Shown: positions 1 to 64,000 of the stretch, in pieces
How the letters are laid out: each line of letters starts with the position of its first letter
Numbering within the stretch: position 1 is the first letter of the stretch
NCBI GenBank assembly: GCA_044358835.1
Contig: JBIKNF010000009.1
Coordinates: 6,174-70,173 of the forward strand
DNA from: Vampirovibrionales bacterium
GTDB taxonomy: Bacteria > Cyanobacteriota > Vampirovibrionia > Vampirovibrionales > JAJTHC01
Reading direction: 5' to 3'
Length of the DNA stretch: 64,000 nucleotides
Notes under the pieces: generated by a model
Seen by the model: the letters and a program-made list of their open reading frames with translations, nothing else
Database searches by the model: none
Told to the model about the DNA's origin: nothing
Program-made: the position numbers and the translations under genes

Positions 1-155
1 AAGTCAATGCCTAAATCTTGGGTTTCGAGGCGGTTGCCAAACCAATTAAACCAGTTAAACCATTTCACGATGGGGGAACTCCTTGTTGGGTGGGTTAAGT
101 TAAACAAATAACCGCTTTTAGTTTAAGACAAGCAAACAAAATCACCAGTGGCCCG

Positions 156-485
156 TTACATACCCGGTAGTTTGAACCCTGGAATGTTGAGGCCTTTGGT
201 CAAAACGCCCATTTTGTCTTGGGTTTGCGTCATAATCGATTGTGTTAAGGCTTCAAGGGCTTCTACCACTAAAGCACCCGTTTGATCCCCTTGGGCTTCT
301 TTGGCGATGTCGACTTTCCAGTCTTCAAATTTCCCTGTACAAGAAACACTTACTTGTCCGTTCTTGGACTTCCCTTCAAAGCGTGTTGACGCCAATTCTT
401 CTTGAATTTTCATCATTTGGTCTTGCATTTTTTTGGCTTGACTCATCATTTTGGCCATATCAAACATCATTTTTAGGGTCTCCAT
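156..485 (-). CDS. ybaB: Nucleoid-associated protein YbaB/EbfC family
   Basis: 109 aa. Met/Lys/Gln-rich N-terminus, a central 'GxVxVxxxG' segment and a C-terminal 'IPGFKLPGM', all like E. coli YbaB. Confidence 0.8.
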   Translation of the reverse strand: METLKMMFDMAKMMSQAKKMQDQMMKIQEELASTRFEGKSKNGQVSVSCTGKFEDWKVDIAKEAQGDQTGALVVEALEALTQSIMTQTQDKMGVLTKGLNIPGFKLPGM

Positions 486-564
486 ATAAATTAAACACAG
501 GGTGTTATAGACTCATAACCTTAATTTTTATCATAACAGAAATAGGATTTTATGCTAGACTTAA

Positions 565-700
565 TTTTAAGAATGCGTAGAAAAAGTCTTTTTTGCCTTA
601 TCCCTTTTGCTTATGGAAGAAGGCTAGAAGGGGGGAAACACCAGCTATGACTGGACATCCAAGAACCCTCACCCCAACCCTTTTCCATAGGGAAAGGGAG
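565..700. repeat. Dispersed palindromic repeat family, locus A: reverse unit ~570..645 plus truncated forward unit 664..700, head-to-head
   Basis: The reverse complement of 605..645, 'ggtgtttccccccttctagccttcttccataagcaaaagg', matches 56287..56330. 664..700 'ccctcaccccaacccttttccatagggaaaggg' matches the same unit start in forward orientation. Confidence 0.65.
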
Positions 701-724
701 TAATCTCGGCACATTCTTGAATAC

Positions 725-1843
725 ATGATGAAAAAGGAAAGCCCTGTGACTTCATTTTGGAACAAAACGTGGAATACTCCTTTACGACTGGGCTGGATGC
801 TGAAATCGGCGTGGTTACAAACGGGGCGTCATGCGGATGTAATGTACCCGCTGTTTTTAATTCTGCTTTTAAGTGGCCTGCTGAGTCCCTCGCCTGCTCA
901 ACTCGCTTCAGGCGAAGGCGTGATTTTGCTGTGGCAAGGCTTATGTATGCTGACGACCCTAACGCTGATGAGTGGCTGGATGCAAGTGCTTCACGCGCGC
1001 ACGTGGTTGCTGATGTTAGAAGAAGCCCAAAAGCACCCCAAAGAACTGTTATTAGACCCTGCCCGCGTGCCGTTTGCTGATTTTAGCCAAGCGTCGTTAG
1101 AAGCCCCCCCAGGATGGATGAACCCGCTGCAACGCACAGAAGGGGATCAAAGCGCCGCGCAAGACGCCAGTAAGCTTGAGCGCCCAAGTGTGACCCGCCC
1201 GACCCTAACGCCCCTATTTCAAGGCATTGGCCGTTTTTGGGGACGCAGTTTCGCCATTAACGCCCTTCAAGGCATCGCCTTTGCGTTGGCGGTGATTCTG
1301 CCTTTTGTCTTGATTTACAAAACCTATGGCGTGCCTGATTTGTTCGCGCAAGCCACGCCTGAATCGCTTGAACGGTTGGCCAATCTCAGTTCGGCTCAAA
1401 TGCAAGCGATGCTTTTAAAATTGCCTGCCGCCCAAATTACGTTGATTAGCCAGTGGATGATGGGCCTGTTTATTTCCATGATTTGCGCCTTGTTGGTCTT
1501 TCTCGCCACCGCTTTGTGGTGGGTTACCATGCTGGTGTGTGATGCGTCGATTGGTCGAGCGTTGATGTTACAATGGCGATTTTTTAAGCACGATTACCTG
1601 CGAGCCGTCTTCATCGCCGCCGCTCAAGTCGGGATTTTGGGCTTTTTTGTGATGTATCCCTTGGCGCATTCAGGCAACGTGTGGGTGAATATGCTGTTGA
1701 ATGTGGGCTTGTTTTTTGGCTTTTTATTTTCCACGCACTTGGCCTTTATTTATGTGTATAGTGTCGTAAAACCTCCGTTTTTACCGCCCGCTCTTCGAGA
1801 AAGCATCCTTAAAAAAGCCTCGACGCTGGATGCCATTGCTTAA
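725..1843 (+). CDS. Hypothetical polytopic membrane protein
   Basis: 372-aa ORF with multiple hydrophobic segments and GC-rich codon usage. I recognise no family. Confidence 0.5.
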   Translation: MMKKESPVTSFWNKTWNTPLRLGWMLKSAWLQTGRHADVMYPLFLILLLSGLLSPSPAQLASGEGVILLWQGLCMLTTLTLMSGWMQVLHARTWLLMLEEAQKHPKELLLDPARVPFADFSQASLEAPPGWMNPLQRTEGDQSAAQDASKLERPSVTRPTLTPLFQGIGRFWGRSFAINALQGIAFALAVILPFVLIYKTYGVPDLFAQATPESLERLANLSSAQMQAMLLKLPAAQITLISQWMMGLFISMICALLVFLATALWWVTMLVCDASIGRALMLQWRFFKHDYLRAVFIAAAQVGILGFFVMYPLAHSGNVWVNMLLNVGLFFGFLFSTHLAFIYVYSVVKPPFLPPALRESILKKASTLDAIA

Positions 1844-1915
1844 TGAGGCATCATTATTTTTTGAGGCTATTTAATGCTGATATTCTTAACTTGTGTTTTC
1901 ATATAGGATTTCATC

Positions 1916-2818
1916 ATGGTCAGTTTTAACCCTTCTACGTCGTTACGTTCTGGTAGTTCTCTATCTAACTTATCCCATTTCGAAGCATTACAAAAAATAG
2001 CTAGAGAAGAGTTTGGTTTGCAAAGCGTTATTTTTAGAGATAACCTGCAAACCGCTCAAGAAGTCATCACGGTGTTAAGAGATTTAAAAGAACGTCGCTA
2101 TGATCTTTCGGGTATTTCTATTGTGGTTTCTGAAAAGGCACTTAAAGCAAAAAATCGCTGGGCATATAATATACCACATACTGCGCCTGATGAATGGATT
2201 AACGAACGTTTTCAAGCATTTAAGTATACACTTCCCCCTCATGAGCAATCTATTACAGATCCAATCAAGCAAAGAAAAATACTGGAAAATCCTTCTATAG
2301 AGGGATGGACTGACTATACTAGAAAAGGTTCTAAACAGAGGCCTTCAATCACACTTGATCCACTCCATAACTATTCTTCAGAGCAAATACATGAGATAAT
2401 ATATCATGAACTAGGGCATGCTTTACACTATAAGCGCTTGGCTCCATATATTGACAAGGCTCCTATGAACATGAACAACATCAAAGGTAAAGGGAAAAGC
2501 AAATTCGAGCTTATAAAATGGGTGAACTATGAAGCGTTTAAAAAGCTGTATGCGGCATTAGGTTTTCTTGATAATGGTGTTCCAACGAAACTCCCCAAGA
2601 AACTTATTGCAAGAAGGTTAACACCTTATGGGTGTGTAAATGTAATGGAGTTTGTGGCGGTGTATTTTCAAGAAGCCATGTCACAGTCTTCTTCTAAACC
2701 CACTGAGGCTTATCCGTTTTATAAGAAAGTAATGCATGTGTTTGAATCGTTTCGGTTAAAGTGGATATACATGAAGTTAAAAGGTCCTGAAATTCGTCCG
2801 AGGCCTTCAAAACCATGA
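1916..2818 (+). CDS. Hypothetical HExxH zinc-metallopeptidase-like protein, AT-rich
   Basis: 300 aa. Contains 'IIYHELGHALHY', a HELGH signature reminiscent of M78/ImmA-IrrE zincins. GC is ~38% against ~52% in the neighbours. An 'aggat' RBS lies upstream. Its stop overlaps the next gene's start (ATGA). Confidence 0.55.
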   Translation: MVSFNPSTSLRSGSSLSNLSHFEALQKIAREEFGLQSVIFRDNLQTAQEVITVLRDLKERRYDLSGISIVVSEKALKAKNRWAYNIPHTAPDEWINERFQAFKYTLPPHEQSITDPIKQRKILENPSIEGWTDYTRKGSKQRPSITLDPLHNYSSEQIHEIIYHELGHALHYKRLAPYIDKAPMNMNNIKGKGKSKFELIKWVNYEAFKKLYAALGFLDNGVPTKLPKKLIARRLTPYGCVNVMEFVAVYFQEAMSQSSSKPTEAYPFYKKVMHVFESFRLKWIYMKLKGPEIRPRPSKP

Positions 2819-3642
2819 ACTTAAAACAACGTAAAGCCCAGCTCGATGCCTTGGTGGCGACCTATCATCACCCTGATTTTGTGCGAGACGACCCCATGCA
2901 GTTTGCGGCGCCGTTTAAGCATGATCTTGCTCGATGTGAAGCCAACGCCTTGTTGTCTGCCTTATTGAGCTACGGCAGGCGAGAAGTCATCATCCGCAAG
3001 CTCACCGAATTATTCGAACGCCTAGAAGCCCCCGTCTACGACGTGCTTCAGGCGGAAAGTCTCGTGCCTGTGGAAAAACGCTTGGCAGGCTTCATCTACC
3101 GCTTTAATACGGGGGCGGATATTGTTCATTTACTGCGGTGGTGGCACGCCTTTTATGAAAGGCATCCGTCGCACTTGGCGTGTTTAGAAAGTTTGCCCCA
3201 AACGCAACACGGCGTGACCCGTGACACCCTCAAACCCGTGATGACCGCTTGGCTCGATGCGTGGTTGCCTCCTGATTTTTTAGCAGGGGGCTATAGTTAT
3301 GGCACACGATACTTGGTGCCTCATCCAGCTACAGGCGGAGCCTGCAAACGTCTGCACATGGCGTTACGCTGGCTGTGCCGAGATGATGCGTTTTTAGGCG
3401 AAAACGCGGTTGACTTTGGCTTGTGGACGCACGTGATTCCACCCCATGCCTTGCTCATGCCCATGGATACCCATGTGGGGCGGTTGTCTCGGCAGTGGGG
3501 GTTGCTCAAGCGAAACAGTACGGATTGGAAGGCTGCGGAAGAACTCACGGCACGACTGGCTCGCTTTAACCAGGGGGATCCGTGTCGTTACGACTTTGCA
3601 TTTTTGGGTTATGGCGTCGATGAGGTGCGGGGTCGACTATAG
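2815..3642 (+). CDS. Conserved hypothetical protein, possibly DUF2400/TIGR02757-like, with an HhH-GPD-like 'PxDTHVxR' motif
   Basis: 275 aa, GC-rich. The motif 'LLMPMDTHVGRLSRQWGL' resembles the catalytic region of EndoIII/MutY/AlkA-type glycosylases. The family name is from memory, not from a search. Confidence 0.5.
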   Translation: MNLKQRKAQLDALVATYHHPDFVRDDPMQFAAPFKHDLARCEANALLSALLSYGRREVIIRKLTELFERLEAPVYDVLQAESLVPVEKRLAGFIYRFNTGADIVHLLRWWHAFYERHPSHLACLESLPQTQHGVTRDTLKPVMTAWLDAWLPPDFLAGGYSYGTRYLVPHPATGGACKRLHMALRWLCRDDAFLGENAVDFGLWTHVIPPHALLMPMDTHVGRLSRQWGLLKRNSTDWKAAEELTARLARFNQGDPCRYDFAFLGYGVDEVRGRL

Positions 3643-3667
3643 CCGCCTTTAGAGCTTCCTGTTCAGG

Positions 3668-3756
3668 GTCTATACTTTGTCGCTACGATTATTTTGTTCC
3701 GTTATGTACGTCTATGTACACGCCCTCACAAAATAATCTAGGCTCCTCGTCTAGCC
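3668..3756. repeat. Left arm of a ~90-bp imperfect inverted repeat flanking hicB
   Basis: The reverse complement of 4300..4395 aligns to 3668..3756 at ~85% identity with one 6-7-nt indel. Shared blocks include 'gtctat', 'ttgtcgctacgatt' and 'tacacgccctcacaaaa.aatctaggctcct'. Confidence 0.75.
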
Positions 3757-3796
3757 ACCTGTACAGAAAGCTCTAAAAAACGGCTATATGAAGCCA

Positions 3797-4231
3797 TTAG
3801 ATCCACACATCTTTCGTGTTGTTGAGAAAAAGGGCATCCCCTTTACGACGTTGCGGATTCGGTACAGTCTCAAATTGTAGGGCGATCAACCGTTCAATAA
3901 ACTCCCCTGCACTGATTTTCTGGGCTTTGGCTGCTTTTTTCAAAAAGTCTTTTACCTCAGGTCTTAGCTTGGTGTTGAAGGTTTCACGTCCTAAAGCGGG
4001 GCGTCCCACAGGTTTGGGTGTTGAAAGTTCGGCGACTTTGTTTTGAGCTAAATCTTCTAAGCAGTCATCCAACATTTCAGACAGCATTTCCATGGCGGAA
4101 TCTTTGCTCATGCCTGTGCCAATGGCGATGTCCCAAGTGGGGCAGTATGCGGTAAAGCAATTGTCTTCTTCGCTCCATTCAACACGAGCGTCTTCCATGA
4201 GTTGTTTTTTACTTAGGTTCACGATTGGCAT
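3797..4231 (-). CDS. hicB: HicB-family antitoxin: HicB N-domain plus C-terminal ribbon-helix-helix
   Basis: 144 aa. 'WSEEDNCFTAYCPTWDIAIGTGMSKDSAMEMLSEML' matches the HicB N-terminal fold signature (DGGYxAxxPDLPGC...G.T.EEA). The C-terminal 'GRPALGRETFNTKLRPEVKDFLKKAAKAQKISAGEFIERLI' is RHH/CopG-like. Confidence 0.65.
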   Translation of the reverse strand: MPIVNLSKKQLMEDARVEWSEEDNCFTAYCPTWDIAIGTGMSKDSAMEMLSEMLDDCLEDLAQNKVAELSTPKPVGRPALGRETFNTKLRPEVKDFLKKAAKAQKISAGEFIERLIALQFETVPNPQRRKGDALFLNNTKDVWI

Positions 4232-4299
4232 CTTTCATTTTTCTTAAAAACTGTCTCACATAAACATCCATAGTGTTCGTTAGATGAAACAGGCTATGA

Positions 4300-4395
4300 G
4301 GCTATTCTAGGAGCCTAGATTTTTTTGTGAGGGCGTGTAGTGAGACCTACATAACTAAACAAAAAAATCGTAGCGACAACGAAGAGACCATAGAC
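4300..4395. repeat. Right arm of the inverted repeat flanking hicB
   Basis: See the left arm. Lies in the hicA-hicB spacer and ends 5 nt before the hicA-like stop. Confidence 0.75.
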
Positions 4396-4399
4396 CGTT

Positions 4400-4576
4400 T
4401 TATATAACGGATACTATATAACTTGACGTTTGGAAGCCTTTACTGTGATGTATGGCAAAGGGCATCAGCAAAAGTCCGTCAATATCAATGACCTTATGGT
4501 GCTTGGTGCTGTGTGTAATGGAACAACCATAGGAGCGTACCAGTTTTTCAAAGGCTTTTTCATTGAGTGGACTCAT
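4400..4576 (-). CDS. hicA: Possible HicA-like mRNA-interferase toxin; start taken at the internal Met
   Basis: An 82-aa ORF that I truncate to 59 aa. 'KLVRSYGCSITHSTKHHKV...MPFAIHHSKG' loosely fits the HicA/YcfA pattern (GSHxxF...PxH). It lies immediately upstream of hicB on the same strand. Similarity is weak. Confidence 0.4.
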   Translation of the reverse strand: MSPLNEKAFEKLVRSYGCSITHSTKHHKVIDIDGLLLMPFAIHHSKGFQTSSYIVSVI

Positions 4577-4672
4577 CACATTTTTCAACCTGTCGTTCAA
4601 CACTTTTAGTATAATATAATGCGTACGATATGTCAATATCGTACGCACAAAATCCTTTTAATAGGCTTCGAC

Positions 4673-7600
4673 TTAAGCTAAGTCGCCTGTGGATTCCGCT
4701 GTAGAGAGGGCTTCAAGTGGAGCAATCGGTTGAGACTCCCCCGCGTCTTCAGCACCTTCCACATACTGCTTTTCCATGCCGTGACTGCGGGCAAAGGCTT
4801 CGGCGTCAAAATTTTCAGACACTGGCACATCGATTTGAATCTTACTGCGGAAAAATAGGCTGACCACATCGTTTTGAATCTGCCACATCAAACGCTGGAA
4901 CAATTCAAAGGCTTCACGCTTGTATTCCACCAAGGGATCCTTCTGCCCGTAGGCTCGCAAGCCAATGCCGTCGCGTAACATATCTAAATTATGGAGGTAG
5001 TCGACCCATCGGTTGTCAACCACCTGAAGCGTGATGTCTCGTTCCATTTGACGCAAGGGGTGCAAACGCTCAGCAATGGTGGCTTCGCTCAAGCCTTGGG
5101 CTTCCCATTCAGCGCGTTGAAGGGCGTCTTGCCCGCTGAGCTGAACACCGTGTTCTTGCTGAAGTTGTTGCATCAATTGCCCGATTTGTGTTTCTAAATC
5201 CACGTAAAGTTCCTGGGCTTTGGCTTGCAACAGGGCAATCAACTCACGAAACTCCTTGTTGTGCAGATCTTCCACACGAAGGACGGCTTGTAAATTGGGA
5301 ATCATTTCAACGGCGGATTGGTACACGTCTTGCAAGGCGCGTTGGGTGTCGGCGTCTTGCCCGCCAGCGACGAATTCAAGGGTCAGGGTGCTACTGACGC
5401 ATCGTTCCATGACTTTGTTGAGCATGTGAAGCATCGACTCTCGCAACCCATCCAGTTCTAGCACGCTTTTACGCTGACGATAAATCAACTTGCGCTGTTC
5501 GGTCAACACGTCGTCATACTGTAACACGTTTTTGCGGATGTCAAAGTGATAGGCTTCCACCTTTTTTTGAGCCACTTCAAGCGAAGAGCTCAGTAATTTG
5601 TCCGACAACGGAATACTTTCTTCAAAGTTCATGGCCGTCATCGCATTCATCACCATTTGAGACGGAAACAAACGCAATAAACTATCTTCTAGGGACAAGA
5701 AAAACTGCGTGGTGCCAGGGTCTCCCTGACGACCGGCGCGCCCGCGTAACTGGTTGTCAATACGGCGACTTTCATGGCGTTCACTGCCAATAATGTACAA
5801 GCCCCCTAAATCCAGCACGGCTTGACGCTCCGCATCCGTTATCGGTTGGCGTTCAGCGACTTTGGCCTTGAATTCCGCTTCGCTAAGGCTTTGCCAATCG
5901 ATGCCTTGGGCGTGGAGTTCGTCTTTGACCATGGCTTCGGGGTTTCCGCCTAGTAGAATATCCGTACCACGACCGGCCATATTGGTGGCAATGGTCACAG
6001 CGCCTAAACGCCCGGCTTGGGCGACAATGGACGCTTCTTGGGCGTGGGCTTTGGCATTTAACACGTGATGCGGTATACCCTTTCGAATTTGGTCAATCGC
6101 TACAATGCTACCTTCCATATTTTCAAGCCATTTGGCCGTTTCATAAGACGCCTGCAAGCTGGCTTTAAAAGGCTCAACAGTCGTTTGCCACGCTTCATAG
6201 GTAAGGGTTTCAATTTCAGCGAAAAGCGGGGTGAAGGCGGTAATGGCGTCCTGAAGCTTATGCTGGCTAAGCACTTCTAAAAAGCGCGCGGATTTGCCTT
6301 TAAAGTAGTTGATATGAGGCGTGGTTTCGCGAATGAGTTGCGACACATATTCAGATTGTTCAATAGTGGTGGTTCCCACCAACACGGGGCGCCCTTCATG
6401 GTGACGCATGGCAATAGATTCGGCGACTTTGAGGTATTTTATGGCTTCGCCTTTAAAAATTTGATCAGGTAAATCTTCACGTACATCTTTACGGTTGGTG
6501 GGAATGGCAGTGACTTCCAAGTTATAAATTTTGGAAAACTCACTTTCTTCGGTCATGGCTGTTCCCGTCATTCCTGAAAGTTTGGGGTACAAACGAAAGA
6601 GGTTTTGAAAGGTAATACTGGCAAGCGTTTGGGTTTCGTCTTGAATATCCACCTTTTCTTTGGCTTCAACGGCTTGATGCAACCCATCGCTCCAGCGACG
6701 CCCTTCCATCAGGCGACCCGTAAACTCATCCACAATCACGACTTGGTCATTTTGAACAACGTAGTCTACATCTCGCTTGTAGAGGTGCTTGGCTTTTAAG
6801 GCTGAAATTAAGTGATGCGCCAAGCTCAAGTTTTCGGTGAATAAGTCATCTAAACCCAATAAGTTAGCGGCTTGATCCAAGCCTTCATCGGTCAACACCA
6901 CGTTCTTGGTTTTGGCGTCTGAAGTAAAGTGTTTGTCTACTTCAAACAAGGGGGCTAGTTTGGCCATGGTAAAGTAGGTTTCAGCCGACTGTTCGAGCTT
7001 GCCGCTAATAATCAACGGCGTGCGGGCTTCATCAATCAAAATACTGTCGACTTCGTCAATCACCGCATAGTGAAAGGGACGCTGGGTCATGGCATCTAGG
7101 GTGTTGGCCATGTTGTCTTTTAAGTAATCAAAGCCAAACTCATTATTGGTGCCATACGTAATATCCGCGGCATACGCTTGTTTTTTGACAAAAGGGGGTT
7201 GAAAGCCCGTATTGCTTGAAAGTACACAATCGACGCTTAAGCCTAAAAACCGGTAGAGTTGCCCCATCCATTCGCTGTCTCGTTTAGCCAAGTAATCATT
7301 CACAGTCACCACATGGACGCCTTTTCCCGTAAGGGCATTGAGGTACACGGGCAAAGTAGCCACAAGCGTTTTTCCTTCTCCTGTGCGCATTTCAGCAATG
7401 TTGCCTTTGTGAAGCACATAACCGCCAATAATTTGAACGTCATAATGACGCATGCCCAACACACGCTTACTCGCTTCACGACACACCGCAAACGCTTCAG
7501 GCAACATGGTATCGAGCAATTCTTGTTCCGCTTTGTAATCTTCTTTAAGGTCGGCTTCTTTGGGGCGGTTGCGGAGTTCTTCTTGAAAGAAAGCGGTTTT

Positions 7601-7735
7601 GGCGCGTAATTCATCATCACTTAAGCGACTCAACGTCGCTTCAAAAGAACCGACTTCATCCACGATGTGTTCAATTTTACGAATTTTACGTTCGTTGGCG
7701 GATCCAAATAGTTTTTCCAGTAGTCCTAGCATCAT
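4673..7735 (-). CDS. secA: Preprotein translocase ATPase SecA
   Basis: ~1020 aa with full SecA architecture. This includes 'MLGLLEKLFGS', DEAD-like motor motifs and a C-terminal tail. A GGAG lies 12 nt upstream of the Met at 7735. The ORF track start at 7759 is also possible. Confidence 0.95.
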   Translation of the reverse strand: MMLGLLEKLFGSANERKIRKIEHIVDEVGSFEATLSRLSDDELRAKTAFFQEELRNRPKEADLKEDYKAEQELLDTMLPEAFAVCREASKRVLGMRHYDVQIIGGYVLHKGNIAEMRTGEGKTLVATLPVYLNALTGKGVHVVTVNDYLAKRDSEWMGQLYRFLGLSVDCVLSSNTGFQPPFVKKQAYAADITYGTNNEFGFDYLKDNMANTLDAMTQRPFHYAVIDEVDSILIDEARTPLIISGKLEQSAETYFTMAKLAPLFEVDKHFTSDAKTKNVVLTDEGLDQAANLLGLDDLFTENLSLAHHLISALKAKHLYKRDVDYVVQNDQVVIVDEFTGRLMEGRRWSDGLHQAVEAKEKVDIQDETQTLASITFQNLFRLYPKLSGMTGTAMTEESEFSKIYNLEVTAIPTNRKDVREDLPDQIFKGEAIKYLKVAESIAMRHHEGRPVLVGTTTIEQSEYVSQLIRETTPHINYFKGKSARFLEVLSQHKLQDAITAFTPLFAEIETLTYEAWQTTVEPFKASLQASYETAKWLENMEGSIVAIDQIRKGIPHHVLNAKAHAQEASIVAQAGRLGAVTIATNMAGRGTDILLGGNPEAMVKDELHAQGIDWQSLSEAEFKAKVAERQPITDAERQAVLDLGGLYIIGSERHESRRIDNQLRGRAGRQGDPGTTQFFLSLEDSLLRLFPSQMVMNAMTAMNFEESIPLSDKLLSSSLEVAQKKVEAYHFDIRKNVLQYDDVLTEQRKLIYRQRKSVLELDGLRESMLHMLNKVMERCVSSTLTLEFVAGGQDADTQRALQDVYQSAVEMIPNLQAVLRVEDLHNKEFRELIALLQAKAQELYVDLETQIGQLMQQLQQEHGVQLSGQDALQRAEWEAQGLSEATIAERLHPLRQMERDITLQVVDNRWVDYLHNLDMLRDGIGLRAYGQKDPLVEYKREAFELFQRLMWQIQNDVVSLFFRSKIQIDVPVSENFDAEAFARSHGMEKQYVEGAEDAGESQPIAPLEALSTAESTGDLA

Positions 7736-7863
7736 GGTCAATCGTGCTCCAGCAGTCAAAGGGTATGAATATGTAGGTTATTGTAGCACAAATACAGAAA
7801 CACACCGAAGCCTTCACGCAAATGGCCTATTTTAAAGAACATTTCAACCATTATAAAAAAATG

Positions 7864-7891
7864 TTGACCTTTTCAGCACATCTTCTATAAT
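7864..7891 (+). promoter_or_regulatory. Sigma70-like promoter candidate: TTGACC, 16 nt, TATAAT
   Basis: Near-consensus -35 and -10 hexamers with a 16-nt spacer in the secA/feoA intergenic region. Orientation is toward feoA. Confidence 0.35.
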
Positions 7892-7990
7892 AAAGAAATG
7901 ATTAAGAAAATCATCCTGAGTGAATAAAATTGTTGACCATCCATCAAAAAAATACAGAGACGCAGATTCAAAAGCTTCTGCGTTTTTACG

Positions 7991-8019
7991 TTGCAAATGA
8001 CACGCGTTTGCATTAAGAT
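7991..8019 (+). promoter_or_regulatory. Second promoter-like element overlapping a short inverted repeat (TGCAAA-N9-TTTGCA); possible operator upstream of feoAB
   Basis: 'ttgcaa', 17 nt, 'taagat'. Embedded palindrome 'tgcaaatgacacgcgtttgca'. Does not fit canonical Fur-box spacing. Confidence 0.3.
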
Positions 8020-8085
8020 GAACCTATTAAGTCATGATTTCCATTAAAGGCGTTCTTTTCACTCGTCTTTCGGAGAAAACAACTG

Positions 8086-8370
8086 ATGGTTTTTACAATG
8101 CCTGTTCCTTCAAAAAAAAATCACTCCTTGCCTAATGGGGCTTCTACCCTAGCTGCACAAACGAAAGGCAGCCGCTGTAGCATTGTGCAATTGCTAAATC
8201 CTGAAGCGGAATTGACCTTGTTGCGTTTTGGTTTAGGCGTGGGAGACACCGTTTGCGTGCTTTCAAAAGTCCCCAACAAAGGCCCGCTGATTTTAGAAGC
8301 CCATGACATGGAGTTTGCCTTGGGCTATGACTATGCCTCCTCTATTCTTGTGGATGCAATCCGTGAATAA
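8086..8370 (+). CDS. feoA: Ferrous iron transport protein FeoA
   Basis: 94 aa with the SH3-like FeoA pattern 'SIVQLLNPEAELTLLRFGLGVGDTVCVLSKVP...ILE'. Directly precedes and overlaps feoB. Confidence 0.75.
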   Translation: MVFTMPVPSKKNHSLPNGASTLAAQTKGSRCSIVQLLNPEAELTLLRFGLGVGDTVCVLSKVPNKGPLILEAHDMEFALGYDYASSILVDAIRE

Positions 8371-10297
8371 ATCAAGCGAATCTCTGACTCATACCGAAGA
8401 GGATGCCTGCTGTAATGCCCCCGCTCCTGTAGAAGCGTCGTGTCGGCATGCCACCAGCGATGCCTTGCGTCAGTTGTATCTTCAAGCTGGGCAAAGCCTC
8501 TTGGAACTGAAGACTGTTGCTCTGGCGGGCAATCCCAACGTGGGCAAATCCGTGGTGTTTAATGCCTTAACGGGCATTTATGTGGATGTCTCCAACTTCC
8601 CCGGTACCACCGTAGGCATTGCCAAAGGCGCCTTAAAGGCCCACCCTCATATTGAAGTGCAAGACACCCCAGGGGTGTATGGGTTGTCTCGCTTGAGTGA
8701 AGAAGAATGCGTGGCAGAACAAGCGTTACTTTCGGTGGATGTGATTGTCAACATCGTCAATGCCGTGACGTTAGAACGCGATTTATTTTTAACCCAACAG
8801 TTGATTGATTATGGTTGCCCTTTGATTGTGGTCTTAAATCAAATGGATGAAGCCCAAGCCCGTGGAAGAAAAATTGATGTGTTGGCCCTTGAACAACAGT
8901 TGCAAGTGCCTGTGGTCACTTGTGTGGCGGTTCGTGGGGAAGGGATTTTAGAGATTGTGGAAGCCTTGCCTTACGCGAGCTATGGGCGTCGTACCCCTGA
9001 ACTGCCCTTGCCTTCAGATTTACTTAAAATTGAACATAACAAAGTCGAACAACTGCGGATTTACGGGCATCGGCGTTTGTACTTAAAAAGCTATGTGTCG
9101 CAAGTCACCTGTGCCGCAGGTTGTTGCGACACCCCCAAAACGCTTAATTTTCAAGCCTTTTCAAAAGCCTTGGGGAATGCTTTATTGCACCCTGTTGTCG
9201 GTGGGGTGAGCTTGGTTGTGGTGCTCATGGCCTTGTATCAAATCATCGGTGTGTGGATTGCGGGCGATGCCGTGGCCTTGCTAGAAGGCAAGCTCATGCT
9301 CGGGATCTTTGTGCCGTTTGTCGATTCCTTGGTGTCGAAGTTTTTTGCCCTTGGCACGCCCATTCATACCATACTGGCCGGTGAATTCGGTTTGCTGACG
9401 ATGACGCCCCGTTACCTGATTGGGGTGTTGGCTCCCTTGGTGATTGGCTTTAACTTGTATTTGTCTTTACTAGAAGACACGGGCTATTTACCGCGCTTGG
9501 CAGCCTTGAGTGACAGTGCCATGCGTCAAGTGGGCCTTAACGGACGCGCCATTATTCCCATGATTTTGGGCTTGGGTTGCGTGACCATGGCGGCCATTTC
9601 CACACGCGTCTTGAGTTCTCAACGCGAACGGACCATTGCCACCACGTTGCTTGCCATTACCATTCCCTGCTCGGCTCAACTGGGCTTAATTATGGGTATG
9701 ATGGCTTTGGCGGGGGGATTAAAAGGGTGGTTGCTTTACATTATTATTTTAACGGGCCTATTTATTGCCATTGGCTCTGTGCTGAATAAAATTATGCCGG
9801 GGACTTCAACAGGTTTAGTGATTGATCTGCCGCCCATGCGTTTGCCACGACTTAAAAACATCGCCAAAAAAACCTGGACGCGTTCATGGAGCTTTTTGGT
9901 AGAGGCGACCCCGTTGTTCATGCTAGGGGCTTTGCTGGTTTCTTTGGCGGAAATTACAGGCGCCTTAGCGTGGATTCAAAACGCCTTGGGTGGCGTCACC
10001 GAAACCTTGTTGCATTTGCCGAAAGAAGCGGCTTCGGCGTTTATTATGGGCATGGTGCGTCGGGATTTTGGCTTGGCGGGTTTTTATCAGTTAAAAAGCG
10101 TGCTGAGTCCGCTTCAAATGCTAACCAGTTTGGTGGTGATTACCTTGTTTGTGCCTTGTTTAGCGACTGCCACCGTGATGCTCAAAGAACGGGGTTGGCA
10201 AGAAGGGGTGGGCGTCTTTGTATTTTCGTGGGTGTTGGCGTTTGCCACTGGGGCGGTGGTGACTCGGGTGTTAGAGTTTCTTCCGTTTTGGTCTTAA
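8303..10297 (+). CDS. feoB: Ferrous iron transporter FeoB: G-domain plus membrane gate
   Basis: 'LKTVALAGNPNVGKSVVFNALTG' is the G1 motif, followed by a polytopic C-terminal domain. The start is uncertain. There is a ~70-aa Cys-containing leader, and alternative starts exist at 8354 or a TTG near 8497. Confidence 0.9.
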   Translation: MTWSLPWAMTMPPLFLWMQSVNKSSESLTHTEEDACCNAPAPVEASCRHATSDALRQLYLQAGQSLLELKTVALAGNPNVGKSVVFNALTGIYVDVSNFPGTTVGIAKGALKAHPHIEVQDTPGVYGLSRLSEEECVAEQALLSVDVIVNIVNAVTLERDLFLTQQLIDYGCPLIVVLNQMDEAQARGRKIDVLALEQQLQVPVVTCVAVRGEGILEIVEALPYASYGRRTPELPLPSDLLKIEHNKVEQLRIYGHRRLYLKSYVSQVTCAAGCCDTPKTLNFQAFSKALGNALLHPVVGGVSLVVVLMALYQIIGVWIAGDAVALLEGKLMLGIFVPFVDSLVSKFFALGTPIHTILAGEFGLLTMTPRYLIGVLAPLVIGFNLYLSLLEDTGYLPRLAALSDSAMRQVGLNGRAIIPMILGLGCVTMAAISTRVLSSQRERTIATTLLAITIPCSAQLGLIMGMMALAGGLKGWLLYIIILTGLFIAIGSVLNKIMPGTSTGLVIDLPPMRLPRLKNIAKKTWTRSWSFLVEATPLFMLGALLVSLAEITGALAWIQNALGGVTETLLHLPKEAASAFIMGMVRRDFGLAGFYQLKSVLSPLQMLTSLVVITLFVPCLATATVMLKERGWQEGVGVFVFSWVLAFATGAVVTRVLEFLPFWS

Positions 10298-10373
10298 TAC
10301 CAATTAAACGATTAAATGTCCCCCCAAAAAACATGGGGTCAACTCTTTGGGTTAAAGGTTCTGTGAATTGGCT

Positions 10374-11456
10374 TTACTTCAGCGGTTGGCAATAAGCAAT
10401 CAATTGTTTCACCACAGAAGGTAAAGTATCTTCATTACTCATTAAATGAGCATCAATAGGCGTTTTTAAGGTATTAAAAAGGAATAGGCTCACTAATAAA
10501 CTACTGAATTCTTTAGCTTTCTTTTCGTTTGTAGGGTCTTTAAATCCCAAGGTCGGTTGTTTTAACAAATAAGCACACACACTATTTATAATACCTTCCA
10601 TGGGGTAAGTACCCGCATTGACGCCAGCTTTTCGTTTTACCTGTTCTTCTACACTTAAGCCTGTTGCCATTTTAATTTGTTTGCTACCAATATATTGTTG
10701 GGCATGAAAAGTTTTGAAAAATCGAAGTACGCCTAGATCTATGTTTGGTAAAAAACCCAATGCGTGTTGACTCAACAAAGCACTATTTGAGATTTTGCCT
10801 CGTGTGGTTTTATACATTTCAGGCATATTCTTCAAATCAGTTAGACACGCTCCAAAAAGAGGCATTACATCACTTAGTTTCTTTCGTTCAGCAAAACTTA
10901 CAGCACCTATTTTTTTGACCCATTGGCCAATCGAATAGTTTTGCGTTTCTTGAATCTTTAAATCCTTTTTCATTGCCTTAAGAAGTATTTTGTAAAAATG
11001 TGTATTTAAGTGGGCAATGAGGCCTGTATTTGCCGTCATCCATAGATTGTAACGTACTTTTTCTGGTATTTCTAAACGTTGAATCAGTTGATCTAAACCA
11101 AAAGAAGCCGCCCATGTCAGAACTGCTGCTGCACGTTCAGCAAATTCAACGCTTGTTAATTTTTTAAATTCGTCTTCACTCAACTTGGCTTCGTTGCCGT
11201 ATTTTGAGACACTTTGTTGTAGTGCTAATAGATGTTTGCTTATGGCAAAGCCTCCTTCAACAGCGACCAATGGAGTCTTTTCCACCACCATTTCTATTGT
11301 TTCTAATGGCATAGGCACTTTTTTTATAACTGGAGATACTGCAACTGCACCAAAAGCAAAGCACCCTCGAATAAAGGTACGCCTAGAGATCATAAAAATT
11401 CCAATCCTTAACAGTGTTATATTTTTCGCTATGATGTTCGATGTATTTATGTTCAC
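10374..11456 (-). CDS. Hypothetical protein with twin-arginine (Tat) signal peptide, AT-rich
   Basis: 360 aa. N-terminal 'SRRTFIRGCFAFGAVAVS' fits the S/T-R-R-x-F-L-K Tat motif. AT-rich composition. No family recognised. Confidence 0.5.
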   Translation of the reverse strand: MNINTSNIIAKNITLLRIGIFMISRRTFIRGCFAFGAVAVSPVIKKVPMPLETIEMVVEKTPLVAVEGGFAISKHLLALQQSVSKYGNEAKLSEDEFKKLTSVEFAERAAAVLTWAASFGLDQLIQRLEIPEKVRYNLWMTANTGLIAHLNTHFYKILLKAMKKDLKIQETQNYSIGQWVKKIGAVSFAERKKLSDVMPLFGACLTDLKNMPEMYKTTRGKISNSALLSQHALGFLPNIDLGVLRFFKTFHAQQYIGSKQIKMATGLSVEEQVKRKAGVNAGTYPMEGIINSVCAYLLKQPTLGFKDPTNEKKAKEFSSLLVSLFLFNTLKTPIDAHLMSNEDTLPSVVKQLIAYCQPLK

Positions 11457-11598
11457 CTTTATAGTCCTTAAACACCTAAGCGTCTAAGGCTATTTAAATC
11501 GTTTGCAAGCTATTTCTATGTGTTGAAATCAGGCTAGAGCAAACTATTTAGCTTGTGAAGCATAGTGTATAGAATACGTTGGTGTTTTTTTACAATTC

Positions 11599-14500
11599 TT
11601 AATGAATTACAGTGCGATGCAAATGTTCATGCAAGTAATGCCCTGTCAAACTTTCCGCCACCGAAGCCACTTGCACAGGCGTGCCTTCCGCCAATACGCG
11701 ACCGCCCTTTTCACCCCCTTCAGGGCCTAAGTCAATCACCCAATCACTGGCCGCAATATAATCCAACTGGTGCTCAATGGTCAACACCGTATGCCCCTTT
11801 TCCACCAAGCGTTTTACCACATCAATAAACAAGTGTAAATCATGCCAATGCAACCCAATCGAAGGTTCATCAAACAAGTACAGCGTATGCCCAGAAGGCT
11901 TTCGCATCAAGTCGGTGGCCAGTTTTAAGCGCTGGGCTTCCCCCCCTGAAAGCAGCGGAGCCCCCTGCCCAAGCGCCAAGTACCCCAAGCCTACATCGCA
12001 CAACAATTGCAACTGTTGCCCCAAGGTGGGGTGACTATCAAAGATCTCAATGGCGGCTTCAATCGGTGTTTCTAGCAATTCGTAAATGTTCTTGCCTTTA
12101 TACCGCACGCGTAAAATTTCAGGCTTAAAACGCTTGCCGTCACACGTTTGGCAAAGCAGTTCAGCATCGGGCAACATCCCCACAGAAAGCGTGGTTTTCC
12201 CCGCCCCTTTACACGTTTCACAACGGCCGCCTTTGACATTAAAACTAAAGTGAGACGCGCTTAAGCCTTGGGCCTTGGCTTCAAGCGTGTTGGCATACAA
12301 ATTGCGAATGGCATCAAACATTCCTGTATAGGTGGCGGGGTTGCTCCGACTGGTACGACCAATGGGTGATTGATCCACCACCACGAGTTTGTCAATCTGT
12401 TCAATGCCTTCAATGGCTTTGACGCCTTTGGGCATCGTGAGGTTTAAGTCTTTAAGGGGAATATCCTTTTTTCGCCCGTAAGAACCCATTGTGGCTTGAA
12501 TGTACTGTTCCACATAGGGCAGTAAACAATCAAACAACAAGGTGCTTTTGCCTGAACCACTCATGCCCGTAATCGTCACCATTTTACCTAAGGGCAAGGT
12601 AATGTTCAGATTTTTCAAATTATGGTGGGTGCATCCCTTTAGGCGGACGGTTTTTTCAGGCTTGGGAAGCTTTTTAGTGGTGTTCATTTCAATGCGCCGA
12701 CGCCCCGCCAAGTAATCCCCAGTAACGGAATTCGCCTGCTGTTCAAGTTCACTTGCAAGACCCGCAAAAACGAGTTCCCCCCCGTGAATCCCCGCTCTAG
12801 GGCCAATATCCACCACATAATCGGCTTGACGAATAAGCTCTTCGTCATGTTCTACCACAAGCACGGTATTGCCCTTGTCTCGTAGTTCTTTTAGTGTGTG
12901 AATGAGCTGTTGATTGTTATGCGCATGCAAGCCAATGGAAGGTTCATCCAACACATACATGACGCCTGAAAGTCCACTACCGAGTTGGCTGGCTAAACGA
13001 ATCCGCTGGGCTTCACCCCCTGAAAGGGTTGAAGCACGACGCCCAAGCGTTAAATACGGCACGCCCACATTCTTCAAAAACTGCAAGCGCACCAATACTT
13101 CTTTTAAGGGGGTTTGGGCGATTAACGCTTCAGTTGCGGTTAGTTCAGGATCAAGCGCACTTAGGGCGTCATACGCTTGACTTAAACTCATCGCACTAAG
13201 CGCCTTCCACGTAAGCGTGTCGCCTAATCGCACGGCAAGAGAAAACGGCTTTAAGCGAAGCCCATCGCAATCGGGGCAATCGTCTTCTAAGGTAAATTGG
13301 CGAAAGTAGGCTTGACTGGTTAAACCGCCGGTATTGGCTTTTAAACGCAATAACGGCAAAATGCCTTCAAAGTTTTCAAAGAAGTTTTCCCAGTCATCGG
13401 GGCTGTCTTCATAGTTGATTTCTGCAATCGGGACGAAAGCCGAAGTCGCCTTTTCTTTGCCGTAAAAAAACAGATGCTTTTCAGCCTTGTTCCACGCCTT
13501 CCACGGTTTTGAAACAGGCAAGTGCAAGTACTTTTCAAAGGCCGTCAACACCCGCTTGTGCTTGCCCCATAACAAGTAGGCCAAAGCGGGCATGGCCCCG
13601 TCTTTCAGACTTAAAGACGGTTCTTTAATGAGGGTGCTTTCGTCAATGTGTAACTGATGCCCCGTGCCTTTACAGGTGACACACGCCCCGTACGGCGAAT
13701 TAAAGCTAAACAACCGAGGCGCCATTTCGCCAAAGTCCAAATCACATGCATGACACGCCATAAAGGTGGACATCAGCGCTTCTTTTTCTTTGTCGTGATG
13801 CGGTTCTTGACTCAAAACGCGCAAGTAGCCCCCTGAACGTTGAACGGCTTTACTGACGGCTTGTTCCAAGCGCAGGGAAGTGGCATCCTTTTGGTGACGC
13901 AGGACAATGCGATCCACCACGGCATCAATGTGATGCACCTTATAGCGTTCGAGCTTGAAATCGTCGGGCAACTCATCTAAATCCAACATTTCACCGTCCA
14001 CATAGGCACGGGCAAAGCCTTCTTTACGCAACTGTTCAAACAACGCGCCGTAATCTCCTTTGCGTCCTCGAATCAGCGGGCTTAAAATTTGAATGCGCGT
14101 GGCTTCGGGCAGTTTTTTGATGCGTTCTAGCATTTGGGCGAGTCGTTGTGGTTGCACGTTGCAACCACATTGGGGGCAGTAGGCACGGCCGGCTTTGGCA
14201 AATAGCACACGCAAGTAATCCATAATGTTGGTGACCGTGCCGACGGTGGAACGAGGCGAGTAGAGCGTGGTTTTTTGTTCAATAGCAATGGCAGGCGAAA
14301 GGCCTGTAAGTGTGCGAACGGGTGCCTTTTCTTGCTTGCCCATGAACTGCTGGGCGTAATCGCTTAGGGTGTTCATGTAGCGACGTTGGGCTTCGCTGTA
14401 AAGCGTGTCAAAGACGAGGCTACTTTTACCGCTGCCTGAAATGCCCGTAAACACCACGAGCTGGTGCTTGGGTATGTTTAGCGAAAAGCCTTTTAAATTG

Positions 14501-14607
14501 TGCGTTTGCACGTCTTCAAGGCAGATGTATCGCTGGGTGGTGGGGGGGGCATCGTGCAGGGCAGGCATGGGGGGTCTCTTGCGTTTGTGGGGAGAGTACC
14601 CTTCCAT
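11599..14607 (-). CDS. uvrA: Excinuclease ABC subunit A
   Basis: 1002 aa with two ABC ATPase modules (Walker A 'GISGSGKSSL', 'GMSGSGKSTL' and LSGGE signatures) and zinc-finger Cys clusters. An alternative start is at 14568 ('MPALHD'). Confidence 0.95.
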   Translation of the reverse strand: MEGYSPHKRKRPPMPALHDAPPTTQRYICLEDVQTHNLKGFSLNIPKHQLVVFTGISGSGKSSLVFDTLYSEAQRRYMNTLSDYAQQFMGKQEKAPVRTLTGLSPAIAIEQKTTLYSPRSTVGTVTNIMDYLRVLFAKAGRAYCPQCGCNVQPQRLAQMLERIKKLPEATRIQILSPLIRGRKGDYGALFEQLRKEGFARAYVDGEMLDLDELPDDFKLERYKVHHIDAVVDRIVLRHQKDATSLRLEQAVSKAVQRSGGYLRVLSQEPHHDKEKEALMSTFMACHACDLDFGEMAPRLFSFNSPYGACVTCKGTGHQLHIDESTLIKEPSLSLKDGAMPALAYLLWGKHKRVLTAFEKYLHLPVSKPWKAWNKAEKHLFFYGKEKATSAFVPIAEINYEDSPDDWENFFENFEGILPLLRLKANTGGLTSQAYFRQFTLEDDCPDCDGLRLKPFSLAVRLGDTLTWKALSAMSLSQAYDALSALDPELTATEALIAQTPLKEVLVRLQFLKNVGVPYLTLGRRASTLSGGEAQRIRLASQLGSGLSGVMYVLDEPSIGLHAHNNQQLIHTLKELRDKGNTVLVVEHDEELIRQADYVVDIGPRAGIHGGELVFAGLASELEQQANSVTGDYLAGRRRIEMNTTKKLPKPEKTVRLKGCTHHNLKNLNITLPLGKMVTITGMSGSGKSTLLFDCLLPYVEQYIQATMGSYGRKKDIPLKDLNLTMPKGVKAIEGIEQIDKLVVVDQSPIGRTSRSNPATYTGMFDAIRNLYANTLEAKAQGLSASHFSFNVKGGRCETCKGAGKTTLSVGMLPDAELLCQTCDGKRFKPEILRVRYKGKNIYELLETPIEAAIEIFDSHPTLGQQLQLLCDVGLGYLALGQGAPLLSGGEAQRLKLATDLMRKPSGHTLYLFDEPSIGLHWHDLHLFIDVVKRLVEKGHTVLTIEHQLDYIAASDWVIDLGPEGGEKGGRVLAEGTPVQVASVAESLTGHYLHEHLHRTVIH

Positions 14608-15302
14608 TATACACCAAACCGATTAAGCCATTGTTTTAGCCAGTTGCATATTTTACTTTCCATGCCATTACCCTTTTTATCTGATTCGAAGCTACTTTCT
14701 AATGTTTCTCTTCCCATTACAAAATCAACAAGGTGGTTCATTCTTTCCTCAGCACTTCCTTTGATGCCTTTATAAGGACTTTGTATCAGTTGTTCCAGTT
14801 CACTTAGGTTTATCTGTTCTACTTCTTCATTTGACAATGATTCTCTTAGAGCCGTTACATTAGCTTGCACAGATTTTCCTAAATTGCTTAAGCTATCTAG
14901 TAAATTATTATTTTGTAAAAAAGTTGTTAATTTATTTGGATCATCTGTATTTTCTGGGAAATAGATTACAGTCGAAGATGCATTTTGGAGACTTCCCCCC
15001 ATTTCACTAATATCCTTTAGTACATTAAAACATGCTTCTATACATCTCCTCTGTCCTTCAACTTCTAGAATATCAAATACAAAAGGAGACTTTTCTAGTC
15101 CCTCCAATAGATTTATTATTTCATCAGGAATGATTTCTGGAGGGTGTGCCTTTATTACTTCGCGCATAAATGCACCAGTCAAACGGCCGGAACGTTGATT
15201 CGCGTGTGGGCAAGGCACTGGGGCATGTGCCGTGTGGGAAGTGGCAGGGGTGCTTCTTAAAGCTATACTTTTGTTATGGGGGGGGGTTAGTGGGCTTAAC
15301 AT
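14607..15302 (-). CDS. Hypothetical protein, AT-rich, stop overlapping the uvrA start (TAATG)
   Basis: 231-aa ORF. The N-terminal region is Pro/His/Ala-rich, the rest is acidic and Leu-rich. A G9/C9 homopolymer lies at codons 6-8. The true start may be the internal 'MREVIKA'. Confidence 0.4.
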   Translation of the reverse strand: MLSPLTPPHNKSIALRSTPATSHTAHAPVPCPHANQRSGRLTGAFMREVIKAHPPEIIPDEIINLLEGLEKSPFVFDILEVEGQRRCIEACFNVLKDISEMGGSLQNASSTVIYFPENTDDPNKLTTFLQNNNLLDSLSNLGKSVQANVTALRESLSNEEVEQINLSELEQLIQSPYKGIKGSAEERMNHLVDFVMGRETLESSFESDKKGNGMESKICNWLKQWLNRFGV

Positions 15303-15535
15303 AAAAAAGTTCCTTTATAACTCATTAACGACATTATAGCTTCATCAGATAAACCCTAAATAGTTTACTGTAATAGGCTTGCTTGTATAAAACAGTATCA
15401 AAATTTTTTTGTGCCCCCTGTTTTTTACCCCTTACTTTCATGAACATTTAAGTGCGCCTTTTCAAGCTTTTGCCTCAATTTCTCAAAAAAGGGGCTTGCA
15501 TTCCTGGCTGGACGATGTAATATAAACACAGCTAA

Positions 15536-15611
15536 GGGCGTTTAGCTCAGTTGGTAGAGCGTCTGCTTTACACGCAGGTGGTCCACGGTTCGAGCCCGTG
15601 AGCGCCCACCA
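15536..15611 (+). tRNA. tRNA-Val (anticodon TAC), CCA encoded
   Basis: Cloverleaf with a 7-bp acceptor stem GGGCGTT/AGCGCCC. D-arm 'GCTCAGTTGGTAGAGC', anticodon loop 'TTTACAC', T-arm 'GGTTCGAGCCC'. A promoter-like 'ttgcat'/'taatat' pair sits at 15496..15523. Confidence 0.9.
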
Positions 15612-15649
15612 CAACAGCCCCCGTCAACAGACAGGGGCTGTTGTGTTTT
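15612..15649 (+). terminator. Rho-independent terminator after tRNA-Val
   Basis: Perfect 11-bp stem 'acaacagcccc'/'ggggctgttgt' followed by 'gtttt'. Confidence 0.6.
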
Positions 15650-15771
15650 CAACCTTCTTTGCCAGAACAGCGCACTTCGGCGAAAGCCTTCCACTCCTCA
15701 AGTCCCCTCCAAATGAAGGGGATGCTGGGCGCATTTATTTGTCATAATAAAACGAGCAAGGAGCCTTCACC

Positions 15772-16866
15772 ATGCCCACCCGCACGCCCATGTTCTACAC
15801 TTGCGCCACGCTTGCCTTAAGCCTAAGCCTTGGCACGGCGCCGGCCTTACACGCTGAAGGCCTGTTTCTAAGCCCCAGCGCCCCCAACGTGCGTTCGCCT
15901 TTCCCGCAGGAAACCGCCACCGCAACGGCTCCCTTGAACACCCTTCGCATTGCGCTTGAAGCCCTGAAACAGGGGCAAACGCGCCAAGCGCTGGTGTTGT
16001 TAGAATCGTGGGTGGAAGAACACCCCGAAGATTTAGAGGCCTTTTTTCACTTGGCGAAAGCCAGCTATGCACTGGGCGACTTTCCGGCCATGCGTCGCTA
16101 TTTGGCCACGCTAAACACCCTCGCCCCGCAGGATGCCATCACTCAGCAGGCGCTTGCTTGGGCTAACCCACTGCCTGAAGCCAAGCCCCCTACGGTGGAA
16201 GATGAAAAGAATACGGCCCTTTTAAACCTCGCCCGTTCAGTGGCTAACAATCAACCCACCCCGATGCCGTTTCGTTCACCTGCCCCCAAGACGTCCGCCC
16301 CCCCCGCGACGCTTGAAGAGGCGACGGCAGCACCCCGTTTGCCGTCTACCGAAGCACTTAAAACGCCCGCTTCCCCCACCCCTTTGCCCATGGTTAAAGA
16401 AGGCGCGGTGGATCAAAGCACCCAAGCTCAACCAGCTCCCCAAGAATCAGCGCCTAACCCGCCTAAAACCCCTGTTTCGCCTAATCTTGGGAATAACCCA
16501 ACAGTAGGGGCGGCCGCGTCCTTACAAGCATCCGCAAGCCCTGCACCGCTCACCCAAGAACAAATTGCGCAAAACTTTCAAATGCTTCAACAGTTAATGA
16601 TGATGCAACTGATGAACAATTCTTCAAACAGTTTTAATCCCAATAACCCCATGAACATGATGATGAACGGCCAAGGGATGAATGGTCTCAATATGTTTAA
16701 CGGCACTATGTTGAACAACACGATGTTGAATAATCCCAACGCCACCCCAGCGATGACCCCCCAAGTGATGAACCAACTGATGCAAAACAGTTTATTGAAC
16801 AACATGAACGGCATGTTCAACACCACGCCAGACGATCAAAACAACAACGGGGGCCTTGGGTTTTAA
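15772..16866 (+). CDS. Secreted TPR-like protein with a Pro/Ala-rich linker and a Met/Asn/Gln-rich C-terminal low-complexity tail
   Basis: 364 aa. Signal peptide 'MPTRTPMFYTCATLALSLSLGTAPALHAEG'. TPR-like helices. The C-terminus reads 'MNMMMNGQGMNGLNMFNGTMLNNTMLNN...'. An 'aaggag' RBS is present. Confidence 0.6.
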   Translation: MPTRTPMFYTCATLALSLSLGTAPALHAEGLFLSPSAPNVRSPFPQETATATAPLNTLRIALEALKQGQTRQALVLLESWVEEHPEDLEAFFHLAKASYALGDFPAMRRYLATLNTLAPQDAITQQALAWANPLPEAKPPTVEDEKNTALLNLARSVANNQPTPMPFRSPAPKTSAPPATLEEATAAPRLPSTEALKTPASPTPLPMVKEGAVDQSTQAQPAPQESAPNPPKTPVSPNLGNNPTVGAAASLQASASPAPLTQEQIAQNFQMLQQLMMMQLMNNSSNSFNPNNPMNMMMNGQGMNGLNMFNGTMLNNTMLNNPNATPAMTPQVMNQLMQNSLLNNMNGMFNTTPDDQNNNGGLGF

Positions 16867-16890
16867 GGTTAAATCACGCAGGCAAATGGC

Positions 16891-18102
16891 TTAATGAGCC
16901 GTGCTTTTGTGGTAGGCTTTTTTCAACACTTGGGCAGGCACGAGGGCTTGCATGGCGGAGTCGTCCCATACTTTAACGACGTTGTAAAACGCGTCTCGTT
17001 CAACGGGCAAGCGCCCCGACTGACGAATTAAATGCGTGAGCTGACGCATGGTTAAGCCTTGCGAACTTTGGGTGCCCGCGGCATGGGCGATCTTTTCTTG
17101 AATGACGGTGCCGTCAATGTCGTCGACCCCAAAGTTCAACCCGACTTGAGAAATTTTTTCGCCAATGTGAATCCAAAACGCTTTGATATGAGGGAAATTG
17201 TCTAACACCAGTCGAGAAACCGCAAAGTTTTTAAGATTTTCAAAGCCTGTTAGGGCGTACTTAGGATCAATGCGGTTGCCTTCATAATAACAATTCAGCG
17301 GAATAAAGCTCAAGAATCCGCCTGTTTTGTCTTGCTGTTCACGCAGGGAAATCATGTGCGCCACGCGCTCTTCAGGGGTTTCTCCTAGGCCAGCAAGCAT
17401 GGTGGCGTTGGATTTTAACCCCATTTGATGCGCCAAACCGTGAATATCAAGCCATTGTTGCCCCGTGATTTTACCGGGGCACACTTCTTGACGAATGCGT
17501 TCAGCAAAGACTTCGGCCCCTCCACCAGGTAAGGCTTGTAAGCCAGCATCGATGAGGGTTTGAATCACGTGTTCAATCGGCAAAGCTTCAATTTTAGCAA
17601 TGTAATGCAGTTCCGCCGCGGTGAGCCCTTTGACATTCACGTGCGGGAACTCCTTGCGCAAGGCTTTAAAGAGATCGGCGTAATAGGCTAAATCGGCCCC
17701 CTTATAATGCCCTGCAACAATGTGGAACTCTCGTAAGGTATTTTTTTCGGGGTAGGCGTGAATATCGGCGATGACTTTGTCGATCGCCCAAAAATAGGCG
17801 TGAGGCGAGGCGGGGCCTTTTTTAAAGGAGCAGAAATGGCAGGTGTCTTCGCAAATGTTGGTGGGGTTAATGTGGTAATTATGCACCCACCACACATAGG
17901 CTTGTTCTGCTTGGGGCGTGCGGATTTTACGCGCCAAATCCGCCAGCATACCCACGCCTAGAAGATCGGGGCTGTTGTAGAGATGAAGGGCTTCTTCAGC
18001 CGTAAAGCGTTCGCCCGTGAGCACTTTTTCTAAGTAGGGGTTCAGGGGATTGTGTTGCTGGTTAAAGTAAGCGTCAATGTATTCAGGTACATCGTAAGGC
18101 AT
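16891..18102 (-). CDS. Radical SAM enzyme of the futalosine menaquinone pathway (MqnE/MqnC family; CofH-like)
   Basis: 403 aa. 'CEDTCHFCSF' is the CxxxCxxC cluster. The N-terminal 'ER(F)TAEEALHLYNSPDLLGVGMLAD' is typical of MqnC/MqnE. Confidence 0.75.
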   Translation of the reverse strand: MPYDVPEYIDAYFNQQHNPLNPYLEKVLTGERFTAEEALHLYNSPDLLGVGMLADLARKIRTPQAEQAYVWWVHNYHINPTNICEDTCHFCSFKKGPASPHAYFWAIDKVIADIHAYPEKNTLREFHIVAGHYKGADLAYYADLFKALRKEFPHVNVKGLTAAELHYIAKIEALPIEHVIQTLIDAGLQALPGGGAEVFAERIRQEVCPGKITGQQWLDIHGLAHQMGLKSNATMLAGLGETPEERVAHMISLREQQDKTGGFLSFIPLNCYYEGNRIDPKYALTGFENLKNFAVSRLVLDNFPHIKAFWIHIGEKISQVGLNFGVDDIDGTVIQEKIAHAAGTQSSQGLTMRQLTHLIRQSGRLPVERDAFYNVVKVWDDSAMQALVPAQVLKKAYHKSTAH

Positions 18103-18302
18103 GGGGGTGTGTTCCTGTAAGTCAATTTTATTGGTACCTGTAGTTTAACACGGAAATAAACGCATGACGTATTGGGTCCTGACCTTTAGTAGTATAGCGA
18201 ACACTAAAACTTCCACAAAAAAGGGACTCGACGATGATCGCAGAGTCCCTGACCTCCAAAAGGTGATGTTCAAATAAGGGGAGTCGACCCCGTAGTTGCA
18301 TC

Positions 18303-19895
18303 TTAATTTGCGAGGTTGTTAATAATGACGTTTTGTTCTTCAACAGCCGCTGCCACTGAAGAGTTGGCCGCGCTGATGTCTCCGACCATGGTGATGATTT
18401 CTTCAATGGCCTTAGACGCTTGCGTGGTTTTTTCTTGAATAGCCAGCACTTGCGTTTGAATGTTTTGGGTGGCTTCTGCTGATTTTCCAGCCAGTGCCTT
18501 GACTTCGTCCGCCACAACGGCAAAGCCCTTACCCGCATCGCCTGCTCGTGCCGCTTCAATGGTGGCGTTCAAGGCCAATAAGTTGGTTTGACTGGCAATG
18601 CTTTGAATCAAGCTCACAATGCTATTGATTTCTACAGCAGAATGAATCAACGCTTCCATGACTTCTTGAGTATGAAAACCTTGCGAACGCGTATTTTCAG
18701 CCATGTGGGCGGCACGATTCATATTTTCAGCAATTTCACGACTAGCTAAAGCCGCTTCTTGTTGAAGATCCGTTTTCCCAAACTTTTCAAGGGTTTGTTC
18801 TAACAAGAACCGAATGTTTTTCATCGCATTACGACGCTTTTCAGTGTCTAGCAAATAATGCGTGCTAAAAAAGTCAAAGGCGCCTACAATATGCCCTTGC
18901 ACCACAATGGGGAAGACGTTACCTGACTTGACGCCTGCTTGACGAGCCGCTGGTGCTCTGGCGCAGTCATTCACATCCGCCAAATCGGGAATGAATAAGA
19001 CATCATCTGACGCCCAAGCACGTCCGTTGACCCCCACCCCACGACTAAACGTGGTGGAATGCGTGATTTGTGAAAATTGAGGATTGATCGATCCAGATTC
19101 TTTTTCAAAAATCAAGGCATTTTGCGAACCATCATATCGCCAAAAACTGGCGTAATCCCAACCAAAGGCTTCCTTAATTCCATTTAAGGCAGTGGTAATG
19201 ACTTCTTCTTTATTATGAACACCTGCAATGAGGCTAAACAAACGTTGTACGGCATTTAGGCATTCCGCACCGTGCAATTCTTGCAACGAACTTTCAATGC
19301 GTTCAAATACAAATGAAATGGCGGTTGAAAGCGCTTCAATGGTCGCCAAGCGTTGATCGGACACTTCAGCATTTTCTTTTGAAAAGAACTCAATCGTCCC
19401 GATGATACGGTTGTTCACGCGAATTGGGAAAGCAACAGCCCATTGAACCCCAGAACGTTGACACGCATCGCGACGAGAAGATTCGTTAAGTTCATTTAAG
19501 TGGCGAACGTAAATCAATCGTCCGTCCTGCCAAGCACGGCCATTAAGGCCTTGGCCTTTTTCAAAAGTAACATTTTCTGTTACGGTGTCAAATTCACTAC
19601 TTAACTGCCCTGATTTAACACTAAATAACAGCGCATTGCCCTTGTTGTTGACTTCCCAGTAGGCGCCATAGTCCCAACCAAATGTGCTACGAATGGTTTC
19701 TAACAGGCCTTGAACGGCTTTTTTCTTGTCTGCAGTACTTTGTAAATCACCCAAGGTTTGAATCTTTTTTAAGCTACTGACTAAGACATGGTAATTTTCT
19801 TTTTCTTCTTGGTTGTGGTGTGATTGTGAGGTAGACGCTGAGGCGTTTGAGGTATCTTTCACCTCTTTAGTCAACGTACTATTGAAAAAACTCAT
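18303..19895 (-). CDS. Soluble methyl-accepting chemotaxis protein with two GAF domains
   Basis: 530 aa. Two 'GxGxNGRAW' GAF-like modules are followed by the MCP signalling domain '[38 protein letters not shown]'. No TM segments. An AAGGAG RBS is present. Confidence 0.85.
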
Positions 19896-20073
19896 GGGCT
19901 TAATAACTCCTTATCTTTAGAAAAAATACAAGTAATCGAAAAACTAAACAAAATATACTTATTCTTAAATATAACGATTTTACGGGCGTTATTTTTTAAA
20001 AAAATCAAAACCTCCTCCGTTTGTTCGTGCTAAAATGGCCTAATTAGCCTAGATATATGAGGATATTGCTTTT

Positions 20074-22530
20074 ATGACTGCTCCCTTAGATGCTGTGTTC
20101 CCCTTGTTGGTGGGAATGAATTCGGCTCAAGCGCAAGCCACTGCTTTTGGAGCAGGCCCCTTACTTGTGCTGGCAGGGGCAGGCAGTGGTAAAACCAAGG
20201 TGCTCACGCATCGTATTGCCCATCTTTTAGAAGGGCAAGGGGAAGGACTTGAGCCCGTGTGGGCAAGCCAAGTGCTTTCAGTCACCTTTACCAATAAAGC
20301 CGCCAAAGAAATGAAGGCCCGACTCGCCACGTTGATTGATCCTGCCATTGTGCAAGATGTTTGGATGGGAACCTTCCACAGTGTGTGTGTGCGTTTGTTA
20401 CGTCGAGATATTGTGCATTACACCGCCCCTTCAGGGGCAAAGTGGAAGACCAACTTTGTGATTTATGACGAAGCCGAAACGCTTGCGGTGATTAAAGATA
20501 TTTTAAAAGCCAAGAATTTGGATGAAAAACTCTACCCCGCACGCGGGATTAAGTATCAAATTTCGGCGGTTAAAAACCAAGGGTTCGATGCCTTTGACCA
20601 TGCCACCAATGCCAAAGACTATAAAGCCGAGCGACTTTCTGAATTATTTACGCTGTACGAACAACAAATGGCGGAAAATAATGCCTTAGACTTTGACGAT
20701 TTATTGTTGTTGACGGTAAAATTGCTTCGCCAGCACCCGGCTTTGCTGGCCAACTATCACCAGCATTTTCGTCATATTTTGGTGGACGAATTTCAAGACA
20801 CCAATGAAGTGCAGTATGATCTCATTCGTATGCTTGCCACAGGGCAAACCAGCCGTAGCCATGAACGGGGACACTGGCATAACCGCAGTTTAACAGTGGT
20901 GGGCGATGTGGATCAATCCATCTATTCATGGCGGGGGGCAAACTTCCGCATTTGCTTAGGCTTTCAAAAAGATTTCAAAGAAGCCCAGCTCATTACGCTA
21001 GAGGACAACTACCGTTCCACCGCTAAAATTTTACAAGCCGCCAATGCCGTCATTGAACGCAATAGCGAACGACTGCCCAAAGAACTGCGAGCGGTGAAAG
21101 GCGATGGTGAAAAAATCTATTGCTATGAAGCGACTGATGATCGAGATGAAGCCCATTTTGTGCTTGAAAAATTGCAAAATTATGCCACACGTTCGAATCA
21201 AACGCTTAATGAATGTGCTATTTTGTACCGCACCAACGTGCAAAGTCGTGTGATTGAAGATTTGCTAATTTCTCGAGGCATTCCCTACACCATGGTCGGC
21301 GGCATTAAGTTTTATGAGCGTCGTGAAGTGAAAGATGTATTGGCTTACCTGACGGTGTTGTTTAACCCCGATGACAGCTACAGTGTGAAACGGGTGTTGA
21401 ATGTGCCTCGTCGAGGCATTGGCGCCAAAACAATCGAATATATCGAAACGCATGCAAAAAACAGAGGGCTTTCGTTCTATAACGCTTTGTTTGAAGTGGA
21501 TCAAATCCCTGAAGTCAAAGGCAAGGCGCGTCAAGGCATTACGGGTTTTGTTACGGTGATGCAACGCATCAGCGAACAGCAGAGCCAAGGCGTGTATATT
21601 GATGAAGTCATGATCACGATTCGTCAACTTTCAGGTTACGACAAAGCCCTTGAAGCAGAAGATCCCAAAGATGAAGAGGGGCGTTTGGCGAACTTGGATG
21701 AATTGATGTCTGTGGCACGCCAATTTCATGCGGATCACCCCGAAGGCGAAACGCAAGAAAAGCTCGGTGAATTTTTGGCGCAACTGGCGTTGATGAGTGA
21801 TTTAGACAGTTTGGGCCAGACGGCTGAAGCAGGTACCGCCCCCCAAGAACGCCTAACGCTGATGACCTTACACGCCGCCAAAGGCTTGGAGTTTCCCATT
21901 GTGGCCATTGTGGGCATGGAAGAAGGTTTGTTCCCGCACAATCGTGCGTTGACGAGTACAGATGAAATGGAAGAAGAGCGTCGTTTAATGTATGTGGGCA
22001 TTACGCGTGCGGAAATGTTTTTAATGTTAAGTTATGCCCGCCGCCGCATGGTGTTTGGTGAATTGAGATACAGCGTGCCCAGTCGTTTTTTAAGCGAAGT
22101 GCCTCGTGAATTGATGAGCGGGAGCTTTAGTTTGGATGCCCAAGCCTCGCCTTATAGCAGTTATGAAGAACGTCGTTATGGTTCAAGCCGTGTGGATGGT
22201 GCGGGCCGTGGTGGGGATGCGAAAGGTGAAAACCGTGGGAACATAGCGTCGTCATCTGCTAATCGTTATGCCCGTCGGGATGAAGGTCGTCTTATGCCCC
22301 CTAGTTTGCCGTCTGCGTCTCGTGCGGAAAAGCCGTCAACGGTGGATCTTTCGCATCTACCGACTTACAAGGTGGGGGATCGTGTGGTGCATGCCAAGTT
22401 TGGGGAAGGCCACATTGCTCAAGTCTTAGGGTCTGGTCAAAAGGTGCTTTACAACGTGGCCTTTGATCGCTTGAGTGGCAAGAAGTTGTTGGATCCTCGC
22501 TACGCCAAGCTCGAACTCAAGCACGACTAG
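20074..22530 (+). CDS. uvrD: ATP-dependent DNA helicase UvrD/PcrA
   Basis: 818 aa. 'LLVLAGAGSGKTKVLTHRIAHLL' is motif I, then 'VDEFQDTN', 'TLMTLHAAKGLEFP', 'YVGITRA' and a C-terminal Tudor-like 'YKVGDRVVHAKFGEGHI'. Confidence 0.9.
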   Translation: MTAPLDAVFPLLVGMNSAQAQATAFGAGPLLVLAGAGSGKTKVLTHRIAHLLEGQGEGLEPVWASQVLSVTFTNKAAKEMKARLATLIDPAIVQDVWMGTFHSVCVRLLRRDIVHYTAPSGAKWKTNFVIYDEAETLAVIKDILKAKNLDEKLYPARGIKYQISAVKNQGFDAFDHATNAKDYKAERLSELFTLYEQQMAENNALDFDDLLLLTVKLLRQHPALLANYHQHFRHILVDEFQDTNEVQYDLIRMLATGQTSRSHERGHWHNRSLTVVGDVDQSIYSWRGANFRICLGFQKDFKEAQLITLEDNYRSTAKILQAANAVIERNSERLPKELRAVKGDGEKIYCYEATDDRDEAHFVLEKLQNYATRSNQTLNECAILYRTNVQSRVIEDLLISRGIPYTMVGGIKFYERREVKDVLAYLTVLFNPDDSYSVKRVLNVPRRGIGAKTIEYIETHAKNRGLSFYNALFEVDQIPEVKGKARQGITGFVTVMQRISEQQSQGVYIDEVMITIRQLSGYDKALEAEDPKDEEGRLANLDELMSVARQFHADHPEGETQEKLGEFLAQLALMSDLDSLGQTAEAGTAPQERLTLMTLHAAKGLEFPIVAIVGMEEGLFPHNRALTSTDEMEEERRLMYVGITRAEMFLMLSYARRRMVFGELRYSVPSRFLSEVPRELMSGSFSLDAQASPYSSYEERRYGSSRVDGAGRGGDAKGENRGNIASSSANRYARRDEGRLMPPSLPSASRAEKPSTVDLSHLPTYKVGDRVVHAKFGEGHIAQVLGSGQKVLYNVAFDRLSGKKLLDPRYAKLELKHD

Positions 22531-22715
22531 TCGTTTTGGACTTAACGCTTTAATTGGCGTGGGGGTGGGGAACGCAAAGAAAACGTCTGCTAGCACAAAA
22601 GTCTGAAAAGATTGTTTTTATATAAATAAGCCTCTTGTTCAGGAGGTGGCCTCGACTTTTTCGAGTATCTTTCCACCTATCCCTACCCTATGTAACCCTA
22701 AAAAAGGACGATTTT

Positions 22716-23618
22716 ATGATATTTAATACGCTTAGTTCCCCGATGGCGGGGCTTAATTTGGGCACGCCTAATCTAAGTGCTTCTAATGCAAGTAGCCCTA
22801 ATCCTGCGCTTAATGCATTAGGCTTAAACACAAATGCCTTGGCTCTTCCAACACCCAACGCAGGCAACTCCCTTTTTAATTTAGGTGCGACTCAGGCAAC
22901 CTCGCCTTCTGTAAGTAGCCTACTGAGTGGATTGTCTGCGAATAACGCCTTGCCTAATAATACAACGGGCAGTATTTTTGCCAATCTCCCAGGGAATGGG
23001 GCGCTTGCCTTTGCGAACCCTTCAACCAATGTATCTGCTAGCACTTTAGCATCACAGGGTGGAAGCAGTTCTTCTTTACTCGCAGGACTCGATCAATTTC
23101 TTGCTTCAATAGGCCCCCAAGTCAATTTCTTTGCACAGAACAGGACAGGCGCCATGGGTTCACCCACCACGGCCATGGGTGCTTTAGCAAACCTTCCAGC
23201 CGTTGCACCTGCTGCACAAACAGCCGTCGCTCCTGTTGCGCAACAATCGGGTGTCGTCATTCCCCCTGACTTGCTTGCACAATTATTAGGGTCACGTGTT
23301 GCGAACAACAATTCTAACACTGAGGACACCTCAGTCACTCAGGCGTTGGAAGCAAAAATAGAAAAGTTGGAAGATCAAATAAAGTTTGCCAACGGGGCGT
23401 CTTCAACGACAATCGCCCAACAGCTTGAAGTACTTAAAACACAATTGGCCCAAATTAAAGCCAATACCGTTCAAGCGAAAACCACACCACCGCAAGCAAC
23501 CCTCCAAGCACGGCTCAAAGAACTAGAAACCCAAATAGCCACTTTGAAAAAAGCACCCATAACCGCCACAACACCTGTGGCCAAGGCCCCTGGAAAAGCA
23601 GGCGTCACAAAAGCTTAA
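22716..23618 (+). CDS. Hypothetical protein: Ser/Ala/Asn/Leu-rich low-complexity N-region plus C-terminal coiled coil
   Basis: Start at the ATG at 22716 with an 'aagga' RBS. The ORF track's 22635 start lacks an RBS. The C-terminus reads 'EAKIEKLEDQIKF...LKELETQIATLKK'. Confidence 0.5.
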   Translation: MIFNTLSSPMAGLNLGTPNLSASNASSPNPALNALGLNTNALALPTPNAGNSLFNLGATQATSPSVSSLLSGLSANNALPNNTTGSIFANLPGNGALAFANPSTNVSASTLASQGGSSSSLLAGLDQFLASIGPQVNFFAQNRTGAMGSPTTAMGALANLPAVAPAAQTAVAPVAQQSGVVIPPDLLAQLLGSRVANNNSNTEDTSVTQALEAKIEKLEDQIKFANGASSTTIAQQLEVLKTQLAQIKANTVQAKTTPPQATLQARLKELETQIATLKKAPITATTPVAKAPGKAGVTKA

Positions 23619-23640
23619 TGTTGAGCTAAGTTAAAGTATG

Positions 23641-23676
23641 ACGTCCCTTCTTGCCCAAGGCAAGGGGGGACGTTTG
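23641..23676 (+). terminator. Terminator-like hairpin after the 22716..23618 gene
   Basis: 'acgtcccttcttgcc caa ggcaaggggggacgt' forms a ~15-bp stem with G·U pairs, followed by 'ttgggt'. Confidence 0.45.
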
Positions 23677-23777
23677 GGTAAAAAGGCTCCCCAAGTCGCG
23701 TATTTGTGCTTTAATAAAAAAGTTGTGAAAGATGCGGTCTTCGCCTGCTGCCAAATACGTTTAAAGGAACTTCCCCC

Positions 23778-24845
23778 ATGCTATTAGATGCGTTGATGAT
23801 TCTTGGTTTGCTTGTTTCCATTGTGTTGGCCTGTAATGTGTTTACCAATGCCATTGAATGGCTGGGTGAAAAGCTCAACCTCAGTGCGGGAGCCGTCGGT
23901 TCCGTGCTTGCCGCGGTGGGAACCGCCCTGCCTGAAACCATTGTGCCGATTGTGGCCATCGTTACGGGGGTGCTTTCTACTGGGCAAAACGGAAGCATGA
24001 CGCTCAAAGCGGGCGAAGACATCGGTTTAGGGGCTATTTTAGGCGCCCCCTTTATGCTGGCGACTTTGGCCATGTTCGTCAGTGGGCTGGCGATTGTGGT
24101 GTATTACTTCATGGGCAAGCGTTCTTTAGAATTGGTGATTGACCGTTCGCAGTTCTTTCGAGACAAAGGCTATTTTTTTGTGGCGTATGGTTTGGCCATT
24201 GCTGCTGCTTTTTTACCGCCTGCGTTACTCCCCTTTAAATGGATCGTGGCCATTGCCTTGGTGGGGCTGTATGCCTTGTATTTAAAGCAAACTCTTTCGG
24301 CTCCTCATACCCCGCAAGACACTCACGATCACAAAGATTCCGAAGGGCACACGCTGGATCCCTTATTTTTTGAGCCCAACGCCGAAGAACCTAGCATGGG
24401 GAGGATTTTGACGCAAACCTTTTTAGGGGTGTTCAGTATTATAGGCTTGGCCCATTTATTTGTGCATGAAATTCAGCACGTTTCTGAAAAGTTGCACCTT
24501 AATGCCATGATTTTAAGTTTGATTATTATTCCCATTGCAACCGAATTGCCTGAAAAGTTCAACAGCGTTATGTGGTTGGGCAATAATAAAGACACCCTGG
24601 CCATTGGCAACCTAACGGGAGCCATGGTCTTTCAAAGCTGTATTCCTGTAGCAGTAGGCGTGGCCTTTACGCCGTGGGTATTTAACCCAGAAGCCAAATT
24701 AAGTATTTTATTGTGCTTGCTTTCTTCTGCGGTGGTGACGGCCTTGTTGTTTCGTTTGGGTAAGCAGGGTTCACCCTTTGTGTTAATGTTGGGTGGAATC
24801 GCTTACGGTATTTTTGTGTGGCAGGTAGTCGCCCCCTTGTTTTAA
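23778..24845 (+). CDS. CaCA-family cation/Ca2+ antiporter (Na_Ca_ex repeats)
   Basis: 355 aa. Two alpha-repeat signatures: '...GTALPETIVPIVAI' and 'IATELPEKFNSV...GNLTGAMVFQ'. Polytopic. Confidence 0.7.
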   Translation: MLLDALMILGLLVSIVLACNVFTNAIEWLGEKLNLSAGAVGSVLAAVGTALPETIVPIVAIVTGVLSTGQNGSMTLKAGEDIGLGAILGAPFMLATLAMFVSGLAIVVYYFMGKRSLELVIDRSQFFRDKGYFFVAYGLAIAAAFLPPALLPFKWIVAIALVGLYALYLKQTLSAPHTPQDTHDHKDSEGHTLDPLFFEPNAEEPSMGRILTQTFLGVFSIIGLAHLFVHEIQHVSEKLHLNAMILSLIIIPIATELPEKFNSVMWLGNNKDTLAIGNLTGAMVFQSCIPVAVGVAFTPWVFNPEAKLSILLCLLSSAVVTALLFRLGKQGSPFVLMLGGIAYGIFVWQVVAPLF

Positions 24846-24892
24846 ACCAGCGGGTGTCTTAGCGTTTCGTTTTGATGTATCGTTTTTTCTAT

Positions 24893-27631
24893 TTATTCGT
24901 AGCGTAAGGTAGAGGTAGACACCTGCTGACGTAAAAACCACATCGGTACAAGACTCGCAAAAACCCCCGCCCCGAGTACCCATAGAATGTTAGTCCCTAA
25001 AAACGCCCACGGTGTTTGCATCGGAACGCTCCAGCCGAAGGATTGTGCGTTTAATACATAAATCAAGACGCTTGCCAGCATCATGCCAAACACAAAGGCC
25101 ATGCCATACCCCAGCAGGGAAAGTAAAACCCCTTGGTTCATCACTAAACGCAAGCGCAAGGCTTGGTTCATGCCCAAGTAATCCAGCGTGGCGTAAATAC
25201 GTTTTCCATCTAAAATTAAGGCCGTTAGCGCATGTAACACCGTTAAAATGGAAATTAACAGAGCCACCCCTTGCATTAAATAGGTAATGGCAAATGTTTT
25301 GTCAAAAATGCCTAACACTTCTTCGCGTAAGGCTTTATTAGAACGCATCGCCAAAATAATACCTGGGGGGACTTTTTTTTCAAGGCGTTGAATCACACGT
25401 TCAGGGTCTTCATTGGGTTTTAAATAAAGCGCTAAGCTTGTTGAAGCGTCTGCTTGCGTGCCCCCAAAGGCTTGGTAGACGCCTCGATGAATAATGGCAT
25501 AACCTAAACTCGACGCATAATCATAATACACCCCTTGTACCTTCAAATGCAGGGGCCCTTTGGGCATGTTAAGCGTAAAGGTATCGCCTTTTTTTAGCTG
25601 ATGTTTGGTGGAAAAGGGTTCACTAATAATGGTGGGAAATGGCTCTTTTCTGTGCACGTTAAGCGGACGACTTTCCCGCCACGTTTGTTGAAGCACTTCT
25701 GAAGAGGCTTGGCCATGGGTGAAGGTTAAGGTCGCATAACGCGCAAAGGTGTCAAGGTTTGCAGCACCCAAGTAAAAGGGTTGGCCTTGGTAGGTAAAGG
25801 CCTGTTCTAAGAAGGGGTCTCCCGCTTCAATGGCGGGATCTTGACGAAGGGCTTGCACCGTGTGGAAAGAAAGCAACCCGACACTGCGATTACTGGTGGC
25901 ACTTTGGGGCTGAATAAAAATATCGGCCCGCAAGCTTTGATGAATCCAGTCTTCCACACTATGACGAAAGCTCCCAATTAGCGTGGTAAGGCTAATACTT
26001 AAGGCCAGCGCCACCAAAAGGCTGGCCACCGCAACGGCGGATCGGTGCATGCCCCCTTGCAATAGAGAAATACCCAACCTTGCCCAAATCGGCAGGTGAA
26101 TGCTGGAAGACAACTGTTGCAGTGCCCATAACACGTAGCTTAATAAAATCGGGGTCAGTAAGGTTCCCCCCGCCAAAATGCAAAACGCGGCGAGGTATCC
26201 CCCCAGTGGTAAGTGATACAAAGGCGGTAATAACGAAAAGCCCAAGGCCAGAATCAGTAAAAGGACGCCTATTTTAGCTAGCTTGTTTCGTCTCCCTGCC
26301 TGATTGGCCGATTCGCTCAGCGGGCGAATGCAATCGACGGGCTGAATTTGCAAAGCTTCTTGCACAGGGAAATACGCCCCAATAAACGAGGTAAATAACC
26401 CCACAAATAAACATACCCAAGGCAACCAGTCCGGCGGGGTAAAGGTGGCGGTGGCTTGGCCCGTGTACACATTTTGAAGGGTTTGAGACACCGCTTGGCC
26501 CACCAGGGGCAACACTTGACTGCCCAATAAAAGCCCGATTAGACTACCCACGCCCCCCAAGCATAAGGCTTCTAGCTGAATAAAAATAGACAACGTCTTA
26601 GCACTTAAGCCGAGCAAACGATAGGTCCCTATTTCCTGCCGACGCTGCAAAACGGCCATGCTCAAGGTGTTGTAAATCAGAAACGCCGCCACAATCAAGG
26701 TAATAAAGCTTAATGCCATCAAATTAACTTGATAGGCTTTGACCATTTCCCCCAAGTTGGCACTGCGTTCTTGAGGCGTACGAATGTTGAGATCGTTTGG
26801 AATGACGGCTTCTAGGGACGATTTCAAGCGGTTTTGTTCGTCGTTTTTCAAGGTGCTAAAATCCAGCTCAATTCGACTGAGCAAGCCTGTGGTATGACTG
26901 AGATCTTGTAGGACGCTAATATCGCTAAAGCCTACATTTCGTAGGGCTTGGTTGCGTCCGGATACCTTAAAGATCCCGATCACCTTTAGCGTAACGATGC
27001 GTTCTTGCAACAGTACGGGAAAGCCACTACCCCGATGCAACGCATACTGTTGCGCCAAGGCATCTGAAATCGCGATACTGCCTTCTTGCAACGGGCTATT
27101 GAGCCCTGTAAAAATAGGCTCTTCTACCCAGTCAATTTCACGATGAGAAGCATCATTAAAGGTATCTACCCCCAGCATGTTTAAGACTTGCCCTGTAGAA
27201 GCCAGCACCCCCTTTTCGTTTCGTCTCAGTAGCAACGCCGGAAGTTCTAAGACAGGGTGAACTTGCGTGTAATGGGTTTGGGGGGCCTTTTCAAGCGTGT
27301 CGTAAATTGGCCGCAACACCTCTTCTTTCATCAAGGGGGCGTTTTCGCTTTTGACTTCAAAGGTGGTGGTTCCCGCAATTTTATTCACCCCTTGTTTAAA
27401 TTGTTCAAACGCCGAAAAAGTCGCGGCATTCATACTAAATAATACGGCAACGCCTAAGGCAATGCCTAAAACGGCCAGTCCGCCTTTCCATATACTTTTT
27501 TTATAGTAATGCCATGAAAAGAGACCCAGCAAGCGGAAGAAGCTCGTCACGCCCAAGCCTAGCATGCGAAAGGAAATGGGACGCTTGGTCGTTTTTTTGG
27601 GGGGGACACGTGATGAAAACGCTTCACTCAT
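24893..27631 (-). CDS. ABC transporter permease with duplicated FtsX domains (YbbP/MacB-like)
   Basis: 912 aa. Two blocks of 4 TM helices, each preceded by a large extracytoplasmic domain. Its start overlaps the ATPase gene's stop by 4 nt. Confidence 0.85.
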   Translation of the reverse strand: MSEAFSSRVPPKKTTKRPISFRMLGLGVTSFFRLLGLFSWHYYKKSIWKGGLAVLGIALGVAVLFSMNAATFSAFEQFKQGVNKIAGTTTFEVKSENAPLMKEEVLRPIYDTLEKAPQTHYTQVHPVLELPALLLRRNEKGVLASTGQVLNMLGVDTFNDASHREIDWVEEPIFTGLNSPLQEGSIAISDALAQQYALHRGSGFPVLLQERIVTLKVIGIFKVSGRNQALRNVGFSDISVLQDLSHTTGLLSRIELDFSTLKNDEQNRLKSSLEAVIPNDLNIRTPQERSANLGEMVKAYQVNLMALSFITLIVAAFLIYNTLSMAVLQRRQEIGTYRLLGLSAKTLSIFIQLEALCLGGVGSLIGLLLGSQVLPLVGQAVSQTLQNVYTGQATATFTPPDWLPWVCLFVGLFTSFIGAYFPVQEALQIQPVDCIRPLSESANQAGRRNKLAKIGVLLLILALGFSLLPPLYHLPLGGYLAAFCILAGGTLLTPILLSYVLWALQQLSSSIHLPIWARLGISLLQGGMHRSAVAVASLLVALALSISLTTLIGSFRHSVEDWIHQSLRADIFIQPQSATSNRSVGLLSFHTVQALRQDPAIEAGDPFLEQAFTYQGQPFYLGAANLDTFARYATLTFTHGQASSEVLQQTWRESRPLNVHRKEPFPTIISEPFSTKHQLKKGDTFTLNMPKGPLHLKVQGVYYDYASSLGYAIIHRGVYQAFGGTQADASTSLALYLKPNEDPERVIQRLEKKVPPGIILAMRSNKALREEVLGIFDKTFAITYLMQGVALLISILTVLHALTALILDGKRIYATLDYLGMNQALRLRLVMNQGVLLSLLGYGMAFVFGMMLASVLIYVLNAQSFGWSVPMQTPWAFLGTNILWVLGAGVFASLVPMWFLRQQVSTSTLRYE

Positions 27632-28350
27632 TGCACGGGAACCTTTGCTTCAAGTGGACGTAACACAAGATCTTCAACAATTGCGCCGTCTTTCATGCGA
27701 ATGATGCGATCCGCTAGGCGAGCCGCGTCTTCGCTGTGGGTCACCATGACCACGGTGGCCCCCAATTCACGGCATCTTTGCATGAGCACGCCCAAGACTT
27801 GCGCGCCGTTTTGACTGTCGAGGTTGCCAGTGGGTTCATCTGCCAGAATGAGGGGGGGGTGATGTACGGTGGCTCTGGCAATGGCGACGCGTTGCATTTG
27901 CCCACCTGAAAGTTGTGAGGGAAATTGTGACGCCAAGGCTTCAATCCCGACGCTTTTGAGGGCATTCATGACCCGTTCTTTGGCTTGTTTGGGGGGAATG
28001 CCGTTTAAATCCAGCGGAAGTTGAACATTTTCAGCCACCGAGAGCGTGGGTAATAAATTAAAAAATTGAAACACATAACCCACCGTTTTTCTGCGGAACG
28101 CTGCCTTTTCAGCTTCGCTTAAAAAAGCCAAGGCGTGGCCTTCCACCAGAACTTCGCCTGTTGTTGGGGTATCCATCGCGCCGATGAGGTTGAGTAGCGT
28201 TGATTTACCGCACCCACTAGATCCCATAATGGCGACAAACTGCCCTTGTGGAATATGCAAACTAAGATCATTTAAAACCAGCGGGCTTTTCGGATCGTAT
28301 TGTTTCGACAGGTGCAAAAGATCAATGGCGTTCATGGGCGGGTCTTTCAT
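27628..28350 (-). CDS. ABC transporter ATP-binding protein (LolD/MacB-type)
   Basis: Walker A 'GSSGCGKSTL', signature 'LSGGQMQRVAIARA', Walker B 'ILADEPTGNLD'. Confidence 0.9.
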   Translation of the reverse strand: MKDPPMNAIDLLHLSKQYDPKSPLVLNDLSLHIPQGQFVAIMGSSGCGKSTLLNLIGAMDTPTTGEVLVEGHALAFLSEAEKAAFRRKTVGYVFQFFNLLPTLSVAENVQLPLDLNGIPPKQAKERVMNALKSVGIEALASQFPSQLSGGQMQRVAIARATVHHPPLILADEPTGNLDSQNGAQVLGVLMQRCRELGATVVMVTHSEDAARLADRIIRMKDGAIVEDLVLRPLEAKVPVQ

Positions 28351-28461
28351 TTTGTGGGGGGTGCATATCCTTTAGTATACATCAAAAGCCACCTTATAGC
28401 TTTGTCAATGTATATGTTAGAATAGAGAAAATACGACACACTTTTTTAAAGAAAGATCCCC

Positions 28462-29154
28462 ATGTTCAAACGTCTAAGCCTGCTTCTTTTCATGTTTTTC
28501 TGTACGACGCTTGCCCCTGCCTTCGCCGCCCCCGTGACGCCCAAGCTCGATACGCAAGCATCAGGCTTTGTGTATGATGCCCTCGCCCCCATGCGGTATG
28601 ACGAACTCAAGCAAAACTGGTTTTATCAGCACCCTAACAGCACGCCTACGCCTGAAGACCTTGAAAGGCTAGCGTCTCAAGCCTTTTACTTGCAAGCCAC
28701 CGAAACGCCTGTGTGGAAGCCGATTGTGCATTGGCGAATGGTGGGTGGATCGCATCCGTGGGGGGTGGTGCCTCGTGTGCAGGTGGTTAATCCGAAGGGG
28801 AGTCCTGCCGTGCTGGAATCCAAGCTCAAGGTGCAGATTTTCGCCGATTATGGCGTGTGGTACCCTGAAGTCAAAGGAGCCATTACCCACGTCAAACGCC
28901 TGATGCTCAATAATCAACGACAGAGCTTGACGGCTTATGAGCGTCCCCTAGAAGCCCTCGCCACAGGAGACCGAATGCTGGTGAGCTTGCCTCCGCTGGC
29001 GTTGATGCCGTTGCTAAAACCCTACCCCGATCGTTTCCCCAATCGAGTGATTGTGCAACTCCAACTCTTTCAACACAACACGCTGGTGGATGCTCAAAAC
29101 CTTACGTTAAAATTGTATGCCGATCTCTTTGCCCTGCCGATTTACTTGTATTAG
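28462..29154 (+). CDS. Hypothetical secreted protein
   Basis: 230 aa. Signal peptide 'MFKRLSLLLFMFFCTTLAPAFAAP'. No family recognised. Confidence 0.5.
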   Translation: MFKRLSLLLFMFFCTTLAPAFAAPVTPKLDTQASGFVYDALAPMRYDELKQNWFYQHPNSTPTPEDLERLASQAFYLQATETPVWKPIVHWRMVGGSHPWGVVPRVQVVNPKGSPAVLESKLKVQIFADYGVWYPEVKGAITHVKRLMLNNQRQSLTAYERPLEALATGDRMLVSLPPLALMPLLKPYPDRFPNRVIVQLQLFQHNTLVDAQNLTLKLYADLFALPIYLY

Positions 29155-29681
29155 ATCACCACTTCCACAAAGTAATTCACCAACGCTTGACCAAAGGCGG
29201 GGGCGGATTCAGGGCTATTGGCCGTGATGATCGAACCATCTACAACCACAGGTTGTTCAGAAAGGGTTGCTCCGCCTGATTTCAAAGCGTCGTGTGTTTC
29301 AGGCATCGACCATACGGTGGCTTGCTTACCTATTAAGATACCCGCTTTGGCTAGAACAGCAGGAGACACACAAATCGCTGAAACCAGCTTGCCTTCGTCA
29401 TAAAAAGCGTTCACCAAATCATGCAAAACGCTTGAATCCCATAAATGGGTCACACTTCCGTAGCCTCCAATAATCACCAAGGCATCATAATCATGCGAAC
29501 TACAGTGATCCAAAGGCACTTCAACATTTTCAAACATCCCGTGCATGCCTTCGGCTTCGCCTGTTTGGGTAGAAGCAATATGCACCAAATGCCCCGCCGA
29601 TTCAACGGCCTTTCGGGTTTCGACTAGTTCCGTGTCGTTAAATTGTTCAGGGGCAATAATTAACAAAAAGCGTTTACTCAT
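29151..29681 (-). CDS. DJ-1/PfpI family protein
   Basis: 176 aa. 'LLIIAPEQFNDTE...ALVIIGGYG...ICVSPAVLAKAGIL' gives a nucleophile-elbow Cys in a DJ-1-like context. Confidence 0.8.
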   Translation of the reverse strand: MSKRFLLIIAPEQFNDTELVETRKAVESAGHLVHIASTQTGEAEGMHGMFENVEVPLDHCSSHDYDALVIIGGYGSVTHLWDSSVLHDLVNAFYDEGKLVSAICVSPAVLAKAGILIGKQATVWSMPETHDALKSGGATLSEQPVVVDGSIITANSPESAPAFGQALVNYFVEVVI

Positions 29682-30771
29682 GATTTTCTTCCTCAGGCTT
29701 GGCTTTTTCTTGACTGAAATCTATTTTTCCGTTGGCAGAATGCAGGACCAACCCTTGTAAAGCAACTGAAGCACTGTCTTCTGCTTTTGAAGCCACATTG
29801 ACCCGCTTCACTAAGGTGACGACTCCACTCAATGTTAGGCTAACGGCCGGTTCGCCATTGGGGCCTAGCACGCGTTTGCCTTGCAACAGGCCTAAACTAG
29901 CACTCACCATTTCATTACGACTATGGGTATTGGCTGTAAACACGCGTTCTAAGGTGTTTTGGGCAGGGGCCAGTACACGCATGGCATTTACAATATGGGG
30001 GTGAGGGTACACCATTTCAGAACGATTGACTGAAGTCATGGCAACGCTATTGGGGGGAAAGCCCGCTTCAACGGCGGCGGTATAGCTTTGCCCAGCAAAG
30101 ACTTTGTCTGGCACAGAAAACTCTATTCCTAAACCGTTTGTATTGCCGTAACGCAACACGGCGTCTTCATAAAGGGATTGATCACTGTCAATACGCCATA
30201 CGTCTCCGATTTTGCGAAGGTACATTAAGTTACGCGAACGAGTGGCTAGCGTGCCGGTTTCGTTTTTTTTCAAAAAGAGTGACGATTCCGCAGGAACGCC
30301 TGTGGCCAAAATATCCATGGGGGTGGGTAAGCCTGTGGCTAAGCTCACGTCTTCTGTTTCTACGGTAATCCAGTTGCCGTTGACGCGAATTTCTAGGATG
30401 CTTGAATTGTACTGCATATTAGGGTATTGTTCCCATGTTTCTAAAACCAGCTTCCGCAATTCAGAACGTGTGAGGTTGTCTCCGCTAATGTAGGCGTTGG
30501 CGTAATACTTCATAAAACCGTCGATGTCTCGGCGCTTGGCGGCATCTAGCAAACCTTCCACCACGGCTAAGACTTCAAGGACGCGTTCATCAGAAGTAGA
30601 AGCCCCCGTTACGGTGACGTTTTTTAAGGCTGGATTTGTTTTTGAAGCTCCCCATTGAGGCATCCGCGCGTGGGCCTGAGCAATAAGTGGCTGAGGCATC
30701 ACCTGTAGTACAGCACACAGCACCAGCAGTCCAACGGTAAAGGCGTTTCGTATGAAAGAAGAAAGACGCAT
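29674..30771 (-). CDS. Hypothetical secreted protein with N-terminal NTF2/SnoaL-like domain
   Basis: 365 aa with a signal peptide. 'LDAAKRRDIDGFMKYYANAYISGD' is NTF2-like. Overlaps the DJ-1 gene by 8 nt, so probably an operon. Confidence 0.5.
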   Translation of the reverse strand: MRLSSFIRNAFTVGLLVLCAVLQVMPQPLIAQAHARMPQWGASKTNPALKNVTVTGASTSDERVLEVLAVVEGLLDAAKRRDIDGFMKYYANAYISGDNLTRSELRKLVLETWEQYPNMQYNSSILEIRVNGNWITVETEDVSLATGLPTPMDILATGVPAESSLFLKKNETGTLATRSRNLMYLRKIGDVWRIDSDQSLYEDAVLRYGNTNGLGIEFSVPDKVFAGQSYTAAVEAGFPPNSVAMTSVNRSEMVYPHPHIVNAMRVLAPAQNTLERVFTANTHSRNEMVSASLGLLQGKRVLGPNGEPAVSLTLSGVVTLVKRVNVASKAEDSASVALQGLVLHSANGKIDFSQEKAKPEEENHE

Positions 30772-30908
30772 AAAAATCTCACTTTTGTAAACATTAAAAT
30801 AAGGAATAAGAATATAGTACCATTTTTTTCGACTTTGTTGTACACTTCAGGCAGATTCATTTCTGACTTAGGTTCTTAAATTTCTTTAAAAACAAAAAGG
30901 AGCCGATA

Positions 30909-31220
30909 ATGTTTAAACTGCAAACCCCTCTTCTCTTTTTTGCGATTGCTTTAATTCCGAATGTTTCCTTTCTGCTTGCCACGCTTCGTTTTTGCAAACG
31001 TCAGCATTTGCCAAGCGTTCCGTGGATGGCGTCGACTTTTTTAGTCCCTTTTATTGCTGTTCCTTCCTTGTATGCGCGATTTCAACCAGAAAGTAAACAG
31101 CAGGGCGTTTTTTGGAAGTTCTTTGCCATGGTGTTGGCCATGAATCTTCTTTTCTTGTTTGTGGCTTGGGTGGTTGAACATTCTAGCAGTCTGCAATTAA
31201 ATGCCTTTCTCTCTCATTAA
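30909..31220 (+). CDS. Small hypothetical membrane protein
   Basis: 103-aa ORF with three hydrophobic segments. Weak support. Confidence 0.3.
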   Translation: MFKLQTPLLFFAIALIPNVSFLLATLRFCKRQHLPSVPWMASTFLVPFIAVPSLYARFQPESKQQGVFWKFFAMVLAMNLLFLFVAWVVEHSSSLQLNAFLSH

Positions 31221-31253
31221 ACGTAGTCTTATATAATAGAAAGTTCGTCCCTT

Positions 31254-31940
31254 ATGATGGCAAACATCTTTTCGAAAGTCTGCCCAATTAAAATCCATGA
31301 CAGTAAAATTGTGATTTCCGTTCCTAGTAAAGCCTTGGCCCCTGAAGCCGAAGTAGGGGTGCCTGAAATCGTGATGGTGGGACGTTCCAATGTGGGGAAA
31401 TCGTCGTGGATTAATTCAATGCTTGGGCGAAAGAATTTGGCCAGAACGTCAAACACGCCAGGTAAAACCCGCCTAATGAACTTTTACGAAGCCACCTGTA
31501 GTAGTGAAACCATGGCTGTGCCGCGGCGCTGGTCAATTGTCGATTTGCCGGGTTACGGGTATGCCAAAGTTTCTAAAAAAGAAATGGCCGAATGGAATAA
31601 GAACTTTCAATATTACTTAAAAAACCGCACGAACATTGACATGGTCATCCAGTTGATTGACGCGCGTCATGGCTTTATGGATTCTGACATTGACATGTTG
31701 GATTGGTTGCTCTTTCATGACTTGCCTGTGATGATTGTGATTACCAAAGTAGACAAATGTACCAATCGGCAGCGGGCTGAAAGTATTCAAACGGCCAAAA
31801 AATTGCTGGACAAAGCAGGCCTCGCTCAATTGCCCATCATTGCCTTTTCGGCCGAATCGCATGAAGGGCGTGTGCCGTGCTGGTTGTACTTGGCGGATCA
31901 AGTGGGTTTGGCACACTTGCAGGATGCTCAAACGCCTTAA
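31254..31940 (+). CDS. engB: Ribosome biogenesis GTPase EngB/YihA
   Basis: 'VGRSNVGKSSWINSMLGRKNLARTSNTPGKTRLMNFY' is G1-G2, then 'DLPGYGYA' and 'TKVDK'. Confidence 0.85.
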   Translation: MMANIFSKVCPIKIHDSKIVISVPSKALAPEAEVGVPEIVMVGRSNVGKSSWINSMLGRKNLARTSNTPGKTRLMNFYEATCSSETMAVPRRWSIVDLPGYGYAKVSKKEMAEWNKNFQYYLKNRTNIDMVIQLIDARHGFMDSDIDMLDWLLFHDLPVMIVITKVDKCTNRQRAESIQTAKKLLDKAGLAQLPIIAFSAESHEGRVPCWLYLADQVGLAHLQDAQTP

Positions 31941-33208
31941 GCCTCACAAAGTCCCCGTAAACGTTGAGATCGTTCTTGAATTAAGGCGATAATTCGCTCG
32001 AAAATGTTCGATTGAACGCCTTCTTGCTTTAAGCGTTCTTTCAAGGCTTCTGCTTTTTCAGGGGTTTCTTTTGCAAGCTTTAGCAGTCTTTTTTCTAAAT
32101 GGCGTTGAGCCACTTTCGTGTTAGGCACCAAGGTATGCCAATGCCTAAGCAGTAGTTCATCAGGATTTTTCCGCCCCCCAATGTGCATCGCCATGTGAGC
32201 ATCAAACGCAGGATAAATCGCCAAGCTGAGTAGATCATACATCGGTGCAAGGCGAGCTTTTTCTTTGTCATACAGCAATGAAAAATTTTTGCCGTGGGCG
32301 TCCGTATTACCAATTAAATAGTTAAAAATAAGGCGATCTGTAAAACTCATTTTGTCTTTCGCGGGGTGCATAGAAGCGTTGTCTAAAAGCGTTAGGCAGG
32401 CGTGAATGCTGGGTCCTCCTTCGCTTTCATATTTTTGTTCAGGCACAATGGCTAAAGCTTGGCAAAAATCTTCTTGATGCAAACGTTGAATAGAGCCGTC
32501 CTTACGATGAATGCGGTCATAACGTTCCACCAAGTAACAGGGTGTTTCTTCTGCCCAATACAAAAAGGTGTGAGGCGTTTCAAAACCCATGGCATGAGCT
32601 AGTCGCATGCAAAACAGTTCATTTAAGCAACTGTCTTCAAGCCTTTGAAGCGGGGGCTTCAAAATATGCGTGGTGGGTGCATCGCCTTGGGACAAATGAA
32701 TTTGTCCATTTTTATACACAATCGCCAATTTTTGTTGGGCGCCTGCAAGCGACAACCGTAAGCCATTTTCTCCTGCTAGTAAAGGACGTTGCTCTAAGCG
32801 TTTGAGCAAATAAAGCACCGCCTTTTCATCGAGGGGGAGGGCGTCTAAAGGCGATTTCGACTTGTCCACACAGGCGGTTTCTTCAATCGGATGGATCGAG
32901 ATCGCTCCTGCACATTCACCGCCAATGGCGTTCAATAAGGCAAAGGGGTTTTTCTGCGAAACACCGACTTGCCTTGCCAAACGTTCACGCTCGCCTTCAT
33001 CGGGCAGTATGCCTGAAAAAAAGGCTTTGACTGCCTTGCCTTCTAGTCGTTTTTTTTGCACAGGCAAGGCAAAAGAAATCGCAAGCCCTTCACGTTCGAT
33101 ATAGGCTTCATCATATTCAAAGCCTAGGTCGCCTCCTTGCACTTGCAGGAGCTGACCCACATAATCGTCATAAAAAAAGACGTTCAAGCGTCGTTCAATG
33201 GGCTTCAC
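31937..33208 (-). CDS. hipA: HipA-family serine/threonine kinase toxin
   Basis: 423 aa. 'LSLAGAQQKLAIVYKNGQIHLSQGDAPTTHILKPP' parallels E. coli HipA 'ISVAGAQEKTALL...TPTTHIIKLP'. 'NTDAHGKNFSLLYD' is the catalytic-loop equivalent. Confidence 0.85.
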   Translation of the reverse strand: MKPIERRLNVFFYDDYVGQLLQVQGGDLGFEYDEAYIEREGLAISFALPVQKKRLEGKAVKAFFSGILPDEGERERLARQVGVSQKNPFALLNAIGGECAGAISIHPIEETACVDKSKSPLDALPLDEKAVLYLLKRLEQRPLLAGENGLRLSLAGAQQKLAIVYKNGQIHLSQGDAPTTHILKPPLQRLEDSCLNELFCMRLAHAMGFETPHTFLYWAEETPCYLVERYDRIHRKDGSIQRLHQEDFCQALAIVPEQKYESEGGPSIHACLTLLDNASMHPAKDKMSFTDRLIFNYLIGNTDAHGKNFSLLYDKEKARLAPMYDLLSLAIYPAFDAHMAMHIGGRKNPDELLLRHWHTLVPNTKVAQRHLEKRLLKLAKETPEKAEALKERLKQEGVQSNIFERIIALIQERSQRLRGLCEA

Positions 33209-33423
33209 GACTCGATTCCCTTAATAAAAATCTCTACACCCACCGCTTTTAAGACGCTTAAGGTCTTGCCCAAATGGCACGAGGCTTTGCCGTGTTCGAG
33301 CTCTCGTACAAAGCGAATCCCCACGCCACTGGACGCCGCAAGTTCTTCTTGAGTTAGGCCTTGAGCTTTTCGTTCGGTTTTAACGTGAAACCCGAGTTTA
33401 ATACTATCTTCAATCAGAAACAT
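33205..33423 (-). CDS. hipB: HipB-like XRE-family HTH antitoxin
   Basis: 72 aa. 'GLTQEELAASSGVGIRFVRELEHGK' is an HTH. Its stop overlaps the hipA start (ATGA). Confidence 0.8.
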   Translation of the reverse strand: MFLIEDSIKLGFHVKTERKAQGLTQEELAASSGVGIRFVRELEHGKASCHLGKTLSVLKAVGVEIFIKGIES

Positions 33424-33427
33424 AAAT

Positions 33428-33546
33428 AATCCCTTTCGGGGTGATTATAACATAATCGACCCCGTTTGTGTTAAAAAAATCCCGAAAGGGATGATTTAGG
33501 ACATTCTTCAATAGAAAAACGGAAAATAATCCCGTTCGGGGTTTTT
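33428..33546. promoter_or_regulatory. Three operator-like palindromes (ATCCC-N4-GGGAT type) spaced exactly 50 bp apart upstream of hipB
   Basis: 33428..33446 'aatccctttcggggtgatt'. 33478..33496 'aatcccgaaagggatgatt'. 33528..33546 'aatcccgttcggggttttt'. Analogous to the E. coli HipB TATCC-N8-GGATA operators. Confidence 0.55.
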
Positions 33547-33693
33547 ACAAATTTTGGAGGAGCTTTTATTTCTTGCCTTGTCTTTTTTTGTGACTGCATT
33601 ATAATGAAATAAGATTGTGGAGTCTGGCGCACATCTATGATGTATGTCTGGCTGTTGTGATGTCTGAATTATGTAAAAAGGAGCCTCTGCAAA

Positions 33694-34521
33694 ATGCTAG
33701 AAGCCTTTTTGTCCAAGAACCTCGTCACCCAAGGGTTTGGCAAAACCGATCGTAAAGACGCCTGGTGGTGGGAACAGGTATTCACTGTTGTGACCTTAAC
33801 GGTGTTTGGTTTGTACGGTGTTTACCGTGCGTTTGAAAATGGATTTTACGAAGTGGGGCCGTATTTGTCCCCTTTTTATTCGCCGAACTTAAAGGCGATG
33901 TTTCCACAAGCCTTTGAATGGCTCAAGCTTTCCCCAGCCTTTTTGATTTTATGGGCGCCTTTGGGCTTCCGTGGAACGTGCTATTTTTATCGTCGTACTT
34001 ACTATCGGGCGATTTTTAACGACCCTCCTGCTTGTGCGGTAGACAAACCCAAGCAAGGGATTTTGCGTCCTTTGGCAGATTACACGGGAGAAACGCTTTT
34101 TCCCTTTATTTTGCAAAACTTCCACCGTTACTTTTTGTACGTAGCACTTGTGTTGGTGGTGTTTCACTGGGTGCATGCCTTTGAATCCATTTTTTACAAC
34201 GGTCAAATGGGCTTTGGTGTGGGTTCGTTAATCGTGTGGCTGGACACAATCATGCTGACGCTGTATGTCTTTTCTTGCCATAGTTTGCGTCACCTCATTG
34301 GTGGAAAGCTTAATAGCTTTACAGGCGGTATTTTTAATCGCATTGCGTACTTAAAGTGGTTTAATCAAACCAAGTTGAACCAAGAACATTGGCTCTATGC
34401 GTGGGTTTCGTTATTTACTGTTGGCTTATGTGATTTATACATTCGCTTGGTGGCCAACGGAACGTTGATCGATTGGAACACTTGGGGTATTAACTGGTTG
34501 AACACGGGTTGTTCAGGTTAA
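33694..34521 (+). CDS. sdhC: Succinate dehydrogenase/fumarate reductase cytochrome b subunit (5-TM, B. subtilis/Wolinella type)
   Basis: 275 aa, polytopic, with conserved His residues in the TM helices. Immediately upstream of the flavoprotein and Fe-S subunits. Confidence 0.7.
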   Translation: MLEAFLSKNLVTQGFGKTDRKDAWWWEQVFTVVTLTVFGLYGVYRAFENGFYEVGPYLSPFYSPNLKAMFPQAFEWLKLSPAFLILWAPLGFRGTCYFYRRTYYRAIFNDPPACAVDKPKQGILRPLADYTGETLFPFILQNFHRYFLYVALVLVVFHWVHAFESIFYNGQMGFGVGSLIVWLDTIMLTLYVFSCHSLRHLIGGKLNSFTGGIFNRIAYLKWFNQTKLNQEHWLYAWVSLFTVGLCDLYIRLVANGTLIDWNTWGINWLNTGCSG

Positions 34522-34567
34522 TTCCACTTCGTTATTAGACGATTGAAATGAAAGAGTTAGGACTTCT

Positions 34568-36337
34568 ATGATGTCTGTTCATTACGAAACAAAAACCTAT
34601 GACGTACTGGTAATCGGGGCAGGTGGGGCAGGCTTAAGGGCTGCTATTGAAGCGTCCGCCCAAGGCGTTTCGGTGGCTTTAGTCACCAAGTCGTTACTGG
34701 GTAAAGCCCATACTGTTATGGCTGAAGGCGGAATGGCTGCCGCGCTTTCCTATGTGGATGCCGATGACTGCTGGCAAGCCCATTATAAAGACACCATTCG
34801 TGGTGGCAAATACTTGAGCAATTACCGTATGGCTGAATTGCACGCCAAAGAAGCGCCTGAACGAGTCAAAGAACTCGAAAAATGGGGGGCTGTTTTTGAT
34901 CGAACACCCGATGGGCGTATTTTACAGCGTCCTTTTGGAGGGCACACCTACCGCAGGTTGGCTCACGTGGGAGACCGTACTGGTTTAGAACTCATTCGTA
35001 CCTTACAAGACAAAGGCATTCATTGTGGCATTGATGTACACATGGAATGTACGATGACACACCTGTTGAAAGACGGCGAACAAGTTTCAGGCGCCTTTGG
35101 CTACTGGCGAGAAAGCGGTCGTTTTATTTTGATTAACGCCAAAGCCGTGATTTTGTGTACAGGGGGCATTGGTAAGGCCTACAAAGTCACTTCCAATAGT
35201 TGGGAATATACGGCTGATGGTCAAGCCATGGCTTTGAAGCTAGGTGCTGAACTCATTGATATGGAGTTCTTACAGTTTCACCCCACAGGGATGGTCTGTC
35301 CCCCTTCTGTAAAAGGTATTTTGGTGACTGAAGCCGTTCGTGGTGAAGGCGGTAAATTGACCAATGCTCTAGGGGAACGTTTTATGAAGAATTACGACCC
35401 TGAACGCATGGAACTTTCCACGAGGGACATTGTTTCCAAAGCCATTTACACGGAAGTTAAAGAAGGTCGTGGCTCACCCAATGGTGGGGTGTTCTTGGAT
35501 ATTTCGCACCGTGGAGCGGACTATATTAAGCGGAAATTACCTTCCATGTACCACCAGTTTTTAGAACTCGGTGATATAGATATTACCAAAGGGCCGATGG
35601 AAGTGGGCCCCACCATGCACTACACCATGGGCGGTGTTCGTGTGCATCCTGAAACACAGGAAGCGTTGAATGTTACAGGTCTCTTTGCCGCAGGTGAAGT
35701 TTCCGGAGGCTTGCATGGTGGTAACCGCTTGGGTGGAAACTCATTGAGCGATTTAATCGTTTTTGGTCAACGCGCGGGCAAATACGCCGCCGAATTTGCT
35801 AAGCAACAAACCGTCTTGCCCAAAATTAATGATGAAGAAATCAAAGCGTACGCCGAAGAATTGGTGGCTCCCTTTGAACGTGATTCTAAGGCGGAAACAC
35901 CTTATCAGATTCAAGCAGACTTGCAAGAATTGATGGGTACTAAAGTCGGGATTGTACGTGAAGAACAAGGCCTTAAAGAAGCTATTGAAGAACTTCAAGT
36001 GCTTAAGGCTCGGGCTAAAGTAGCGCGTGTGGATGGCAGCCGCGCTTACAACCCCGGCTGGCATTTGTCGCATGACATTCACAACATGATTTTAGTGGGT
36101 GAAGTAGTGGCGCGTGCTGCGCTTCAGCGTACCGAAAGCCGTGGGGGCCATACCCGTTTAGATCACTTGGAATCGGATAATGAACACTGGCGCTTCCGTA
36201 ACAGTACCATTCGTTTGAATTCTTCGGGTGAACTAGACGTGGCTACCTATGAAAAGTCTCAAATGGATGCTGAGCTTCGTGACTTATTTCAAAAGCCTGA
36301 AGAACTTGCCATTACACAAAGCAAGCAGAAAATATAG
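34568..36337 (+). CDS. sdhA: Succinate dehydrogenase/fumarate reductase flavoprotein subunit
   Basis: 'DVLVIGAGGAGLRAA' is the FAD fold. 'HYTMGGV' region. 'RSHT' covalent-FAD region 'AHTVMAEGG'. 589 aa. Confidence 0.95.
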   Translation: MMSVHYETKTYDVLVIGAGGAGLRAAIEASAQGVSVALVTKSLLGKAHTVMAEGGMAAALSYVDADDCWQAHYKDTIRGGKYLSNYRMAELHAKEAPERVKELEKWGAVFDRTPDGRILQRPFGGHTYRRLAHVGDRTGLELIRTLQDKGIHCGIDVHMECTMTHLLKDGEQVSGAFGYWRESGRFILINAKAVILCTGGIGKAYKVTSNSWEYTADGQAMALKLGAELIDMEFLQFHPTGMVCPPSVKGILVTEAVRGEGGKLTNALGERFMKNYDPERMELSTRDIVSKAIYTEVKEGRGSPNGGVFLDISHRGADYIKRKLPSMYHQFLELGDIDITKGPMEVGPTMHYTMGGVRVHPETQEALNVTGLFAAGEVSGGLHGGNRLGGNSLSDLIVFGQRAGKYAAEFAKQQTVLPKINDEEIKAYAEELVAPFERDSKAETPYQIQADLQELMGTKVGIVREEQGLKEAIEELQVLKARAKVARVDGSRAYNPGWHLSHDIHNMILVGEVVARAALQRTESRGGHTRLDHLESDNEHWRFRNSTIRLNSSGELDVATYEKSQMDAELRDLFQKPEELAITQSKQKI

Positions 36338-36352
36338 GAAAGGAACGCTCTT

Positions 36353-37123
36353 ATGATGATGAATCAAGGCGTTGTGGATCGTGAGTTTCACGTGTTTCGT
36401 GGTTTGCCGGATGCTGATGGTGAACACGTGGGCGAAGTCAAAGCCTTTACCGTCCCTGTTCAACCGGGGTGGGTGGTGTTGGATGCGTTAATGTGGTTGC
36501 AAGCGCATCACGCCCCTGATTTAGCCATTCGCTGGAATTGTAAGGCGGCTAAATGTGGTTCTTGTGCGGCTGAAATAAACGGTTTACCTAGTTTAATGTG
36601 TAAAACTCGTTTGGATCACATGCCTCAAGACAAACCCGTGTTGGTTCGGCCTATGCGTACCTTCCCCCTGATTAAGGATTTGGTAACAGATGTGAGCTGG
36701 AACTATGAAATCAACAAACGCATCACGCCTTTTACCCCTTATAATGAAGATCAATCCACGTGGCGTTACTTTCAAGAAGATGCCGATCGCGTGCAAGAGT
36801 TTCGTAAGTGTATTGAATGTTTCTTGTGTCAAAACTCGTGTCACGTCATTCGGCACCACCGTAAGTTTAACCACTTTGCGGGCCCGCGCTTCTTGGTGCG
36901 TTTGGCGTCCCTTGAAATGCACCCCCTTGATGTCGCGGATCGCATTCCTTTTATCAAGGAAGAAGCGGGCATTGGGCTTTGCAACATTACCAAGTGTTGC
37001 ACGGAACGTTGCCCTGAAGATATTCGTATTACGGACAATGCCATTATTCCCCTAAAAGAACGTGTGGTGGATCGTTACTACGACCCAATTACGATGCTTT
37101 TACATAAAATTGGCATTAAATAA
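36353..37123 (+). CDS. sdhB: Succinate dehydrogenase/fumarate reductase iron-sulfur subunit
   Basis: 2Fe-2S 'CKAAKCGSCA'. 4Fe-4S and 3Fe-4S clusters 'CIECFLCQNSC' and 'CTERCP'. Confidence 0.95.
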   Translation: MMMNQGVVDREFHVFRGLPDADGEHVGEVKAFTVPVQPGWVVLDALMWLQAHHAPDLAIRWNCKAAKCGSCAAEINGLPSLMCKTRLDHMPQDKPVLVRPMRTFPLIKDLVTDVSWNYEINKRITPFTPYNEDQSTWRYFQEDADRVQEFRKCIECFLCQNSCHVIRHHRKFNHFAGPRFLVRLASLEMHPLDVADRIPFIKEEAGIGLCNITKCCTERCPEDIRITDNAIIPLKERVVDRYYDPITMLLHKIGIK

Positions 37124-37153
37124 GCCTAAATACCGCACGTTTCGTTTGTAAAC

Positions 37154-37666
37154 GTGCGGTATTTAAAAGAAAGTCTTACGTCTATGTCATTCCGCAGTCC
37201 ACAACAAGTCATCAATATGCACCAGTACCGAAAAGTGGCTATTTGGCAACGCGTTTTCGGAGCATTGGCTTACCCTGTTTTCTTTTATTACAGCTTGAAA
37301 TTGGGTGGGCTGAATTTGCTCCCCTTTTTGATGATGTTTCTCGTGATGTGGCTGATTTGCCGAAGCGGTAAGTTGAAGACCCCTGTTTTTGTGAAGTATC
37401 ATGTCGCCCAAGCCTTTGCGATCGCCGTGATTGTCGATGTATTGCGTATGCTGATGAATGCCATTTTAGATGTTTTTCTCGCGGCTCTGCCCTTCTTTAG
37501 TTTTTTACCCGTGCGAGAATGGACGGTGCAACTAACGCTCGGCTTTGCTAGCCTGTGGTTACTCGCGTTGGCTGGATTTGCTTTGTATAATATCGTCTTG
37601 ACACTGATGGGTCGTCAGCAAGAGTTTCCGCTTTCTAGTAAAGTCGCCAAACGCATTGTCTATTAA
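37154..37666 (+). CDS. Hypothetical small membrane protein
   Basis: 170-aa ORF with 3-4 TM segments. The start is uncertain, with alternative Mets at 37184 and 37217. Confidence 0.4.
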   Translation: MRYLKESLTSMSFRSPQQVINMHQYRKVAIWQRVFGALAYPVFFYYSLKLGGLNLLPFLMMFLVMWLICRSGKLKTPVFVKYHVAQAFAIAVIVDVLRMLMNAILDVFLAALPFFSFLPVREWTVQLTLGFASLWLLALAGFALYNIVLTLMGRQQEFPLSSKVAKRIVY

Positions 37667-37679
37667 GGAATCTTCTCGT

Positions 37680-38360
37680 ATGTCCGCTTCAAAACCAGTC
37701 GTTTTAGGCTTAACGGGTGCTTCGGGTAGTATTTTGGGCTTACGCTTACTCAAAGAACTGCTCCTGCTGAAGGTGCCAGTGGATGTTATTTTTTCTGAAC
37801 ACGCCAGCCTTGTCATGCAACAAGAACTAGGGGTGGCCATTGAAGGCCATACCTTAGACGAAAAAAAGGCATCGTTGCTACGGCTAATGAAACTTGAAGC
37901 GTCTACTTACGGCGTCCAATTGACCCTGTATTCCAACAAAAACATTGGTGCCAAACCCGCCAGTGGCACGCATCTTCACAGGGGAATGGTGATTGCCCCT
38001 TGTTCGATGGGAACCTTGGCCCACATTGCCCAAGGCATGAGCGATAGTTTACTCACTCGTGCGGCGGATGTCACCTTAAAAGAAGGACGCCCCTTGATTT
38101 TACTGCCTCGTGAAACGCCTTTCAATGCGATTCACCTTCAAAATATGTTGACTTTGGCACAGCTCAATGTGCGAATCATCCCGCCGATGTTGTCTTTTTA
38201 CAGCCCTGACTTTTTGAGTTTAGAAGGTCAGATTTTATATACAGTGGGCAAAGTTTTGGATCAATTGGGCTTAGAACATCAGCTTTACCAACGCTGGCAA
38301 GGCCTAAGCACGACGCTTCAATCCCCTGAACTTGCCCAAATCTATGAAACACTCCTTTAA
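37680..38360 (+). CDS. ubiX: Flavin prenyltransferase UbiX family
   Basis: 'KPVVLGLTGASGSILGLRLLKELL' and 'VIAPCSMGTLAHIAQGMSDSLLTRAADV'. Start taken at the second Met (37680). Confidence 0.85.
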   Translation: MSASKPVVLGLTGASGSILGLRLLKELLLLKVPVDVIFSEHASLVMQQELGVAIEGHTLDEKKASLLRLMKLEASTYGVQLTLYSNKNIGAKPASGTHLHRGMVIAPCSMGTLAHIAQGMSDSLLTRAADVTLKEGRPLILLPRETPFNAIHLQNMLTLAQLNVRIIPPMLSFYSPDFLSLEGQILYTVGKVLDQLGLEHQLYQRWQGLSTTLQSPELAQIYETLL

Positions 38361-38419
38361 GCACTCGCCTAAACACGAAAAAGTGACCCCGCTTTTTAGA
38401 CCCAAAGGATCCCCCCTCT

Positions 38420-40114
38420 ATGACCCTAACTACAAACTTTAGCACTTCTTTACCGACGCCTTACATTTCCTATTGGCAAACTCAATTTGATGTGCCGGAA
38501 ACCCTCAGCGAAGAAGCCACGATTTTAGAACGTTTACAGCACACGATTTTAGACGGGCATGCCACACAGGCATCCGACTTGTTGGCACAAGCCATTCGCT
38601 TGGTGAAGGCAGATATTGTGGCCACCGAATGCTTGCTTCCTACGGCGCAACTCTTGACGGACAAATTCAATAATATGGAAATGCTCCTGCCTTTTGTCCT
38701 GCAAAGTGCGGCAATTTTGCGTCATTCATGGGAAACGGTGCTTCCCCAGTGCGTGCAGTTTAAATCGCCCGTCTCTTGTGTGATGCTAACCGTTCAAGGC
38801 GACACGCACGAAGTCGGTAAAAACATTGTGGATACCCTTTTACAAGCCCATGGAATCACTGTTCGTAATTTGGGTGCACAAGTCACTTGTTTTCAACTGC
38901 TTGAAGCAATTACCGCGCATCAACCTGATGCCGTGGTGATGAGCGGTTTGTTGATTGAATCAGCCAAGCAAATGAAACTAAATATCGCTGCCTTGGTGGA
39001 AGCGGGCATTGATTTGCCTATTGTTCTAGGGGGGCCTGCCTTAACGCCTGCTTTTGTATTGAAAGAATGTCGCCCCTTAACGAAAAGCCCTGTTTTACAT
39101 GCCCGAACGGCAATGGATACCTTGGCCTATTTACAAGGTATTGGTGAAGCGAAATCGCACCAAAAACGCTGGCATCCGCCTGCTAACGCTGAACCCCAGC
39201 CCCCCACACCAAATGAAATGATGAACCAAGCCGAAAGCCAAGGCAATGAAGCTCAATCGCTCAGCGAACGCCCAAAGCCTCGTACGCAGGTGAACCCCAC
39301 TCTTCAAATACCCGCGCCTCCGTTTTGGGGGGTAAAGGTGGTTGAACATATACCACTGGAAGCCATTTATGCGTTTTTGAATGCCAAAGTCTTGATGAGC
39401 GGGCATTGGGGCTTTCGCCGTTGGGACAAAACCCCCGAAGAGCAAGAAGGCTTTATTCAGTCTGAAATTCAACCCTTGTTTGACGCGTTAAAGTCACTGG
39501 TTGAAGAACAATCCATTTTTACGCCTAAAGTGGTGTACGGGTATTTCCCCGCTACAGCGGAAGGGGATGAAATCGTCATTTATGATCCTGAGCATCATCA
39601 CATAGAACTTAGACGCTTTAAGTTCCCACGGGGAGGCCAAAAAAACCTGTGTTTGAGCGACTATTTAATTGAAACACAAGGTGACCAAAAAGATGTGTTG
39701 GCTCTGCAATTAGTGAGTATTGGGCAAAGAGCCGCTGATTTTGATCAAACTCTCTTTGCAGAAGGCAATTACATGTTGTATTACTTGTACCATGGTTTTT
39801 CTGTGGAAATGGCCGAAGCCTTGGCGGAATACTGGCATGCGCAGGTGCGTTGCGAATTGCAAATTAACCAAAAAGAAGCGGGTAAATCGGGCTTGCAATT
39901 GTTGAAACCTTCGGCGTATCAGGGGTGTCGATACAGTTTTGGGTACCCCGCTTGCCCTAATTTGGCGGATCAAGCGATTTTAATGGACTTGCTTGACGGT
40001 GAACAAATAGGGGTGAGTTTGAGTGAAAGCTTTATGTTGATTCCTGAACAGTCGACTTCAGCCTTGGTGTTTCATCACCCTGAAGCCTATTACTTTGACG
40101 TCACGCAAGACTAA
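38420..40114 (+). CDS. metH: Cobalamin-dependent methionine synthase C-terminal half: B12 cap, B12-binding Rossmann and AdoMet reactivation domain
   Basis: DxHxxG motif 'GDTHEVGKNIV'. The C-terminal 'RYSFGYPACPNLADQAILMDLL...SALVFHHPEAYYFDV' matches the MetH activation domain. No Hcy or folate barrels in this ORF. Confidence 0.8.
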   Translation: MTLTTNFSTSLPTPYISYWQTQFDVPETLSEEATILERLQHTILDGHATQASDLLAQAIRLVKADIVATECLLPTAQLLTDKFNNMEMLLPFVLQSAAILRHSWETVLPQCVQFKSPVSCVMLTVQGDTHEVGKNIVDTLLQAHGITVRNLGAQVTCFQLLEAITAHQPDAVVMSGLLIESAKQMKLNIAALVEAGIDLPIVLGGPALTPAFVLKECRPLTKSPVLHARTAMDTLAYLQGIGEAKSHQKRWHPPANAEPQPPTPNEMMNQAESQGNEAQSLSERPKPRTQVNPTLQIPAPPFWGVKVVEHIPLEAIYAFLNAKVLMSGHWGFRRWDKTPEEQEGFIQSEIQPLFDALKSLVEEQSIFTPKVVYGYFPATAEGDEIVIYDPEHHHIELRRFKFPRGGQKNLCLSDYLIETQGDQKDVLALQLVSIGQRAADFDQTLFAEGNYMLYYLYHGFSVEMAEALAEYWHAQVRCELQINQKEAGKSGLQLLKPSAYQGCRYSFGYPACPNLADQAILMDLLDGEQIGVSLSESFMLIPEQSTSALVFHHPEAYYFDVTQD

Positions 40115-40218
40115 TACCCATTAAACGGTATGAACACACTTTCTAAAATAGAAACCTTGACCTATGTGCTTGATTGGTTAGAATAAAGATTATCACCGTT
40201 GTGCGTGAGTTTATAGAT

Positions 40219-40292
40219 CGGGCCGTGGCTCAGCTTGGTAGAGCGTTCCCTTGGGGTGGGAGAGGTCGCAGGTTCAAATCCTGTCGGTCCGA
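40219..40292 (+). tRNA. tRNA-Pro (anticodon GGG)
   Basis: Acceptor CGGGCCG/CGGTCCG with a G·U pair. Anticodon loop 'TTGGGGT'. T-arm 'GGTTCAAATCC'. Followed by a 'tatttttt' tract. Confidence 0.85.
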
Positions 40293-40376
40293 TATTTTTT
40301 ATGGACTAGGCGTATGCTTCTGAAAGCTATGCTAAAATGAATCTATCCCATTTATTAAGATAGAGAACATAACGTC

Positions 40377-42218
40377 ATGCCCTATATCCAACGAATCGAA
40401 GCCTTGCAAGCCGTTTTAAAGCAAAACCAGTGGGATGCCTTCTTGATCCCCCATAACGACGTGCATTTAAACGAATACTTGGCTGAACATGCCAAGTTGC
40501 GAGATTTTCTCATCGGTTTTACAGGCTCTGCGGGTGATGCTCTGGTGCTTCAAGACACCGTATGGCTTTTTGCGGATGGTCGTTATTACGAACAGGCTGA
40601 AGCCGAAGTCCCACAAACGCATGTAAAGGTCTCTAAAATCGGGCTGGAAGGCCAACCTACTTTAAAAGAATGCTTGGCAACACTGGCTCAGGGGGCGGTT
40701 GTGGCGTATGATCCGAAAACCGTCAGTGCCTCCTTATTGGCGGGGCTAGAAGAGACTACAGCACCTTTGGCCCTACGTTTTTTAGCCGTAGAAGAAAACC
40801 CTGTTCAAGTGCTGTTTTTATCTTGCACATCAAAAGGGGGGATGCCCGCTAATTGCTCGCCTTCTTGGCAAACGGTGGATGCCCACGTCCACGGACGCCC
40901 CACTCAAGACAAGCTGAGCTGGTTGCAACGCGCTTTGGCAGACGCGTCTTGTGACGGTATCCTTGTTAGTAAGCTAGATGACATCGCGTGGTTCACCAAT
41001 ACCCGCGGGCGCGATATTCCTTACAACCCTGTGTTTCACGCCTTTTTGTGGGTGGATTCCACCCAAGCCCTCCTGTTTGCGGATGCTCCTGATGTGAGTC
41101 CTTCCACCCAACAGGCGATTCATCACCTAAAAGAAAATGGCCTTACCCTAAGGCCCTATGCGTCGATTTGGGAAGAATTGCCAAAGCTTGCTTACCATAA
41201 AACCGTTTACTGGACGCCTGCAGCCCATAGCCAAGCGGTTGCTAATGCTTTGTCTCAAGACGGCACGCGTCTTAAGATTGGGCCGAATCTACTTCAACGA
41301 AAAAAATTCGTTAAAACTGCCGAAGAACTGGCGGGAATGCGAGAAGCCAACGTACGTTCTTCTGTGGCGGTGATTCGAACCTTGGCGTGGCTGGATGCGC
41401 AAGCAAAAGCGGGTCAATTCGTTTCTGAAAGGGAGTTGGCCGACACCATTGACGCCTTTTATAAGGCGGAAGGGGCCGTGGAGTTGAGCTTCAATACCAT
41501 TGCAGGGATAGGGCGTCATAGTGCGGTGATTCATTACGGTACACCGTCTTCAGTAGTAAAGGCGTCTAGGGGAGACTGGATTTTACTCGATTCAGGTGCG
41601 CAATACCCCTTTGGTACGACTGATATTACACGAACCACTACGTTTGATCAAACCGTGCTAAGCCCCGTCCATAAGCACGCGTATACCCATGTGCTAAAGT
41701 CTCATATTGCCGGAGCCTCCGCCGTGTTTCCCAAAGGCACAACAGGGGCTCAGTTGGATGGCGTGTGTCGTTACCCGTTATGGCAAGCGGGTTATGATTA
41801 TGCGCATGGCACAGGGCATGGGGTGGGGTGCTTTTTAAACGTGCATGAAGGACCCAACGGCATTTCAAAGGTATACACCGAACCCATGACGTTGCATACG
41901 GTTAATAGCATCGAACCCGGTTACTATGTGCCCGATTGGGGGGGCATTCGTTTAGAAAACCTCGCGATAGTCGTACAATCCAACCAAGCCTTGCAAGCAG
42001 GTACGCCTCAAGGGGTGTGGTATGGTTTTGAACTGTTGAATTGGATCCCCTTTGCCACGCATTTAATTGAAGAAGCCTTGCTGACTTCAGCAGAAAAAAG
42101 TTGGTTGGCGTGGTATCATATCACCAGTTTTGAAAAAATGAGCCCCCGCTTACAAGGTAAAGACGAAGTGGGGCTGGAATGGTTGCATCAAACCTGCCAA
42201 GGCTTTGGCACGGTGTAG
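40377..42218 (+). CDS. pepP: Xaa-Pro aminopeptidase (M24B, three-domain aminopeptidase P)
   Basis: 613 aa. 'pita-bread' catalytic C-domain with 'HGTGHGVGCFLNVHEGP' and 'EPGYY' metal-ligand motifs. Confidence 0.85.
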   Translation: MPYIQRIEALQAVLKQNQWDAFLIPHNDVHLNEYLAEHAKLRDFLIGFTGSAGDALVLQDTVWLFADGRYYEQAEAEVPQTHVKVSKIGLEGQPTLKECLATLAQGAVVAYDPKTVSASLLAGLEETTAPLALRFLAVEENPVQVLFLSCTSKGGMPANCSPSWQTVDAHVHGRPTQDKLSWLQRALADASCDGILVSKLDDIAWFTNTRGRDIPYNPVFHAFLWVDSTQALLFADAPDVSPSTQQAIHHLKENGLTLRPYASIWEELPKLAYHKTVYWTPAAHSQAVANALSQDGTRLKIGPNLLQRKKFVKTAEELAGMREANVRSSVAVIRTLAWLDAQAKAGQFVSERELADTIDAFYKAEGAVELSFNTIAGIGRHSAVIHYGTPSSVVKASRGDWILLDSGAQYPFGTTDITRTTTFDQTVLSPVHKHAYTHVLKSHIAGASAVFPKGTTGAQLDGVCRYPLWQAGYDYAHGTGHGVGCFLNVHEGPNGISKVYTEPMTLHTVNSIEPGYYVPDWGGIRLENLAIVVQSNQALQAGTPQGVWYGFELLNWIPFATHLIEEALLTSAEKSWLAWYHITSFEKMSPRLQGKDEVGLEWLHQTCQGFGTV

Positions 42219-42356
42219 GTCTTTTTTGGGTGAAAAACATCAAAAAGGCTACCATGCTTAAAAATCGTGTGTTTTAAGCACTGGGTTAAGAAGGCTTACT
42301 TTGCTATACTAAATGGAGTTGAACAAAGCGTAAAAAAGGAAAGAAGAAGAAGACTT

Positions 42357-42638
42357 ATGGAACATACCAACCTAATGAACGCCTTATTGGCCTCTTCGCC
42401 TTGGCAGCTTGGCCTGTGGATGAGTGCCTGTGGGGTGGGCGTACTTTCTTGGTTACTAACGCTGAAAGTTTTTGTGTCTTACGGGGAACATAATGAACTC
42501 AAAGCTTATGTGGCTGAACATTACCTGAAACGAAGTGAAATTCAAACGCACTTGAATGATTTACATCAACAATTGCAGTCCATGCAACAACAGTTGAATC
42601 TCATGCAACAGGCCTTGTATCGTGCGTTGAACAAATAA
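42357..42638 (+). CDS. Small hypothetical protein: one TM segment plus Gln-rich coiled coil
   Basis: Start at 42357 with a strong 'aaaaaaggaaag' RBS. 'LQSMQQQLNLMQQALYRAL'. Lies upstream of fliW-csrA. Confidence 0.4.
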   Translation: MEHTNLMNALLASSPWQLGLWMSACGVGVLSWLLTLKVFVSYGEHNELKAYVAEHYLKRSEIQTHLNDLHQQLQSMQQQLNLMQQALYRALNK

Positions 42639-42793
42639 GAAATGGGGGAAGAGATCTTCGAAAGATTCAGAGGAGGCGTCCCCTGTTTAAATGAAAAAAA
42701 GGACGTTGAAATCCGAAACAAGAAAAACAAGCCAAAAATCATGTAAACTTGTAAAATAATAGAGAGAATCCATTTTTTTAGGAGCCCCCTTGT

Positions 42794-43315
42794 ATGACTA
42801 TGTCTCCCCCATTACGTCAATTCCAAACGGAACGATTTGGTGCCGTTAGCGTGGATGAAGCCTCTATCATTACGTTTGTACAACCCATTTTGGGCTTTGA
42901 TTTGCTCAAAGAGTTTGCTTTGTTTGATCATGATGAGGATTCGCCCTTTAAATGGTTACAGTCTTTAGAAGACCCTACGTTGGCGTTTGTGGTGACGAAC
43001 CCCACGTTGTTTGGGCATAATTATGAGTTTAACTTGCCTCAAGAAGCGTGTTCGATTCTAAACATTCAACGTGCGGAAGAGGCTCAAGTCCTTACCTTGG
43101 TGACGGTTCCTGAAGAAAATCCCTTACACATGACGGCGAATTTTTTAGGTCCCCTTGTTTTTCATAGTGAAACCCGTCAGGCGATGCAACTTATTTTAGC
43201 AGACCCTGAAACGTATGGGACAAAAGTACGACTCATTCCTGATGAAGCCATCGATGCGGACGGTTCCATTCAACTTGAAGTGATTCGAAGCAAGCAAACG
43301 CAAGTGAACTCCTAA
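42794..43315 (+). CDS. fliW: Flagellar assembly factor FliW
   Basis: 'FQTERFGAVSVDEASIITFVQPILGFDLLKEFALF...DSPFKWLQSLEDPTLAFVVTNP' is the canonical FliW. Confidence 0.85.
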   Translation: MTMSPPLRQFQTERFGAVSVDEASIITFVQPILGFDLLKEFALFDHDEDSPFKWLQSLEDPTLAFVVTNPTLFGHNYEFNLPQEACSILNIQRAEEAQVLTLVTVPEENPLHMTANFLGPLVFHSETRQAMQLILADPETYGTKVRLIPDEAIDADGSIQLEVIRSKQTQVNS

Positions 43316-43363
43316 ACGAGTCGTTGTTTGCTGATGTAACACTTTTCTAAAAAGGAAGTCGAT

Positions 43364-43642
43364 ATGCTTGTTTTGAGCCGTAAATTGGGTGAAAAAATTG
43401 TCATAGACAATGAAGTTTTTGTCACCATATTGGATGTACGTGGGGATGTCGTGAAGCTTGGTGTGGAAGCCCCCAAACACGTGATGGTGCATCGTGAAGA
43501 AATTTATAAAGAAATCGTGGTCAGCAATAAGCAGGCTCAACAAAAGGCGAATACTCACCCTTCAGTCAGTGACACCCTAACTAAAGTGACCACCCTTTCT
43601 AAAAAAGGGGCTCCTCCTAAAATCAATCAAAATAGCCAGTGA
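43364..43642 (+). CDS. csrA: Carbon storage regulator CsrA with C-terminal extension
   Basis: '[48 protein letters not shown]'. Confidence 0.9.
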
Positions 43643-43656
43643 TCGTCTTTTAAGGG

Positions 43657-44418
43657 GTGAGATTTATGTTTACACGAACGTCAGCCAAAGAAGTGGCCTT
43701 ACTCCACTGGGACGATCTGCTACCTGCCCGCCACGCCCTCTTTGTTGAAAAGGATGCTCGTAAGGCCCTCCAGTTGTTGCCGATTGATCCTTTGGGGGGG
43801 GGGGTATCTAGTCAAAGTATCCCTTTTCAGAATGCTTTGATTGATGTAGCCAGTCAAGCTTATCTTCAAACGGGGCAACTCAAAGAAGCCACCCTACTAT
43901 GGAAACGATATGGACGTTTTGAACAAGCCTGTTTGGGCTTTATTTGTATGCGACAATATCAACCCGCACGAGAAATGATTGCTTCCTTAACCCCTAAGCG
44001 ACAGGCATATTGGGCAGAAGTGGTGTTTCGAGCGTGTAGTAATCAGTTGAATGTATGGCCGAGTTTCCTGCACTTACGTAACCGATTAGAAGGCGACTTG
44101 ATGCTGATGTTTCGCTTTGACGCGCTAGACTGCATGGAACAAGTGATGGCTTACCTCAATAGTTTTGCCTTACTAAACCCTGAAGTCTTTAAGCTGGTGG
44201 GGCGTGTGTTTACGACCAATGGTTTATTGCAACAGGCGTATTTTTTACTGCAACGTAGTTTGGAAAAAAATCCGCTGGATCCTGAAAATTATTTTCACTT
44301 GGGGCAGTTGTACCTTGAAATGAAACAGCGTCACAAGGCCAAGCTGATGTTACGGCAAGCCCTTTCAATCAATGCAGAATATACCCCTGTTCAGGACTTG
44401 TTGGCATCGTTGAAGTAA
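43657..44418 (+). CDS. Hypothetical TPR-like protein containing an in-frame G11 homopolymer
   Basis: 253 aa, helical repeats. G11 at 43794..43804 encodes 'LGGGV'. Confidence 0.5.
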
Positions 44419-44687
44419 GCGTCAATAGCTTGTGCCAGTGCGATGTCTTTGTCAGAAAGACCGCCTGAATCGTGTGTGCTGAGTTGAATGTGGACACGAT
44501 TGTAGACGTTCGACCAATTCGGGTGATGATCCATGGCTTCAGCGTGCAAGGCGACATAGCTCATAAACGCCCAAGCGTGTTTAAAATCGGGGAATTGAAA
44601 AGTCTTTTCAATAGAAGAGACAGGCGTCTTTACCAAGTGCCAGCCATCTAGCGATTCCACCGCCAATTCGAGTTCGTGAACTATCAT
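44391..44687 (-). CDS. Pterin-4a-carbinolamine dehydratase
   Basis: 98 aa. '[24 protein letters not shown]' is the PCD signature. Confidence 0.8.
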
Positions 44688-45406
44688 GTAATACTCCCTT
44701 TTAATGTATTAAATACCTCAATAATCGCCCTGCGATGCACCGGCCACAAGTCGTTCATTCGCTCGCCTTCAGGCAGTTCCACCGTCAACACAGGGATGCC
44801 TCGCTCTACCCCCGCCCAGTTGCCAAACGATCCTGGTGTGGGGTAGCCAATGCTGGCTTCAACAGGGTAGTCACAAGCGTGGGCGTAAAGTGTCGCCAGT
44901 TCTTGGGTTTGAGGCAAGGGCCCGTCGTAATTAATGAGGCGATACGGCGTGTGGTAGCTCACAATCAACGTGGGGGTGGTGTTGTTTACCAGTTGAGCGA
45001 TGTGCCGGCTTTCAGGTTCGCTAAAGGGGAGCGTCCCTCCATGGTAGGGATCTTCAGGCGAAGAGGCTTGCCAGTTGTGGGTTTCAAAATTTCGGTTTAG
45101 GTCGACGTCACGCTTGTTTTTTCGGGTCTTGCGCAATAAGCCGTCAGGGTTTACGATGGGCACAACGCCCACTCGCAACCCTTCACCTAGCGTGGCATCA
45201 TGATGCAAATCGTGCAGGAGCCGAAAGCAAAGTTCTGCCGATTCAGGCTCATCCCCGTGAAAGGCCCCTAAAAATAAGGCATCTAGGGGGGGGGTGTTTT
45301 CTAAAGAAGAAAAGGGGGGGCAGGCTTGTACGTCAAAATGGTAAAAATCCACACGCAGGCCTTGCACTGAATGCCCTAAACACAAATGCTGAACGTTGTT
45401 TCGCAT
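44684..45406 (-). CDS. M14-type zinc carboxypeptidase-like protein (MpaA / succinylglutamate desuccinylase-aspartoacylase superfamily)
   Basis: 240 aa. Zn-ligand context '[10 protein letters not shown]', 'DLNRNF', and a downstream His. Overlaps the PCD gene start by 4 nt. Confidence 0.65.
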
Positions 45407-45567
45407 AACAGGGGGAGTCTTTCCTTTTTACATTATTATAAGCCTTCAGCGTCAAAACGGCCATAGAAAGCGCTGCGAAAGGGAGCTTTCTATAAAAAAA
45501 CCCCCGTGCTACCGAAGTATCACAGGGTTCTGGCTTTTCTCTCTAAGGTAAAATAAAAAAATAAAAC

Positions 45568-45912
45568 TTAAATGATTTTTTGATCTAAAAGGCTTTGAGC
45601 AAGACGTTCGGAATCAAGGGAATCTAGGTAAGCGTTCAATCCTTCAGGGCTTTGGAATTGGGTTTTTAATTCAGCAAGGCGTTCGTTGGGAAGGACTGCT
45701 TGGGCTTGAAGCTTACGAAGGAACTTGAGGGTTTCCGCTTCAGAAGAAACTTTGCTTTTGGCTTCTTCAGAAATACTGATGTTTTCAGTGCTTTTTTCTT
45801 CTTGAAGGGAAGCGGGGGTCAATTTCACTAATGAATCTGCTTGGACTGGTGTCAACCGAACGGTTGAACTGGTGGCTGAACTCAAGCGTGAAGATTGAAT
45901 GGAATCTACCAT
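45568..45912 (-). CDS. flgM: Anti-sigma-28 factor FlgM-like
   Basis: 114 aa, Ser/Thr-rich N-half. The C-terminal 'ERLAELKTQFQSPEGLNAYLDSLDSERLAQSLLD' parallels Salmonella FlgM '[27 protein letters not shown]'. Confidence 0.55.
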   Translation of the reverse strand: MVDSIQSSRLSSATSSTVRLTPVQADSLVKLTPASLQEEKSTENISISEEAKSKVSSEAETLKFLRKLQAQAVLPNERLAELKTQFQSPEGLNAYLDSLDSERLAQSLLDQKII

Positions 45913-46347
45913 GATCTTAGGTCTCCGCAGTGTTTTAGGTGTGTGTTAGATGTAGGGTCTCTCTCTAAGTTAAATCACAATGCAGTTTAATGCTATCATA
46001 ATTCATTCTGATGGAGTGATTGCATTTTGCTATATCATCAGTTTAGAGGATTTTTATACATCGAGCATCAATCCTAAGATTAAATCTCCTTTTAAGTGGT
46101 TTGAAAAACAGAAGGTTTTACTATTATACACGAAAGTGCTAAAAGCAATAGTTTATGTTGAAAAATTTAAAAAATGTTTCACATAACATATGAGTATTAT
46201 TCTACCTCATAATTCTAAAAAAGGGAAAGGGTTCTTAATAAATGTTTACATCCAATTATAAAAACAATCGATTAACGGACGGGGGCTTACTAAACACGGC
46301 CTAAAGGCCCGTGTGGTGAACCATTTACCTAGTCCACATAAAGCAAT

Positions 46348-46369
46348 GGAACGATTCTGATATCGTTCC
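46348..46369 (-). terminator. Perfect 8-bp hairpin downstream of the 46415..46930 gene
   Basis: 'ggaacgat tctgat atcgttcc'. Weak T-tract. Confidence 0.3.
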
Positions 46370-46414
46370 AGGGGAATTATTTGGGAATCTGAATGCTTTA
46401 TTTAGTCATTAATC

Positions 46415-46930
46415 CTAAGACGCACTAGGCAAGACGGTTAAACAACCTTCTAGTTCAAGTTTGTCAATGTAATCGTAAGCGTCTTGCTCGCTTTCGCTGA
46501 CCCACATCAATAAGAGTTGTTCAAAAACAGCCCCATTGGCTTCTAACCCATAAGATTCACAACGCCCCATGTATGTGTGTAACAAGGCGGTGCTTTCGTT
46601 GAGTACGCGGGCAATTTCTCGACGCGCATGATCATCCATTAAGTACAAAGCGTTAAAGCTCCGGTAGGCGTACTTGTTTTTGTCGTACCAACGTTTACGA
46701 CCCATAGATTTTAACAGGGAAAGGTGCTTGTCGCTGCCGTGTTGCAACATAAAACTTTCGCTGTTTTTAAGTTGCATTTCACTGGCTTGGCGAATAATGA
46801 CTTTGGCATACGCTTCCACTTGCCATTGGTTCATGCGCTTTAAGTTCGTCACTAAGGCCAGTACTTCTTTGTCTTTTTCATACCAACGGGACCAAATCTG
46901 TTTGTTTGACATAACAATCATCACTTCCAT
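46415..46930 (-). CDS. Hypothetical orphan protein in an AT-rich island
   Basis: 171-aa ORF. The probable start is 'MSNKQIW' at 46912. No recognisable family. Flanked by ~500 bp of AT-rich noncoding DNA. Confidence 0.45.
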   Translation of the reverse strand: MEVMIVMSNKQIWSRWYEKDKEVLALVTNLKRMNQWQVEAYAKVIIRQASEMQLKNSESFMLQHGSDKHLSLLKSMGRKRWYDKNKYAYRSFNALYLMDDHARREIARVLNESTALLHTYMGRCESYGLEANGAVFEQLLLMWVSESEQDAYDYIDKLELEGCLTVLPSAS

Positions 46931-47070
46931 TATACTTACGCTAAACTAAATAAAAGAGGGTGCACGGTTTTATTCGTGTACGTTTTTATGTTCGTATTAT
47001 GATGATATAATCTTTAATCCTTTGTTACAAATCATTTACATTATTTCATCTTAAAGTAAGGTTACCACTA

Positions 47071-47952
47071 ATGACTTCTGATCGTCCTTTCGTAAACAGC
47101 GTAGAAGCTTTACACCGTCGCATTAAAGACGTGCGTCACTTTTTGAACCCCAAATTAAAAAGTCCCTTAAAAGCGGTGGTTATTTTAGGTTCGGGTTTGG
47201 GGGCATTGGCTGAAAATGACGCCTTTAACGTTCAAGAACGTATTGCCTATCAACAGATTCCTCATTTCCCCATTTCCACCGTAGAAGGCCATGCGGGCGA
47301 ATTGATTTTAGCCACCTTAAAAGGTGTGCCAGAACCTGCCACCATTGCCTTAATGAAAGGGCGCTTTCACTATCACGAAGGCTATAGCATGCAAGAAGTG
47401 GTGTTTCCTCTTCAGGCATTGAGTTATTGCGGGGCTGAAACCGTGATTATTTCTAACGCTGCTGGGGGCTTGCAAAAGGCGTTTTACCCCGGTGCGTTAA
47501 TGTGGATCAACGATCAAATCAACCTCACAGGAAGTAATCCCTTGATTGGGACAAATCCTGATTTCTTAGGGCCTCGTTTCTTTGACATGACCTCCCCCTT
47601 TTGTTCAGAACTTAGGCACGTGGCGATGAATTACGCCCAAGCGCAAGGCTTTAAGTTATTTGAAGGCGTGTATGCTGGGGTGACGGGCCCCGCCTATGAA
47701 ACGCCTGCTGAAATTAAGATGATGGGCCTGATGGGGGCTTCTGCGGTGGGTATGTCTACGGTTTCAGAAGTGTTGGCAGCACGTCATGCAGGCATGCGTA
47801 TCGCCGCCATTTCTTGCATTTCAAACTTAGCAGCCGGAATGCAAGGCAAGGATTTAAACCATGAAGAAGTCATGGCCATGGCCACCAACAGCACGGTGGG
47901 TCTTCGCTTTCAGGGGCTGGTGATTGAGTTACTGCATCATATTCTGGCCTAA
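47071..47952 (+). CDS. punA: Purine nucleoside phosphorylase (PNP-I, PunA/DeoD-II type)
   Basis: 'AVVILGSGLGALAEN', 'HAGELILATLKGVP', 'GVTGPAYETPAEIKMM', 'MSTVSEV'. Confidence 0.85.
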   Translation: MTSDRPFVNSVEALHRRIKDVRHFLNPKLKSPLKAVVILGSGLGALAENDAFNVQERIAYQQIPHFPISTVEGHAGELILATLKGVPEPATIALMKGRFHYHEGYSMQEVVFPLQALSYCGAETVIISNAAGGLQKAFYPGALMWINDQINLTGSNPLIGTNPDFLGPRFFDMTSPFCSELRHVAMNYAQAQGFKLFEGVYAGVTGPAYETPAEIKMMGLMGASAVGMSTVSEVLAARHAGMRIAAISCISNLAAGMQGKDLNHEEVMAMATNSTVGLRFQGLVIELLHHILA

Positions 47953-47958
47953 AGTCTT

Positions 47959-49293
47959 TTACAGCGTTAAATGCGCTTTGTATTGCGAAGACGCCTTAAA
48001 AGTAGACCCTTTAATCTCAGGGTCTTCTTGATTTAAGACGATGCCTCGTGAATCTGGCTGAAACACGGCTTGATCACACCAACGTAGTTCCCCCGCCACC
48101 CAAGTGGCGAGAAGCTTCATGGTGGGTTGATGCCATAAAAGCACATCCGCCACATAGCCTTCTTTTAAACTGCCTCTATGATCATCCAACCCCAAAAGTT
48201 GGGCTGGATTATGCGTGGCCATTTGAAAGGCTTGTTCCAAGCTACAAATGTTCCAATTCAACAGGTTACGAATCATTTCAGGCAATAACTGGATGGAACC
48301 TGCTAAATGGCCTTCGGCATTGATGGCTCGTCCTTCCTTATTCTGCACCAAGGTGCCGGCAAAGGCGACTTTTTCACCTTCATTTAAACCCGCAAGATTC
48401 ATCGCATCGGACACCAAAACGAGCTTGTCTACCCCTTTGACTTTCAAAGTGAGTTCCACCACTTCGGGATGCACATGGTAACCATCCGTAATCAACGAAG
48501 CCCATAAATCCTTTTCTAGCAAGGCATGCAAGCTTGAACCCACGTGGCGATGCGTGTAAGCACCAAAGGCATTATACAGGTGCGTCACCCCTTGTAAGCC
48601 ACGATTTTTGGCAGCGCTTAAATGTCCTCGTTCCACGTTGCTATGCCCTGCAAAAGTCAAGATCCCTTTTTCACAGAGCGCATCAAGTAGTTCAAAGTTT
48701 TCATCGAGTTCTGGGGCGTAGGTCATCATTTTCACATGGGGAGAAAGCAATAATTCTAAGGCCTCCATATCTATGGGCAACAGGTGTTCCTTAGGGTGCG
48801 TCCCCCGTTTTTCAGGGTTCAGAAAAGGGCCTTCCAAATGGATGCCCAGCACTTTAGTGCTATTAACCCGTGTATTAAAGTGAATGAGTTCTTCAATGGC
48901 GTTGGTTGCATTAATCATGTCCATCAACGATGCCGTCACTACTGTAGGTAAAATAGCGCTAACGCCGTGTTGAGGCAAGGTATCCAACACCTTTTTCATA
49001 TTCAAAAGGTTGCCTGCTGAAAAATCTACGCCAAACGCCCCGTTGATTTGCAAATCAATGAAGGCGGGGGTAATGAGGTAATCTTCTCCCAAATGCACCG
49101 TGTGAACGTCTTCACTTCGCAGTAAATGATTGGCAGCGACTTCTGTGCCTATGGATTGAATCAGACCGTTGTGCATTTGAAGCGTGGTGCCTTTTAATAG
49201 ACCGTTGGGGGTTAAGACATTGGCGTGACATAAGGCTGTAATTTCAGAAGAGGCTGAAGGGGTGGGTGCCGAAGAGTGAGAAGGTTTGGACAT
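47959..49293 (-). CDS. nagA: N-acetylglucosamine-6-phosphate deacetylase
   Basis: 'PAFIDLQINGAFGVDF', 'HLEGPFLNPEKRGTHPKE', 'THLYNAF' and a 'DGYH' metal-binding pattern. Confidence 0.85.
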   Translation of the reverse strand: MSKPSHSSAPTPSASSEITALCHANVLTPNGLLKGTTLQMHNGLIQSIGTEVAANHLLRSEDVHTVHLGEDYLITPAFIDLQINGAFGVDFSAGNLLNMKKVLDTLPQHGVSAILPTVVTASLMDMINATNAIEELIHFNTRVNSTKVLGIHLEGPFLNPEKRGTHPKEHLLPIDMEALELLLSPHVKMMTYAPELDENFELLDALCEKGILTFAGHSNVERGHLSAAKNRGLQGVTHLYNAFGAYTHRHVGSSLHALLEKDLWASLITDGYHVHPEVVELTLKVKGVDKLVLVSDAMNLAGLNEGEKVAFAGTLVQNKEGRAINAEGHLAGSIQLLPEMIRNLLNWNICSLEQAFQMATHNPAQLLGLDDHRGSLKEGYVADVLLWHQPTMKLLATWVAGELRWCDQAVFQPDSRGIVLNQEDPEIKGSTFKASSQYKAHLTL

Positions 49294-49431
49294 CGTTGAA
49301 GTCTTCCTTTAAGGTGGATTGCACTTGTGTGAATAAGAATTCCCCTGTATTATAGTGCATATCGTCTGTTTTGGTGAAGTTTTCAACCAAATAGAGTAAT
49401 TTTATTGCCCCCCAAAAAAGGAGAAACACCT

Positions 49432-50061
49432 ATGAAATTTAAACCGTTTACGCGTGAAATAAGTGTATTGTTGTTAATGGCTTTTGGCAGCTTGGGGGTA
49501 TTGAATCTTACGGCAGACGCTTACAAAGCGGGGGCAAGAATTGAAACGTCTAAAGGTGATATTGTGTTTGCCTTTTACGAAAAAGAAGCGCCCAAGACCA
49601 CGGCTCATATAACGCGTTTGATTAAATCTGGCTTTTATAACGAACAAGGCATGCGCTGGCATCGAGTGGTGCCTGACTTTGTGATTCAAACAGGAGACCC
49701 CACAAACACAGGGGCGGGCGGTTCAAGCGAACGCATTGATTTAGAAGTTAAAAATACGCTTTCTCATTGTGATGCAGGCATTGTGGCCATGGCTCGAAGT
49801 GCCGATCTCAATAGTGCGTCGAGTCAATTTTACATTACCTTAGACGCCCAACGCACGCTGGATGCCAAGTACGCTATTTTTGCTCACGTGCTCAGCGGTA
49901 TGTCGATTTTACCGCGCATCACCCCGAAAGACGCCGTGTACCGTATTGTATTGATGGACGTTGAATCCGTGGTGCCTGAAGCCAATGCCCCTGTGCAAGA
50001 ACATCCCGTTTGGGGGATTTTTCAACCCAAGAAGAAAACGGCTTACACCGTGCGTGAGTGA
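49432..50061 (+). CDS. Peptidyl-prolyl cis-trans isomerase (cyclophilin) with signal peptide
   Basis: Start at 49432 with an 'aaaaaggag' RBS. 'GFYNEQGMRWHRVVPDFVIQTGDP', 'MARSADLNSASSQFYITL'. Confidence 0.85.
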   Translation: MKFKPFTREISVLLLMAFGSLGVLNLTADAYKAGARIETSKGDIVFAFYEKEAPKTTAHITRLIKSGFYNEQGMRWHRVVPDFVIQTGDPTNTGAGGSSERIDLEVKNTLSHCDAGIVAMARSADLNSASSQFYITLDAQRTLDAKYAIFAHVLSGMSILPRITPKDAVYRIVLMDVESVVPEANAPVQEHPVWGIFQPKKKTAYTVRE

Positions 50062-50117
50062 CACTTGCATTATTCAAATGTTTGACGTTTAATACAGAAG
50101 ATGAAAAAGCGAACTGT

Positions 50118-50193
50118 GGACAGTTAGCTCAGTTGGTAGAGCACCACATTGACATTGTGGTGGTCGCTGGTTCGAATCCAGTACTGTCCACCA
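50118..50193 (+). tRNA. tRNA-Val (anticodon GAC), CCA encoded
   Basis: Perfect acceptor GGACAGT/ACTGTCC. Anticodon loop 'TTGACAT'. T-arm 'GGTTCGAATCC'. Confidence 0.9.
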
Positions 50194-50254
50194 CTTTTAT
50201 CTTATATAGTGTTGGAAAGAGTTTTCCGAACAATCCTTTGATAAAGGAAACGAT

Positions 50255-51160
50255 GTGACCTCTCGCTACTTCTTGGGTTTGTTAGGGCATCCACTTTCAC
50301 ATAGTTACAGTCCACTCATCCATCATACGTTGCTGGAACAGGTAGGGCTAAAAGGGGAATACAAGCTTTTTGATTATACGCTTGGCCAACTTGAAGCAGG
50401 CGCTATTGCGTCGATGTTGATGAGTGGGGTGCATGGGTTTAATGTCACCATTCCCTATAAAGTTCTGTTGCATGACAAACTGCCCGCGTTGACGCCCGCA
50501 GCCAAACGCGTTGGCGCCGTCAACACGGTTTTTAGGGTGGATGTTGATAACGAAATCACGCTTATTGGGCATAATACCGACACCACCGGCTTTTACAAAA
50601 GTCTAACGACCCAAACCCAAGAAAAGCTAGCAGAAGGCCAGGCCATGATTCTCGGTGGGGGAGGATCTGCACGCGCGGTTTTGGTGGCGCTTGTGTTTGA
50701 AGCCAAGACGCCTGTTCAACATATTACGCTTGTGATGCGTCACCCTGAAAAAGCCGACGATTTAAAGCACGCCTTTGTTCAATGGGTAAACGAAGCTCAG
50801 GCTTCAACCACGCTAGACGTGATTCACCCTAAAGCGTTGGATGCCCCAAAACTGGCTTCTGTAGATGTACTGATAAACTGCACCCCTGTGGGCATGCACC
50901 CAAACGTTGATGCCACACCTTTAACGGCTTTACAAGTGCAAGCTCTCAACCCTACGGCTCATGTGGTGGATTTGATTTACAATCCTGCTGAAACGGCTTT
51001 AATGAAGCTGGCTCGCGAACAGGGTTGCCCAGTTGTTCAAAATGGCTTAGGCATGTTGATTCATCAAGCCATTGAAGCCTTCTGCACGTGGACGAAACTC
51101 CCCGCCGAACCCGAGTGGTACGAGGCCATTGAAGAACGGTTAAAACCGCACATGAGCTAG
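50255..51160 (+). CDS. aroE: Shikimate dehydrogenase
   Basis: GTG start. 'GLLGHPLSHSYSPLIHH', 'NVTIPYK', 'NTVF', 'ILGGGGSARAV'. Confidence 0.85.
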   Translation: MTSRYFLGLLGHPLSHSYSPLIHHTLLEQVGLKGEYKLFDYTLGQLEAGAIASMLMSGVHGFNVTIPYKVLLHDKLPALTPAAKRVGAVNTVFRVDVDNEITLIGHNTDTTGFYKSLTTQTQEKLAEGQAMILGGGGSARAVLVALVFEAKTPVQHITLVMRHPEKADDLKHAFVQWVNEAQASTTLDVIHPKALDAPKLASVDVLINCTPVGMHPNVDATPLTALQVQALNPTAHVVDLIYNPAETALMKLAREQGCPVVQNGLGMLIHQAIEAFCTWTKLPAEPEWYEAIEERLKPHMS

Positions 51161-51300
51161 CCATTTCTTTACTGGCACCGTGTTGAAGTTGTGTGAAGGG
51201 GTTATATACGCCTTAATTTAGTCTTTAAAGACTTTGATTCTAAAGCCTGTTCGTGATACATTGAAGCCATTGTACAAAACATGCTGGATGCCCCCCCTCT

Positions 51301-52665
51301 ATGACTCGCACGGTTTTTATTGAAACACAAGGTTGCCAAATGAATGAAGCCGACAGCGAACTGATGCTGGGGCTGTTGGTGCGTGAAGGCTTTGTGCCCA
51401 CCCCTGACCCTAACGTGGCGGATTTACTGATTTTAAACACCTGCCAAATTCGAGAAATGGCGAGTGACAAGGCCTTTAGCCAACTGGGGCGTTGGGGCAA
51501 GCTCAAAAAGCAGCGCCCCGAAGTCAAAATTGCCATGGCCGGCTGTGTGGCGCAACAAGTGGGGAATACCGTTTTTGAACGCATGCCTTATGTAGACATC
51601 GTCTACGGGACGCAGAACATTCATGATTTACCTCGCTTGGTGCGTCAAGTATTTGACGAAAACGATCACCACGTCATCGCCCTTGACAAACAAAAGGAAG
51701 CGTCCACCTTCGATTATTTTGAAGACGTCACGCAAGTTCGCCAAAATCGTGGTACATCCGCTTGGGTCACCATTATTGAAGGCTGTAACTACTTTTGCAC
51801 CTATTGCGTCGTGCCTTACACCAGAGGTCGCCAAATCAGTCGTAAACCGCAAAGCATTCTGGACGAAGTAAAACGACTGGTCGAAACAGGTGTAAAAGAA
51901 GTAACGCTCTTAGGCCAAACGGTGGATGCCTATGGCCAAGACTTCAATGCCCTTCGCTATGATTTAGCCGATTTATTTTACGCCGTCCATGAAATTAAGG
52001 GCATTGAACGCATCCGATTTATGACGTCGCATCCGCTGGATTTAAGCGATCGTATGATTGAGGCCATTGCTGAATTGCCGAAGCTCATGGAACACATTCA
52101 CATTCCCATGCAAAGTGGAGATGACGCCGTTCTTAAACGCATGAGACGTGGCTATACGGGGGAAGATTACTACCGTCTCACCGATAAAATCCACGAACGC
52201 ATCCCGAATGTGGCGATTACGGGCGATTACATCGTGGGCTTCCCCGGTGAATCCGAAGAGGCGTTTTTAAACAGCGTCTATAGCGTCAGTCGAGCAGGCT
52301 TGTATTTGGGCAATACCGCAGCGTATTCGGCTCGTTTGCAAACACCCGCCGCCATTTGGGAAGAACGCTACGACGATCAAGCCATCCCACAAAGTGTGAA
52401 AGAAGAGCGTTTACAGGTCTTGAATGAAGCCATTCGCAAGCAGGCGATGGCTCATAATACCCCTATGGTGGGGCAGGTGCAAAACGTGTTGGTGGAAGGG
52501 CAAAGCAAGCGTAACCCTCAACGCCTTATGGGACGCAACCGCCAAAACAAGGTGATTAACTTTGACATCCCCGACGGCATCGACCAAGCGTCGTTGGTGA
52601 ATACGCTGGTGGATGTGCGTGTCACGGAAGCGTACCCCTTTTCGTTGCTTGGTGTTTTGCTCTAA
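51301..52665 (+). CDS. miaB: tRNA-2-methylthio-N6-dimethylallyladenosine synthase MiaB
   Basis: 'VFIETQGCQMNEADSE' is the MTTase N-domain. 'CNYFCTYCVVP' is the radical-SAM CxxxCxxC. C-terminal TRAM. 454 aa. Confidence 0.9.
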   Translation: MTRTVFIETQGCQMNEADSELMLGLLVREGFVPTPDPNVADLLILNTCQIREMASDKAFSQLGRWGKLKKQRPEVKIAMAGCVAQQVGNTVFERMPYVDIVYGTQNIHDLPRLVRQVFDENDHHVIALDKQKEASTFDYFEDVTQVRQNRGTSAWVTIIEGCNYFCTYCVVPYTRGRQISRKPQSILDEVKRLVETGVKEVTLLGQTVDAYGQDFNALRYDLADLFYAVHEIKGIERIRFMTSHPLDLSDRMIEAIAELPKLMEHIHIPMQSGDDAVLKRMRRGYTGEDYYRLTDKIHERIPNVAITGDYIVGFPGESEEAFLNSVYSVSRAGLYLGNTAAYSARLQTPAAIWEERYDDQAIPQSVKEERLQVLNEAIRKQAMAHNTPMVGQVQNVLVEGQSKRNPQRLMGRNRQNKVINFDIPDGIDQASLVNTLVDVRVTEAYPFSLLGVLL

Positions 52666-52729
52666 TCCCCTTTTAGTGATAGACTTAAAAAGCATATCAA
52701 AGACCGCTTTAGATTAAAGGAAACACCCC

Positions 52730-54001
52730 ATGCCGATAACCTTGCCTCCTCCTGAAATTAATGATATTGCTCTTGCCCCCCAAGGCAAAAAGCAGATCGA
52801 TTGGGCCTTGCAAGACATGCCGGTGCTTGGGAGCATTCGTGAACGCTTTTTAGAAGAACAGCCGCTCAAAGGCTTACGCATTTCTTCTTGTGGGCATATG
52901 ACCAAAGAACTGGCGGCGTTAGCCATTACCATTCAAGCCGGTGGCGCGCAAAGCATGGTGATCGCCTCTAACCCCATTACCACGCAAGACGATGTGGCTG
53001 CCTCTCTTGTCAAGGATTATGGTTTGGCTATTTACGCCCAACGAGGCGAAAGTGTCGAAACATATCGTCGTCACGTGCAACTGGCCGTTGATTTTGAACC
53101 TCACATTATTATGGATGATGGCGGAGACGTTTGTGCAGCCATGAAAAACACCCGTCCTGATTGGTGTGATCATGTATGGGGAAGTACCGAAGAAACCACC
53201 GCAGGCATTACTCGCCTAAAAGCCTTGGATGCTCAAAATGCCTTGCCTTGGCCTGCCATTGGTGTGAACGAGTCTAAAACCAAGCACTTGTTTGACAACC
53301 GTTACGGCACGGGCCAAAGCACGATGGATAGCATTATGCGTGCCTGTAACATCCTTATTGCGGGTAAAACCGTGGTGATTATGGGCTACGGCTGGTGCGG
53401 AAGGGGCTGTGCCCTGCGAGCCAAAGGCTTAGGGGCGAATGTCATCGTCTGTGAAGTGGATCACATGAAAGCCCTAGAAGCGGTGATGGATGGGTATCGC
53501 GTGATGCCTATTGCGGAAGCAGCGGCCTTAGGCGATATTTTTATTTGCATTACCAGTAATAAGCACGTGATTGACACCGCTCACTTTACGGTGATGAAAG
53601 ATCAAGCCATTGTGTGTAATGCGGGGCATCAGAATTGGGAGTTCAATTACGACGCCCTTAAAGCAGGCTCTATTCAAGTGAGCGAACCGCGTGCTTATGT
53701 GGAAGCCTGCCTTCAAGCCGACGGCCGTACCCTTTACGCCTTAAGCCAAGGGCGTTTGGTGAACCTGACCGCCGCAGAAGGGCATCCTGCGAGTGTCATG
53801 GATATGAGTTTCGCCAATCAAGCCTTGGCGGTTGAACACTTGGTGAAGCATAAAGGTCACTTGGGCAATCACTTAATCACGTTGCCTGCGGAAGTGGACG
53901 ACCACATTGCTAAACTTAAGTTGGCGGCGATGGGCATTGCGATTGACACCATGACCCCCGCAATGCGGGAATACATGAGTAGTTGGAATATGGGAACCTA
54001 G
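52730..54001 (+). CDS. ahcY: Adenosylhomocysteinase
   Basis: 'SCGHMTKELAALAIT', 'GKTVVIMGYGWCGRGCA' for NAD binding, 'HPASVMDMSFANQALA'. Confidence 0.95.
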   Translation: MPITLPPPEINDIALAPQGKKQIDWALQDMPVLGSIRERFLEEQPLKGLRISSCGHMTKELAALAITIQAGGAQSMVIASNPITTQDDVAASLVKDYGLAIYAQRGESVETYRRHVQLAVDFEPHIIMDDGGDVCAAMKNTRPDWCDHVWGSTEETTAGITRLKALDAQNALPWPAIGVNESKTKHLFDNRYGTGQSTMDSIMRACNILIAGKTVVIMGYGWCGRGCALRAKGLGANVIVCEVDHMKALEAVMDGYRVMPIAEAAALGDIFICITSNKHVIDTAHFTVMKDQAIVCNAGHQNWEFNYDALKAGSIQVSEPRAYVEACLQADGRTLYALSQGRLVNLTAAEGHPASVMDMSFANQALAVEHLVKHKGHLGNHLITLPAEVDDHIAKLKLAAMGIAIDTMTPAMREYMSSWNMGT

Positions 54002-54235
54002 GTGGAGTCGACATTCAGCCTAAGCGTTTTCGTCAAAAACGTTTGACGCACGGGTTTGTTTTGCTTATAGTAGGTTTTATGGTGCCGTGAGATGTCCAAA
54101 CAAGGCTGTCTGACGTTTTTTGCCCCGTGTGGTTATGTTTAATGAGTATAATCACTACGGCAAATCATTCACAACCCTACGCCCGCGCGCAAAGAAGTAG
54201 GAAAGTTCACGACATTCAAGATATAAGGACTATAA

Positions 54236-54679
54236 GTGATGCAACATCCACTTATTCGTGAAATCGAAAAAGAGTACACCCGTACTGATCGCCCCGTCTT
54301 ATTCCCTGGGGATACCGTACGAGTCAACGTGAAAATCGTTGAAGGCAGTAAAGAACGGATTCAGGCGTTTGAAGGCATTATAATTGCTAAACGTGGCGCG
54401 GGCGTTGGGGCCACCTTCCGTGTGCGTAAGGTGTTTCAAGGCGTCAGTGTTGAACGAACCTTCCTCATTAATTCCCCACGCGTTGAAAGTATTACCGTGT
54501 TGCGTCGTGGACGCGTGCGTCGAGCCAAGCTTTACTACTTGCGCGATCGCATGGGTAAAGCTGCGCGTATTCGTGAAAAAACCACCGGCTATGCGGCTCC
54601 CACCAAATTTGGATCCATTTTAGTGGCCAATGCCAACAGCGCAACCGAAGGTTCAAAAAAAGCGAAGAAAAAGAAGTAA
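54236..54679 (+). CDS. rplS: 50S ribosomal protein L19 with Lys-rich C-terminal extension
   Basis: '[32 protein letters not shown]...[11 protein letters not shown]' then a ~30-aa extension ending 'KKAKKKK'. Confidence 0.9.
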
Positions 54680-54704
54680 GTCTTTAATTGAAACTTAATT
54701 TAAA

Positions 54705-54736
54705 GCGTGGAAGTGCAATACTTCCGCGCTTTTTTA
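54705..54736 (+). terminator. Rho-independent terminator after rplS
   Basis: 'gcgtggaagt gcaat acttccgcgc' followed by 'ttttttaat'. Confidence 0.55.
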
Positions 54737-54766
54737 ATGCCTCCTCCTCCACTTAATGGAGCTTCT

Positions 54767-54793
54767 GCAAGTTTGACGTAGCACAACCGATAC
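54767..54793 (+). promoter_or_regulatory. Sigma-28 (FliA)-type promoter upstream of flagellin
   Basis: 'gcAAGTTT', 11 nt, 'aCCGATAc' against the consensus TAAAGTTT-N11-GCCGATAA. ~140 nt upstream of the flagellin ATG. Confidence 0.5.
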
Positions 54794-54934
54794 CTTATTC
54801 ACAAACATTCGACGATGAAGAGAGATACTTAATTTCAAATCTAAGTTTAGAAAACAAATCTTTTGTTTTATGCGCTTAAATTTGATTGATTTTGTGTGAA
54901 AACAAACCAAGAGAGAAAAGGAGAGAACCCCACC

Positions 54935-55795
54935 ATGGGTATTATTATTAACACCAACATGCAGTCTATTAGTTCACAACGTTTATTAAACGTCAACACC
55001 ATGCACTTGGCCAGAAGCTACGAGAAATTATCGTCAGGCTTGAAAATTAATCGTTCCAGCGATGACGCGGCAGGACTGCAAATTTCAGAACGCTTACGTT
55101 CACAAATCCGAGGTTCCCAACGTGCTTTAGACAACACCCAAGACGGTGTCAACGTCTTAAGCGTTGTGGATGGCACCTTCCAAACAGTCGTAGAAAACCT
55201 TCAACGTATGCGAGAACTCAGTGTTCAAGGTGCAAACGACTCTAACTCTTCCCAAGAACGTAGTGCGATCAATATTGAAATCTCTCAGCTTTCGGCAGAT
55301 TTAAACCGAATCGCCACAGCCACGCAATTCAACAAACGCAACTTACTTAATGGGTCCATCACCAATTATTACCTTCAGGTAGGTGCCAATTCAAATTCTC
55401 AATTAGATCGTATTGATATTGCTAATGTGGGTGGCATAAATCCCTTTAGTAGTATCGCTGCTTCAGCCTTGTTTAATCTACCCGCAGGGTCATCACTTCG
55501 TGTGAACACGAACAGTTCTGCACTGAATACCATAAGTAAAATTGATACCGCTCTTGCTCGCATTGGTAATCGAAGAGCTACTTTAGGTGCGATGATTAAT
55601 CGCTTAGAATCCAGCAGTAAGAATTTAAATATCGCGGTTGAAAATCTCTCTGCATCAGAATCTCGAATTCGCAATGCGGATATTGCCAAGGAATCGGCCG
55701 AAATGACCAAACATCAAATTTTGCAACAGGCAGCGGCTCAAGTCTTGTCTCAAGCAAATCAATTGCCTCAGCTAGCCTTGAAGTTGTTGCAATAG
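54935..55795 (+). CDS. fliC: Flagellin (short, ~286 aa)
   Basis: Start at 54935 with an 'aaaggagag' RBS. N-terminal 'MGIIINTNMQSISSQRLLNVN...LSSGLKINRSSDDAAGLQISERL'. C-terminal 'ATLGAMINRLESS...ESRIRNADIAKESAEMTKHQILQQAAAQVLSQANQLPQLALKLLQ'. Confidence 0.9.
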   Translation: MGIIINTNMQSISSQRLLNVNTMHLARSYEKLSSGLKINRSSDDAAGLQISERLRSQIRGSQRALDNTQDGVNVLSVVDGTFQTVVENLQRMRELSVQGANDSNSSQERSAINIEISQLSADLNRIATATQFNKRNLLNGSITNYYLQVGANSNSQLDRIDIANVGGINPFSSIAASALFNLPAGSSLRVNTNSSALNTISKIDTALARIGNRRATLGAMINRLESSSKNLNIAVENLSASESRIRNADIAKESAEMTKHQILQQAAAQVLSQANQLPQLALKLLQ

Positions 55796-55870
55796 CCTGT
55801 TTAAGTCTTTTTCTCTCTGCCTATTTTTCCTCTTTCTTTTTACTTTCCCTCTCTCTCTCTAAAATAAACC

Positions 55871-55909
55871 TTCCCCCTTCTTTTTTAAGACGGGGGGTAT
55901 TTTTTTGTT
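55871..55909 (+). terminator. Rho-independent terminator after flagellin
   Basis: 'ttcccccttctt tttt aagacgggggg' hairpin followed by 'tattttttt'. Confidence 0.5.
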
Positions 55910-56285
55910 GGTTTTTCTATAGTGTTTGCTAGATAAAACGGTCTAGGGTCTTTTCGTTGCCGCGACGATTTTTTTTTGCTTGCTTATGGTCGTTTGTGTA
56001 CACACCCGCACAAAAAACCGAGGCGCTTAGAATAGCCTCATCGTCTGTTTCATCTTTCAAACACTATAAAAGGGGATAAAGAGGTAAAAATGGCCTAATT
56101 TCCGACACACAGAATACCCTTTTTTGACACACGAAAGTCTATTTTTTACTCGATTTTCAAGGAGTTTGCTGGGTTGTGAAGACCTGTTGAAAAAAGCCAA
56201 TCTTTTTTAGTACAACCTATTTTTAAGTCCTTTGCCCAGTGGCTAAACCCCACTATTTTTGGGATTTCTAGCTTCGTTTTGAGCG

Positions 56286-56362
56286 GGTGTTTCCCTCACC
56301 CTAGCCTTCTTCCATAGGGAAAAGCGACAAAGCAAAAGGACTTTTGCAGAACTTTTTATAAG
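56286..56362 (+). repeat. Dispersed palindromic repeat family, locus B: single forward unit
   Basis: 'ggtgtttccctcaccctagccttcttccatagggaaaagcgacaaagcaaaaggacttttgcagaactttttataag'. Contains the hairpin 'gcaaaag gac ttttgc'. Confidence 0.65.
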
Positions 56363-56496
56363 AAATGTAACGGAAGTCTTGAGCGTAGCACAGAAACTTC
56401 TTAAGATTGTTTTAATACTTATATAAGCTTAAGCTTAATGGAAGATTGTACACACCGCTTTTTTATTTCCCACCCCAGTAAAGGAAGAACCTCTCT

Positions 56497-57147
56497 ATGT
56501 CTGATGCAGAACGTAAAACATTCGTCTTAAAATGTGACAAACCCCGTTACGACGGCGGTATTGAAATTGATTTGGAACGTTATTTTGGCAGACGCTTACA
56601 ACCCAACTTAACGTCTTTAAAAGGAATGGCCCAAGAACACCTCAATGAAGAACAGCTTAAAAAGTTGGGCAATGACGCCCTATTAAGCCCCACGCAAGTG
56701 ATCGCGCGTGCCAAAGCAGTTCGACTAAAGCGAACGTCCTTGTTAAATGAAGACAGCGTCTATGATATGGATGCAGCCTTAGAACGTGATTTAGCCAGTG
56801 AAGATTTAAGTGAATTTTTGCCTTACACGCGAGTTCATCGAGACGCTCTTGAAAAAGCAGCGCACCCTCTAAACCTTCACGACACAGTCACCCCGACGAT
56901 GGATCCTCTCGTACGTCAAGCTCGCCTGAAAGACGTCTTCATGCAAGGCCCTTTGCAAATGGGTATTGGTTTAACAGGGGTGATCACAAGCCTTTTAGCC
57001 CTATGTGCAATGAACCTATGCGCAAGACCTGAAGGCATTCGTCACCAAGCGCGTCAACTGTTTCAAGACTGTACCCGCGTTTTTTGGAAAGGGTTGTGGA
57101 ATACGCTTCTCCTCCCCGCTTCAACCATGAAAGCCGTGATGCTTTAA
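56497..57147 (+). CDS. Hypothetical protein with C-terminal TM segment
   Basis: 216-aa ORF, ~700 bp downstream of flagellin. No family recognised. Confidence 0.45.
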   Translation: MSDAERKTFVLKCDKPRYDGGIEIDLERYFGRRLQPNLTSLKGMAQEHLNEEQLKKLGNDALLSPTQVIARAKAVRLKRTSLLNEDSVYDMDAALERDLASEDLSEFLPYTRVHRDALEKAAHPLNLHDTVTPTMDPLVRQARLKDVFMQGPLQMGIGLTGVITSLLALCAMNLCARPEGIRHQARQLFQDCTRVFWKGLWNTLLLPASTMKAVML

Positions 57148-57256
57148 TTGAAAAGGTAAAAAAGCCAGTAAAGCCGTTCTTTTCAAGGACGGCTTTTGTC
57201 GTATGCCTATGCTAAAATAAAAGAACGTCCCCCCCTATTGAAAAGGATGCTGAGCC

Positions 57257-58735
57257 ATGCCCAAGTCCCCAAAGGGTTCTAAAACACCTGTGCATCACCC
57301 ATTTTGGTGGCCTTGGTTGCGTTTATTGAAGCAAGGCTACCGTCTACTGGCTTCCATGGAACTGGCGATTGTGTTATTGATTGCGTTGGCCGTTGCGTGC
57401 ATTATAGGGAGTTTGATGCCTCAAGAAACGCTCGTGAGTTTGGCGAACATTCAACGCCAATTTGGCGATGCCACGCCATACCTTAAAGCAATGGGCTTTT
57501 TTAATGTGTTTTACAGTCCGTGGTTTTTTAGTTTAGAAGCCCTGTTCTTTTTGTCGATCGTGTTGGGGTCTTTTCGTTGGTTGCGTCCGGCGTGGCGTTC
57601 AATTACGCTTAAAACACTCATGAATGCGACACATATTCAAAGTTGTTCAACGGGTCGTTCGCTTCGTCTTTCTCCTGCGGTGGCTCCGCCTGAAACCTTA
57701 GCCACTTTAACGTTGGCTTTAAAACAAGAAGGCTTTAGCCTGACCCCTTCAAACCCCAAACACCCATGGAGCCTGTACGCACAACGAGGCTGGCTTGGCC
57801 GTGTAGGCCCCATGATTACCCACTTAGGCATTGCCCTTACGCTTTTGGCCGCGTTGTACGGCGCCTTTAGTCAATTTACCGCCCAAGCCACGCTCAAGCC
57901 GAATGAATCCTTGTATTTAAGTGAAGCAGACTCCTTTCAAACGTCCATTAGTCCACCGTATTGGGTGGGGCGCATTCCTGAATGGAAGTTCAAGGTAATT
58001 GATTTTGAAATTGAGTTTCAATCCAAAGCCCCTTTAATCCCCAAGCAGTTTACGTCTACCTTGCAAATTTTAGATCCCCTCACGGGCGAAGTCTTGGCCG
58101 AAGGAAAAACATCTGTCAATCACCCTTTTGTGTATGACGGCGTGACGTTTTATCAGGCCCAATTTTCACCCACCACGTGGCATGACGTCCTCATCAATCA
58201 CGTCCCTTTACGACTAGATGCCTCTCAAACACTGGCGGGGCGTCCGTATGCGGTGCACCCTGTTGACGCTACCACGCGTTTGTTTATCTTTCCGCTTGGG
58301 CGTTTTACCGACGGCTTACCGCGTAATCGCTTGCATGTTTTGCTTGAACGTAACGGCGTGTTACAGGGGTATCAAAAAGGCTTTAGTGAAGCCAACAACA
58401 CGCTGGTTTCCCTTGCAGAAGGGGGTGCTGCCACGATGCTAGGGGGCCAAATTCTTCAATATAAAAAAGCGGTTATGGCCACAGGCTTGCAGATTAAATC
58501 CGCGCCGGAAACCCCCTTTTTATATGTGAGTCTTTTTATATTGGCCTTGGGCTGTGCATTGAGTTTTATACCACATTACCAGGTGTGGTTTGCCTTATAT
58601 TCTGAAGAAGGCGAAGGCAACTCCCCCCCCACAGAACTCTGGTATTACACCAAGTCCAAAAAGCGTGGCCACGCCCTAGAAGAGGCGTTGACCCGTTGCC
58701 TAGCCAAGATGCCTCGAGCCGTTCGAGACAGTTGA
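57257..58735 (+). CDS. ccs1: Cytochrome c biogenesis protein Ccs1/ResB (System II)
   Basis: N-terminal 'FWWPWLRLLKQGYRLLASMELAIVLLIALAVACIIGSLMPQ' is typical ResB. A large periplasmic domain and a C-terminal TM helix follow. 492 aa. Confidence 0.8.
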   Translation: MPKSPKGSKTPVHHPFWWPWLRLLKQGYRLLASMELAIVLLIALAVACIIGSLMPQETLVSLANIQRQFGDATPYLKAMGFFNVFYSPWFFSLEALFFLSIVLGSFRWLRPAWRSITLKTLMNATHIQSCSTGRSLRLSPAVAPPETLATLTLALKQEGFSLTPSNPKHPWSLYAQRGWLGRVGPMITHLGIALTLLAALYGAFSQFTAQATLKPNESLYLSEADSFQTSISPPYWVGRIPEWKFKVIDFEIEFQSKAPLIPKQFTSTLQILDPLTGEVLAEGKTSVNHPFVYDGVTFYQAQFSPTTWHDVLINHVPLRLDASQTLAGRPYAVHPVDATTRLFIFPLGRFTDGLPRNRLHVLLERNGVLQGYQKGFSEANNTLVSLAEGGAATMLGGQILQYKKAVMATGLQIKSAPETPFLYVSLFILALGCALSFIPHYQVWFALYSEEGEGNSPPTELWYYTKSKKRGHALEEALTRCLAKMPRAVRDS

Positions 58736-58796
58736 TAGTTCAATAGAGTGTTTTAAAGAGTTGCTCATTTTGGAGCGTAAACCCCGCGATTTTTGT

Positions 58797-58956
58797 TATA
58801 GAAGGCTCTGCGAAAGGGCGTTTTACTCCCTCTCCCTTAGGGAGAGGGTTGGGGTGAGGGATTCGGGATGCCCAATTATAGCTGGTGTCCCTCCTCCTAA
58901 CCTCCTCCCTAAGGGAGGAGGAACAAAGCAAAAAGACTTTCGCAGAGCCTTCTATA
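58797..58956. repeat. Dispersed palindromic repeat family, locus C: two units head-to-head
   Basis: Perfect 20-bp terminal inverted repeats: 'tatagaaggctctgcgaaag' at 58797..58816 and 'ctttcgcagagccttctata' at 58937..58956. Internal perfect palindromes at 58828..58848 ('ccctctccc tta gggagaggg') and 58901..58921 ('cctcctccc taa gggaggagg'). The core 'acaaagcaaaaagactttcgcagag' matches locus B. Confidence 0.75.
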
Positions 58957-59126
58957 GTATCCGATAGAGACTTTTCCCTCTATTCAGGGGGCTTCTGAAA
59001 AAATTAATCATTCCCTTTAGCAAAACGTGGTATACTCAATTTAGTTTAAAAGTTCAAGAAATACAGTTTCCCACCAAACAATCTCTTTCTACGTTTACCC
59101 CCCCCCCAGCTTCGGAGAACACTGCC

Positions 59127-59345
59127 ATGCATCCATTGCTTATTCCTTATTCATCCCACCCTCATAACACCTTTAGCCCAGTGACTGAATCAGCCCCTTT
59201 GAGCGAAAAACCCACGGTGCCTGAAAGTCTAAACAACCTAAGTAGTCAGGCTCGTAAAACAGGTGTGACTAATGTGTTTGATCGTTATAAACAGACGGTT
59301 TATGACACTTCGTTGTTTGTGGCGAGTGAGATTTTTTATAGCTAG
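59127..59345 (+). CDS. Small hypothetical ORF preceded by a C10 tract
   Basis: 72 aa. Weak. A C10 homopolymer at 59098..59107 lies 20 nt upstream. Confidence 0.25.
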   Translation: MHPLLIPYSSHPHNTFSPVTESAPLSEKPTVPESLNNLSSQARKTGVTNVFDRYKQTVYDTSLFVASEIFYS

Positions 59346-59401
59346 TGTTTATTGAACCAGTCAACGGCTTTTTCGTCATCAGTAGGCTTAGTTGAATGTT
59401 C

Positions 59402-59629
59402 TTAGAAATAGTAGCCTAAAATGAAGGACACCACAAAAAACACTCCGGCCGAGTATCGCGTCAGCGTATTTAAGGTGGTTTCAGTCCCGCGTTGGGTGGC
59501 GAAACTAGTGGTCATTCCCCCCATCACACCGGCCCCATCGCTTTTAGGGGAATGTAATAATACCAACAACACCACCAAACACCCACTCATGGCTTGAACA
59601 ATGAGTAAGGCGATATTGATCCATGACAT
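59402..59629 (-). CDS. secG: Preprotein translocase subunit SecG
   Basis: 75 aa, two TM helices. 'LLHSPKSDGAGVMGG' parallels E. coli 'LQQGKGADMGASFGAG'. 'TLTRYSAGVFFVVSFILG' parallels 'MTALLATLFFIISLVLG'. Confidence 0.7.
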   Translation of the reverse strand: MSWINIALLIVQAMSGCLVVLLVLLHSPKSDGAGVMGGMTTSFATQRGTETTLNTLTRYSAGVFFVVSFILGYYF

Positions 59630-59902
59630 GGGCGCATCCTCTATCGATTCAACAAACTAATATCCTGTATCATACCATAAAACGCACGTTGTGAATGAGG
59701 CATTGCACCAAAAAAACGAATTTTTAGCGTCTTGGTCATACAATTGTCATTTTTTGTCCTTCATTTGTTACATTTTTGTTACAAATTGAAGACAACCCTT
59801 GAATCGACATGCTATAATTAGCTGTACACACATTTTGAAGTTTTCTACTTAAGTTGTACTTTTCTTTTTTATTTACCATAAAATCGTTAAAGAGTTAATG
59901 TT

Positions 59903-60166
59903 ATGAACTATTTACAGTCGCTGGTTTACCCCAGTCAAATACCTCCAAATGGGGCTCATGCCCAACATAAAACATCTTCTCACGTCAAAAAAAATGATGC
60001 CGAGTCTTCTTCTGTGATGCCGAGATCTTCTGAAATTGGTGAAAAAAATATGGATATGCTTCAAGCGTGGGTCAGTGGCGGTTCTGTCACCATGGCAAAG
60101 CCTTCTGCCAAGGGCAAAAATGTCGCCCAAAAGAATGCTGGCCAGCGCCTCGACTTTTTTGGATAG
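59903..60166 (+). CDS. Small hypothetical protein
   Basis: 87-aa ORF. An extended -10 'tgctataat' lies at ~59808..59816. Confidence 0.3.
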   Translation: MNYLQSLVYPSQIPPNGAHAQHKTSSHVKKNDAESSSVMPRSSEIGEKNMDMLQAWVSGGSVTMAKPSAKGKNVAQKNAGQRLDFFG

Positions 60167-60276
60167 CACGCCTGTTCTGTAGCCAAGGCCTTTGGCACGT
60201 TTTCACGCCCCTGTAATGTGCACGTGTTACTTTAGCCATTGAGTTTAGAGCGATTAAGCTTAGCTATTAAATTCGC

Positions 60277-61524
60277 CTAAAACGAAGCCGTAATGCCCAA
60301 CGCCACTGCATTGGCGGACGCCCAACAGTGCTGAAAATTAAAGCCCCCTGTCATGCCATCCACATTTAATAGTTCACCCACCACATACAAATGGCGTTGG
60401 TGCTTGGCTTCTAAGTGTCGCAAATCTAAGTCGTTCGCCTCGACCCCTCCCGCTGTTACGAACTCTTCTTTAAAGATTCCCTTGCCTTCTACCTGCAAAG
60501 GCAGGTGATGAATCGCTTCTACCATTTGATTGAGTTCTTTTTTAGAAAGTTCGCCCCATTTTTTGTCTAAATCAATGTTGAACTGCGCTAAAATCAGGTG
60601 CCAATACCGCCAAGGTAAGGCGTCATGGGGTTTGATGTTTTTGACATCTCGCTTGGGGTGTTGCATTTGAATTGATTCTAACGCCAAGCGGGTGGCGTCT
60701 TGCCGTTGGGTTGAAAGGGCATCGACAAAAAGCGTTGCTCGATAATTGGAAGCCTTTAATTCCACTGCCGAACGCGCAGAAAGCTTCAGCACAGCAGGCC
60801 CACTCACCCCCCAATGCGTGAATAAAAAAGCCCCCTGTTGCTTAAAGGGTTTTGGGGCATTAGGGACTTTTAAGGTGAGGGAAACCTCTTCCACACTCAG
60901 GCCGGCACAGGCGTGAAGGCGAGAATCCTTGACGCAAAAGGTAAACAAGGAAGGCACCAAAGGCGTTAAATGTAAGCCTAAGCGTTGAGCCAGCTGATAC
61001 CCCTGTTCTTGAGAACCGCTTGCCAAGACGACCCGTTGGGCATGAAAGCACTGCTGGTGTTGAGTTTCCACTTCAAAGGCATTTTCAGCGGCATTCCACG
61101 TGGCGGAAACGGCGGTTTGATTGAAGTGAATCGTTACGCGATGCCGCTTGAGTTCACTTAAAAACACGTCAATAATTTCTTGAGAATCATGGCTTTTGGG
61201 GAAAACGCGCCCGTCGGCTTCCACCACTGTTTCAACCCCACGTTCCTTGAGCCATTGCATCATGTGACTGGGACGAAAGGCGTTGAGTTGGCCGTTGACT
61301 TGCTTATGCTGACGCGGGTAATGCTGAAGCAAAAAGGGCAGGTCATCTGAATAATGGGTGACATTACAACGCCCCCCGCCAGAAATTTTGACTTTTTGCA
61401 AGGGTTTGCTTTGCCGTTCAAGAATGGCGACCCTTAAGCTGGGGTCTTCTTCTTTAAGTCTTAAGGCGGTAAAGCAACCTGAAGCCCCTGCCCCGATGAT
61501 GAGAACGTCTAACATACGGTTCAC
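60277..61524 (-). CDS. HI0933/YhiN (BaiN)-family FAD-dependent oxidoreductase
   Basis: 'LDVLIIGAGASGCFTA' is the FAD fold. 'KISGGGRCNVTH' is the family hallmark. 415 aa. Confidence 0.85.
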   Translation of the reverse strand: MNRMLDVLIIGAGASGCFTALRLKEEDPSLRVAILERQSKPLQKVKISGGGRCNVTHYSDDLPFLLQHYPRQHKQVNGQLNAFRPSHMMQWLKERGVETVVEADGRVFPKSHDSQEIIDVFLSELKRHRVTIHFNQTAVSATWNAAENAFEVETQHQQCFHAQRVVLASGSQEQGYQLAQRLGLHLTPLVPSLFTFCVKDSRLHACAGLSVEEVSLTLKVPNAPKPFKQQGAFLFTHWGVSGPAVLKLSARSAVELKASNYRATLFVDALSTQRQDATRLALESIQMQHPKRDVKNIKPHDALPWRYWHLILAQFNIDLDKKWGELSKKELNQMVEAIHHLPLQVEGKGIFKEEFVTAGGVEANDLDLRHLEAKHQRHLYVVGELLNVDGMTGGFNFQHCWASANAVALGITASF

Positions 61525-62011
61525 CTGTTTTTAGGGCGTCTTTTTCGCAAAGCAATCGCCCTGTTTCTTTTAAAAAAGTAGCATAAACATGCTTTCTTCA
61601 CAAAGGGCTTTTTAGGGACTTGCGGTATGAGTTCACCCTTTGTTTAATTGCCATGAACGTTGCGTTTGTTTCAAAAAAGACGTATAACGTCTCAAAACGC
61701 AGTTTTTTTTGTTGATTTTATTTTATGCTTCTGTCACACTAATTGTATTGGAATGAAGCTATATTTAAAACTGGTGAAATGTTTACATTCACCCCTTTAA
61801 GGAAATGCCTTGATGTACGTTGATTTAATCCCATCGCTTTTTCGACGACGAAGTACCCCTGCACACGATTGCTAGGGTCGCTAAATCACTTTCTTAAGGT
61901 CACTTACCCTTATTTAACGGCTTTTTACTTACCGCAATAGATGTGCAGGACGACTCAACGACCCCCGTCGTATGGTTTTATGTCGCATCGTATTGTTAAG
62001 GAACGTATTGA

Positions 62012-63763
62012 ATGGGAATGCTCTCTTCCGCTTTATTTAATCCCGCCGTCGTCAATGGCCTGTATCAACTGACTAAAGAAAGGGCAGCGAGCCTCTTGGT
62101 GCGAGATGCCCTGATGAATTATGGTCAGGTGAGTGAAGCCAAGAAAGAAAACGAAGATTTAGCAAATGAAGTGAGCCTTAACGTATGGGGGGCTTGGGTG
62201 ACGTGGGGCAGTGGGTTTTTTCTACTTAAAAGCCTGTATTTTAATGCTCTAAACACCTTCTTGCCTTTTGCTAAACAGGCCGACAACTGGATTATGGAAG
62301 GTGATAAGGGTTGCCAACAACTAACGGATCAAAAAGCTAAGACCTATAGTCAAACACTTCGCACTCGTTTTACAGACAAGGAAGCTTCTGTGATTCAGCA
62401 AGCGGAAAAGCTGGCCCAAGGCTACGAAAAAATCACCACAAAAGACGCCCAAACCTTCTTAAAGCAAATGAATTTCGCGAAAATCGGAGGCATTCTTTTA
62501 CCGGGGGGCATTGCTGCCTTTTTAACAGGCTGGGTTATTCCGCAGGTTGCACATCACCGCACCAAGAAAAAGCTTCGTCAAAAAGCCGCTGAAATGCGTG
62601 CCGATGATTTTAAACAACAACAGTTGAACGCCACTGACGTCCTCGCTCAAGACGCGCCCTCTAAATCGTTGACGGCACAATGGCAACACGCCAACGCACT
62701 GCTTCACACAAATGCGGTGACTTCTGCCCGTCAAACGCGATTAAAACAACAGTTGGTTCAAGCACGGCTGGGTAAAACTTACGAACCCGTGATGCCTCGA
62801 AGTGCTGTGGTGAGTGTGGTGGATTATTTGAATAAAAACCCCAATATCACAAACCTACTACTAGTGGATTCCGTCATTACAGGGAGTAGAATTGGAACTG
62901 CAGAAGACAACAACGATCGCATTCGCTGGGCCACCTTTGAAGCCATTTTCTTGTATATGATGTATTTTGGTTCCGCCCAAGTGCGAGAAATGATTCAACA
63001 AGGGGTGATGGATCTGCCCAAAATTAAGGATCACGCCCTGCTCAAGAACTTAAACTATAACAGTTTGGCCGTGCTTCAGCGTTGTGCGCAACAAGGGGAA
63101 TCTCAGCCGAAGATGAACCAAGCCCTTGACAAAGCCCTTGCCGACTTTGAGATTACTGCTGATCAATTAAAAGAGATGGAAGCCGCCTTTGAACAATACA
63201 CTGCTCACCATACGCTGATGGCCAAAGAAAAAGAAGAAGTCTCTCAACAGAAGTTGAAAGTACTCATGGAACCGATTATAGAGTCGATTTCAACGCACAT
63301 GCAGAACCCTACCACCCTTTATAAGCCAAATGACAACGTGATTGTGGATCTGCTTATGAGTGAAGGGGTTATGCCCGTTCATCAAGAAGGCTTTTTCTCT
63401 GCCTTGACGCATGGTCGTTTGTTTAAGCCCACCATATTCGGGATTGATTTAACACAAGCCATGCCTGCCTTTGACGAAGCCCATGGTGAAAAAGGCGTGG
63501 CGAATGTGATTTACCGCTTGTCTCAATTGGCGAAAAAGGAATCCACCGGCATTGGGCATCAGGTGATGGCGTCTTATTTTGGGCATACGGTGGGCATTGT
63601 GGCAAGCCTTGTAGGGGGCTACTTGGTCATGGGGCGTTTGTCTCCTTGGGTACAGCGGTGGTTGTCTCACAAGGTTACAGGGCAAAGCCTTCCCAACCGT
63701 ATGGATATTAACAACTACACAGATGAAGGTGAACAACCCGCTGGCATCAATGCGCACGCCTAG
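62012..63763 (+). CDS. Hypothetical large membrane-associated protein
   Basis: 583 aa with several hydrophobic segments. No recognised family. Preceded by a 487-bp noncoding leader. Confidence 0.5.
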   Translation: MGMLSSALFNPAVVNGLYQLTKERAASLLVRDALMNYGQVSEAKKENEDLANEVSLNVWGAWVTWGSGFFLLKSLYFNALNTFLPFAKQADNWIMEGDKGCQQLTDQKAKTYSQTLRTRFTDKEASVIQQAEKLAQGYEKITTKDAQTFLKQMNFAKIGGILLPGGIAAFLTGWVIPQVAHHRTKKKLRQKAAEMRADDFKQQQLNATDVLAQDAPSKSLTAQWQHANALLHTNAVTSARQTRLKQQLVQARLGKTYEPVMPRSAVVSVVDYLNKNPNITNLLLVDSVITGSRIGTAEDNNDRIRWATFEAIFLYMMYFGSAQVREMIQQGVMDLPKIKDHALLKNLNYNSLAVLQRCAQQGESQPKMNQALDKALADFEITADQLKEMEAAFEQYTAHHTLMAKEKEEVSQQKLKVLMEPIIESISTHMQNPTTLYKPNDNVIVDLLMSEGVMPVHQEGFFSALTHGRLFKPTIFGIDLTQAMPAFDEAHGEKGVANVIYRLSQLAKKESTGIGHQVMASYFGHTVGIVASLVGGYLVMGRLSPWVQRWLSHKVTGQSLPNRMDINNYTDEGEQPAGINAHA

Positions 63764-63768
63764 AACAG

Positions 63769-64000
63769 CTACTTCAGCTGGTGCCAAACATCAGCATAGT
63801 CTTGGGTTTTGCCGTTTAGCTTGAAGGTGGAACCTTCTTGCGTCATCAAGTCATTACCCTGACCGTCAAAGTTTTGAGCGGTTTGGGTGGCGTTCGTTTT
63901 ACCCAAGTTGATTTCGCTAATGCCTAAATCAGCGAGGTTTTCATTCTTAGAATTGTAGCCTGCGGTTTTCATGGCGAGCTGGTACTTCTTTTGAAGAAGG
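63769..64000 (-). CDS. C-terminal fragment of a hypothetical protein running off the window edge
   Basis: Open frame from the window edge. C-terminal 'LGKTNATQTAQNFDGQGNDLMTQEGSTFKLNGKTQDYADVWHQLK'. Confidence 0.3.
   Translation of the reverse strand, partial: LLQKKYQLAMKTAGYNSKNENLADLGISEINLGKTNATQTAQNFDGQGNDLMTQEGSTFKLNGKTQDYADVWHQLK

Follow-up and report, generated by a model that had tools for sequence, protein, structure and literature searches.

A polymorphic accessory slot upstream of a DUF2400 gene in Vampirovibrionales and its candidate conflict metalloprotease

The gene of an HExxH protein and its neighbours were analysed in a 64,000-nucleotide stretch of a Vampirovibrionales contig, hereafter the window. 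Comparison of related loci showed at the sequence level that the gene occupies a polymorphic slot: some genomes lack it there, and the others have an allele of one of at least five classes that are deeply diverged; judged from these loci, it is a single-copy accessory gene in a fixed slot of a freshwater Vampirovibrionales lineage. The explanation favoured here, by a modest balance of probability, is that this slot gene encodes an active conflict metalloprotease and that its coupling to the downstream DUF2400 gene is merely positional. The Vampirovibrionales are an uncultured order of non-photosynthetic relatives of cyanobacteria, and to our knowledge the only studied member preys on algae.

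Locus layout and composition of the HExxH gene

Two open reading frames with ATG starts were called on the forward strand, 1916..2818 (300 aa) and 2815..3642 (275 aa). The TGA of the HExxH gene (2816..2818) overlaps the ATG of the DUF2400 gene (2815..2817), giving CCATGAAC; both the pair and the ATGA junction exist as the initial annotation had described them. The features of the locus are as follows.

725..1843, forward strand: TM373 gene, resident and upstream, encoding a multi-pass membrane protein of no Pfam or NCBIfam family
1844..1915, forward strand: leader of 72 nt, a T-run ATTATTTTTTGAGG and then TATAGGATTTCATC ahead of the ATG, in filled loci only
1916..2818, forward strand: HExxH gene, accessory and AT-rich, predicted 300-aa stand-alone gluzincin-type metalloprotease, allele class A
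1916..2131, forward strand: conserved 5' module, codons 1-72, encoding the Ser-rich, disordered N-terminus MVSFNPSTSLRSGSS and the domain's first helices and strands
2132..2780, forward strand: hypervariable core, encoding the beta strands predicted on the substrate side (residues 130-147) and both the HExxH and the Glu helix
2405..2428, forward strand: active-site motif HExxHxxH, H164-E165-L-G-H168-A-L-H171, invariant in 14 sequences
2627..2665, forward strand: third-ligand helix motif, Y-G-C-V-N-V-M-E245-F-V-A-V-Y, with E245 and F246 invariant
2781..2818, forward strand: conserved 3' tail, LKGPEIRPRPSKP and then the stop, holding a GAGG ahead of the DUF2400 ATG
2815..2818, forward strand: ATGA stop/start overlap of the HExxH and DUF2400 genes
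2815..3642, forward strand: DUF2400 / TIGR02757 gene, resident and conserved, with a faint sub-threshold HhH-GPD match

The stretch YHELGHALHY corresponds to residues 163-172; its HExxH part is encoded at 2405..2419. Ser/Thr/Pro-rich leaders were observed in the HExxH gene (MVSFNPSTSLRSGSS) and at 14607..15302 (MLSPLTPPHNKSIALRSTPATS). The 72-nt segment ahead of the gene moves together with it and probably carries its ribosome-binding site and possibly a promoter of its own; a consensus scan of the region for promoters and terminators gave no excess over the shuffled expectation, and Rfam over positions 1..5000 returned no meaningful structured RNA.

The composition of the HExxH gene (GC 0.380, GC3 0.319) differs sharply from that of the DUF2400 gene (GC 0.543, GC3 0.587). 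Against the 46 long ORFs of the window (mean GC 0.474, sd 0.037; mean GC3 0.485, sd 0.070) it lies about 2.5 sd low, and only three of the 46 have a GC below 0.40. Its codon-usage distance of 0.518, compared to a median of 0.292, ranks second of the 46 from the top, and the sliding GC profile has its step at about 2700-2850. The sharp GC contrast and foreign composition claimed earlier are real. The alleles of the HExxH gene are all equally AT-rich, with a GC3 of 0.24-0.32.

All the recovered alleles are full length (271-345 aa) and retain the catalytic residues although synonymous sites are saturated between the allele classes, and the ORF is a real gene. AlphaFold returned a confident single-domain model with a pTM of 0.80. 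Assembly artefact was ruled out, as the same alleles recur in independent ENA, JGI, Logan and NCBI assemblies.

States of the slot and divergence of its alleles

The close homologues of the HExxH protein form only nine sequence clusters among 5.8 billion proteins, and every one with a readable neighbourhood lies in the same slot of a Vampirovibrionales genome, immediately upstream of DUF2400. The order YbaB / TM373 / HExxH / DUF2400 is kept in the loci L001-L005, L012 and L021-L025. The slot is empty in four related genomes (L008, L009, L010 and L020), in which TM373 is coupled directly to the DUF2400 start through TGATG, GTGA or TAATG; the empty junctions read ATGAGGCTTTCA..CTCAAACAACG and the filled one CCGAGGCCTTCAAAACCATGAACTTAAAACAACG, and the last codons of the HExxH 3' tail are collinear with the DUF2400 start in the empty loci. 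A pattern scan of metagenomes for the 3' end of TM373 returned a single locus, L020. In the trees of both flanks the filled and empty states are interleaved; the nearest flank relative of the window, L009, is empty, and the most divergent lineage sampled, L021, is filled.

The slot boundaries carry no terminal inverted repeats and no structured sites. Both have only a microhomology of 5 nt, GAGGC, and deletions could equally leave one; insertion of a mobile element (IS, MITE or integron cassette) was ruled out on this ground. From the aligned loci, the HExxH gene is read as an old and polymorphic insertion into a resident operon, although its junctions fit an insertion and several deletions equally. 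The initial annotation had proposed a recently acquired gene inserted beside a resident one. The accessory nature holds, since the flanks are directly coupled in the four empty genomes, while the recency does not: L021 is filled, all alleles are equally AT-rich, and the class-to-class dS of about 2 is saturated and far older than that of the flanks (0.2-0.6).

Amino-acid identity among the HExxH alleles is 36-51%, compared to 82-95% for the flanking genes, and TM373 keeps 76-94% in all the related loci. The leader is 98-100% identical to that of L001 and 94-100% to that of L002, while the adjoining TM373 reaches only 82-83%. Nucleotide identity to L001 and L003 remains at 90-100% up to about position 2100 and then falls sharply; the core (2132..2780) has 23-61% identity to the other allele classes, a second break follows at about 2790, and identity returns to 93-100% from 2797. 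Many invariant residues lie within residues 1-72 of the protein. This pattern shows, at the level of sequence comparison, that alleles are exchanged by homologous recombination through the flanks, the first 70 or so codons and the 3' tail, all of which are conserved, and it identifies the 5' module (1916..2131) as a segment homogenised by recombination. A diversity-generating retroelement was ruled out on the pattern of variation, in which alleles differ over 650 nt by indels and by saturated substitutions of every type.

Between the classes, dS of the core is about 2 and dN about 0.7, compared to a dS of 0.2-0.6 for DUF2400. The dN/dS ratio is 0.5-1.3 for the HExxH gene (0.36-0.5 between classes) and 0.09-0.12 for DUF2400, and the codon comparisons show that the constraint on the HExxH gene is much weaker than on its neighbours, with the catalytic residues always kept. 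Codons 73-155 of class A contain 19 nonsynonymous and 2 synonymous changes; dN/dS above 1 in this segment is not statistically significant (p=0.14), and relaxed constraint alone could account for the raised ratios. The comparison of the window with L024 gave nonsynonymous to synonymous differences (Nd:Sd) of 29:6 with a pS of 0.031 for the HExxH gene, and 24:50 with a pS of 0.265 for DUF2400 (Fisher p of 1e-6 and 2e-11). These values indicate recent movement of one allele between backgrounds that are themselves diverged (pS 0.03, and 0.27 in the neighbouring gene). Allele A has spread recently onto a background whose synonymous divergence is about 8-fold higher, a pattern resembling a gene-specific sweep.

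Zincin family and proposed function

The sequence alignment and the predicted model show the HExxH protein as a stand-alone gluzincin, in which H164, H168 and E245 are the predicted zinc ligands and E165 the predicted catalytic base. In alignment A2 (14 sequences, identity down to 19%) the residues H164, E165, H168, H171, E245 and F246 are invariant, as are Y285, G290 and P291, and the family consensus at the third-ligand helix is Y-A-x-x-x-P-x-E-F-V-A-E-x-F. In the AlphaFold model, HExxH lies in helix 155-178 and E245 in helix 243-257, while the strands 37-40, 68-71, 130-137 and 140-147, a predicted mixed beta sheet, precede the active-site helix; residues 1-13 have a pLDDT below 50 and residues 21-70 one above 90. 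The zincin nature proposed earlier is supported by this placement of HExxH in a predicted helix with a Glu on a later one. Its proposed M78/ImmA-IrrE flavour was rejected: PF06114 gave no match at E<=1, the third-ligand motif is of the EFVAE type, and no HTH/Xre repressor adjoins the gene, the neighbours being TM373 and DUF2400 in every locus.

No curated family matched the protein among the Pfam, NCBIfam, PHROG and PADLOC models; the only Pfam matches at E<=1 were SprT-like (E 0.17) and M57 (E 0.34). Neither PDB nor BFVD yielded a significant match in the fold searches; with Foldseek no solved zincin was significant, and anthrax edema factor reached only E 0.55-1.2. A PDB sequence-profile search gave only botulinum neurotoxin type E around HELIHSLH, which is not significant (E=0.12). 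The motifs and weak profile links suggest affinities to MtfA (M90), to gluzincins resembling lethal factor and to zincins in the polyvalent proteins of phages, and not to M78/ImmA; relatives have sub-threshold M90 and M91 matches. The protein defines an uncurated zincin family with the signature HExxHxxH ... YAxxxPxEFVAE, which links stand-alone bacterial genes with protease domains of giant phage proteins.

The best reading of these data is a conflict or effector-type metalloprotease. The HExxH protein would be an active protease in biological conflict, and its allele classes may be maintained by frequency-dependent or diversifying selection on the substrate-binding surface. In the likelier version it would be an exported or prey-directed effector of a predatory lineage; in the less likely one, it would act inside the cell against phages or mobile elements and would descend from the zincin domains found in polyvalent proteins of phages. 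An obligately predatory species, Vampirovibrio chlorellavorus, has been proposed to secrete hydrolytic effectors (PMC4451040). For the lake genomes studied here, which come from the Lake Mendota series, a predatory lifestyle is assumed from their order-level classification. Against the proposed export, the protein of the window has no signal peptide or transmembrane helix and no secretion-system gene lies next to its gene; a transmembrane segment was found only in the P0006 and L012 class.

The intracellular version, taken as an explanation in its own right, is unlikely, though it has appreciable weight. The protein would be a domesticated stand-alone zincin domain of the polyvalent proteins of phages or conjugative elements, kept as a prophage-remnant 'moron' or as a host defence or counter-defence protease in an arms race with phages and not with prey. 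It is favoured by the distant relatives. The profile search found 112 proteins, of which 108 are distant matches; 48 of the 108 carry HE..H..[HDQ] together with Y[AGS]...P.EFVAE, and 19 have a length of at least 1000 aa. In these relatives the zincin is mostly C-terminal, else N-terminal or internal, in proteins of 1,000-7,300 aa, several of which have ADP-ribosyltransferase domains, and small unannotated genes surround them as in phages and mobile elements. Distant relatives match PHROG 28013 'virion structural protein', the relative P0011 (E=4e-30) adjoins a large terminase and a CHAP lysin, and the top BFVD matches are phage peptidases and polyvalent-protein domains, all weak. The missing export signal of the window allele points the same way. 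Against it, tblastn on 50,697 phage records found no HExxH homologue, the surroundings of the slot are free of phage genes in every Vampirovibrionales locus, and the gene is a lone ORF outside any recognisable defence operon. A known defence system was ruled out, as PADLOC gave no family match at E<=0.1 for three HExxH alleles, TM373 and DUF2400.

A wider form of the effector reading is doubtful: polymorphic effector slots may occur as a set in this lineage. Each would consist of an AT-rich gene just upstream of a core gene, with a Ser/Thr/Pro-rich leader conserved at the nucleotide level that would serve both as the export signal for a secretion route and as the handle for swapping effector bodies between strains. 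If true, the HExxH gene would belong, as one protease aimed at prey, to a predation arsenal that is reshuffled rapidly, and we know of no such system described in the non-photosynthetic relatives of cyanobacteria.

It is improbable that the gene is a near-neutral passenger, that is, an old insertion drifting under weak constraint and AT-biased mutation without important function, its allele classes reflecting neutral divergence with occasional recombination and its empty sites ordinary losses. Such a passenger would agree with the dN/dS of 0.5-1.3 beside 0.1 for the neighbours, with the very low GC3 of all alleles, with several losses of the gene and with the lack of significance of dN above dS. 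The full length of every recovered allele and the invariance of nine residues, all catalytic ones included, despite saturated dS speak against it, as do the between-class ratio, which still indicates purifying selection, and the sweep-like recent spread of allele A.

An MtfA-like cytoplasmic regulator, which would bind, titrate or trim a transcription factor or other cytoplasmic protein, has a very low probability. MtfA acts on Mlc in E. coli. The hhalign comparison of A2 with E. coli MtfA placed HExxH and the Glu helix (YAASDPAECFAVLSEYFF) in register (E 4e-4), relatives have sub-threshold M90 matches (P0014 and P0017 score 18.6 and 17.0 bits on PF06167, below the cutoff of 26.2), one relative bears the JGI label MtfA, and the protein is without an export signal. 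However, the hhalign probability is only 34.7%, the window protein has no match to Peptidase M90 (PF06167) at E<=1, and a housekeeping regulator is expected to be neither hypervariable nor patchy in presence.

The initial annotation had further suggested a two-gene module, either protease with substrate or partner or toxin (effector) with immunity protein, held together by the coupling. The downstream gene, which it had read as native and conserved, encodes a standard family protein, matching PF09674 (E=7.6e-56, 190.1 bits, cutoff 25) and TIGR02757 (151 bits, cutoff 139.2) over nearly the full length; the literature searched on DUF2400/TIGR02757 yielded a single passing mention and no function. 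The module itself is the least probable of the readings and is largely refuted by the empty sites: the ATGA overlap is kept in five independent loci (L001, L002, L003, L023 and L024) and DUF2400 follows every close homologue with a readable neighbourhood, but DUF2400 stands without the HExxH gene in four related genomes, remains 90-95% identical (dN/dS about 0.1) whatever allele precedes it and also where there is none, is preceded by a spacer of 21-22 nt in the filled loci L012 and L021, occurs also in Bacteroidota, and does not adjoin the distant HExxH homologues P0011, P0012 and P0016. The module idea fails because the HExxH gene is absent from close relatives, the very observation which its proposer had named as refuting it. 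Both forms of the module, protease with partner and toxin with immunity protein, were rejected on the same empty sites, spacer junctions, distant homologues and lack of co-variation.

On the favoured reading of a slot-borne conflict metalloprotease, the ATGA overlap would be a positional consequence of insertion with no sign of shared function. The 3' end of the HExxH gene would supply the ribosome-binding region of DUF2400, by which, it is proposed, the resident gene stays expressed. An ATGA overlap together with a composition step is no evidence of a functional gene pair; when an accessory gene enters an operon of coupled genes, the coupling can pass to it. These findings do not overturn current understanding; they give Vampirovibrionales a concrete candidate, defined by its sequence, for a conflict protein that evolves fast. 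The slot has distinct empty and filled states and no fewer than five allele classes, and thereby offers a tractable natural experiment in which balancing or diversifying selection could be studied in populations from lakes.

Comparison with known systems

The polyvalent proteins of phages and conjugative elements contain zincin-like metallopeptidase domains (Iyer et al. 2017, PMC5512222). These have the same HExxH helix with a second helix giving the Glu ligand (PMC5512222) and are likewise conflict-linked and fast-evolving. They are embedded in large proteins, as only the distant relatives of the window protein are, whereas the window protein is a stand-alone 300-aa chromosomal product without fused effector domains and without phage or plasmid context. 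The curated models of these zincins gave no match for the window protein at E<=1. With M90 (MtfA) and M34 (anthrax lethal factor) the family has in common the signature HExxH plus Y-A-x-x-x-P-x-E-(F/C)-(F/V)-A. It differs by an additional invariant His (HExxHxxH) and, at the N-terminus, by an alpha/beta extension of its own, and matches to these families lie below the curated thresholds for the relatives and are lacking for the window protein. Peptidase M78 (ImmA/IrrE) also has an HE-x-G-H type motif in a small protein; the window protein differs from it in the absence of a PF06114 match and of an adjoining HTH/Xre gene and in its third-ligand motif.

Polymorphic toxin and effector loci likewise have a conserved 5' module and flanks, a divergent body, abrupt breakpoints and recombinational exchange of alleles. 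Unlike in those loci, the slot alleles all encode the same zincin domain and not different toxin folds, and no co-varying immunity gene lies downstream, DUF2400 being there even when the slot is empty. No recognised trafficking domain (Rhs, CdiA, PAAR, LXG and similar) and, within residues 1-130, no Pfam domain was found; the conserved N-terminal module belongs to the zincin family alignment. The replacement flexible genomic islands reported from aquatic prokaryotes (Lopez-Perez et al. 2014) likewise occupy a fixed site between core genes with very different versions in close strains, and are exchanged through homologous recombination in the flanks (PMC4033161). The published islands are multi-gene clusters (PMC4033161), whereas the slot described here is a single-gene 'islet' of about 1 kb encoding a putative protease.

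The slot between TM373 and DUF2400

The composition of the HExxH gene and of the gene following it was analysed. The reading frames and their ATGA overlap were both confirmed in the sequence as the initial annotation had placed them.

1916..2818, + strand: HExxH gene, 300 aa, with YHELGHALHY at residues 163-172
2815..3642, + strand: DUF2400 gene, 275 aa, its start overlapping the HExxH stop as ATGA

The GC and GC3 of the HExxH gene were 0.380 and 0.319 against 0.543 and 0.587 for the DUF2400 gene, the means over the window's 46 long ORFs being 0.474 (sd 0.037) and 0.485 (sd 0.070). The sliding profile revealed a step at the junction, and the HExxH gene ranked second in codon-usage deviance among the 46 ORFs, with comparable AT-richness in only two further ones (10374..11456 and 14607..15302). 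By all these measures the contrast at the junction is real.

The genes follow a fixed order, YbaB(-), TM373(+, a multi-pass membrane protein), HExxH(+), DUF2400(+) and SecA(-), and a small gene pair sometimes precedes SecA. Every close homologue with a readable neighbourhood (loci L001-L005, L012 and L021-L025) occupies this same slot. A DUF2400 protein scan of GTDB species genomes and a DNA-pattern scan of metagenomes turned up four related loci that lack the HExxH gene (L008, L009, L010 and L020). DUF2400 there is 90-95% identical to the window copy, and its start is overlapped directly by the stop of TM373 (TGATG, GTGA or TAATG); TM373 and DUF2400 are therefore a resident coupled pair, between which the HExxH gene and its 72-nt leader are an extra element.

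GAGGC microhomology is common to the slot junctions. The HExxH ORF ends in codons (RPSKP) that are collinear with the opening DUF2400 codons of the empty site (MRLS...), save an 11-nt difference that creates a new ATG. On the best reading of the ATGA, it is how the insertion would have kept the resident DUF2400 gene translated. The overlap is not a constant feature: the filled loci L012 and L021 carry a 21-22 nt spacer instead. An exact 11-nt repeat, GAGGCCTTCAA, was found at 2338..2348 inside the HExxH gene, encoding QRPS of a conserved GxxQ(K/R)P motif, and at 2800..2810 at the 3' junction, encoding RPS of the tail; with a chance expectation of about 0.16 in that stretch, it may reflect junction-forming recombination or be a coincidence.

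In neighbour-joining trees built for each flanking gene, filled loci are interspersed with empty ones; the closest flank relative of the window (L009) is empty and the most divergent lineage (L021) filled. The TM373 and DUF2400 trees are mutually discordant. Both observations point to several events, each either a gain or a loss, and to recombination across the locus. L008 (JBEISK010000050.1) was deposited as 'Gammaproteobacteria bacterium'; it carries TM373 (87% aa identity to the window) and DUF2400 (94%) in the gene order of the Vampirovibrionales genomes, and the public record has probably been misbinned or mislabelled.

Between DUF2400 and secA (region 3643..4672) lies a further variable pair.

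3797..4231 and 4400..4648, - strand: small gene pair, possibly toxin-antitoxin

The 144-aa protein gave only faint antitoxin-like matches (TacA1, E 0.04); no family was matched by the 82-aa one. L002 has a similarly placed pair and L021 at least the longer ORF; in L001, L003 and L024 such ORFs are missing and secA directly abuts DUF2400. Just past the DUF2400 stop, at about 3648-3778, is an imperfect inverted repeat, TAGAGCTTCCTGTTCAGG ... CCTGTACAGAAAGCTCTA.

Allele classes and selection

The flanking proteins are 82-95% identical between slot genomes (TM373 of L021 excepted, 76%), and the HExxH proteins only 36-51%. Nucleotide identity in sliding windows runs at 80-100% along TM373. Against L001 and L003 it stays at 90-100% for most of the initial 200 nt of the HExxH gene, drops abruptly to 23-61% at about 2120-2750 and is back to 93-100% at 2797. 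At least five allele classes were distinguished.

Class A: window, P0001
Class B: P0002, P0003
Class C: P0004, P0005, P0007
Class D: P0006, L012, with an inserted transmembrane segment
Class E: P0008, P0009

All alleles are AT-rich (GC 0.36-0.38, GC3 0.24-0.32). Between classes the core showed a saturated dS of about 2 with dN of about 0.7, against dS of 0.2-0.6 and dN/dS of about 0.1 for DUF2400 alongside; it follows that the classes either long predate the genomes carrying them or were imported from outside.

The window and L024, both of class A, are 96-100% identical along most of the HExxH gene, where pS is 0.031 against 0.265 in DUF2400 (Fisher p 2e-11). Such a near-identical allele on diverged backgrounds indicates recent transfer by homologous recombination. 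The nonsynonymous to synonymous differences (Nd:Sd) were 29:6 for HExxH and 24:50 for DUF2400 (p 1e-6); judged from these substitutions, constraint on the HExxH gene is strongly relaxed relative to its neighbours. Codons 73-155, which take in predicted edge strands preceding the active-site helix, hold 19 nonsynonymous and only two synonymous changes; with a ratio of 2.6, which does not exceed 1 significantly (p 0.14), the data suggest positive selection but no more.

The HExxH gene is securely an accessory, compositionally foreign insertion, as had been proposed, and lies within a resident coupled operon; its supposed recency did not hold, the gene being old and polymorphic.

Protein families and predicted structure

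The product of 2815..3642 exceeds both curated cutoffs of DUF2400/TIGR02757, and also matches HhH-GPD faintly, below threshold; the literature searched contained no functional study of the family. The proposal that the two genes might form a functional module was not supported. DUF2400 exists without the HExxH gene and does not co-vary with its allele, the overlap is not constant, and more distant HExxH homologues never adjoin DUF2400; the HExxH protein is therefore securely not its functional partner.

For the HExxH protein, Pfam gave no curated match (best SprT-like, E 0.17, and M57, E 0.34), and NCBIfam, PHROGs and PADLOC gave none; the M78/ImmA flavour first ascribed to it was not borne out, that signal being absent in the family searches. 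A search of 5.8 billion proteins returned only nine homologous clusters (36-92% identity), one carrying a Vampirovibrionales genome label. When 1.84 billion representatives were searched exhaustively with a profile, 112 proteins came up at E<=1e-3. The few full-length relatives, from AT-rich genomes, were P0010 (E about 1e-33), P0011 (E 4e-30) and P0012 (E 1e-22), which at 611 aa is much extended at its N-terminus; the others match chiefly in the catalytic half. Both HE..H..[HDQ] and Y[AGS]...P.EFVAE are present in 48 of 108 distant matches, and in 39 of these 48 no more than 80 residues separate the zincin domain from the C-terminus. Nineteen distant matches reach at least 1000 aa (maximum 7,334), and several relatives carry ADP-ribosyltransferase exoenzyme domains.

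Relatives also showed sub-threshold Peptidase_M90 (MtfA) and M91 matches and matches to a PHROG 'virion structural protein' family, and JGI annotates one as MtfA. In hhalign the family alignment paired HExxH with HEVAH of E. coli MtfA and the Glu helix with YAASDPAECFAVLSEYFF, at a probability of only 35%. Iyer et al. described a zincin type as the most frequent domain in the 'polyvalent proteins' of phages and conjugative elements and unified it with lethal factor (PMC5512222); the present family matches that type. The nearest outgroup relatives lie in loci of 32-35% GC. P0011 (L006), the nearest homologue outside the slot, adjoins Terminase_3 and CHAP-domain (lysin) genes on a 35% GC contig. 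P0017 (L018; 2,087 aa) has three ADP-ribosyltransferase stretches and a C-terminal zincin, beside small unannotated ORFs and one HTH gene. Each of these settings resembles DNA of a phage or mobile element.

Residues H164, E165, H168, H171, E245, F246, Y285, G290 and P291 are invariant in 14 sequences with identity down to 19%. Since all catalytic residues persist through saturated divergence, the protein is likely an active gluzincin. The AlphaFold model (pLDDT 78.8, pTM 0.80) is a single alpha/beta domain with strands at 130-147, the HExxH helix at 155-178, the Glu helix at 243-257 and residues 1-13 disordered. Foldseek against PDB and BFVD returned no significant match, and the superfamily assignment is therefore based on motifs and profiles, not fold.

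Other variable slots, role and comparison with known systems

14607..15302, - strand: AT-rich orphan ORF, 231 aa, GC 0.381, GC3 0.27
10374..11456, - strand: AT-rich ORF, 360 aa, GC 0.367, no family

By codon usage the first is the most aberrant ORF of the window. It has just 3 homologues among 5.8 billion proteins, and its stop overlaps the start of uvrA (11599..14607, -) as TAATG; in L027 its homologue is not followed by uvrA. Against L027 the upstream region and first ~110 coding nt, encoding the leader MLSPLTPP.NKSIALRS..., are 92-100% identical, falling then to about 35%. In other carriers the body is unrelated or only 50% identical: P0120 shows 50% identity throughout, and P0121 shares only the N-terminal leader MLSPLTPPxNKSIALRSTPATSHTAHAPVPCPHANQRSGRL. 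This anatomy repeats the HExxH pattern and suggests that such slots recur in the genome. The leader loosely resembles MVSFNPSTSLRS. The N-termini MVSFNPSTSLRSGSS (HExxH gene, 1916..1960) and MLSPLTPPHNKSIALRSTPATS (15302..15237, -) are alike, Ser/Thr/Pro-rich without acidic residues and containing ...S-h-(AL)RS, a combination seen in only these two among window ORFs of at least 100 aa; the likeness could be a shared export signal or coincidence. On the repeated pattern and the similar leaders, polymorphic effector slots with a shared leader may be proposed, a speculative and quite improbable reading. In 10374..11456 a twin-arginine-like motif, MISRRTFIRGCFAFGAVAVSP, appears if an internal Met is the start; at this place behind feoB, L002 carries a 158-aa ORF of another kind on the opposite strand, which marks a further variable slot.

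Presence/absence polymorphism, ancient classes, gene-specific spread, weak constraint (concentrated close to the predicted substrate-binding strands) and kinship with protease domains of phage weaponry are all typical of conflict genes. Among the Vampirovibrionales is an obligate predator of algae, and secreted hydrolytic effectors have been proposed for it (PMC4451040). From both we infer a prey-directed or otherwise exported effector protease, a layered statement that as a whole is held slightly more probable than its denial. Neither a signal peptide nor a transmembrane helix is present in the window allele, which counts against export; a transmembrane segment occurs only in class D and some distant relatives, and no secretion genes adjoin the HExxH gene. 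An intracellular protein of anti-phage or phage-derived role ranks next, and is rather unlikely.

Compared with known systems, the HExxH protein falls outside M78, stays below threshold for M90 and matches no defence system in PADLOC. The locus differs from polymorphic toxin-immunity pairs in having neither a co-varying immunity gene nor a trafficking domain. The protein is related to the polyvalent-protein zincins, yet it stands alone and so is not one of them. Its predicted mode of action would be like that of the lethal-factor/MtfA-type gluzincins. At population level the slot behaves like a 'replacement flexible genomic island' (PMC4033161), but with one gene only.

Follow-up and report, generated by a model that had tools for sequence, protein, structure and literature searches.

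Several families of short, hairpin-forming repeats are known in other bacteria. The Correia elements (CREE/NEMIS) of Neisseria are about 104-157 bp long, carry terminal inverted repeats, occur in many copies and are mostly intergenic, although they sometimes disrupt a gene (PMC3184786). As RNA they form long hairpins, have possible promoters and undergo RNase III cleavage (PMC3184786, PMC10969869). The ERIC/IRU repeats of Enterobacteriaceae, together with the ERIC-like repeats of Photorhabdus and Xenorhabdus, measure about 127 bp and are imperfectly palindromic, with terminal repeats, target duplications and 5'-TA-3' at both ends (PMC3184786). In cyanobacteria, the MITEs Nezha, MaeMITE and those of Anabaena measure 130-170 bp and have very stable predicted hairpins, and a comparison of relatives with empty and filled sites demonstrated their mobility (PMC3184786). 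The bcr1 repeats of the Bacillus cereus group are mobile and transcribed, have a length of about 155 bp and keep their hairpin through compensatory changes (PMC3184786). It is also reported that two identical MITEs surround an integron in the IMU composite of the E. cloacae plasmid pCHE-A, which has its own 5-bp duplication (PMC3184786).

The window analysed in this study is the whole 64,000-nt stretch of a contig from a Vampirovibrionales bacterium. The Vampirovibrionales are predatory, non-photosynthetic relatives of cyanobacteria. The first-pass annotation of this window had noted an antitoxin gene, hicB, bracketed by inverted repeats of about 90 bp at about 85% identity. This was borne out by blastn, in which the 90 nt of 3667-3756 and the reverse complement of 4300-4389 were 84.4% identical (E 4.6e-24), and the local alignment score of the arms was 110 against 16.1 +/- 2.5 (maximum 27) in 200 shuffles. 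A repeat search lengthened the arms to 3638-3756 and 4300-4418 (119 nt, 76% complementary, spacing 543 nt). The motifs 'gtctat' and 'ctagcc', said to be shared at the two ends, are partly in register, with TAGCC in common, but the best alignment puts GTCTATAC opposite GTCTCTTC. A resemblance to rRNA or tRNA was not found, as the arms had no Rfam match at the gathering score or at E up to 10; over the window, Rfam 15 gave three tRNAs alone at the gathering score, and for 3500-4750 nothing relevant at E up to 10. No long ORF lies between the arms other than that at 3797-4231 on the minus strand, whose 'HicB family' name has to be taken with caution. The arms had been placed in the spacer before hicB and just past its stop; they in fact extend beyond these limits and overlap the DUF2400 gene and the hicA-like ORF at their 3' ends.

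Each arm is a complete copy of a repeat element. The left arm (3640..3786, plus strand) is a palindromic L-type copy of 147 bp; when 38 copies were aligned, the element boundaries stood out sharply. A TA dinucleotide adjoins it on each side (3638-3639 and 3787-3788), and its terminal inverted repeats (TTTAGAGCTTCCTGTTCAGG and CCTGTACAGAAAGCTCTAAA) agree at 90%. A 20-nt inverted repeat (3648-3667 and 3758-3777) encloses the arm as first described. The TAG with which the left copy starts (3640-3642) is the stop codon of the convergent DUF2400 gene (2815..3642, plus strand; Pfam PF09674, E 7.6e-56). The right arm (4271..4416, minus strand), a complete R-type copy of 146 bp, interrupts the hicA-like gene in its 3' portion; the neighbouring dinucleotides are TA (4417-4418) and CA (4269-4270), the latter being TG on the minus strand. 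This arm provides the truncated hicA ORF with its last five codons and its stop. A third copy, also R-type (55920..56066, plus strand), has TA at 55918-55919 and 56067-56068 and is situated downstream of a flagellin-like ORF (54896-55795), in the spacer; this ORF is named from its sequence only. The third copy was found by nhmmer at E 3.5e-44, and blastn matched 55918-56041 to the right arm at 77.6% over 125 nt. With three copies in 64 kb, the density in the window is about one per 21 kb.

The three copies have a core of about 90 nt in common, and their outer 30 nt or so differ yet are self-complementary. Past the TAG, the outer ends of the two arms are unrelated (TAGCCGCCTTTAGAGC... in the L-type and TAGTATCCGTTATATA... 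in the R-type). The arms therefore resemble one inverted repeat because the core of about 90 nt is common to all subfamilies and two copies happen to lie in opposite orientation. Folded alone, each arm makes a hairpin of some 150 nt (z-scores between -4 and -10); for the left arm the self-hairpin has -52 kcal/mol on the plus strand (z -6) and -66 kcal/mol on the minus strand (z -10). We read the arms, with a probability of about 0.87, as two independent insertions of a non-coding MITE of about 147 bp that duplicates TA and is multi-copy in Vampirovibrionales. An L-type copy would have inserted at the convergent junction of the hicB-like and DUF2400 genes, and an R-type copy within the 3' portion of a hicA-like gene already carrying a frameshift. 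Movement of the copies would depend on a transposase that acts in trans and duplicates TA, as those of the IS630/Tc1-mariner type do.

A search for further copies and empty sites, suggested by the first-pass annotation, yielded the third window copy and, in relatives, more than 100 copies as well as empty sites. When a 17-nt core pattern was scanned across one genome per species, it occurred in many Vampirovibrionales MAG contigs, often with several matches per contig and often at contig ends, and in unrelated taxa as scattered single sites. An nhmmer profile built from the three window copies gave zero matches on the fetched non-Vampirovibrionales loci. In the fetched loci, it detected at least 125 non-overlapping copies, and at least 137 when the hicB loci were added; these lower bounds stem from at least eight Vampirovibrionales assemblies. 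At least 51 copies were counted in JAJTHC01, 37 in JBILSS01, 20 in CANGYO01 and 7 in JBIKTR01, with fewer in other assemblies. The many copies at contig ends indicate that these repeats break MAG assemblies of Vampirovibrionales. No match to the element was found in plasmid and phage collections by blastn or in viral contigs by the pattern.

The copies are 146-152 bp long, and 38 full-length copies with their flanks align only between the sharp ends TA/TAG...CTA/TA, while the flanks are unrelated. Of the 35 full-length copies that could be scored, 24 had TA on each side, and most of the others were one base off. There are at least six subfamilies (L, R, T3, T4, T5 and X) with different terminal repeats, and some copies are chimeric or nested. 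In locus L098, for instance, the copy at 2785-2935 has inserted into the loop of another one at a TA, which is duplicated. A coding core, consisting of AGGAG followed by a GTG-started ORF, was considered and rejected, since the frame is lost between copies and the block spacing varies from 46 to 49 nt. By its size, lack of coding, terminal inverted repeats, target duplication and dispersed copies with insertion polymorphism, the family has the properties of a MITE, and the hicAB locus alone holds three sites that are polymorphic for presence or absence. The 2-bp TA target suggests an origin from the IS630/Tc1-mariner type, and no IS630-type partner was found among the fetched loci. We looked for an autonomous partner at isolated ends, among the ORFs close to these and as TATAG...CTATA units of 0.6-3 kb whose ends match. 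The fetched loci, a biased set of about 0.9 Mb, yielded other MITE copies only, with neither an autonomous element nor a transposase bearing such ends among them. Our literature search found no paper linking Vampirovibrio and MITEs, and this abundant Vampirovibrionales family is apparently documented here for the first time.

The family is like the Correia elements in size, terminal repeats, copy number and hairpin, a likeness by description only from which we claim no membership. The Correia ends are also TATAG...CTATA with a TA duplication. On the other hand, the host phylum differs, and in our element the terminal repeats vary by subfamily while the internal core is invariant. Unlike in the Correia elements, an IHF-type site was not recognised in the Vampirovibrionales element. 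The ERIC/IRU repeats, which sit in transcribed spacers near gene ends, agree with it in the imperfect palindrome and the TA ends, but the sequence is unrelated and our family has several subfamilies with swapped arms. The MITEs of cyanobacteria come from the same wider phylum and are similar in size, hairpin and the evidence from empty and filled sites. Nezha, however, has terminal repeats in common with the insertion sequence ISNpu3, whereas no such partner was found among the fetched loci. The covariation that preserves the hairpin is reminiscent of bcr1, which differs in having 5-bp direct repeats instead of a TA duplication. In its workings our family resembles the Correia, ERIC, Nezha and bcr1 elements, and we assign it to none of them. 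An assignment to REP/REPIN sequences with RAYT was rejected because TA is duplicated at filled versus empty sites and the units are of about 147 bp with long terminal repeats.

The HicB-like protein had only 12 homologues in 5.8 billion proteins, and each homologue with fetchable context was encoded between secA and the DUF2400 gene, in synteny with the window. We compared two positions, the R site and the L site, which hold the right and left arms in the window. The window and three loci with identical HicB (L109-L111, 100%) have an R-type copy at the R site, an L-type copy at the L site and a hicA of 58 codons with both the frameshift and the MITE. In JBIKTR01 (L112, HicB 94%), the R site is empty, the L site holds an L-type copy and hicA is intact. 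GROS_A (L115, HicB 65%) also has an empty R site and an intact hicA, and its L site retains a 19-nt terminal remnant, TATAGCCGTCTTTAGAGCTTT/TATAG. The same remnant is found in GROS_B (L117 and L118, HicB 85%), where the R site has an R-type copy and hicA carries the frameshift and the MITE, with 58 codons. In CANGYO01 (L113 and L114, HicB 74%), the R site is empty and the L site shows no trace of the element, and hicA has 42 codons, with a different L-type copy at another site in it. The R and L sites are thus filled independently in relatives, which means that the arms were gained separately.

The empty R site reads GAAGTGT-TG-GATG and the filled site reads CAAGTTA-TA-[element]-TG-GATG; in the window the right-hand duplication is TG and not TA, which counts against the MITE model. 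The cleanest TA duplication is that in hicA of L113, GCCA-TA-[element]-TA-CATCAC, compared with the empty sequence GCCATACATCAC in the window and L112. A collapse of repeats during assembly is unlikely, since the orthologous R copies have common variants that are off the family majority. The insertions also altered gene ends, as the DUF2400 gene received a new stop codon and the toxin gene was truncated. In L113, where this MITE is missing, the DUF2400 gene encodes 279 aa, and 4 nt separate its end from the hicB stop.

The hicB-like ORF (3797..4231, minus strand) encodes 144 aa and is intact, and its dN/dS of 0.10-0.20 in all comparisons indicates purifying selection. The protein matched no family of Pfam and NCBIfam at E up to 0.01, and in Pfam at E up to 10 the best matches were unrelated or weak, for example TacA1 at 0.042. 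JGI labels it as a 'predicted RNase H-like HicB family nuclease'. An AF2 model from 8 sequences (pLDDT 61) has strands at 16-20, 25-30 and 35-40, a helix at 43-62 and two C-terminal helices. The model predicts an N-terminal domain of three strands plus a helix, and a C-terminal region like a ribbon-helix-helix. Foldseek placed 2dsy (TTHA0281) first with a probability of 0.99 but an E of 0.38, followed by the B. pseudomallei HicB structures 6g1n/6g26 (0.3) and the Arc repressor (0.89). We take TTHA0281 to be a HicB-family protein. A PDB profile search with the hicB-like protein gave a CopG-family regulator at E 0.05.

The hicA-like remnant (4400..4576, minus strand) is a pseudogene of 58 codons. 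A +1 frameshift (GGCTTCCAAACG versus GGCTCCAAACG in L113) lies just ahead of the MITE insertion. The intact orthologue in JBIKTR01 and GROS_A has 72 aa and overlaps the start of hicB by 23 nt in the former and 14 nt in the latter. The HicA_toxin model PF07927 matched the GROS_A orthologue over 53 of 58 model positions at E 0.084 and 13.4 bits (cut-off 27); it gave no match for the hicA-like proteins of the window or JBIKTR01, and a PDB profile search with the hicA-like protein found nothing. Upstream of hicA, a promoter scan predicted the candidate promoter and operator of the hicAB-like operon (4608..4648, minus strand), TTGACA-17-TATACT with 11 of 12 matches. It is overlapped by a 13-bp palindrome, GTGCGTACGATAT/ATATCGTACGCAT, a motif that is kept in L112, L113, L115 and L118.

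This arrangement agreed with type II HicAB systems, in which a small upstream gene is followed by an overlapping antitoxin gene and a palindromic operator lies on the promoter; the modelled antitoxin, with its putative HicB-like N-domain and ribbon-helix-helix-like tail, would also fit. It differs from them in that neither protein reaches the Pfam/NCBIfam threshold and in the small size of the family, with 12 members. With gene order, overlap and palindromic operator as expected of such a system, the pair is probably a divergent HicAB-like module, though not proven as one. Three of the five lineages seen have a broken hicA-like gene; it was struck independently in two lineages by one element family, and in one of them by a frameshift as well. 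In the window, the orphan hicB would still be read from the upstream promoter, and its translational coupling to hicA would be lost. Effects of the hairpins on the hicB mRNA, such as termination, RNase III cleavage or an internal promoter, would be a by-product.

The first-pass annotation had offered three readings of the arms, and the history of the locus bears on each. Its MITE-like cassette was right in so far as each arm is a dispersed, TA-flanked, hairpin-forming miniature element, but no mobility of an arm-hicB-arm unit was seen. A composite cassette that carries the antitoxin gene between genomes, like the IMU-flanked integron, would account for two inverted miniature elements around one small gene, and a transposase acting in trans is reported to have mobilised the IMU composite (Poirel 2009, reviewed in PMC3184786). 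However, in contrast to IMU, the copies here belong to different subfamilies and were gained separately, at different times, and hicB is never found off its syntenic site. The outer ends have TAG alone in common, no duplication lies outside the pair, and its outer flanks are TA as around every single copy. Moreover, the hicB homologues with context carry zero, one or two arms at the one syntenic site. The different subfamilies, the separate gain and the strict synteny make the cassette idea fail, and we regard it as very improbable.

The giant stem-loop is possible on thermodynamic grounds, and would be favoured in a transcript running across both arms. The minimum-energy fold of 3630-4430 joins the arms on either strand (75-78 bp), and the inter-arm duplex has -136 kcal/mol versus -105 kcal/mol for two self-folds. 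The pair could have been exapted here, either by enclosing hicB in a duplex (about 75 bp) that is then cut by RNase III, or through a promoter-like site that drives hicB; a sequence of this kind, CTCACA-16-TAGAAT (4331 to 4304), points at hicB from the right-arm core. Correia elements are also RNase III substrates and promoter carriers (PMC10969869). We nevertheless consider such an exaptation improbable, as both arms are present only in the window lineage, local folding of each arm would come first as the RNA is made, and a long-range stem would be opposed by the ribosomes that translate hicB. The promoter-like site itself agrees at 9 of 12 positions and is missing from L-type copies. Because both arms are confined to the window lineage, the inter-arm stem is best seen as an accident and not a conserved design; any effects of this stem or of the right-arm promoter would be lineage-specific side effects. 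The third reading, a duplicated promoter/operator in the arms, gained no support, as the near-consensus promoter with the 13-bp palindrome lies upstream of hicA and is kept in all relatives. It is probably an ordinary operator candidate. The arms are thus best seen as incidental, two separate insertions in a dispensable toxin gene and at a gene junction, and not a purpose-built device for antitoxin control. Our verdict is an undescribed MITE family beside a decaying toxin gene, with no evidence for a mobile hicB cassette. This removes a false lead towards a special regulatory architecture for hicB, and leaves a pair of mobile elements and a broken toxin gene instead.

The residual interest of the element lies in its invariant core and in the slow divergence of its orthologous copies. 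The blocks GTTGTCGCTACGA and TCTAGGCTCCT, 48 +/- 1 nt apart, are near-invariant in 103 copies from at least six subfamilies. They are internal and non-complementary, and better conserved than the terminal inverted repeats, which is unusual for a MITE bound by a transposase. The outer arms and the central stem vary by subfamily yet stay complementary, as in the central stem variants TTTTTTTG/CAAAAAAA, TTATTTTG/CAAAATAA and TTCTCGATGTG/CACATCTGCGAG. In 43 copies, 94.9% of the cells were paired compared with 81% in shuffles, and the outer helices were 92-95% paired. Changes on both sides were counted in 223 cells compared with 89 in shuffles, and the covariation score was 0.31 compared with 0.10 in shuffles and 0.03-0.07 in slid controls, but these counts rest on few events at the subfamily level, and terminal repeats co-vary anyway since one transposase fits both ends. 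The fold was better on one strand in 42 of the 43 copies, with a mean gain of 12 kcal/mol. At three clean orthologous sites, the element diverged by 1.3-3.3% and the flanks by 9-13% (Fisher p 7e-6 to 6e-4), which is 4 to 9 times less; hicB has a dS of 0.56 between the window and GROS_B. Such slow divergence is not expected for neutrally decaying relics. Nor is it obviously due to homogenisation within the genome; the window's pair of R-type copies is only about 78-84% alike, and the orthologue is 98.7% alike.

These observations suggest another explanation, in which the element is a structured RNA or ssDNA module, similar to REPIN/RAYT or bcr1, whose conserved internal-loop blocks are recognised by a protein of the host or of the element and which is kept by selection; the arms would still be independent copies. 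The near-invariant blocks amid covarying helices, the fold bias towards one strand and the low divergence of orthologous copies all speak for it. The module reading has to be set against the TA duplications and nested insertions, which are typical of cut-and-paste elements, and against the few independent, between-subfamily events behind the covariation. In addition, Rfam has no matching family, and the copies have no orientation bias relative to neighbouring genes. An orientation-dependent function in cis was rejected on this ground, with 38 sense and 46 antisense copies at gene 3' ends and 29 of each at 5' ends. On balance, we think this explanation unlikely, although less so than exaptation of the pair or a composite cassette. 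Somewhat less likely again is the stronger form, in which selection across Vampirovibrionales keeps the element as a functional structured RNA or ssDNA module, such as a hairpin that binds a protein and serves mobility or gene control, and the inverted pair at this locus makes a dsRNA that governs the orphan hicB-like gene. For the conserved core, the stems, the strand bias and the slow divergence, any one of three causes could suffice: recent spread, ectopic conversion, or selection acting on a structured module.

Convergent inverted pairs were also observed outside the hicB locus. All seven close pairs less than 700 nt apart, the window pair included, are convergent and inverted, in a small sample whose regions are clusters of several repeat families. 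The pairing of elements may therefore not be wholly random. Several unrelated single genes are also flanked by inverted element pairs, and pairs elsewhere flank a cluster of three tRNAs (L063) and the RNase P RNA gene (L098, rnpB 2181-2551).

The HicB-like protein encoded in the window (3797-4231) and its homologues (P0001-P0012) form a tiny family, with 12 clusters among 5.8 billion proteins. In the genomic contexts fetched, the family occupies a single syntenic site and is found only in Vampirovibrionales. Two groups of its members differ markedly in the N-terminal half, and the putative DNA-binding C-terminal half hardly varies across the family. Upstream of the hicA remnant, we found a candidate sigma-70-type promoter that is near consensus (TTGACA-17-TATACT; 4608-4648, minus strand) and is overlapped by a 13-bp palindrome. 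The promoter candidate and the palindrome are both kept in five of the five related lineages, including where HicB identity falls to 65%.

At the site of the full left element of the window, the related loci L115 (4420-4445), L117 (712-737), and L118 (3315-3340) carry only a left-arm remnant, made up of 19 nt from the end of that arm and then TATAG. This remnant now supplies the stop codon of the DUF2400 gene, and it resembles the product of an internal deletion or the scar of an excision.

Inverted pairs of the hicB-arm family were also observed around RNA genes. In a related MAG, such a pair (L098, 1995-2786) encloses the gene for RNase P RNA at 2181-2551 (213 bits), and another pair encloses a cluster of three tRNA genes (L063, 380-1074). 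Two further copies of the family (L018, 1684-1833; L078, 7807-7955) are chimeric, each having arms from two different subfamilies; such copies imply that members of the family have recombined through the common core.

The MITE family is also contained in the JBEISK01 bin, which is labelled 'Gammaproteobacteria' (L020, L030, L071, L079, and L092). The flanks of its elements are homologous to Vampirovibrionales contigs (L092 vs. L025), and the bin is probably wrongly labelled or wrongly binned.

Miniature elements of several kinds are clustered in the intergenic regions here. The window has copies, at 591-703, 56282-56337, and 58822-58927, of a second repeat family, which is dispersed and palindromic, contains much GGGAGAGGG/CCCTCTCCC, and is unrelated to the hicB arms; one of these copies and the third MITE copy are ~210 nt apart. 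A further palindromic repeat of ~130 nt (L089, 2999-3132; L098, 2560-2707; L035, 3060-3192; L021, 2696-2808) has the apical TGTACGTCTGTGTACA motif in common with the hicB-arm family and lacks the two conserved blocks of that family.

Follow-up and report, generated by a model that had tools for sequence, protein, structure and literature searches.

The longest homopolymer of the 64 kb window (the window being the whole stretch of DNA that was analysed) is a run of 11 G at 43794–43804, with the sequence CCTTTGGGGGGGGGGGTATC, which sits in the context CCTTT-G11-TATCTAG. It is in frame and encodes Leu-Gly-Gly-Gly-Val within the open reading frame (ORF) 43657..44418. A sequence-only reading made earlier had described this run as lying in a TPR-like gene downstream of fliW and csrA, and these points were borne out: the run and its translation are read directly from the window sequence, Pfam TPR matches fall in the C-terminal part of the ORF, and Pfam identifies FliW and CsrA directly upstream on the same strand. 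The features of the locus are as follows.

42794..43315, + strand: fliW, 173 amino acids (PF02623, E = 3e-36; synteny)
43364..43642, + strand: csrA, 92 amino acids (PF02599, E = 1.4e-22; synteny conserved in all lineages fetched)
43654..43661, + strand: G-rich Shine–Dalgarno region of the TPR gene, GGGGTGAG
43666..44418, + strand: TPR-solenoid gene, 250 amino acids, ATG start, the third gene after fliW and csrA
43794..43804, + strand: G11 homopolymer, in frame, running from the third base of the Leu43 codon through the codons of Gly44–46 to the first base of the Val47 codon

The end and the frame of the ORF as it was first drawn stand, but its start does not: ATG 43666 is the start in all homologues and in all public gene calls, and the alternative start, GTG 43657, is probably not used. 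The distance from the ATG to the run is 128 nt, which places the run in the 5′ fifth of the gene; it is thus a G/C homopolymer of the kind (∼8 or more nucleotides, inside an ORF or its expression signals) at which slippage can alter a product. A gain or loss of one nucleotide had been expected to truncate the protein after ∼50 residues, and in silico G10 gives a product of 57 amino acids and G12 one of 48. The corresponding products for G9 and G13 are 47 and 58 amino acids, while G8 and G14 keep the TPR frame. In silico, a change in repeat length therefore switches expression by frameshift truncation.

The fliW and csrA genes are adjacent on the same strand, 48 nt apart, and constitute a FliW–CsrA module. 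The csrA stop codon is followed after a 23 nt spacer by the TPR ATG; no terminator-like site was found in this spacer, and the scans for promoters and terminators did not rise above background. Upstream of the TPR gene, its strand carries, in order, a gene for a 123-residue hypothetical protein, fliW and csrA, and on its other side a convergent pterin-4a-carbinolamine dehydratase gene overlaps its 3′ end. All of the lineages fetched, down to 79% protein identity, have the order fliW, csrA, TPR gene, convergent dehydratase, and from this synteny it is reasonable to infer that the TPR protein is linked to the FliW–CsrA motility module. Two genes downstream of the TPR gene, a 114-residue ORF (45568–45912, − strand) has a weak match to FlgM (anti-sigma-28; E = 0.012, below the cut-off); its position is conserved in all lineages and it may be a further motility-regulatory gene. 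An Rfam scan of the window returned three tRNAs only.

Two candidate control elements at the TPR start were considered and dropped. A predicted hairpin that would sequester the Shine–Dalgarno sequence (z = −2.2) has a weak consensus fold across seven lineages, with compensatory change in two of 21 pairs and an unfavourable covariation term (+1.19). Possible CsrA-binding GGA motifs at the ribosome-binding site (RBS) are, by inspection, inconsistent across lineages.

The TPR protein and the loop encoded by the run

The Pfam families TPR_19, TPR_8, TPR_14 and TPR_2 all exceed their cut-offs over residues 176–252 of the ORF. AlphaFold (AF2), given 44 members of the family, predicts with high confidence a solenoid made up entirely of helices, 15 in number (pLDDT 95.2, pTM 0.87), and the best Foldseek matches of this model are consensus TPR, OGT and APC TPR proteins, all of them generic. 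Pfam, the AF2 model and Foldseek together allow us to classify this protein as a TPR protein, with degenerate 34-residue helix–turn–helix repeats arranged as an alpha-solenoid. A PDB sequence search, NCBIfam and Foldseek gave generic TPR matches only and no functional family. There are 13 close homologues; the nearest that is named comes from a Vampirovibrionales metagenome-assembled genome (MAG), and a further match was found in a Lake Mendota Vampirovibrionales MAG in a genome collection. A profile search widened this set to a family of proteins of ∼220–280 amino acids that align across almost their full length.

Residues 37–51 form a loop in the AF2 model, and this loop contains Gly44–46. 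The segment encoded by G11 is the least conserved, length-variable part of the 44-sequence family alignment. As both the alignment and the model place the site in a length-variable loop, Gly-Gly-Gly is tolerated there. The version of the protein at one locus (L015) has 243 amino acids; this form was considered as a tract variant and rejected, as it results from a 21 nt in-frame deletion at 44284 that is unrelated to G11.

The tract across lineages

Retrieval with anchors that do not depend on the reading frame of the TPR gene (CsrA and the pterin dehydratase) gave ∼25 loci. In lineage A, to which the window belongs, JGI contig Ga0453894_0000022 and the Logan contigs of SRR11639491 are 100% identical to the window over 5–21 kb, G11 included. 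The uninterrupted G11 is carried by only ∼2–3 assemblies, possibly from the same or related samples. Lineage B differs from the window by ∼0.7–1.3% and is represented by many assemblies from other samples. Here the tract reads TTT-G9-AG-TA: a synonymous GGG-to-GGA change leaves nine as the longest uninterrupted run and the protein is identical. The G9AG form is common to at least six distinct B haplotypes from at least ten samples. Among the ∼25 loci, all of the A type are T3G11 and all of the B type are T3G9AG, with base 43803 (G in A, A in B) the sole difference between the two inside the tract. Lineages A, B1 and B2 form a near-trichotomy, and the change at 43803 is either a lengthening in A or an interruption in B.

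Lineage C, which is ∼6% divergent, has CCT TTT TTT GGG GGG CTA (PFFGGL), i.e. T7G6, so that the segment of T plus G is 14 nt long in A, B and C alike. More distant lineages are without the run and have CTA GAA GTA GAA or TTT TTG GTG GAT at this position.

At the consensus level, the ∼25 assemblies contain neither an out-of-frame nor a ±3 allele of the tract. Scans of a metagenomic contig collection with the tract flanks and with a conserved 35 nt word downstream gave no match, this collection evidently being without the samples concerned. We also looked up ten predicted variant products by exact match among ∼15 billion predicted proteins (G9, G10, G12 and G13 of lineage A, G8AG and G10AG of lineage B and, for both protein backgrounds, the full-length ±3 forms), and none was present. 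The 90% protein cluster of the TPR protein has no N-terminal fragment among its members. Two short proteins, P0016 (156 amino acids) and P0017 (147 amino acids), were considered as restart products of a frameshift and rejected, as they lie 66 and 9 nt from contig ends and are edge truncations; another short cluster member, P0018, begins mid-sequence, as expected at a contig edge.

The comparison of tract length among strains, which had been proposed as a check on the idea of a classic phase-variation switch, thus shows no length variation at the consensus level. The tract is invariant and in frame in every A and B assembly and is interrupted in B, which speaks against that idea. ON and OFF lengths do not occur together among the strains or populations represented by these ∼25 consensus loci, and the repeat is not maintained across related strains, the uninterrupted run being confined to lineage A. 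Consensus assemblies are blind to minority OFF sub-populations and would not reveal switching at 1e-4 to 1e-2.

Run statistics and slippage at other sites

The window holds 16, eight, four, two and one G/C runs of at least 7, 8, 9, 10 and 11 nt, respectively. The expected numbers were computed analytically from the window's own run-extension probabilities under order-3 and order-5 Markov models, and are 5.2–6.6, 1.7–2.4, 0.55–0.89 and 0.18–0.33 for runs of at least 8, 9, 10 and 11 nt. The order-3 values are 5.2, 1.7, 0.55 and 0.18 (P of 0.09–0.16, for 64 kb only), and the probability of at least one run of the length of G11 is ∼0.16–0.28. On base composition alone (23% G), G11 would be very improbable. 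As the run counts decay geometrically, with 0.18–0.33 expected against one observed, G11 is the tail of the distribution and not an outlier. A/T runs of at least 8 nt are depleted in the window (seven observed against 15–18 expected; 17.6 at order 3) and G/C runs are not, an asymmetry in the homopolymer tolerance of this genome as far as the window data reach.

Coding sequence in the window has seven G/C runs of 8 nt or longer, and four of these fall within the first 20% of the ORF concerned. A C8 at 14542–14549 (− strand) occupies codons 6–9 of uvrA (989 amino acids in the JGI annotation), a long run right at the beginning of a DNA-repair gene. A C9 (on the coding strand) at 15278–15286 likewise occupies codons 6–9, in this case of a 231-residue hypothetical protein (ORF 14607–15302, − strand). 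This ORF is AT-rich and without a family match; it adjoins a tRNA gene and lies upstream of uvrA. By position, this ORF makes a more classical candidate for a contingency gene than the TPR gene does. The neighbouring M14 carboxypeptidase-like gene of the TPR gene (44684–45406, − strand) has a C9 at 45286–45294 and a C7 at 45314–45320 near its 5′ end; the C9, at approximately codons 38–40, does not differ between lineages A and B, and lineage C has just C5 at this place. In one locus (L013) the C7T4 boundary in the M14 gene has become C8T3 by a substitution (Phe to Leu), the same kind of boundary shift as between T3G11 and T7G6. The other coding G/C runs are a C8 in another TPR protein, a G8 at 27852 in an ABC ATPase and a C8 at 58623 near the end of ResB. 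Neither mutS nor mutL lies within the 64 kb window.

Length changes were observed at runs outside coding sequence. The Shine–Dalgarno region of the TPR gene reads AAGGGGTGAGATTTATG in the window, and the outgroups have GGGGGGAG there. In lineage C it is a pure G run (for example L001:4659–4668), of 9 nt in L003, L030 and L031, 10 nt in L001 and L002, and 11 nt in L027, L028, L029 and L032. There are therefore three lengths of the RBS run among five haplotypes that differ by 0.3–1.2%, with identical haplotypes having the same length. In sub-lineage B2 (L012:3285–3299 and L020, homologous to window position 43653) the same RBS carries a 5 nt tandem duplication, GGGGT GGGGT GAG. An intergenic C10 at 59098–59107, between ResB and a 72-residue ORF next to SecG, is C11 in the lineage B contigs L041 and L043 and C10 in L045, a separate ENA assembly that is 99.9% identical to the window.

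Slippage is thus active in this group where the reading frame is irrelevant, namely at the C10/C11 site and the lineage C RBS run. These two sites show that runs of 9–11 nt change length on a sub-strain timescale; the coding G9 and G11 are unchanged over comparable or larger divergence, which points to selection against frame-breaking alleles.

Interpretation of the G11 run

The reading that we consider probable, although by no means certain, is that G11 is a real, slippage-prone and frame-constrained homopolymer in a tolerant loop of a needed gene, where truncating variants arise but stay rare. Judged from the alignments, the run is young, not conserved and built by substitution: point substitutions in a G-rich stretch of codons would have produced a strain-specific G11. 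The stretch encodes a poorly conserved, length-variable loop (Gly44–46) of an otherwise conserved TPR-solenoid protein in a freshwater Vampirovibrionales population. Slipped-strand mispairing at G11 would then generate ±1 variants (48 or 57 amino acids) at an elevated rate, and these would be removed or kept rare because the TPR gene is needed, leaving the consensus tract always in frame. We infer both the elevated slippage rate at G11 itself and the purifying selection against OFF alleles of the TPR gene. At most, there would be an incidental low-level leak from ON to OFF, with no part for an evolved contingency switch. The presence of G/C runs of 8–9 nt in housekeeping genes too (uvrA, the ABC ATPase, ResB and the M14 gene) supports this reading of the run as a tolerated mutational liability.

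There is a parallel in the 7C tract of Mycobacterium tuberculosis glpK and in other incidental homopolymeric frameshift hotspots (10.1101/717272; PMC10334774). In M. tuberculosis, such variants are recurrent in isolates and linked to a phenotype. As in glpK, the homopolymer here lies in an ordinary cytoplasmic gene of an organism that is not known for a phasome, and the glpK frameshifts are minority alleles. The TPR gene differs from glpK in that frameshift variants were not observed in the assemblies.

A second reading, which we regard as rather unlikely although it deserves to be taken seriously, is that the run is a selected phase-variation switch. Reversible slippage at G11 would then turn production of the TPR protein ON in some sub-populations and OFF in others and so diversify a motility or regulatory phenotype linked to FliW–CsrA, with the RBS poly-G tuning expression in lineage C. 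In known phase-variable systems G/C runs are hypermutable from lengths well below 11, and motility regulators that vary in phase through homopolymers are established in Campylobacter jejuni (flgR and flgS), where reversible motile and non-motile variants have been demonstrated. The G11 run is well above the hypermutable length and within the typical length range of the contingency tracts of Campylobacter, Neisseria and Haemophilus. It also resembles the poly-G/C loci of C. jejuni, Neisseria and Haemophilus (such as hmbR, pgtA and the C. jejuni phasome genes) in being a G/C run of 8 or more nucleotides towards the 5′ end of its ORF, so that slippage by ±1 cuts the product short at an early point. 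The best argument for a switch combines this 5′ placement, which four of the seven coding runs of the window show and which is typical of contingency loci, with the two repeat-type changes (G9–G11 and the GGGGT duplication) at the RBS of the same gene elsewhere in the group. These repeated RBS changes could mean that TPR expression is repeatedly targeted by repeat-mediated variation. The variable length of the noncoding runs of 9–11 nt in these lineages and the conservation of the fliW–csrA–TPR synteny down to 79% protein identity also favour it.

The resemblance does not extend to how the tract behaves. In Campylobacter, Neisseria and Haemophilus, isolates with the ON length and isolates with an OFF length are both frequent, different strains share the same tracts and the genome as a whole is enriched in long G/C runs. 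For the TPR gene, by contrast, every assembly is ON, relatives have the tract in interrupted form or lack it, and the 64 kb window has no clear excess of runs over its own run statistics. No OFF or ±3 allele appears in any assembly examined or in the collection of ∼15 billion proteins, and a tract that is interrupted in the widespread lineage B and absent from lineage C and the outgroups gives no indication that selection maintains it. The TPR protein looks like a cytoplasmic scaffold, its N-terminus by inspection not resembling a signal peptide, and is not a typical surface, restriction-modification or glycosylation target. The likeness to flgR and flgS is that of a slippage-prone run in a gene of a flagellar regulatory neighbourhood; it differs in that no TPR variant was seen and in that a motility role is suggested by fliW–csrA synteny alone.

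For the RBS run, the closest known cases are the poly-G tracts upstream of the Treponema pallidum tpr genes (PMC7864442) and the promoter and RBS repeats of Neisseria (PMC5320596), both of which modulate expression. The G9–G11 in the 5′ untranslated Shine–Dalgarno region of lineage C is similar in that its length differs among haplotypes. Unlike those tracts, this run is itself SD-like and its distance from the ATG does not vary, so that changes in its length may be nearly neutral, and its length follows the haplotype, with no variation among identical haplotypes. It is conceivable, although we doubt it, that the TPR gene is under repeat control across these nonphotosynthetic, probably predatory relatives of cyanobacteria, with ON/OFF control in A and B through the intragenic G9–G11 and control in C through the Shine–Dalgarno G9–G11. 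Were this so, it would be the first contingency locus described in the Vampirovibrionales, with stochastic switching tied to the CsrA–FliW motility checkpoint; no report of phase variation or of homopolymeric tracts in the Vampirovibrionales was found in the literature searched. A switching tract would also extend homopolymer phase variation to an uncultivated freshwater Vampirovibrionales lineage and link it to a conserved, uncharacterized, putative TPR partner of the FliW–CsrA module.

An artefact of assembly at the homopolymer had been offered as the fallback explanation and is now largely excluded. In this case, the true sequence of lineage A would be G9AG, with the A at 43803 miscalled as G, or the length itself would be wrong. 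Illumina base calls are error-prone after long G runs, 43803 is the only position in the tract at which A and B differ, and the agreeing JGI and Logan assemblies may rest on the same reads. Nevertheless, two different assemblers gave an identical sequence over 5–21 kb, 43803 is one more strain SNP among hundreds of other A-versus-B SNPs in a consistent pattern, and the homologous codon position is G in lineage C too. The 14 nt segment length shared by the related lineages and the intact frame also argue against an error, and we consider an artefact improbable. Programmed recoding, in which transcriptional or translational slippage on the run deliberately yields a second, shorter product, is highly improbable: RNA polymerase can slip on long homopolymers and a TAG directly follows the run in the +1 frame, but the zero frame encodes the full conserved protein, the shifted frames add only 2–11 unconserved residues before a stop, close relatives keep the protein with the run absent or interrupted, and no conserved RNA structure was found nearby.

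If the run is a tolerated liability, as we favour, the locus serves mostly as a caution: a long homopolymer that lies in frame in a MAG may be genuine and yet frame-constrained, and a tract that is mutable can be told from one that is used as a switch by comparing public assemblies. The locus is also a clean natural test bed for slippage in metagenomic time series, with the coding G11 and G9AG of A and B, the RBS G9–G11 of C and the intergenic C10/C11.

Other differences between assemblies were noted around the locus. In one older assembly (JGI 3300008118), from a more distant lineage, csrA has a 100 nt deletion that leaves a 48-residue product (L038:2796–2942); the deletion may be real or a mis-assembly, and the csrA of L037, from another sample, encodes the full 93 amino acids. 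In the gene for the 123-residue hypothetical protein upstream of fliW (ORF 42267–42638), an in-frame AAG repeat is polymorphic at 42340, with an additional 3 nt in every B-lineage assembly; this falls in the Lys/Arg/Glu-rich N-terminal part of the protein. Just 3′ of the flagellin gene (∼54896–55795), at 55812–55977 of the window, there are three further length differences between lineages A and B, in an (AG)n repeat, in an A-rich stretch and in a T9 run.

Follow-up and report, generated by a model that had tools for sequence, protein, structure and literature searches.

The 160-bp palindromic element that follows resB in the window (the whole stretch of 64,000 nucleotides of Vampirovibrionales DNA that was analysed) is very probably a non-coding MITE, whose ends and TATA target are also those of an IS of the IS5 family. 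The element is bounded by the inverted 20-mers TATAGAAGGCTCTGCGAAAG (58797–58816) and CTTTCGCAGAGCCTTCTATA (58937–58956), which are complementary at 20 of 20 positions, just as the first-pass annotation had described them. The gene upstream encodes ResB/Ccs1, as had also been proposed; the element begins 61 bp past its stop codon, and both neighbouring genes lie on the same strand. The parts of the element and its context gene are as follows, L-numbers here and below being labels of fetched loci.

57257–58735, plus strand: resB/ccs1, the context gene upstream of the element (PF05140 ResB; homologues annotated as cytochrome c biogenesis protein ResB).
58797–58956, no strand: complete 160-bp MITE of the hairpin-core subfamily A, running from TATA to TATA, with perfect 20-bp termini and a long-hairpin fold.
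58797–58800, no strand: left TATA, the presumed copy of a duplicated target, from the family-wide TATA flanks, the nested insertion and the abutting pairs.
58801–58816, plus strand: left 16-bp terminal inverted repeat GAAGGCTCTGCGAAAG, the putative transposase-binding end.
58828–58848, no strand: local hairpin CCCTCTCCC-TTA-GGGAGAGGG, whose stem is kept by compensatory changes across copies.
58901–58921, no strand: local hairpin CCTCCTCCC-TAA-GGGAGGAGG, the same module as in L111, L083 and L012.
58937–58952, minus strand: right 16-bp terminal inverted repeat, from the complementarity of the 20-mers and the terminus scan.
58953–58956, no strand: right TATA, the presumed second copy of the duplicated target, on the same basis as the left one.

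The two palindromes with 9-bp stems and the G-rich stretch noted earlier are present in the core. A palindrome search reports the hairpins as 10-nt arms (58828–58837/58839–58848 and 58901–58910/58912–58921), and the stretch GGGGTGAGGG occupies 58851–58860. The two halves of the element show a further 78% complementarity over 40 nt, and a 176-nt region containing the whole element forms one long RNA hairpin with a folding energy of −98.5 kcal/mol (z = −8.9), as well as which none of 200 shuffles folds. The opposite strand folds with z = −9.6. Two ORFs run across the element, one on the minus strand (58740–58931) and one on the plus strand (58761–58967), encoding 63 and 68 aa. They overlap, consist wholly of repeat sequence and have no Pfam match at E ≤ 0.1, so that the earlier view of them as artefacts is reasonable, and the two spurious ORFs can be removed from the annotation. 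The element is small, well under 1 kb, and without coding capacity.

With up to three mismatches allowed, the window contains the terminal 20-mer four times, against 0.03 occurrences expected by chance. Besides the complete element, the window contains three related features.

583–703, minus strand: old, decayed full-length copy of subfamily A, with both termini eroded, aligning to element positions 27–144.
45462–45494, no strand: 33-bp remnant, a single terminus with a shortened inverted partner (CATAGAAAGCGCTGCGAAAG-GG-AGCTTTCTATA).
56282–56360, plus strand: solo right arm of a subfamily-A element, aligning to element positions 84–160.

The related loci near 583 and 56282, to which the first-pass annotation had pointed, are real, with alignments far above those of shuffles. 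The copy at 583–703, which ends 22 bp upstream of an ATG at 725, matches the element at 96 of 116 positions (score 100 versus 15 ± 2 for shuffles), and the solo arm matches at 60 of 77 (score 62 versus 15 ± 2); the terminus of this arm, CTTTTGCAGAACTTTTTATA, has one mismatch to the degenerate pattern. Elements comparable to the 33-bp remnant, 43–52 bp in length, exist in L071, L042 and L037. Because the three copies in the window are only 78–83% alike, subfamily A may be old in this genome and possibly no longer mobile; in contrast, the subfamily-B arms in the JBILSS MAG are 97–100% identical.

A scan with the degenerate terminus CTTTYGCAGARCYTTYTATA over one genome per species, the kind of pattern search that had been recommended for counting copies, yields at least 110 stretches, and about 90 of those listed lie in six Vampirovibrionales MAGs. 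Two more listed stretches belong to a bin labelled Gammaproteobacteria, whose contigs are 82–89% identical to Vampirovibrionales DNA. About 17 chance matches are expected in the whole genome collection, as estimated from the degeneracy of the pattern and the size of the collection. The absence of further copies, together with chance-level alignment, had been named as the outcome that would speak against a repeat family; many copies were found, and the three loci align above chance. Within 768 kb of matched loci, 200 termini at up to three mismatches form 51 inverted pairs, 43–1336 bp apart, of which 49 are elements of 43–358 bp, and the two wider ones have no transposase between them. The 160-bp element of the window aligns end to end with copies of 160–162 bp in Vampirovibrionales MAGs (L111, L110, L083, L007 and others).

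The terminus, TATA followed by GAARGYTCTGCRAAAG, bounds at least four unrelated cores of 43–360 bp in six or more Vampirovibrionales MAGs, which can be sorted as follows.

Subfamily A, 137–181 bp: the hairpin core of the window copy.
Subfamily B, 150–207 bp: a core with GTGTACGTCTATGTACAC.
Subfamily C, 255–315 bp: a further core.
Subfamily D, about 140 bp: a core with CGCAATGAC.
Minimal elements, 43–52 bp: little beyond the two termini.

The first-pass annotation had taken the family to be made of polypyrimidine-TAA-polypurine hairpins, a definition that has to be given up, since these form the core of one subfamily only. What defines the family appears to be only the pair of 16-bp inverted repeats at the ends (GAARGYTCTGCRAAAG) with TATA beside each of them, and the hairpin-rich core appears as the cargo of one subfamily, unnecessary for membership. 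The copies are found in either orientation and in unrelated surroundings. The termini are intergenic and avoid genes: only 5 of 178 fall inside ORFs of at least 150 aa, though such ORFs cover 77% of the sequence.

In metagenome contigs, the same degenerate terminus gives 62 stretches, roughly a third of them with family context (a partner terminus, a known core or the IS), and most of the others, isolated single matches on low-GC contigs, are probably due to chance. The viral contigs gave one isolated match without a partner terminus, which was taken as chance. Furthermore, five loci (L042 7526–7663, L070 4510–4543, L008 91–205, L075 and L082) carry hairpins of 34–44 bp that consist of the family's termini and have the form TATAGAAAGCTCTGC-TTTT-GCAGAGCTTTCTATA; their hosts are Micavibrio-like and Rickettsiales-like alphaproteobacterial MAGs, with two or three hairpins per genome.

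Two further observations concern individual copies. In six copies of the subfamily-A hairpin, a 24-nt palindromic insert, CACGCCTCGCCGATGGCGGGCTAC, is located at one fixed position within the 3′ half, and may be either a marker of a sub-lineage or a still smaller nested element.

L049 7893, L077 3812 and L089 1953: copies with the insert.
L074 7383, L107 3936 and L159 169, minus strand: copies with the insert.

At L097 694–2029, two termini 1336 bp apart surround an ORF of 384 aa that contains an HExxH motif (HEFTH) and matches no Pfam family; this ORF could be cargo between two ends or could lie between two unrelated solo ends.

The target of the family is marked by TATA, found directly before 158 of 176 termini. 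One base further out, C is present in 54% of cases, compared with 23% in the background, and for this reason the preferred site seems to resemble C-TATA-G. The only clean comparison of a filled with an empty site comes from L032 4385–4534, where a 150-bp subfamily-B element is nested in a subfamily-C element of the 255-bp type. The empty homologues in L063, L013 and L051 read GGTC-TATA-GGGG, and L032 reads GGTC-TATA-[GAAGAC...GGTTTC]-TATA-GGGG, a net gain of the element and four bases (TATA). In addition, the overlap in each of the nine abutting element pairs is exactly 4 bp, TATA, as is expected when one element inserts into the TATA beside another already in place. No direct repeats outside TATA were seen at the family elements. 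These arrangements point to a net 4-bp duplication of TATA at the family level, which is equally compatible with staggers of 4, 2 and 0 nt, as TATA is a palindrome and the stagger length cannot be read from the sequence.

In the case of the copy after resB, for which a comparison of site occupancy across strains had been proposed earlier, the site is occupied and identical in all strain-level contigs, with independent assemblies from JGI, ENA, NCBI and Logan; an empty resB site was not found, the look-ups with the exact ResB and SecG proteins giving only identical loci. Pairwise comparison of orthologous MAG loci also gave no empty site, these loci being too diverged, and ResB relatives at 87%, 79% and 66% identity have a different gene downstream of resB.

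The transposase would have to be supplied from elsewhere. Neither the window nor any of the MAG loci showed an intact IS, and clustering of the ORFs of 110 genome loci gave only multi-copy pilin-like genes. The wide pairs in L086 (1267 bp) and L097 (1336 bp) enclose no transposase, and the ORFs adjoining solo termini are ordinary genes, with no transposase among them. Several metagenome-contig stretches have termini about 1.13 kb apart, and five IS copies were delimited on such contigs or by way of protein homologues.

L127 89–1217: termini and one 313-aa ORF.
L160 615–1743: termini and one 313-aa ORF.
L131 472–1605: termini and one 313-aa ORF.
L188 68–1198: termini and a 303-aa ORF, reached via protein homologues.
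L189 2–1144: termini and a 306-aa ORF, reached via protein homologues.

The IS is 1129–1143 bp long and contains a single transposase ORF of 303–313 aa, which matches the Pfam families DDE_Tnp_1 (5.7e-24) and DUF772 (8e-23), as well as the NCBIfam model NF033581, transpos_IS5_4, with 294 bits (cut-off 140, E 9e-88) over model positions 2–285 of 285. On every feature that could be tested, the IS falls within the IS5 group of the IS5 family. Both 20-bp termini of the IS in L189 are perfect and agree throughout with the MITE consensus, and the left end of the window element with its TATA agrees at 19 of 20 positions with the corresponding end of the 1129-bp IS in L127. The MITE cores share nothing with the IS beyond these 20 terminal bases, which lends no support to an origin of the MITEs from it by deletion. 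The IS is the likely autonomous partner of the MITEs, to judge from the ends and the target, and its transposase would move them in trans.

The IS copies in L127 and L160 and the partial one in L123 are 99.9–100% identical with different flanks, which suggests that the IS moved recently. Several contigs place it in Vampirovibrionales DNA, as judged by the similarity of the surrounding sequence: the DNA flanking the L127 IS is 91% identical to the Vampirovibrionales MAG locus L039, and L185 has a truncated IS whose neighbouring genes show 70–73% identity to JBIKTR loci. Remnants of IS ends exist in L043 (CANGYO) and in L094 (JBIKTR, the closest MAG to the window). Meanwhile, the IS in L131 and L188 abuts a MITE of subfamily A or B through a shared TATA. 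The intact copy is seen only on short metagenome contigs, and the transposase homologues are overwhelmingly on contigs of 1.1–1.5 kb; its absence from the MAGs is attributable to the breaking of short-read assemblies by repeats.

The proposed course of events is as follows. An IS5-group DDE transposase of the IS5 family, encoded elsewhere on the IS of 1.13–1.14 kb with matching ends, would bind the two ends of a MITE and then cut out or copy the element. The element would be inserted at TATA, often within C-TATA-G, and repair of a cut with a 4-nt stagger, a geometry presumed here, would leave TATA on each side. The copy after resB would be an old, fixed insertion. A resB transcript that reads through it would form a very stable RNA hairpin, with a possible effect on resB expression.

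IS5-group elements make 4-bp duplications in YTAR-type sites. The best annotated IS relatives of the partner among the listed matches, which come from the plasmid collection, are IS5-family transposases with 48–49% aa identity. The closest annotated relative found, IS1646 of Xanthomonas, has a transposase 48% identical to that of the partner IS over its full length, and its locus reads CTAG-GGAACCTCTGAACAACG ... CGTTGATCAGACCATCC-CTAG, where the flank is again a 4-bp palindrome. The family consensus end GAAAGCTCTGCAAAAG and the IS1646 end GGAACCTCTGAACAACG agree at 11 of 16 positions by manual count. The partner IS therefore resembles the IS5 group in its length of about 1.13 kb, its single DDE ORF and its ends of 16–17 bp homologous to those of IS1646, but its target is TATA, not CTAG or YTAR, and the window element is without a transposase and has only the 20 terminal bases in common with the IS. 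With at most 48–49% aa identity to the listed plasmid-borne relatives, the partner would count as a new IS by the usual convention.

Transposases 65% identical to that of the IS, on unrelated contigs, have ends of the form (T)ATA-GRACCCTCTGCRAAAG, and L192 is flanked by TATA and TATT. The ends and the TATA target therefore appear to characterise a broad IS5-group clade, which accounts for the presence of the terminus two or three times in Micavibrio-like MAGs. Transfer between predatory bacteria was considered as a source of those occurrences and set aside, as the same type of end and TATA-type flanks accompany the 65%-identical transposases on unrelated contigs.

Among known small elements, the closest resemblance is to the prokaryotic MITEs, such as Correia of Neisseria, ERIC and the cyanobacterial Nezha (PMC10969869, PMC11602168), which are likewise non-coding and intergenic, measure 100–300 bp and occur in many copies. 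The likeness extends to terminal inverted repeats, a short target duplication, a long hairpin, nested or tandem insertions and broken short-read assemblies. The differences lie in the termini, the target, the transposase family and the host lineage, and in the several unrelated cores that occur here under one pair of termini. The window element has the features by which a MITE would be recognised, namely its size, inverted repeats, a duplication seen at the family level, dispersed copies and ends in common with an IS. Tourist MITEs of the eukaryotic PIF/Harbinger group depend on a transposase superfamily related to IS5 and make a TAA/TTA duplication inside a longer palindromic target. The family resembles them in its apparent dependence on an IS5-like DDE enzyme and in a short, AT-only palindromic target within a wider palindrome (here C-TATA-G), but differs in its bacterial host, in a duplication of 4 bp rather than 3 bp, and in a partner with no second (Myb-like) ORF.

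Four other accounts of the palindrome were weighed. The first-pass annotation had offered REP/BIME-like and MITE-like as alternatives, and only the MITE-like half of that description holds. If the element were of the REP/BIME/REPIN type, it would be an extragenic palindrome spread by a RAYT, a tyrosine transposase like those of IS200/IS605, and put to use by the host as DNA or RNA structure. The element is indeed palindromic, intergenic and abundant, its local stems are kept by compensatory changes, and some copies amount to little beyond a hairpin of 34–52 bp. However, the unit is not a self-palindrome of 20–40 nt: the conserved 20-mer begins with TATAG, has no internal dyad and no GTAG/CTAC head, and the palindromy arises only from two inverted copies of it. 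This account is made highly improbable by the inverted repeats at the ends and the TATA duplicated beside them, by cores that reach 358 bp and far exceed REPs in size, and by the fact that the only transposase gene found bracketed by the repeats is a DDE enzyme of the IS5 type and not a Y1 enzyme. A MITE of the Correia or Stowaway type, moved by an IS630/Tc1-mariner transposase with duplication of TA, so that the element proper would begin with TAGAA, has an equally slim chance of being correct. Its size would be similar (~150 bp), with an intergenic position and a strong hairpin, and Correia elements end in TATAG..., like the element of the window. A TA duplication, however, predicts an empty site GGTC-TA-GGGG, where three homologues read GGTC-TATA-GGGG, and it predicts TATATA junctions, where 9 of 9 abutting pairs are joined by TATA; moreover, the IS with the family's ends encodes an IS5-family transposase and has no IS630/DDE_3 match.

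A structure selected by the host, such as a terminator, a 3′-UTR stabiliser, an RNase III site or a small RNA, with the repeat character as a secondary matter, would fit the very stable fold on both strands, the covarying local stems and the position of the element, 61 bp past the resB stop codon and on the strand of both neighbouring genes. Against it, no Rfam family reaches its gathering threshold in the window element (the best is mir-3151, a generic hairpin match with 28 bits versus 83), a promoter scan of the element gives no promoter-like site, the sole terminator-like match in it equals the number expected from shuffles, and the hairpin of the element is followed by no T-tract. The copies are, furthermore, in both orientations and unrelated contexts, and a structural role would come as a by-product of a MITE and would not compete with it as an origin; as an origin, it is very unlikely. 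Correia and ERIC elements have been reported to alter transcripts via RNase III or RNase E (review PMC10969869), and a transcript effect of this kind for the window element is speculation by analogy. A chance palindrome or an assembly artefact, for which nothing speaks beyond the metagenome-assembly origin of the sequence, has next to no probability, given the shuffles, the excess of termini in the window, the identical locus in independent assemblies and the many copies in other genomes.

The hairpin stems vary between copies with their pairing intact. The variants CCCTCTCCC/GGGAGAGGG, CCTCCTCCC/GGGAGGAGG, CCTTCTCCC/GGGAGAAGG and CCCTCCCCT/AGGGGAGGG all pair perfectly. Among 32 arms, a biased set as they were chosen for having the hairpin, four of nine stem pairs carry changes in both partners, with pairing in 99% of cells; the same three compensated stem pairs recur when 14 full copies are aligned without such selection. 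Such covariation may reflect selection on structure, hairpin-templated repair or a small number of founder variants, each of which could have been a perfect palindrome. An unlikely, though not negligible, extension is that the hairpins are modules selected for their structure, or kept palindromic by hairpin-templated repair, through which MITEs in UTRs are recruited for transcript stability or translation control. The compensation in three to four of nine stem pairs and the 24-nt palindrome at a fixed place in six copies are the grounds for this suggestion. The stems CCUCC and GGAGG resemble anti-Shine-Dalgarno and Shine-Dalgarno sequences.

The host of the window is a flagellated member of the Vampirovibrionales, as the window encodes flagellin, and not a photosynthetic cyanobacterium. 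The window is 93% identical over 3.2 kb to JBIKTR, a Lake Mendota MAG labelled Vampirovibrionales, and 81–86% identical to the Vampirovibrionales MAGs JBILSS and CANGYO. In the full-text literature, no paper combining Vampirovibrio with MITEs and no report of a Vampirovibrionales MITE was found, a search for the terminus as a string gave only unrelated primers, and a MITE survey of 183,232 genomes (PMC11602168) does not mention Vampirovibrionales. The family is accordingly a new MITE family of a well-known kind of element, real but ordinary, with its target site and its likely autonomous partner identified, in a lineage for which full-text searches, this survey included, gave no MITE report.

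The understanding of how MITEs work is unchanged by this finding. The Vampirovibrionales, predatory and non-photosynthetic relatives of cyanobacteria with few studied genomes, gain a defined mobile-element system, which comprises an IS5-group element with apparently recent activity, four or more MITE subfamilies with its ends, a TATA target and ends situated at gene-order breaks. The fragmentation of the MAGs of this lineage is also explained, as many termini fall at the ends of contigs and the IS is nearly confined to contigs of ~1.1–1.5 kb, and the termini may serve as strain markers in lake time-series metagenomes.

Gene-order breaks between close relatives fall at element ends (in the window at about 40328 and from 58735 onward), and at the 93%-identical JBIKTR locus (L094 3191–3245) the alignment stops exactly at the remnant of an IS end. 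The two contigs L012 and L028 (JBEISK010000053.1 and JBEISK010000026.1) of "Gammaproteobacteria bacterium Sample-107-S80-bin-40" carry MITEs of the family, and their identity is 82% to the window and 89% to a Vampirovibrionales MAG; by this similarity, the bin appears to be mislabelled or contaminated.

Other repeats are present in the same genomes. A second and more abundant MITE-like family has the termini ATACCAATTAAACGATTAAAT(AGCG...) and several different cores, with 71 matches at up to four mismatches in the fetched loci and a complete example at L018 2114–2330. In the window it is represented by a solo end at 10297–10317, directly after the stop of the ORF at 8303–10297, and by a partial copy at about 40117–40140. 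Inverted copies of a ~95-nt repeat (3668–3760 and 4290–4390 of the window) surround about 500 bp with a small minus-strand ORF; the same repeat forms L127 1–95 and matches about 15 other loci at roughly 75–97% identity. In addition, a multi-copy gene family with an N-terminal methylation motif (type IV pilin-like) shows 76–81% nucleotide identity within one MAG, and several of its members lie near MITEs.

L056 2896–3576: pilin-like family member.
L064 3224–4012: pilin-like family member.
L086 261–662: pilin-like family member.
L113 495–1154: pilin-like family member.

Downstream of the element, a run of 10 C at 59098–59107 lies ~20 nt upstream of the ATG at 59127. The run has 11 C in L114 and L115, one of only two differences in an alignment of ~400 bp, and this difference in length could be homopolymer slippage or a sequencing error.
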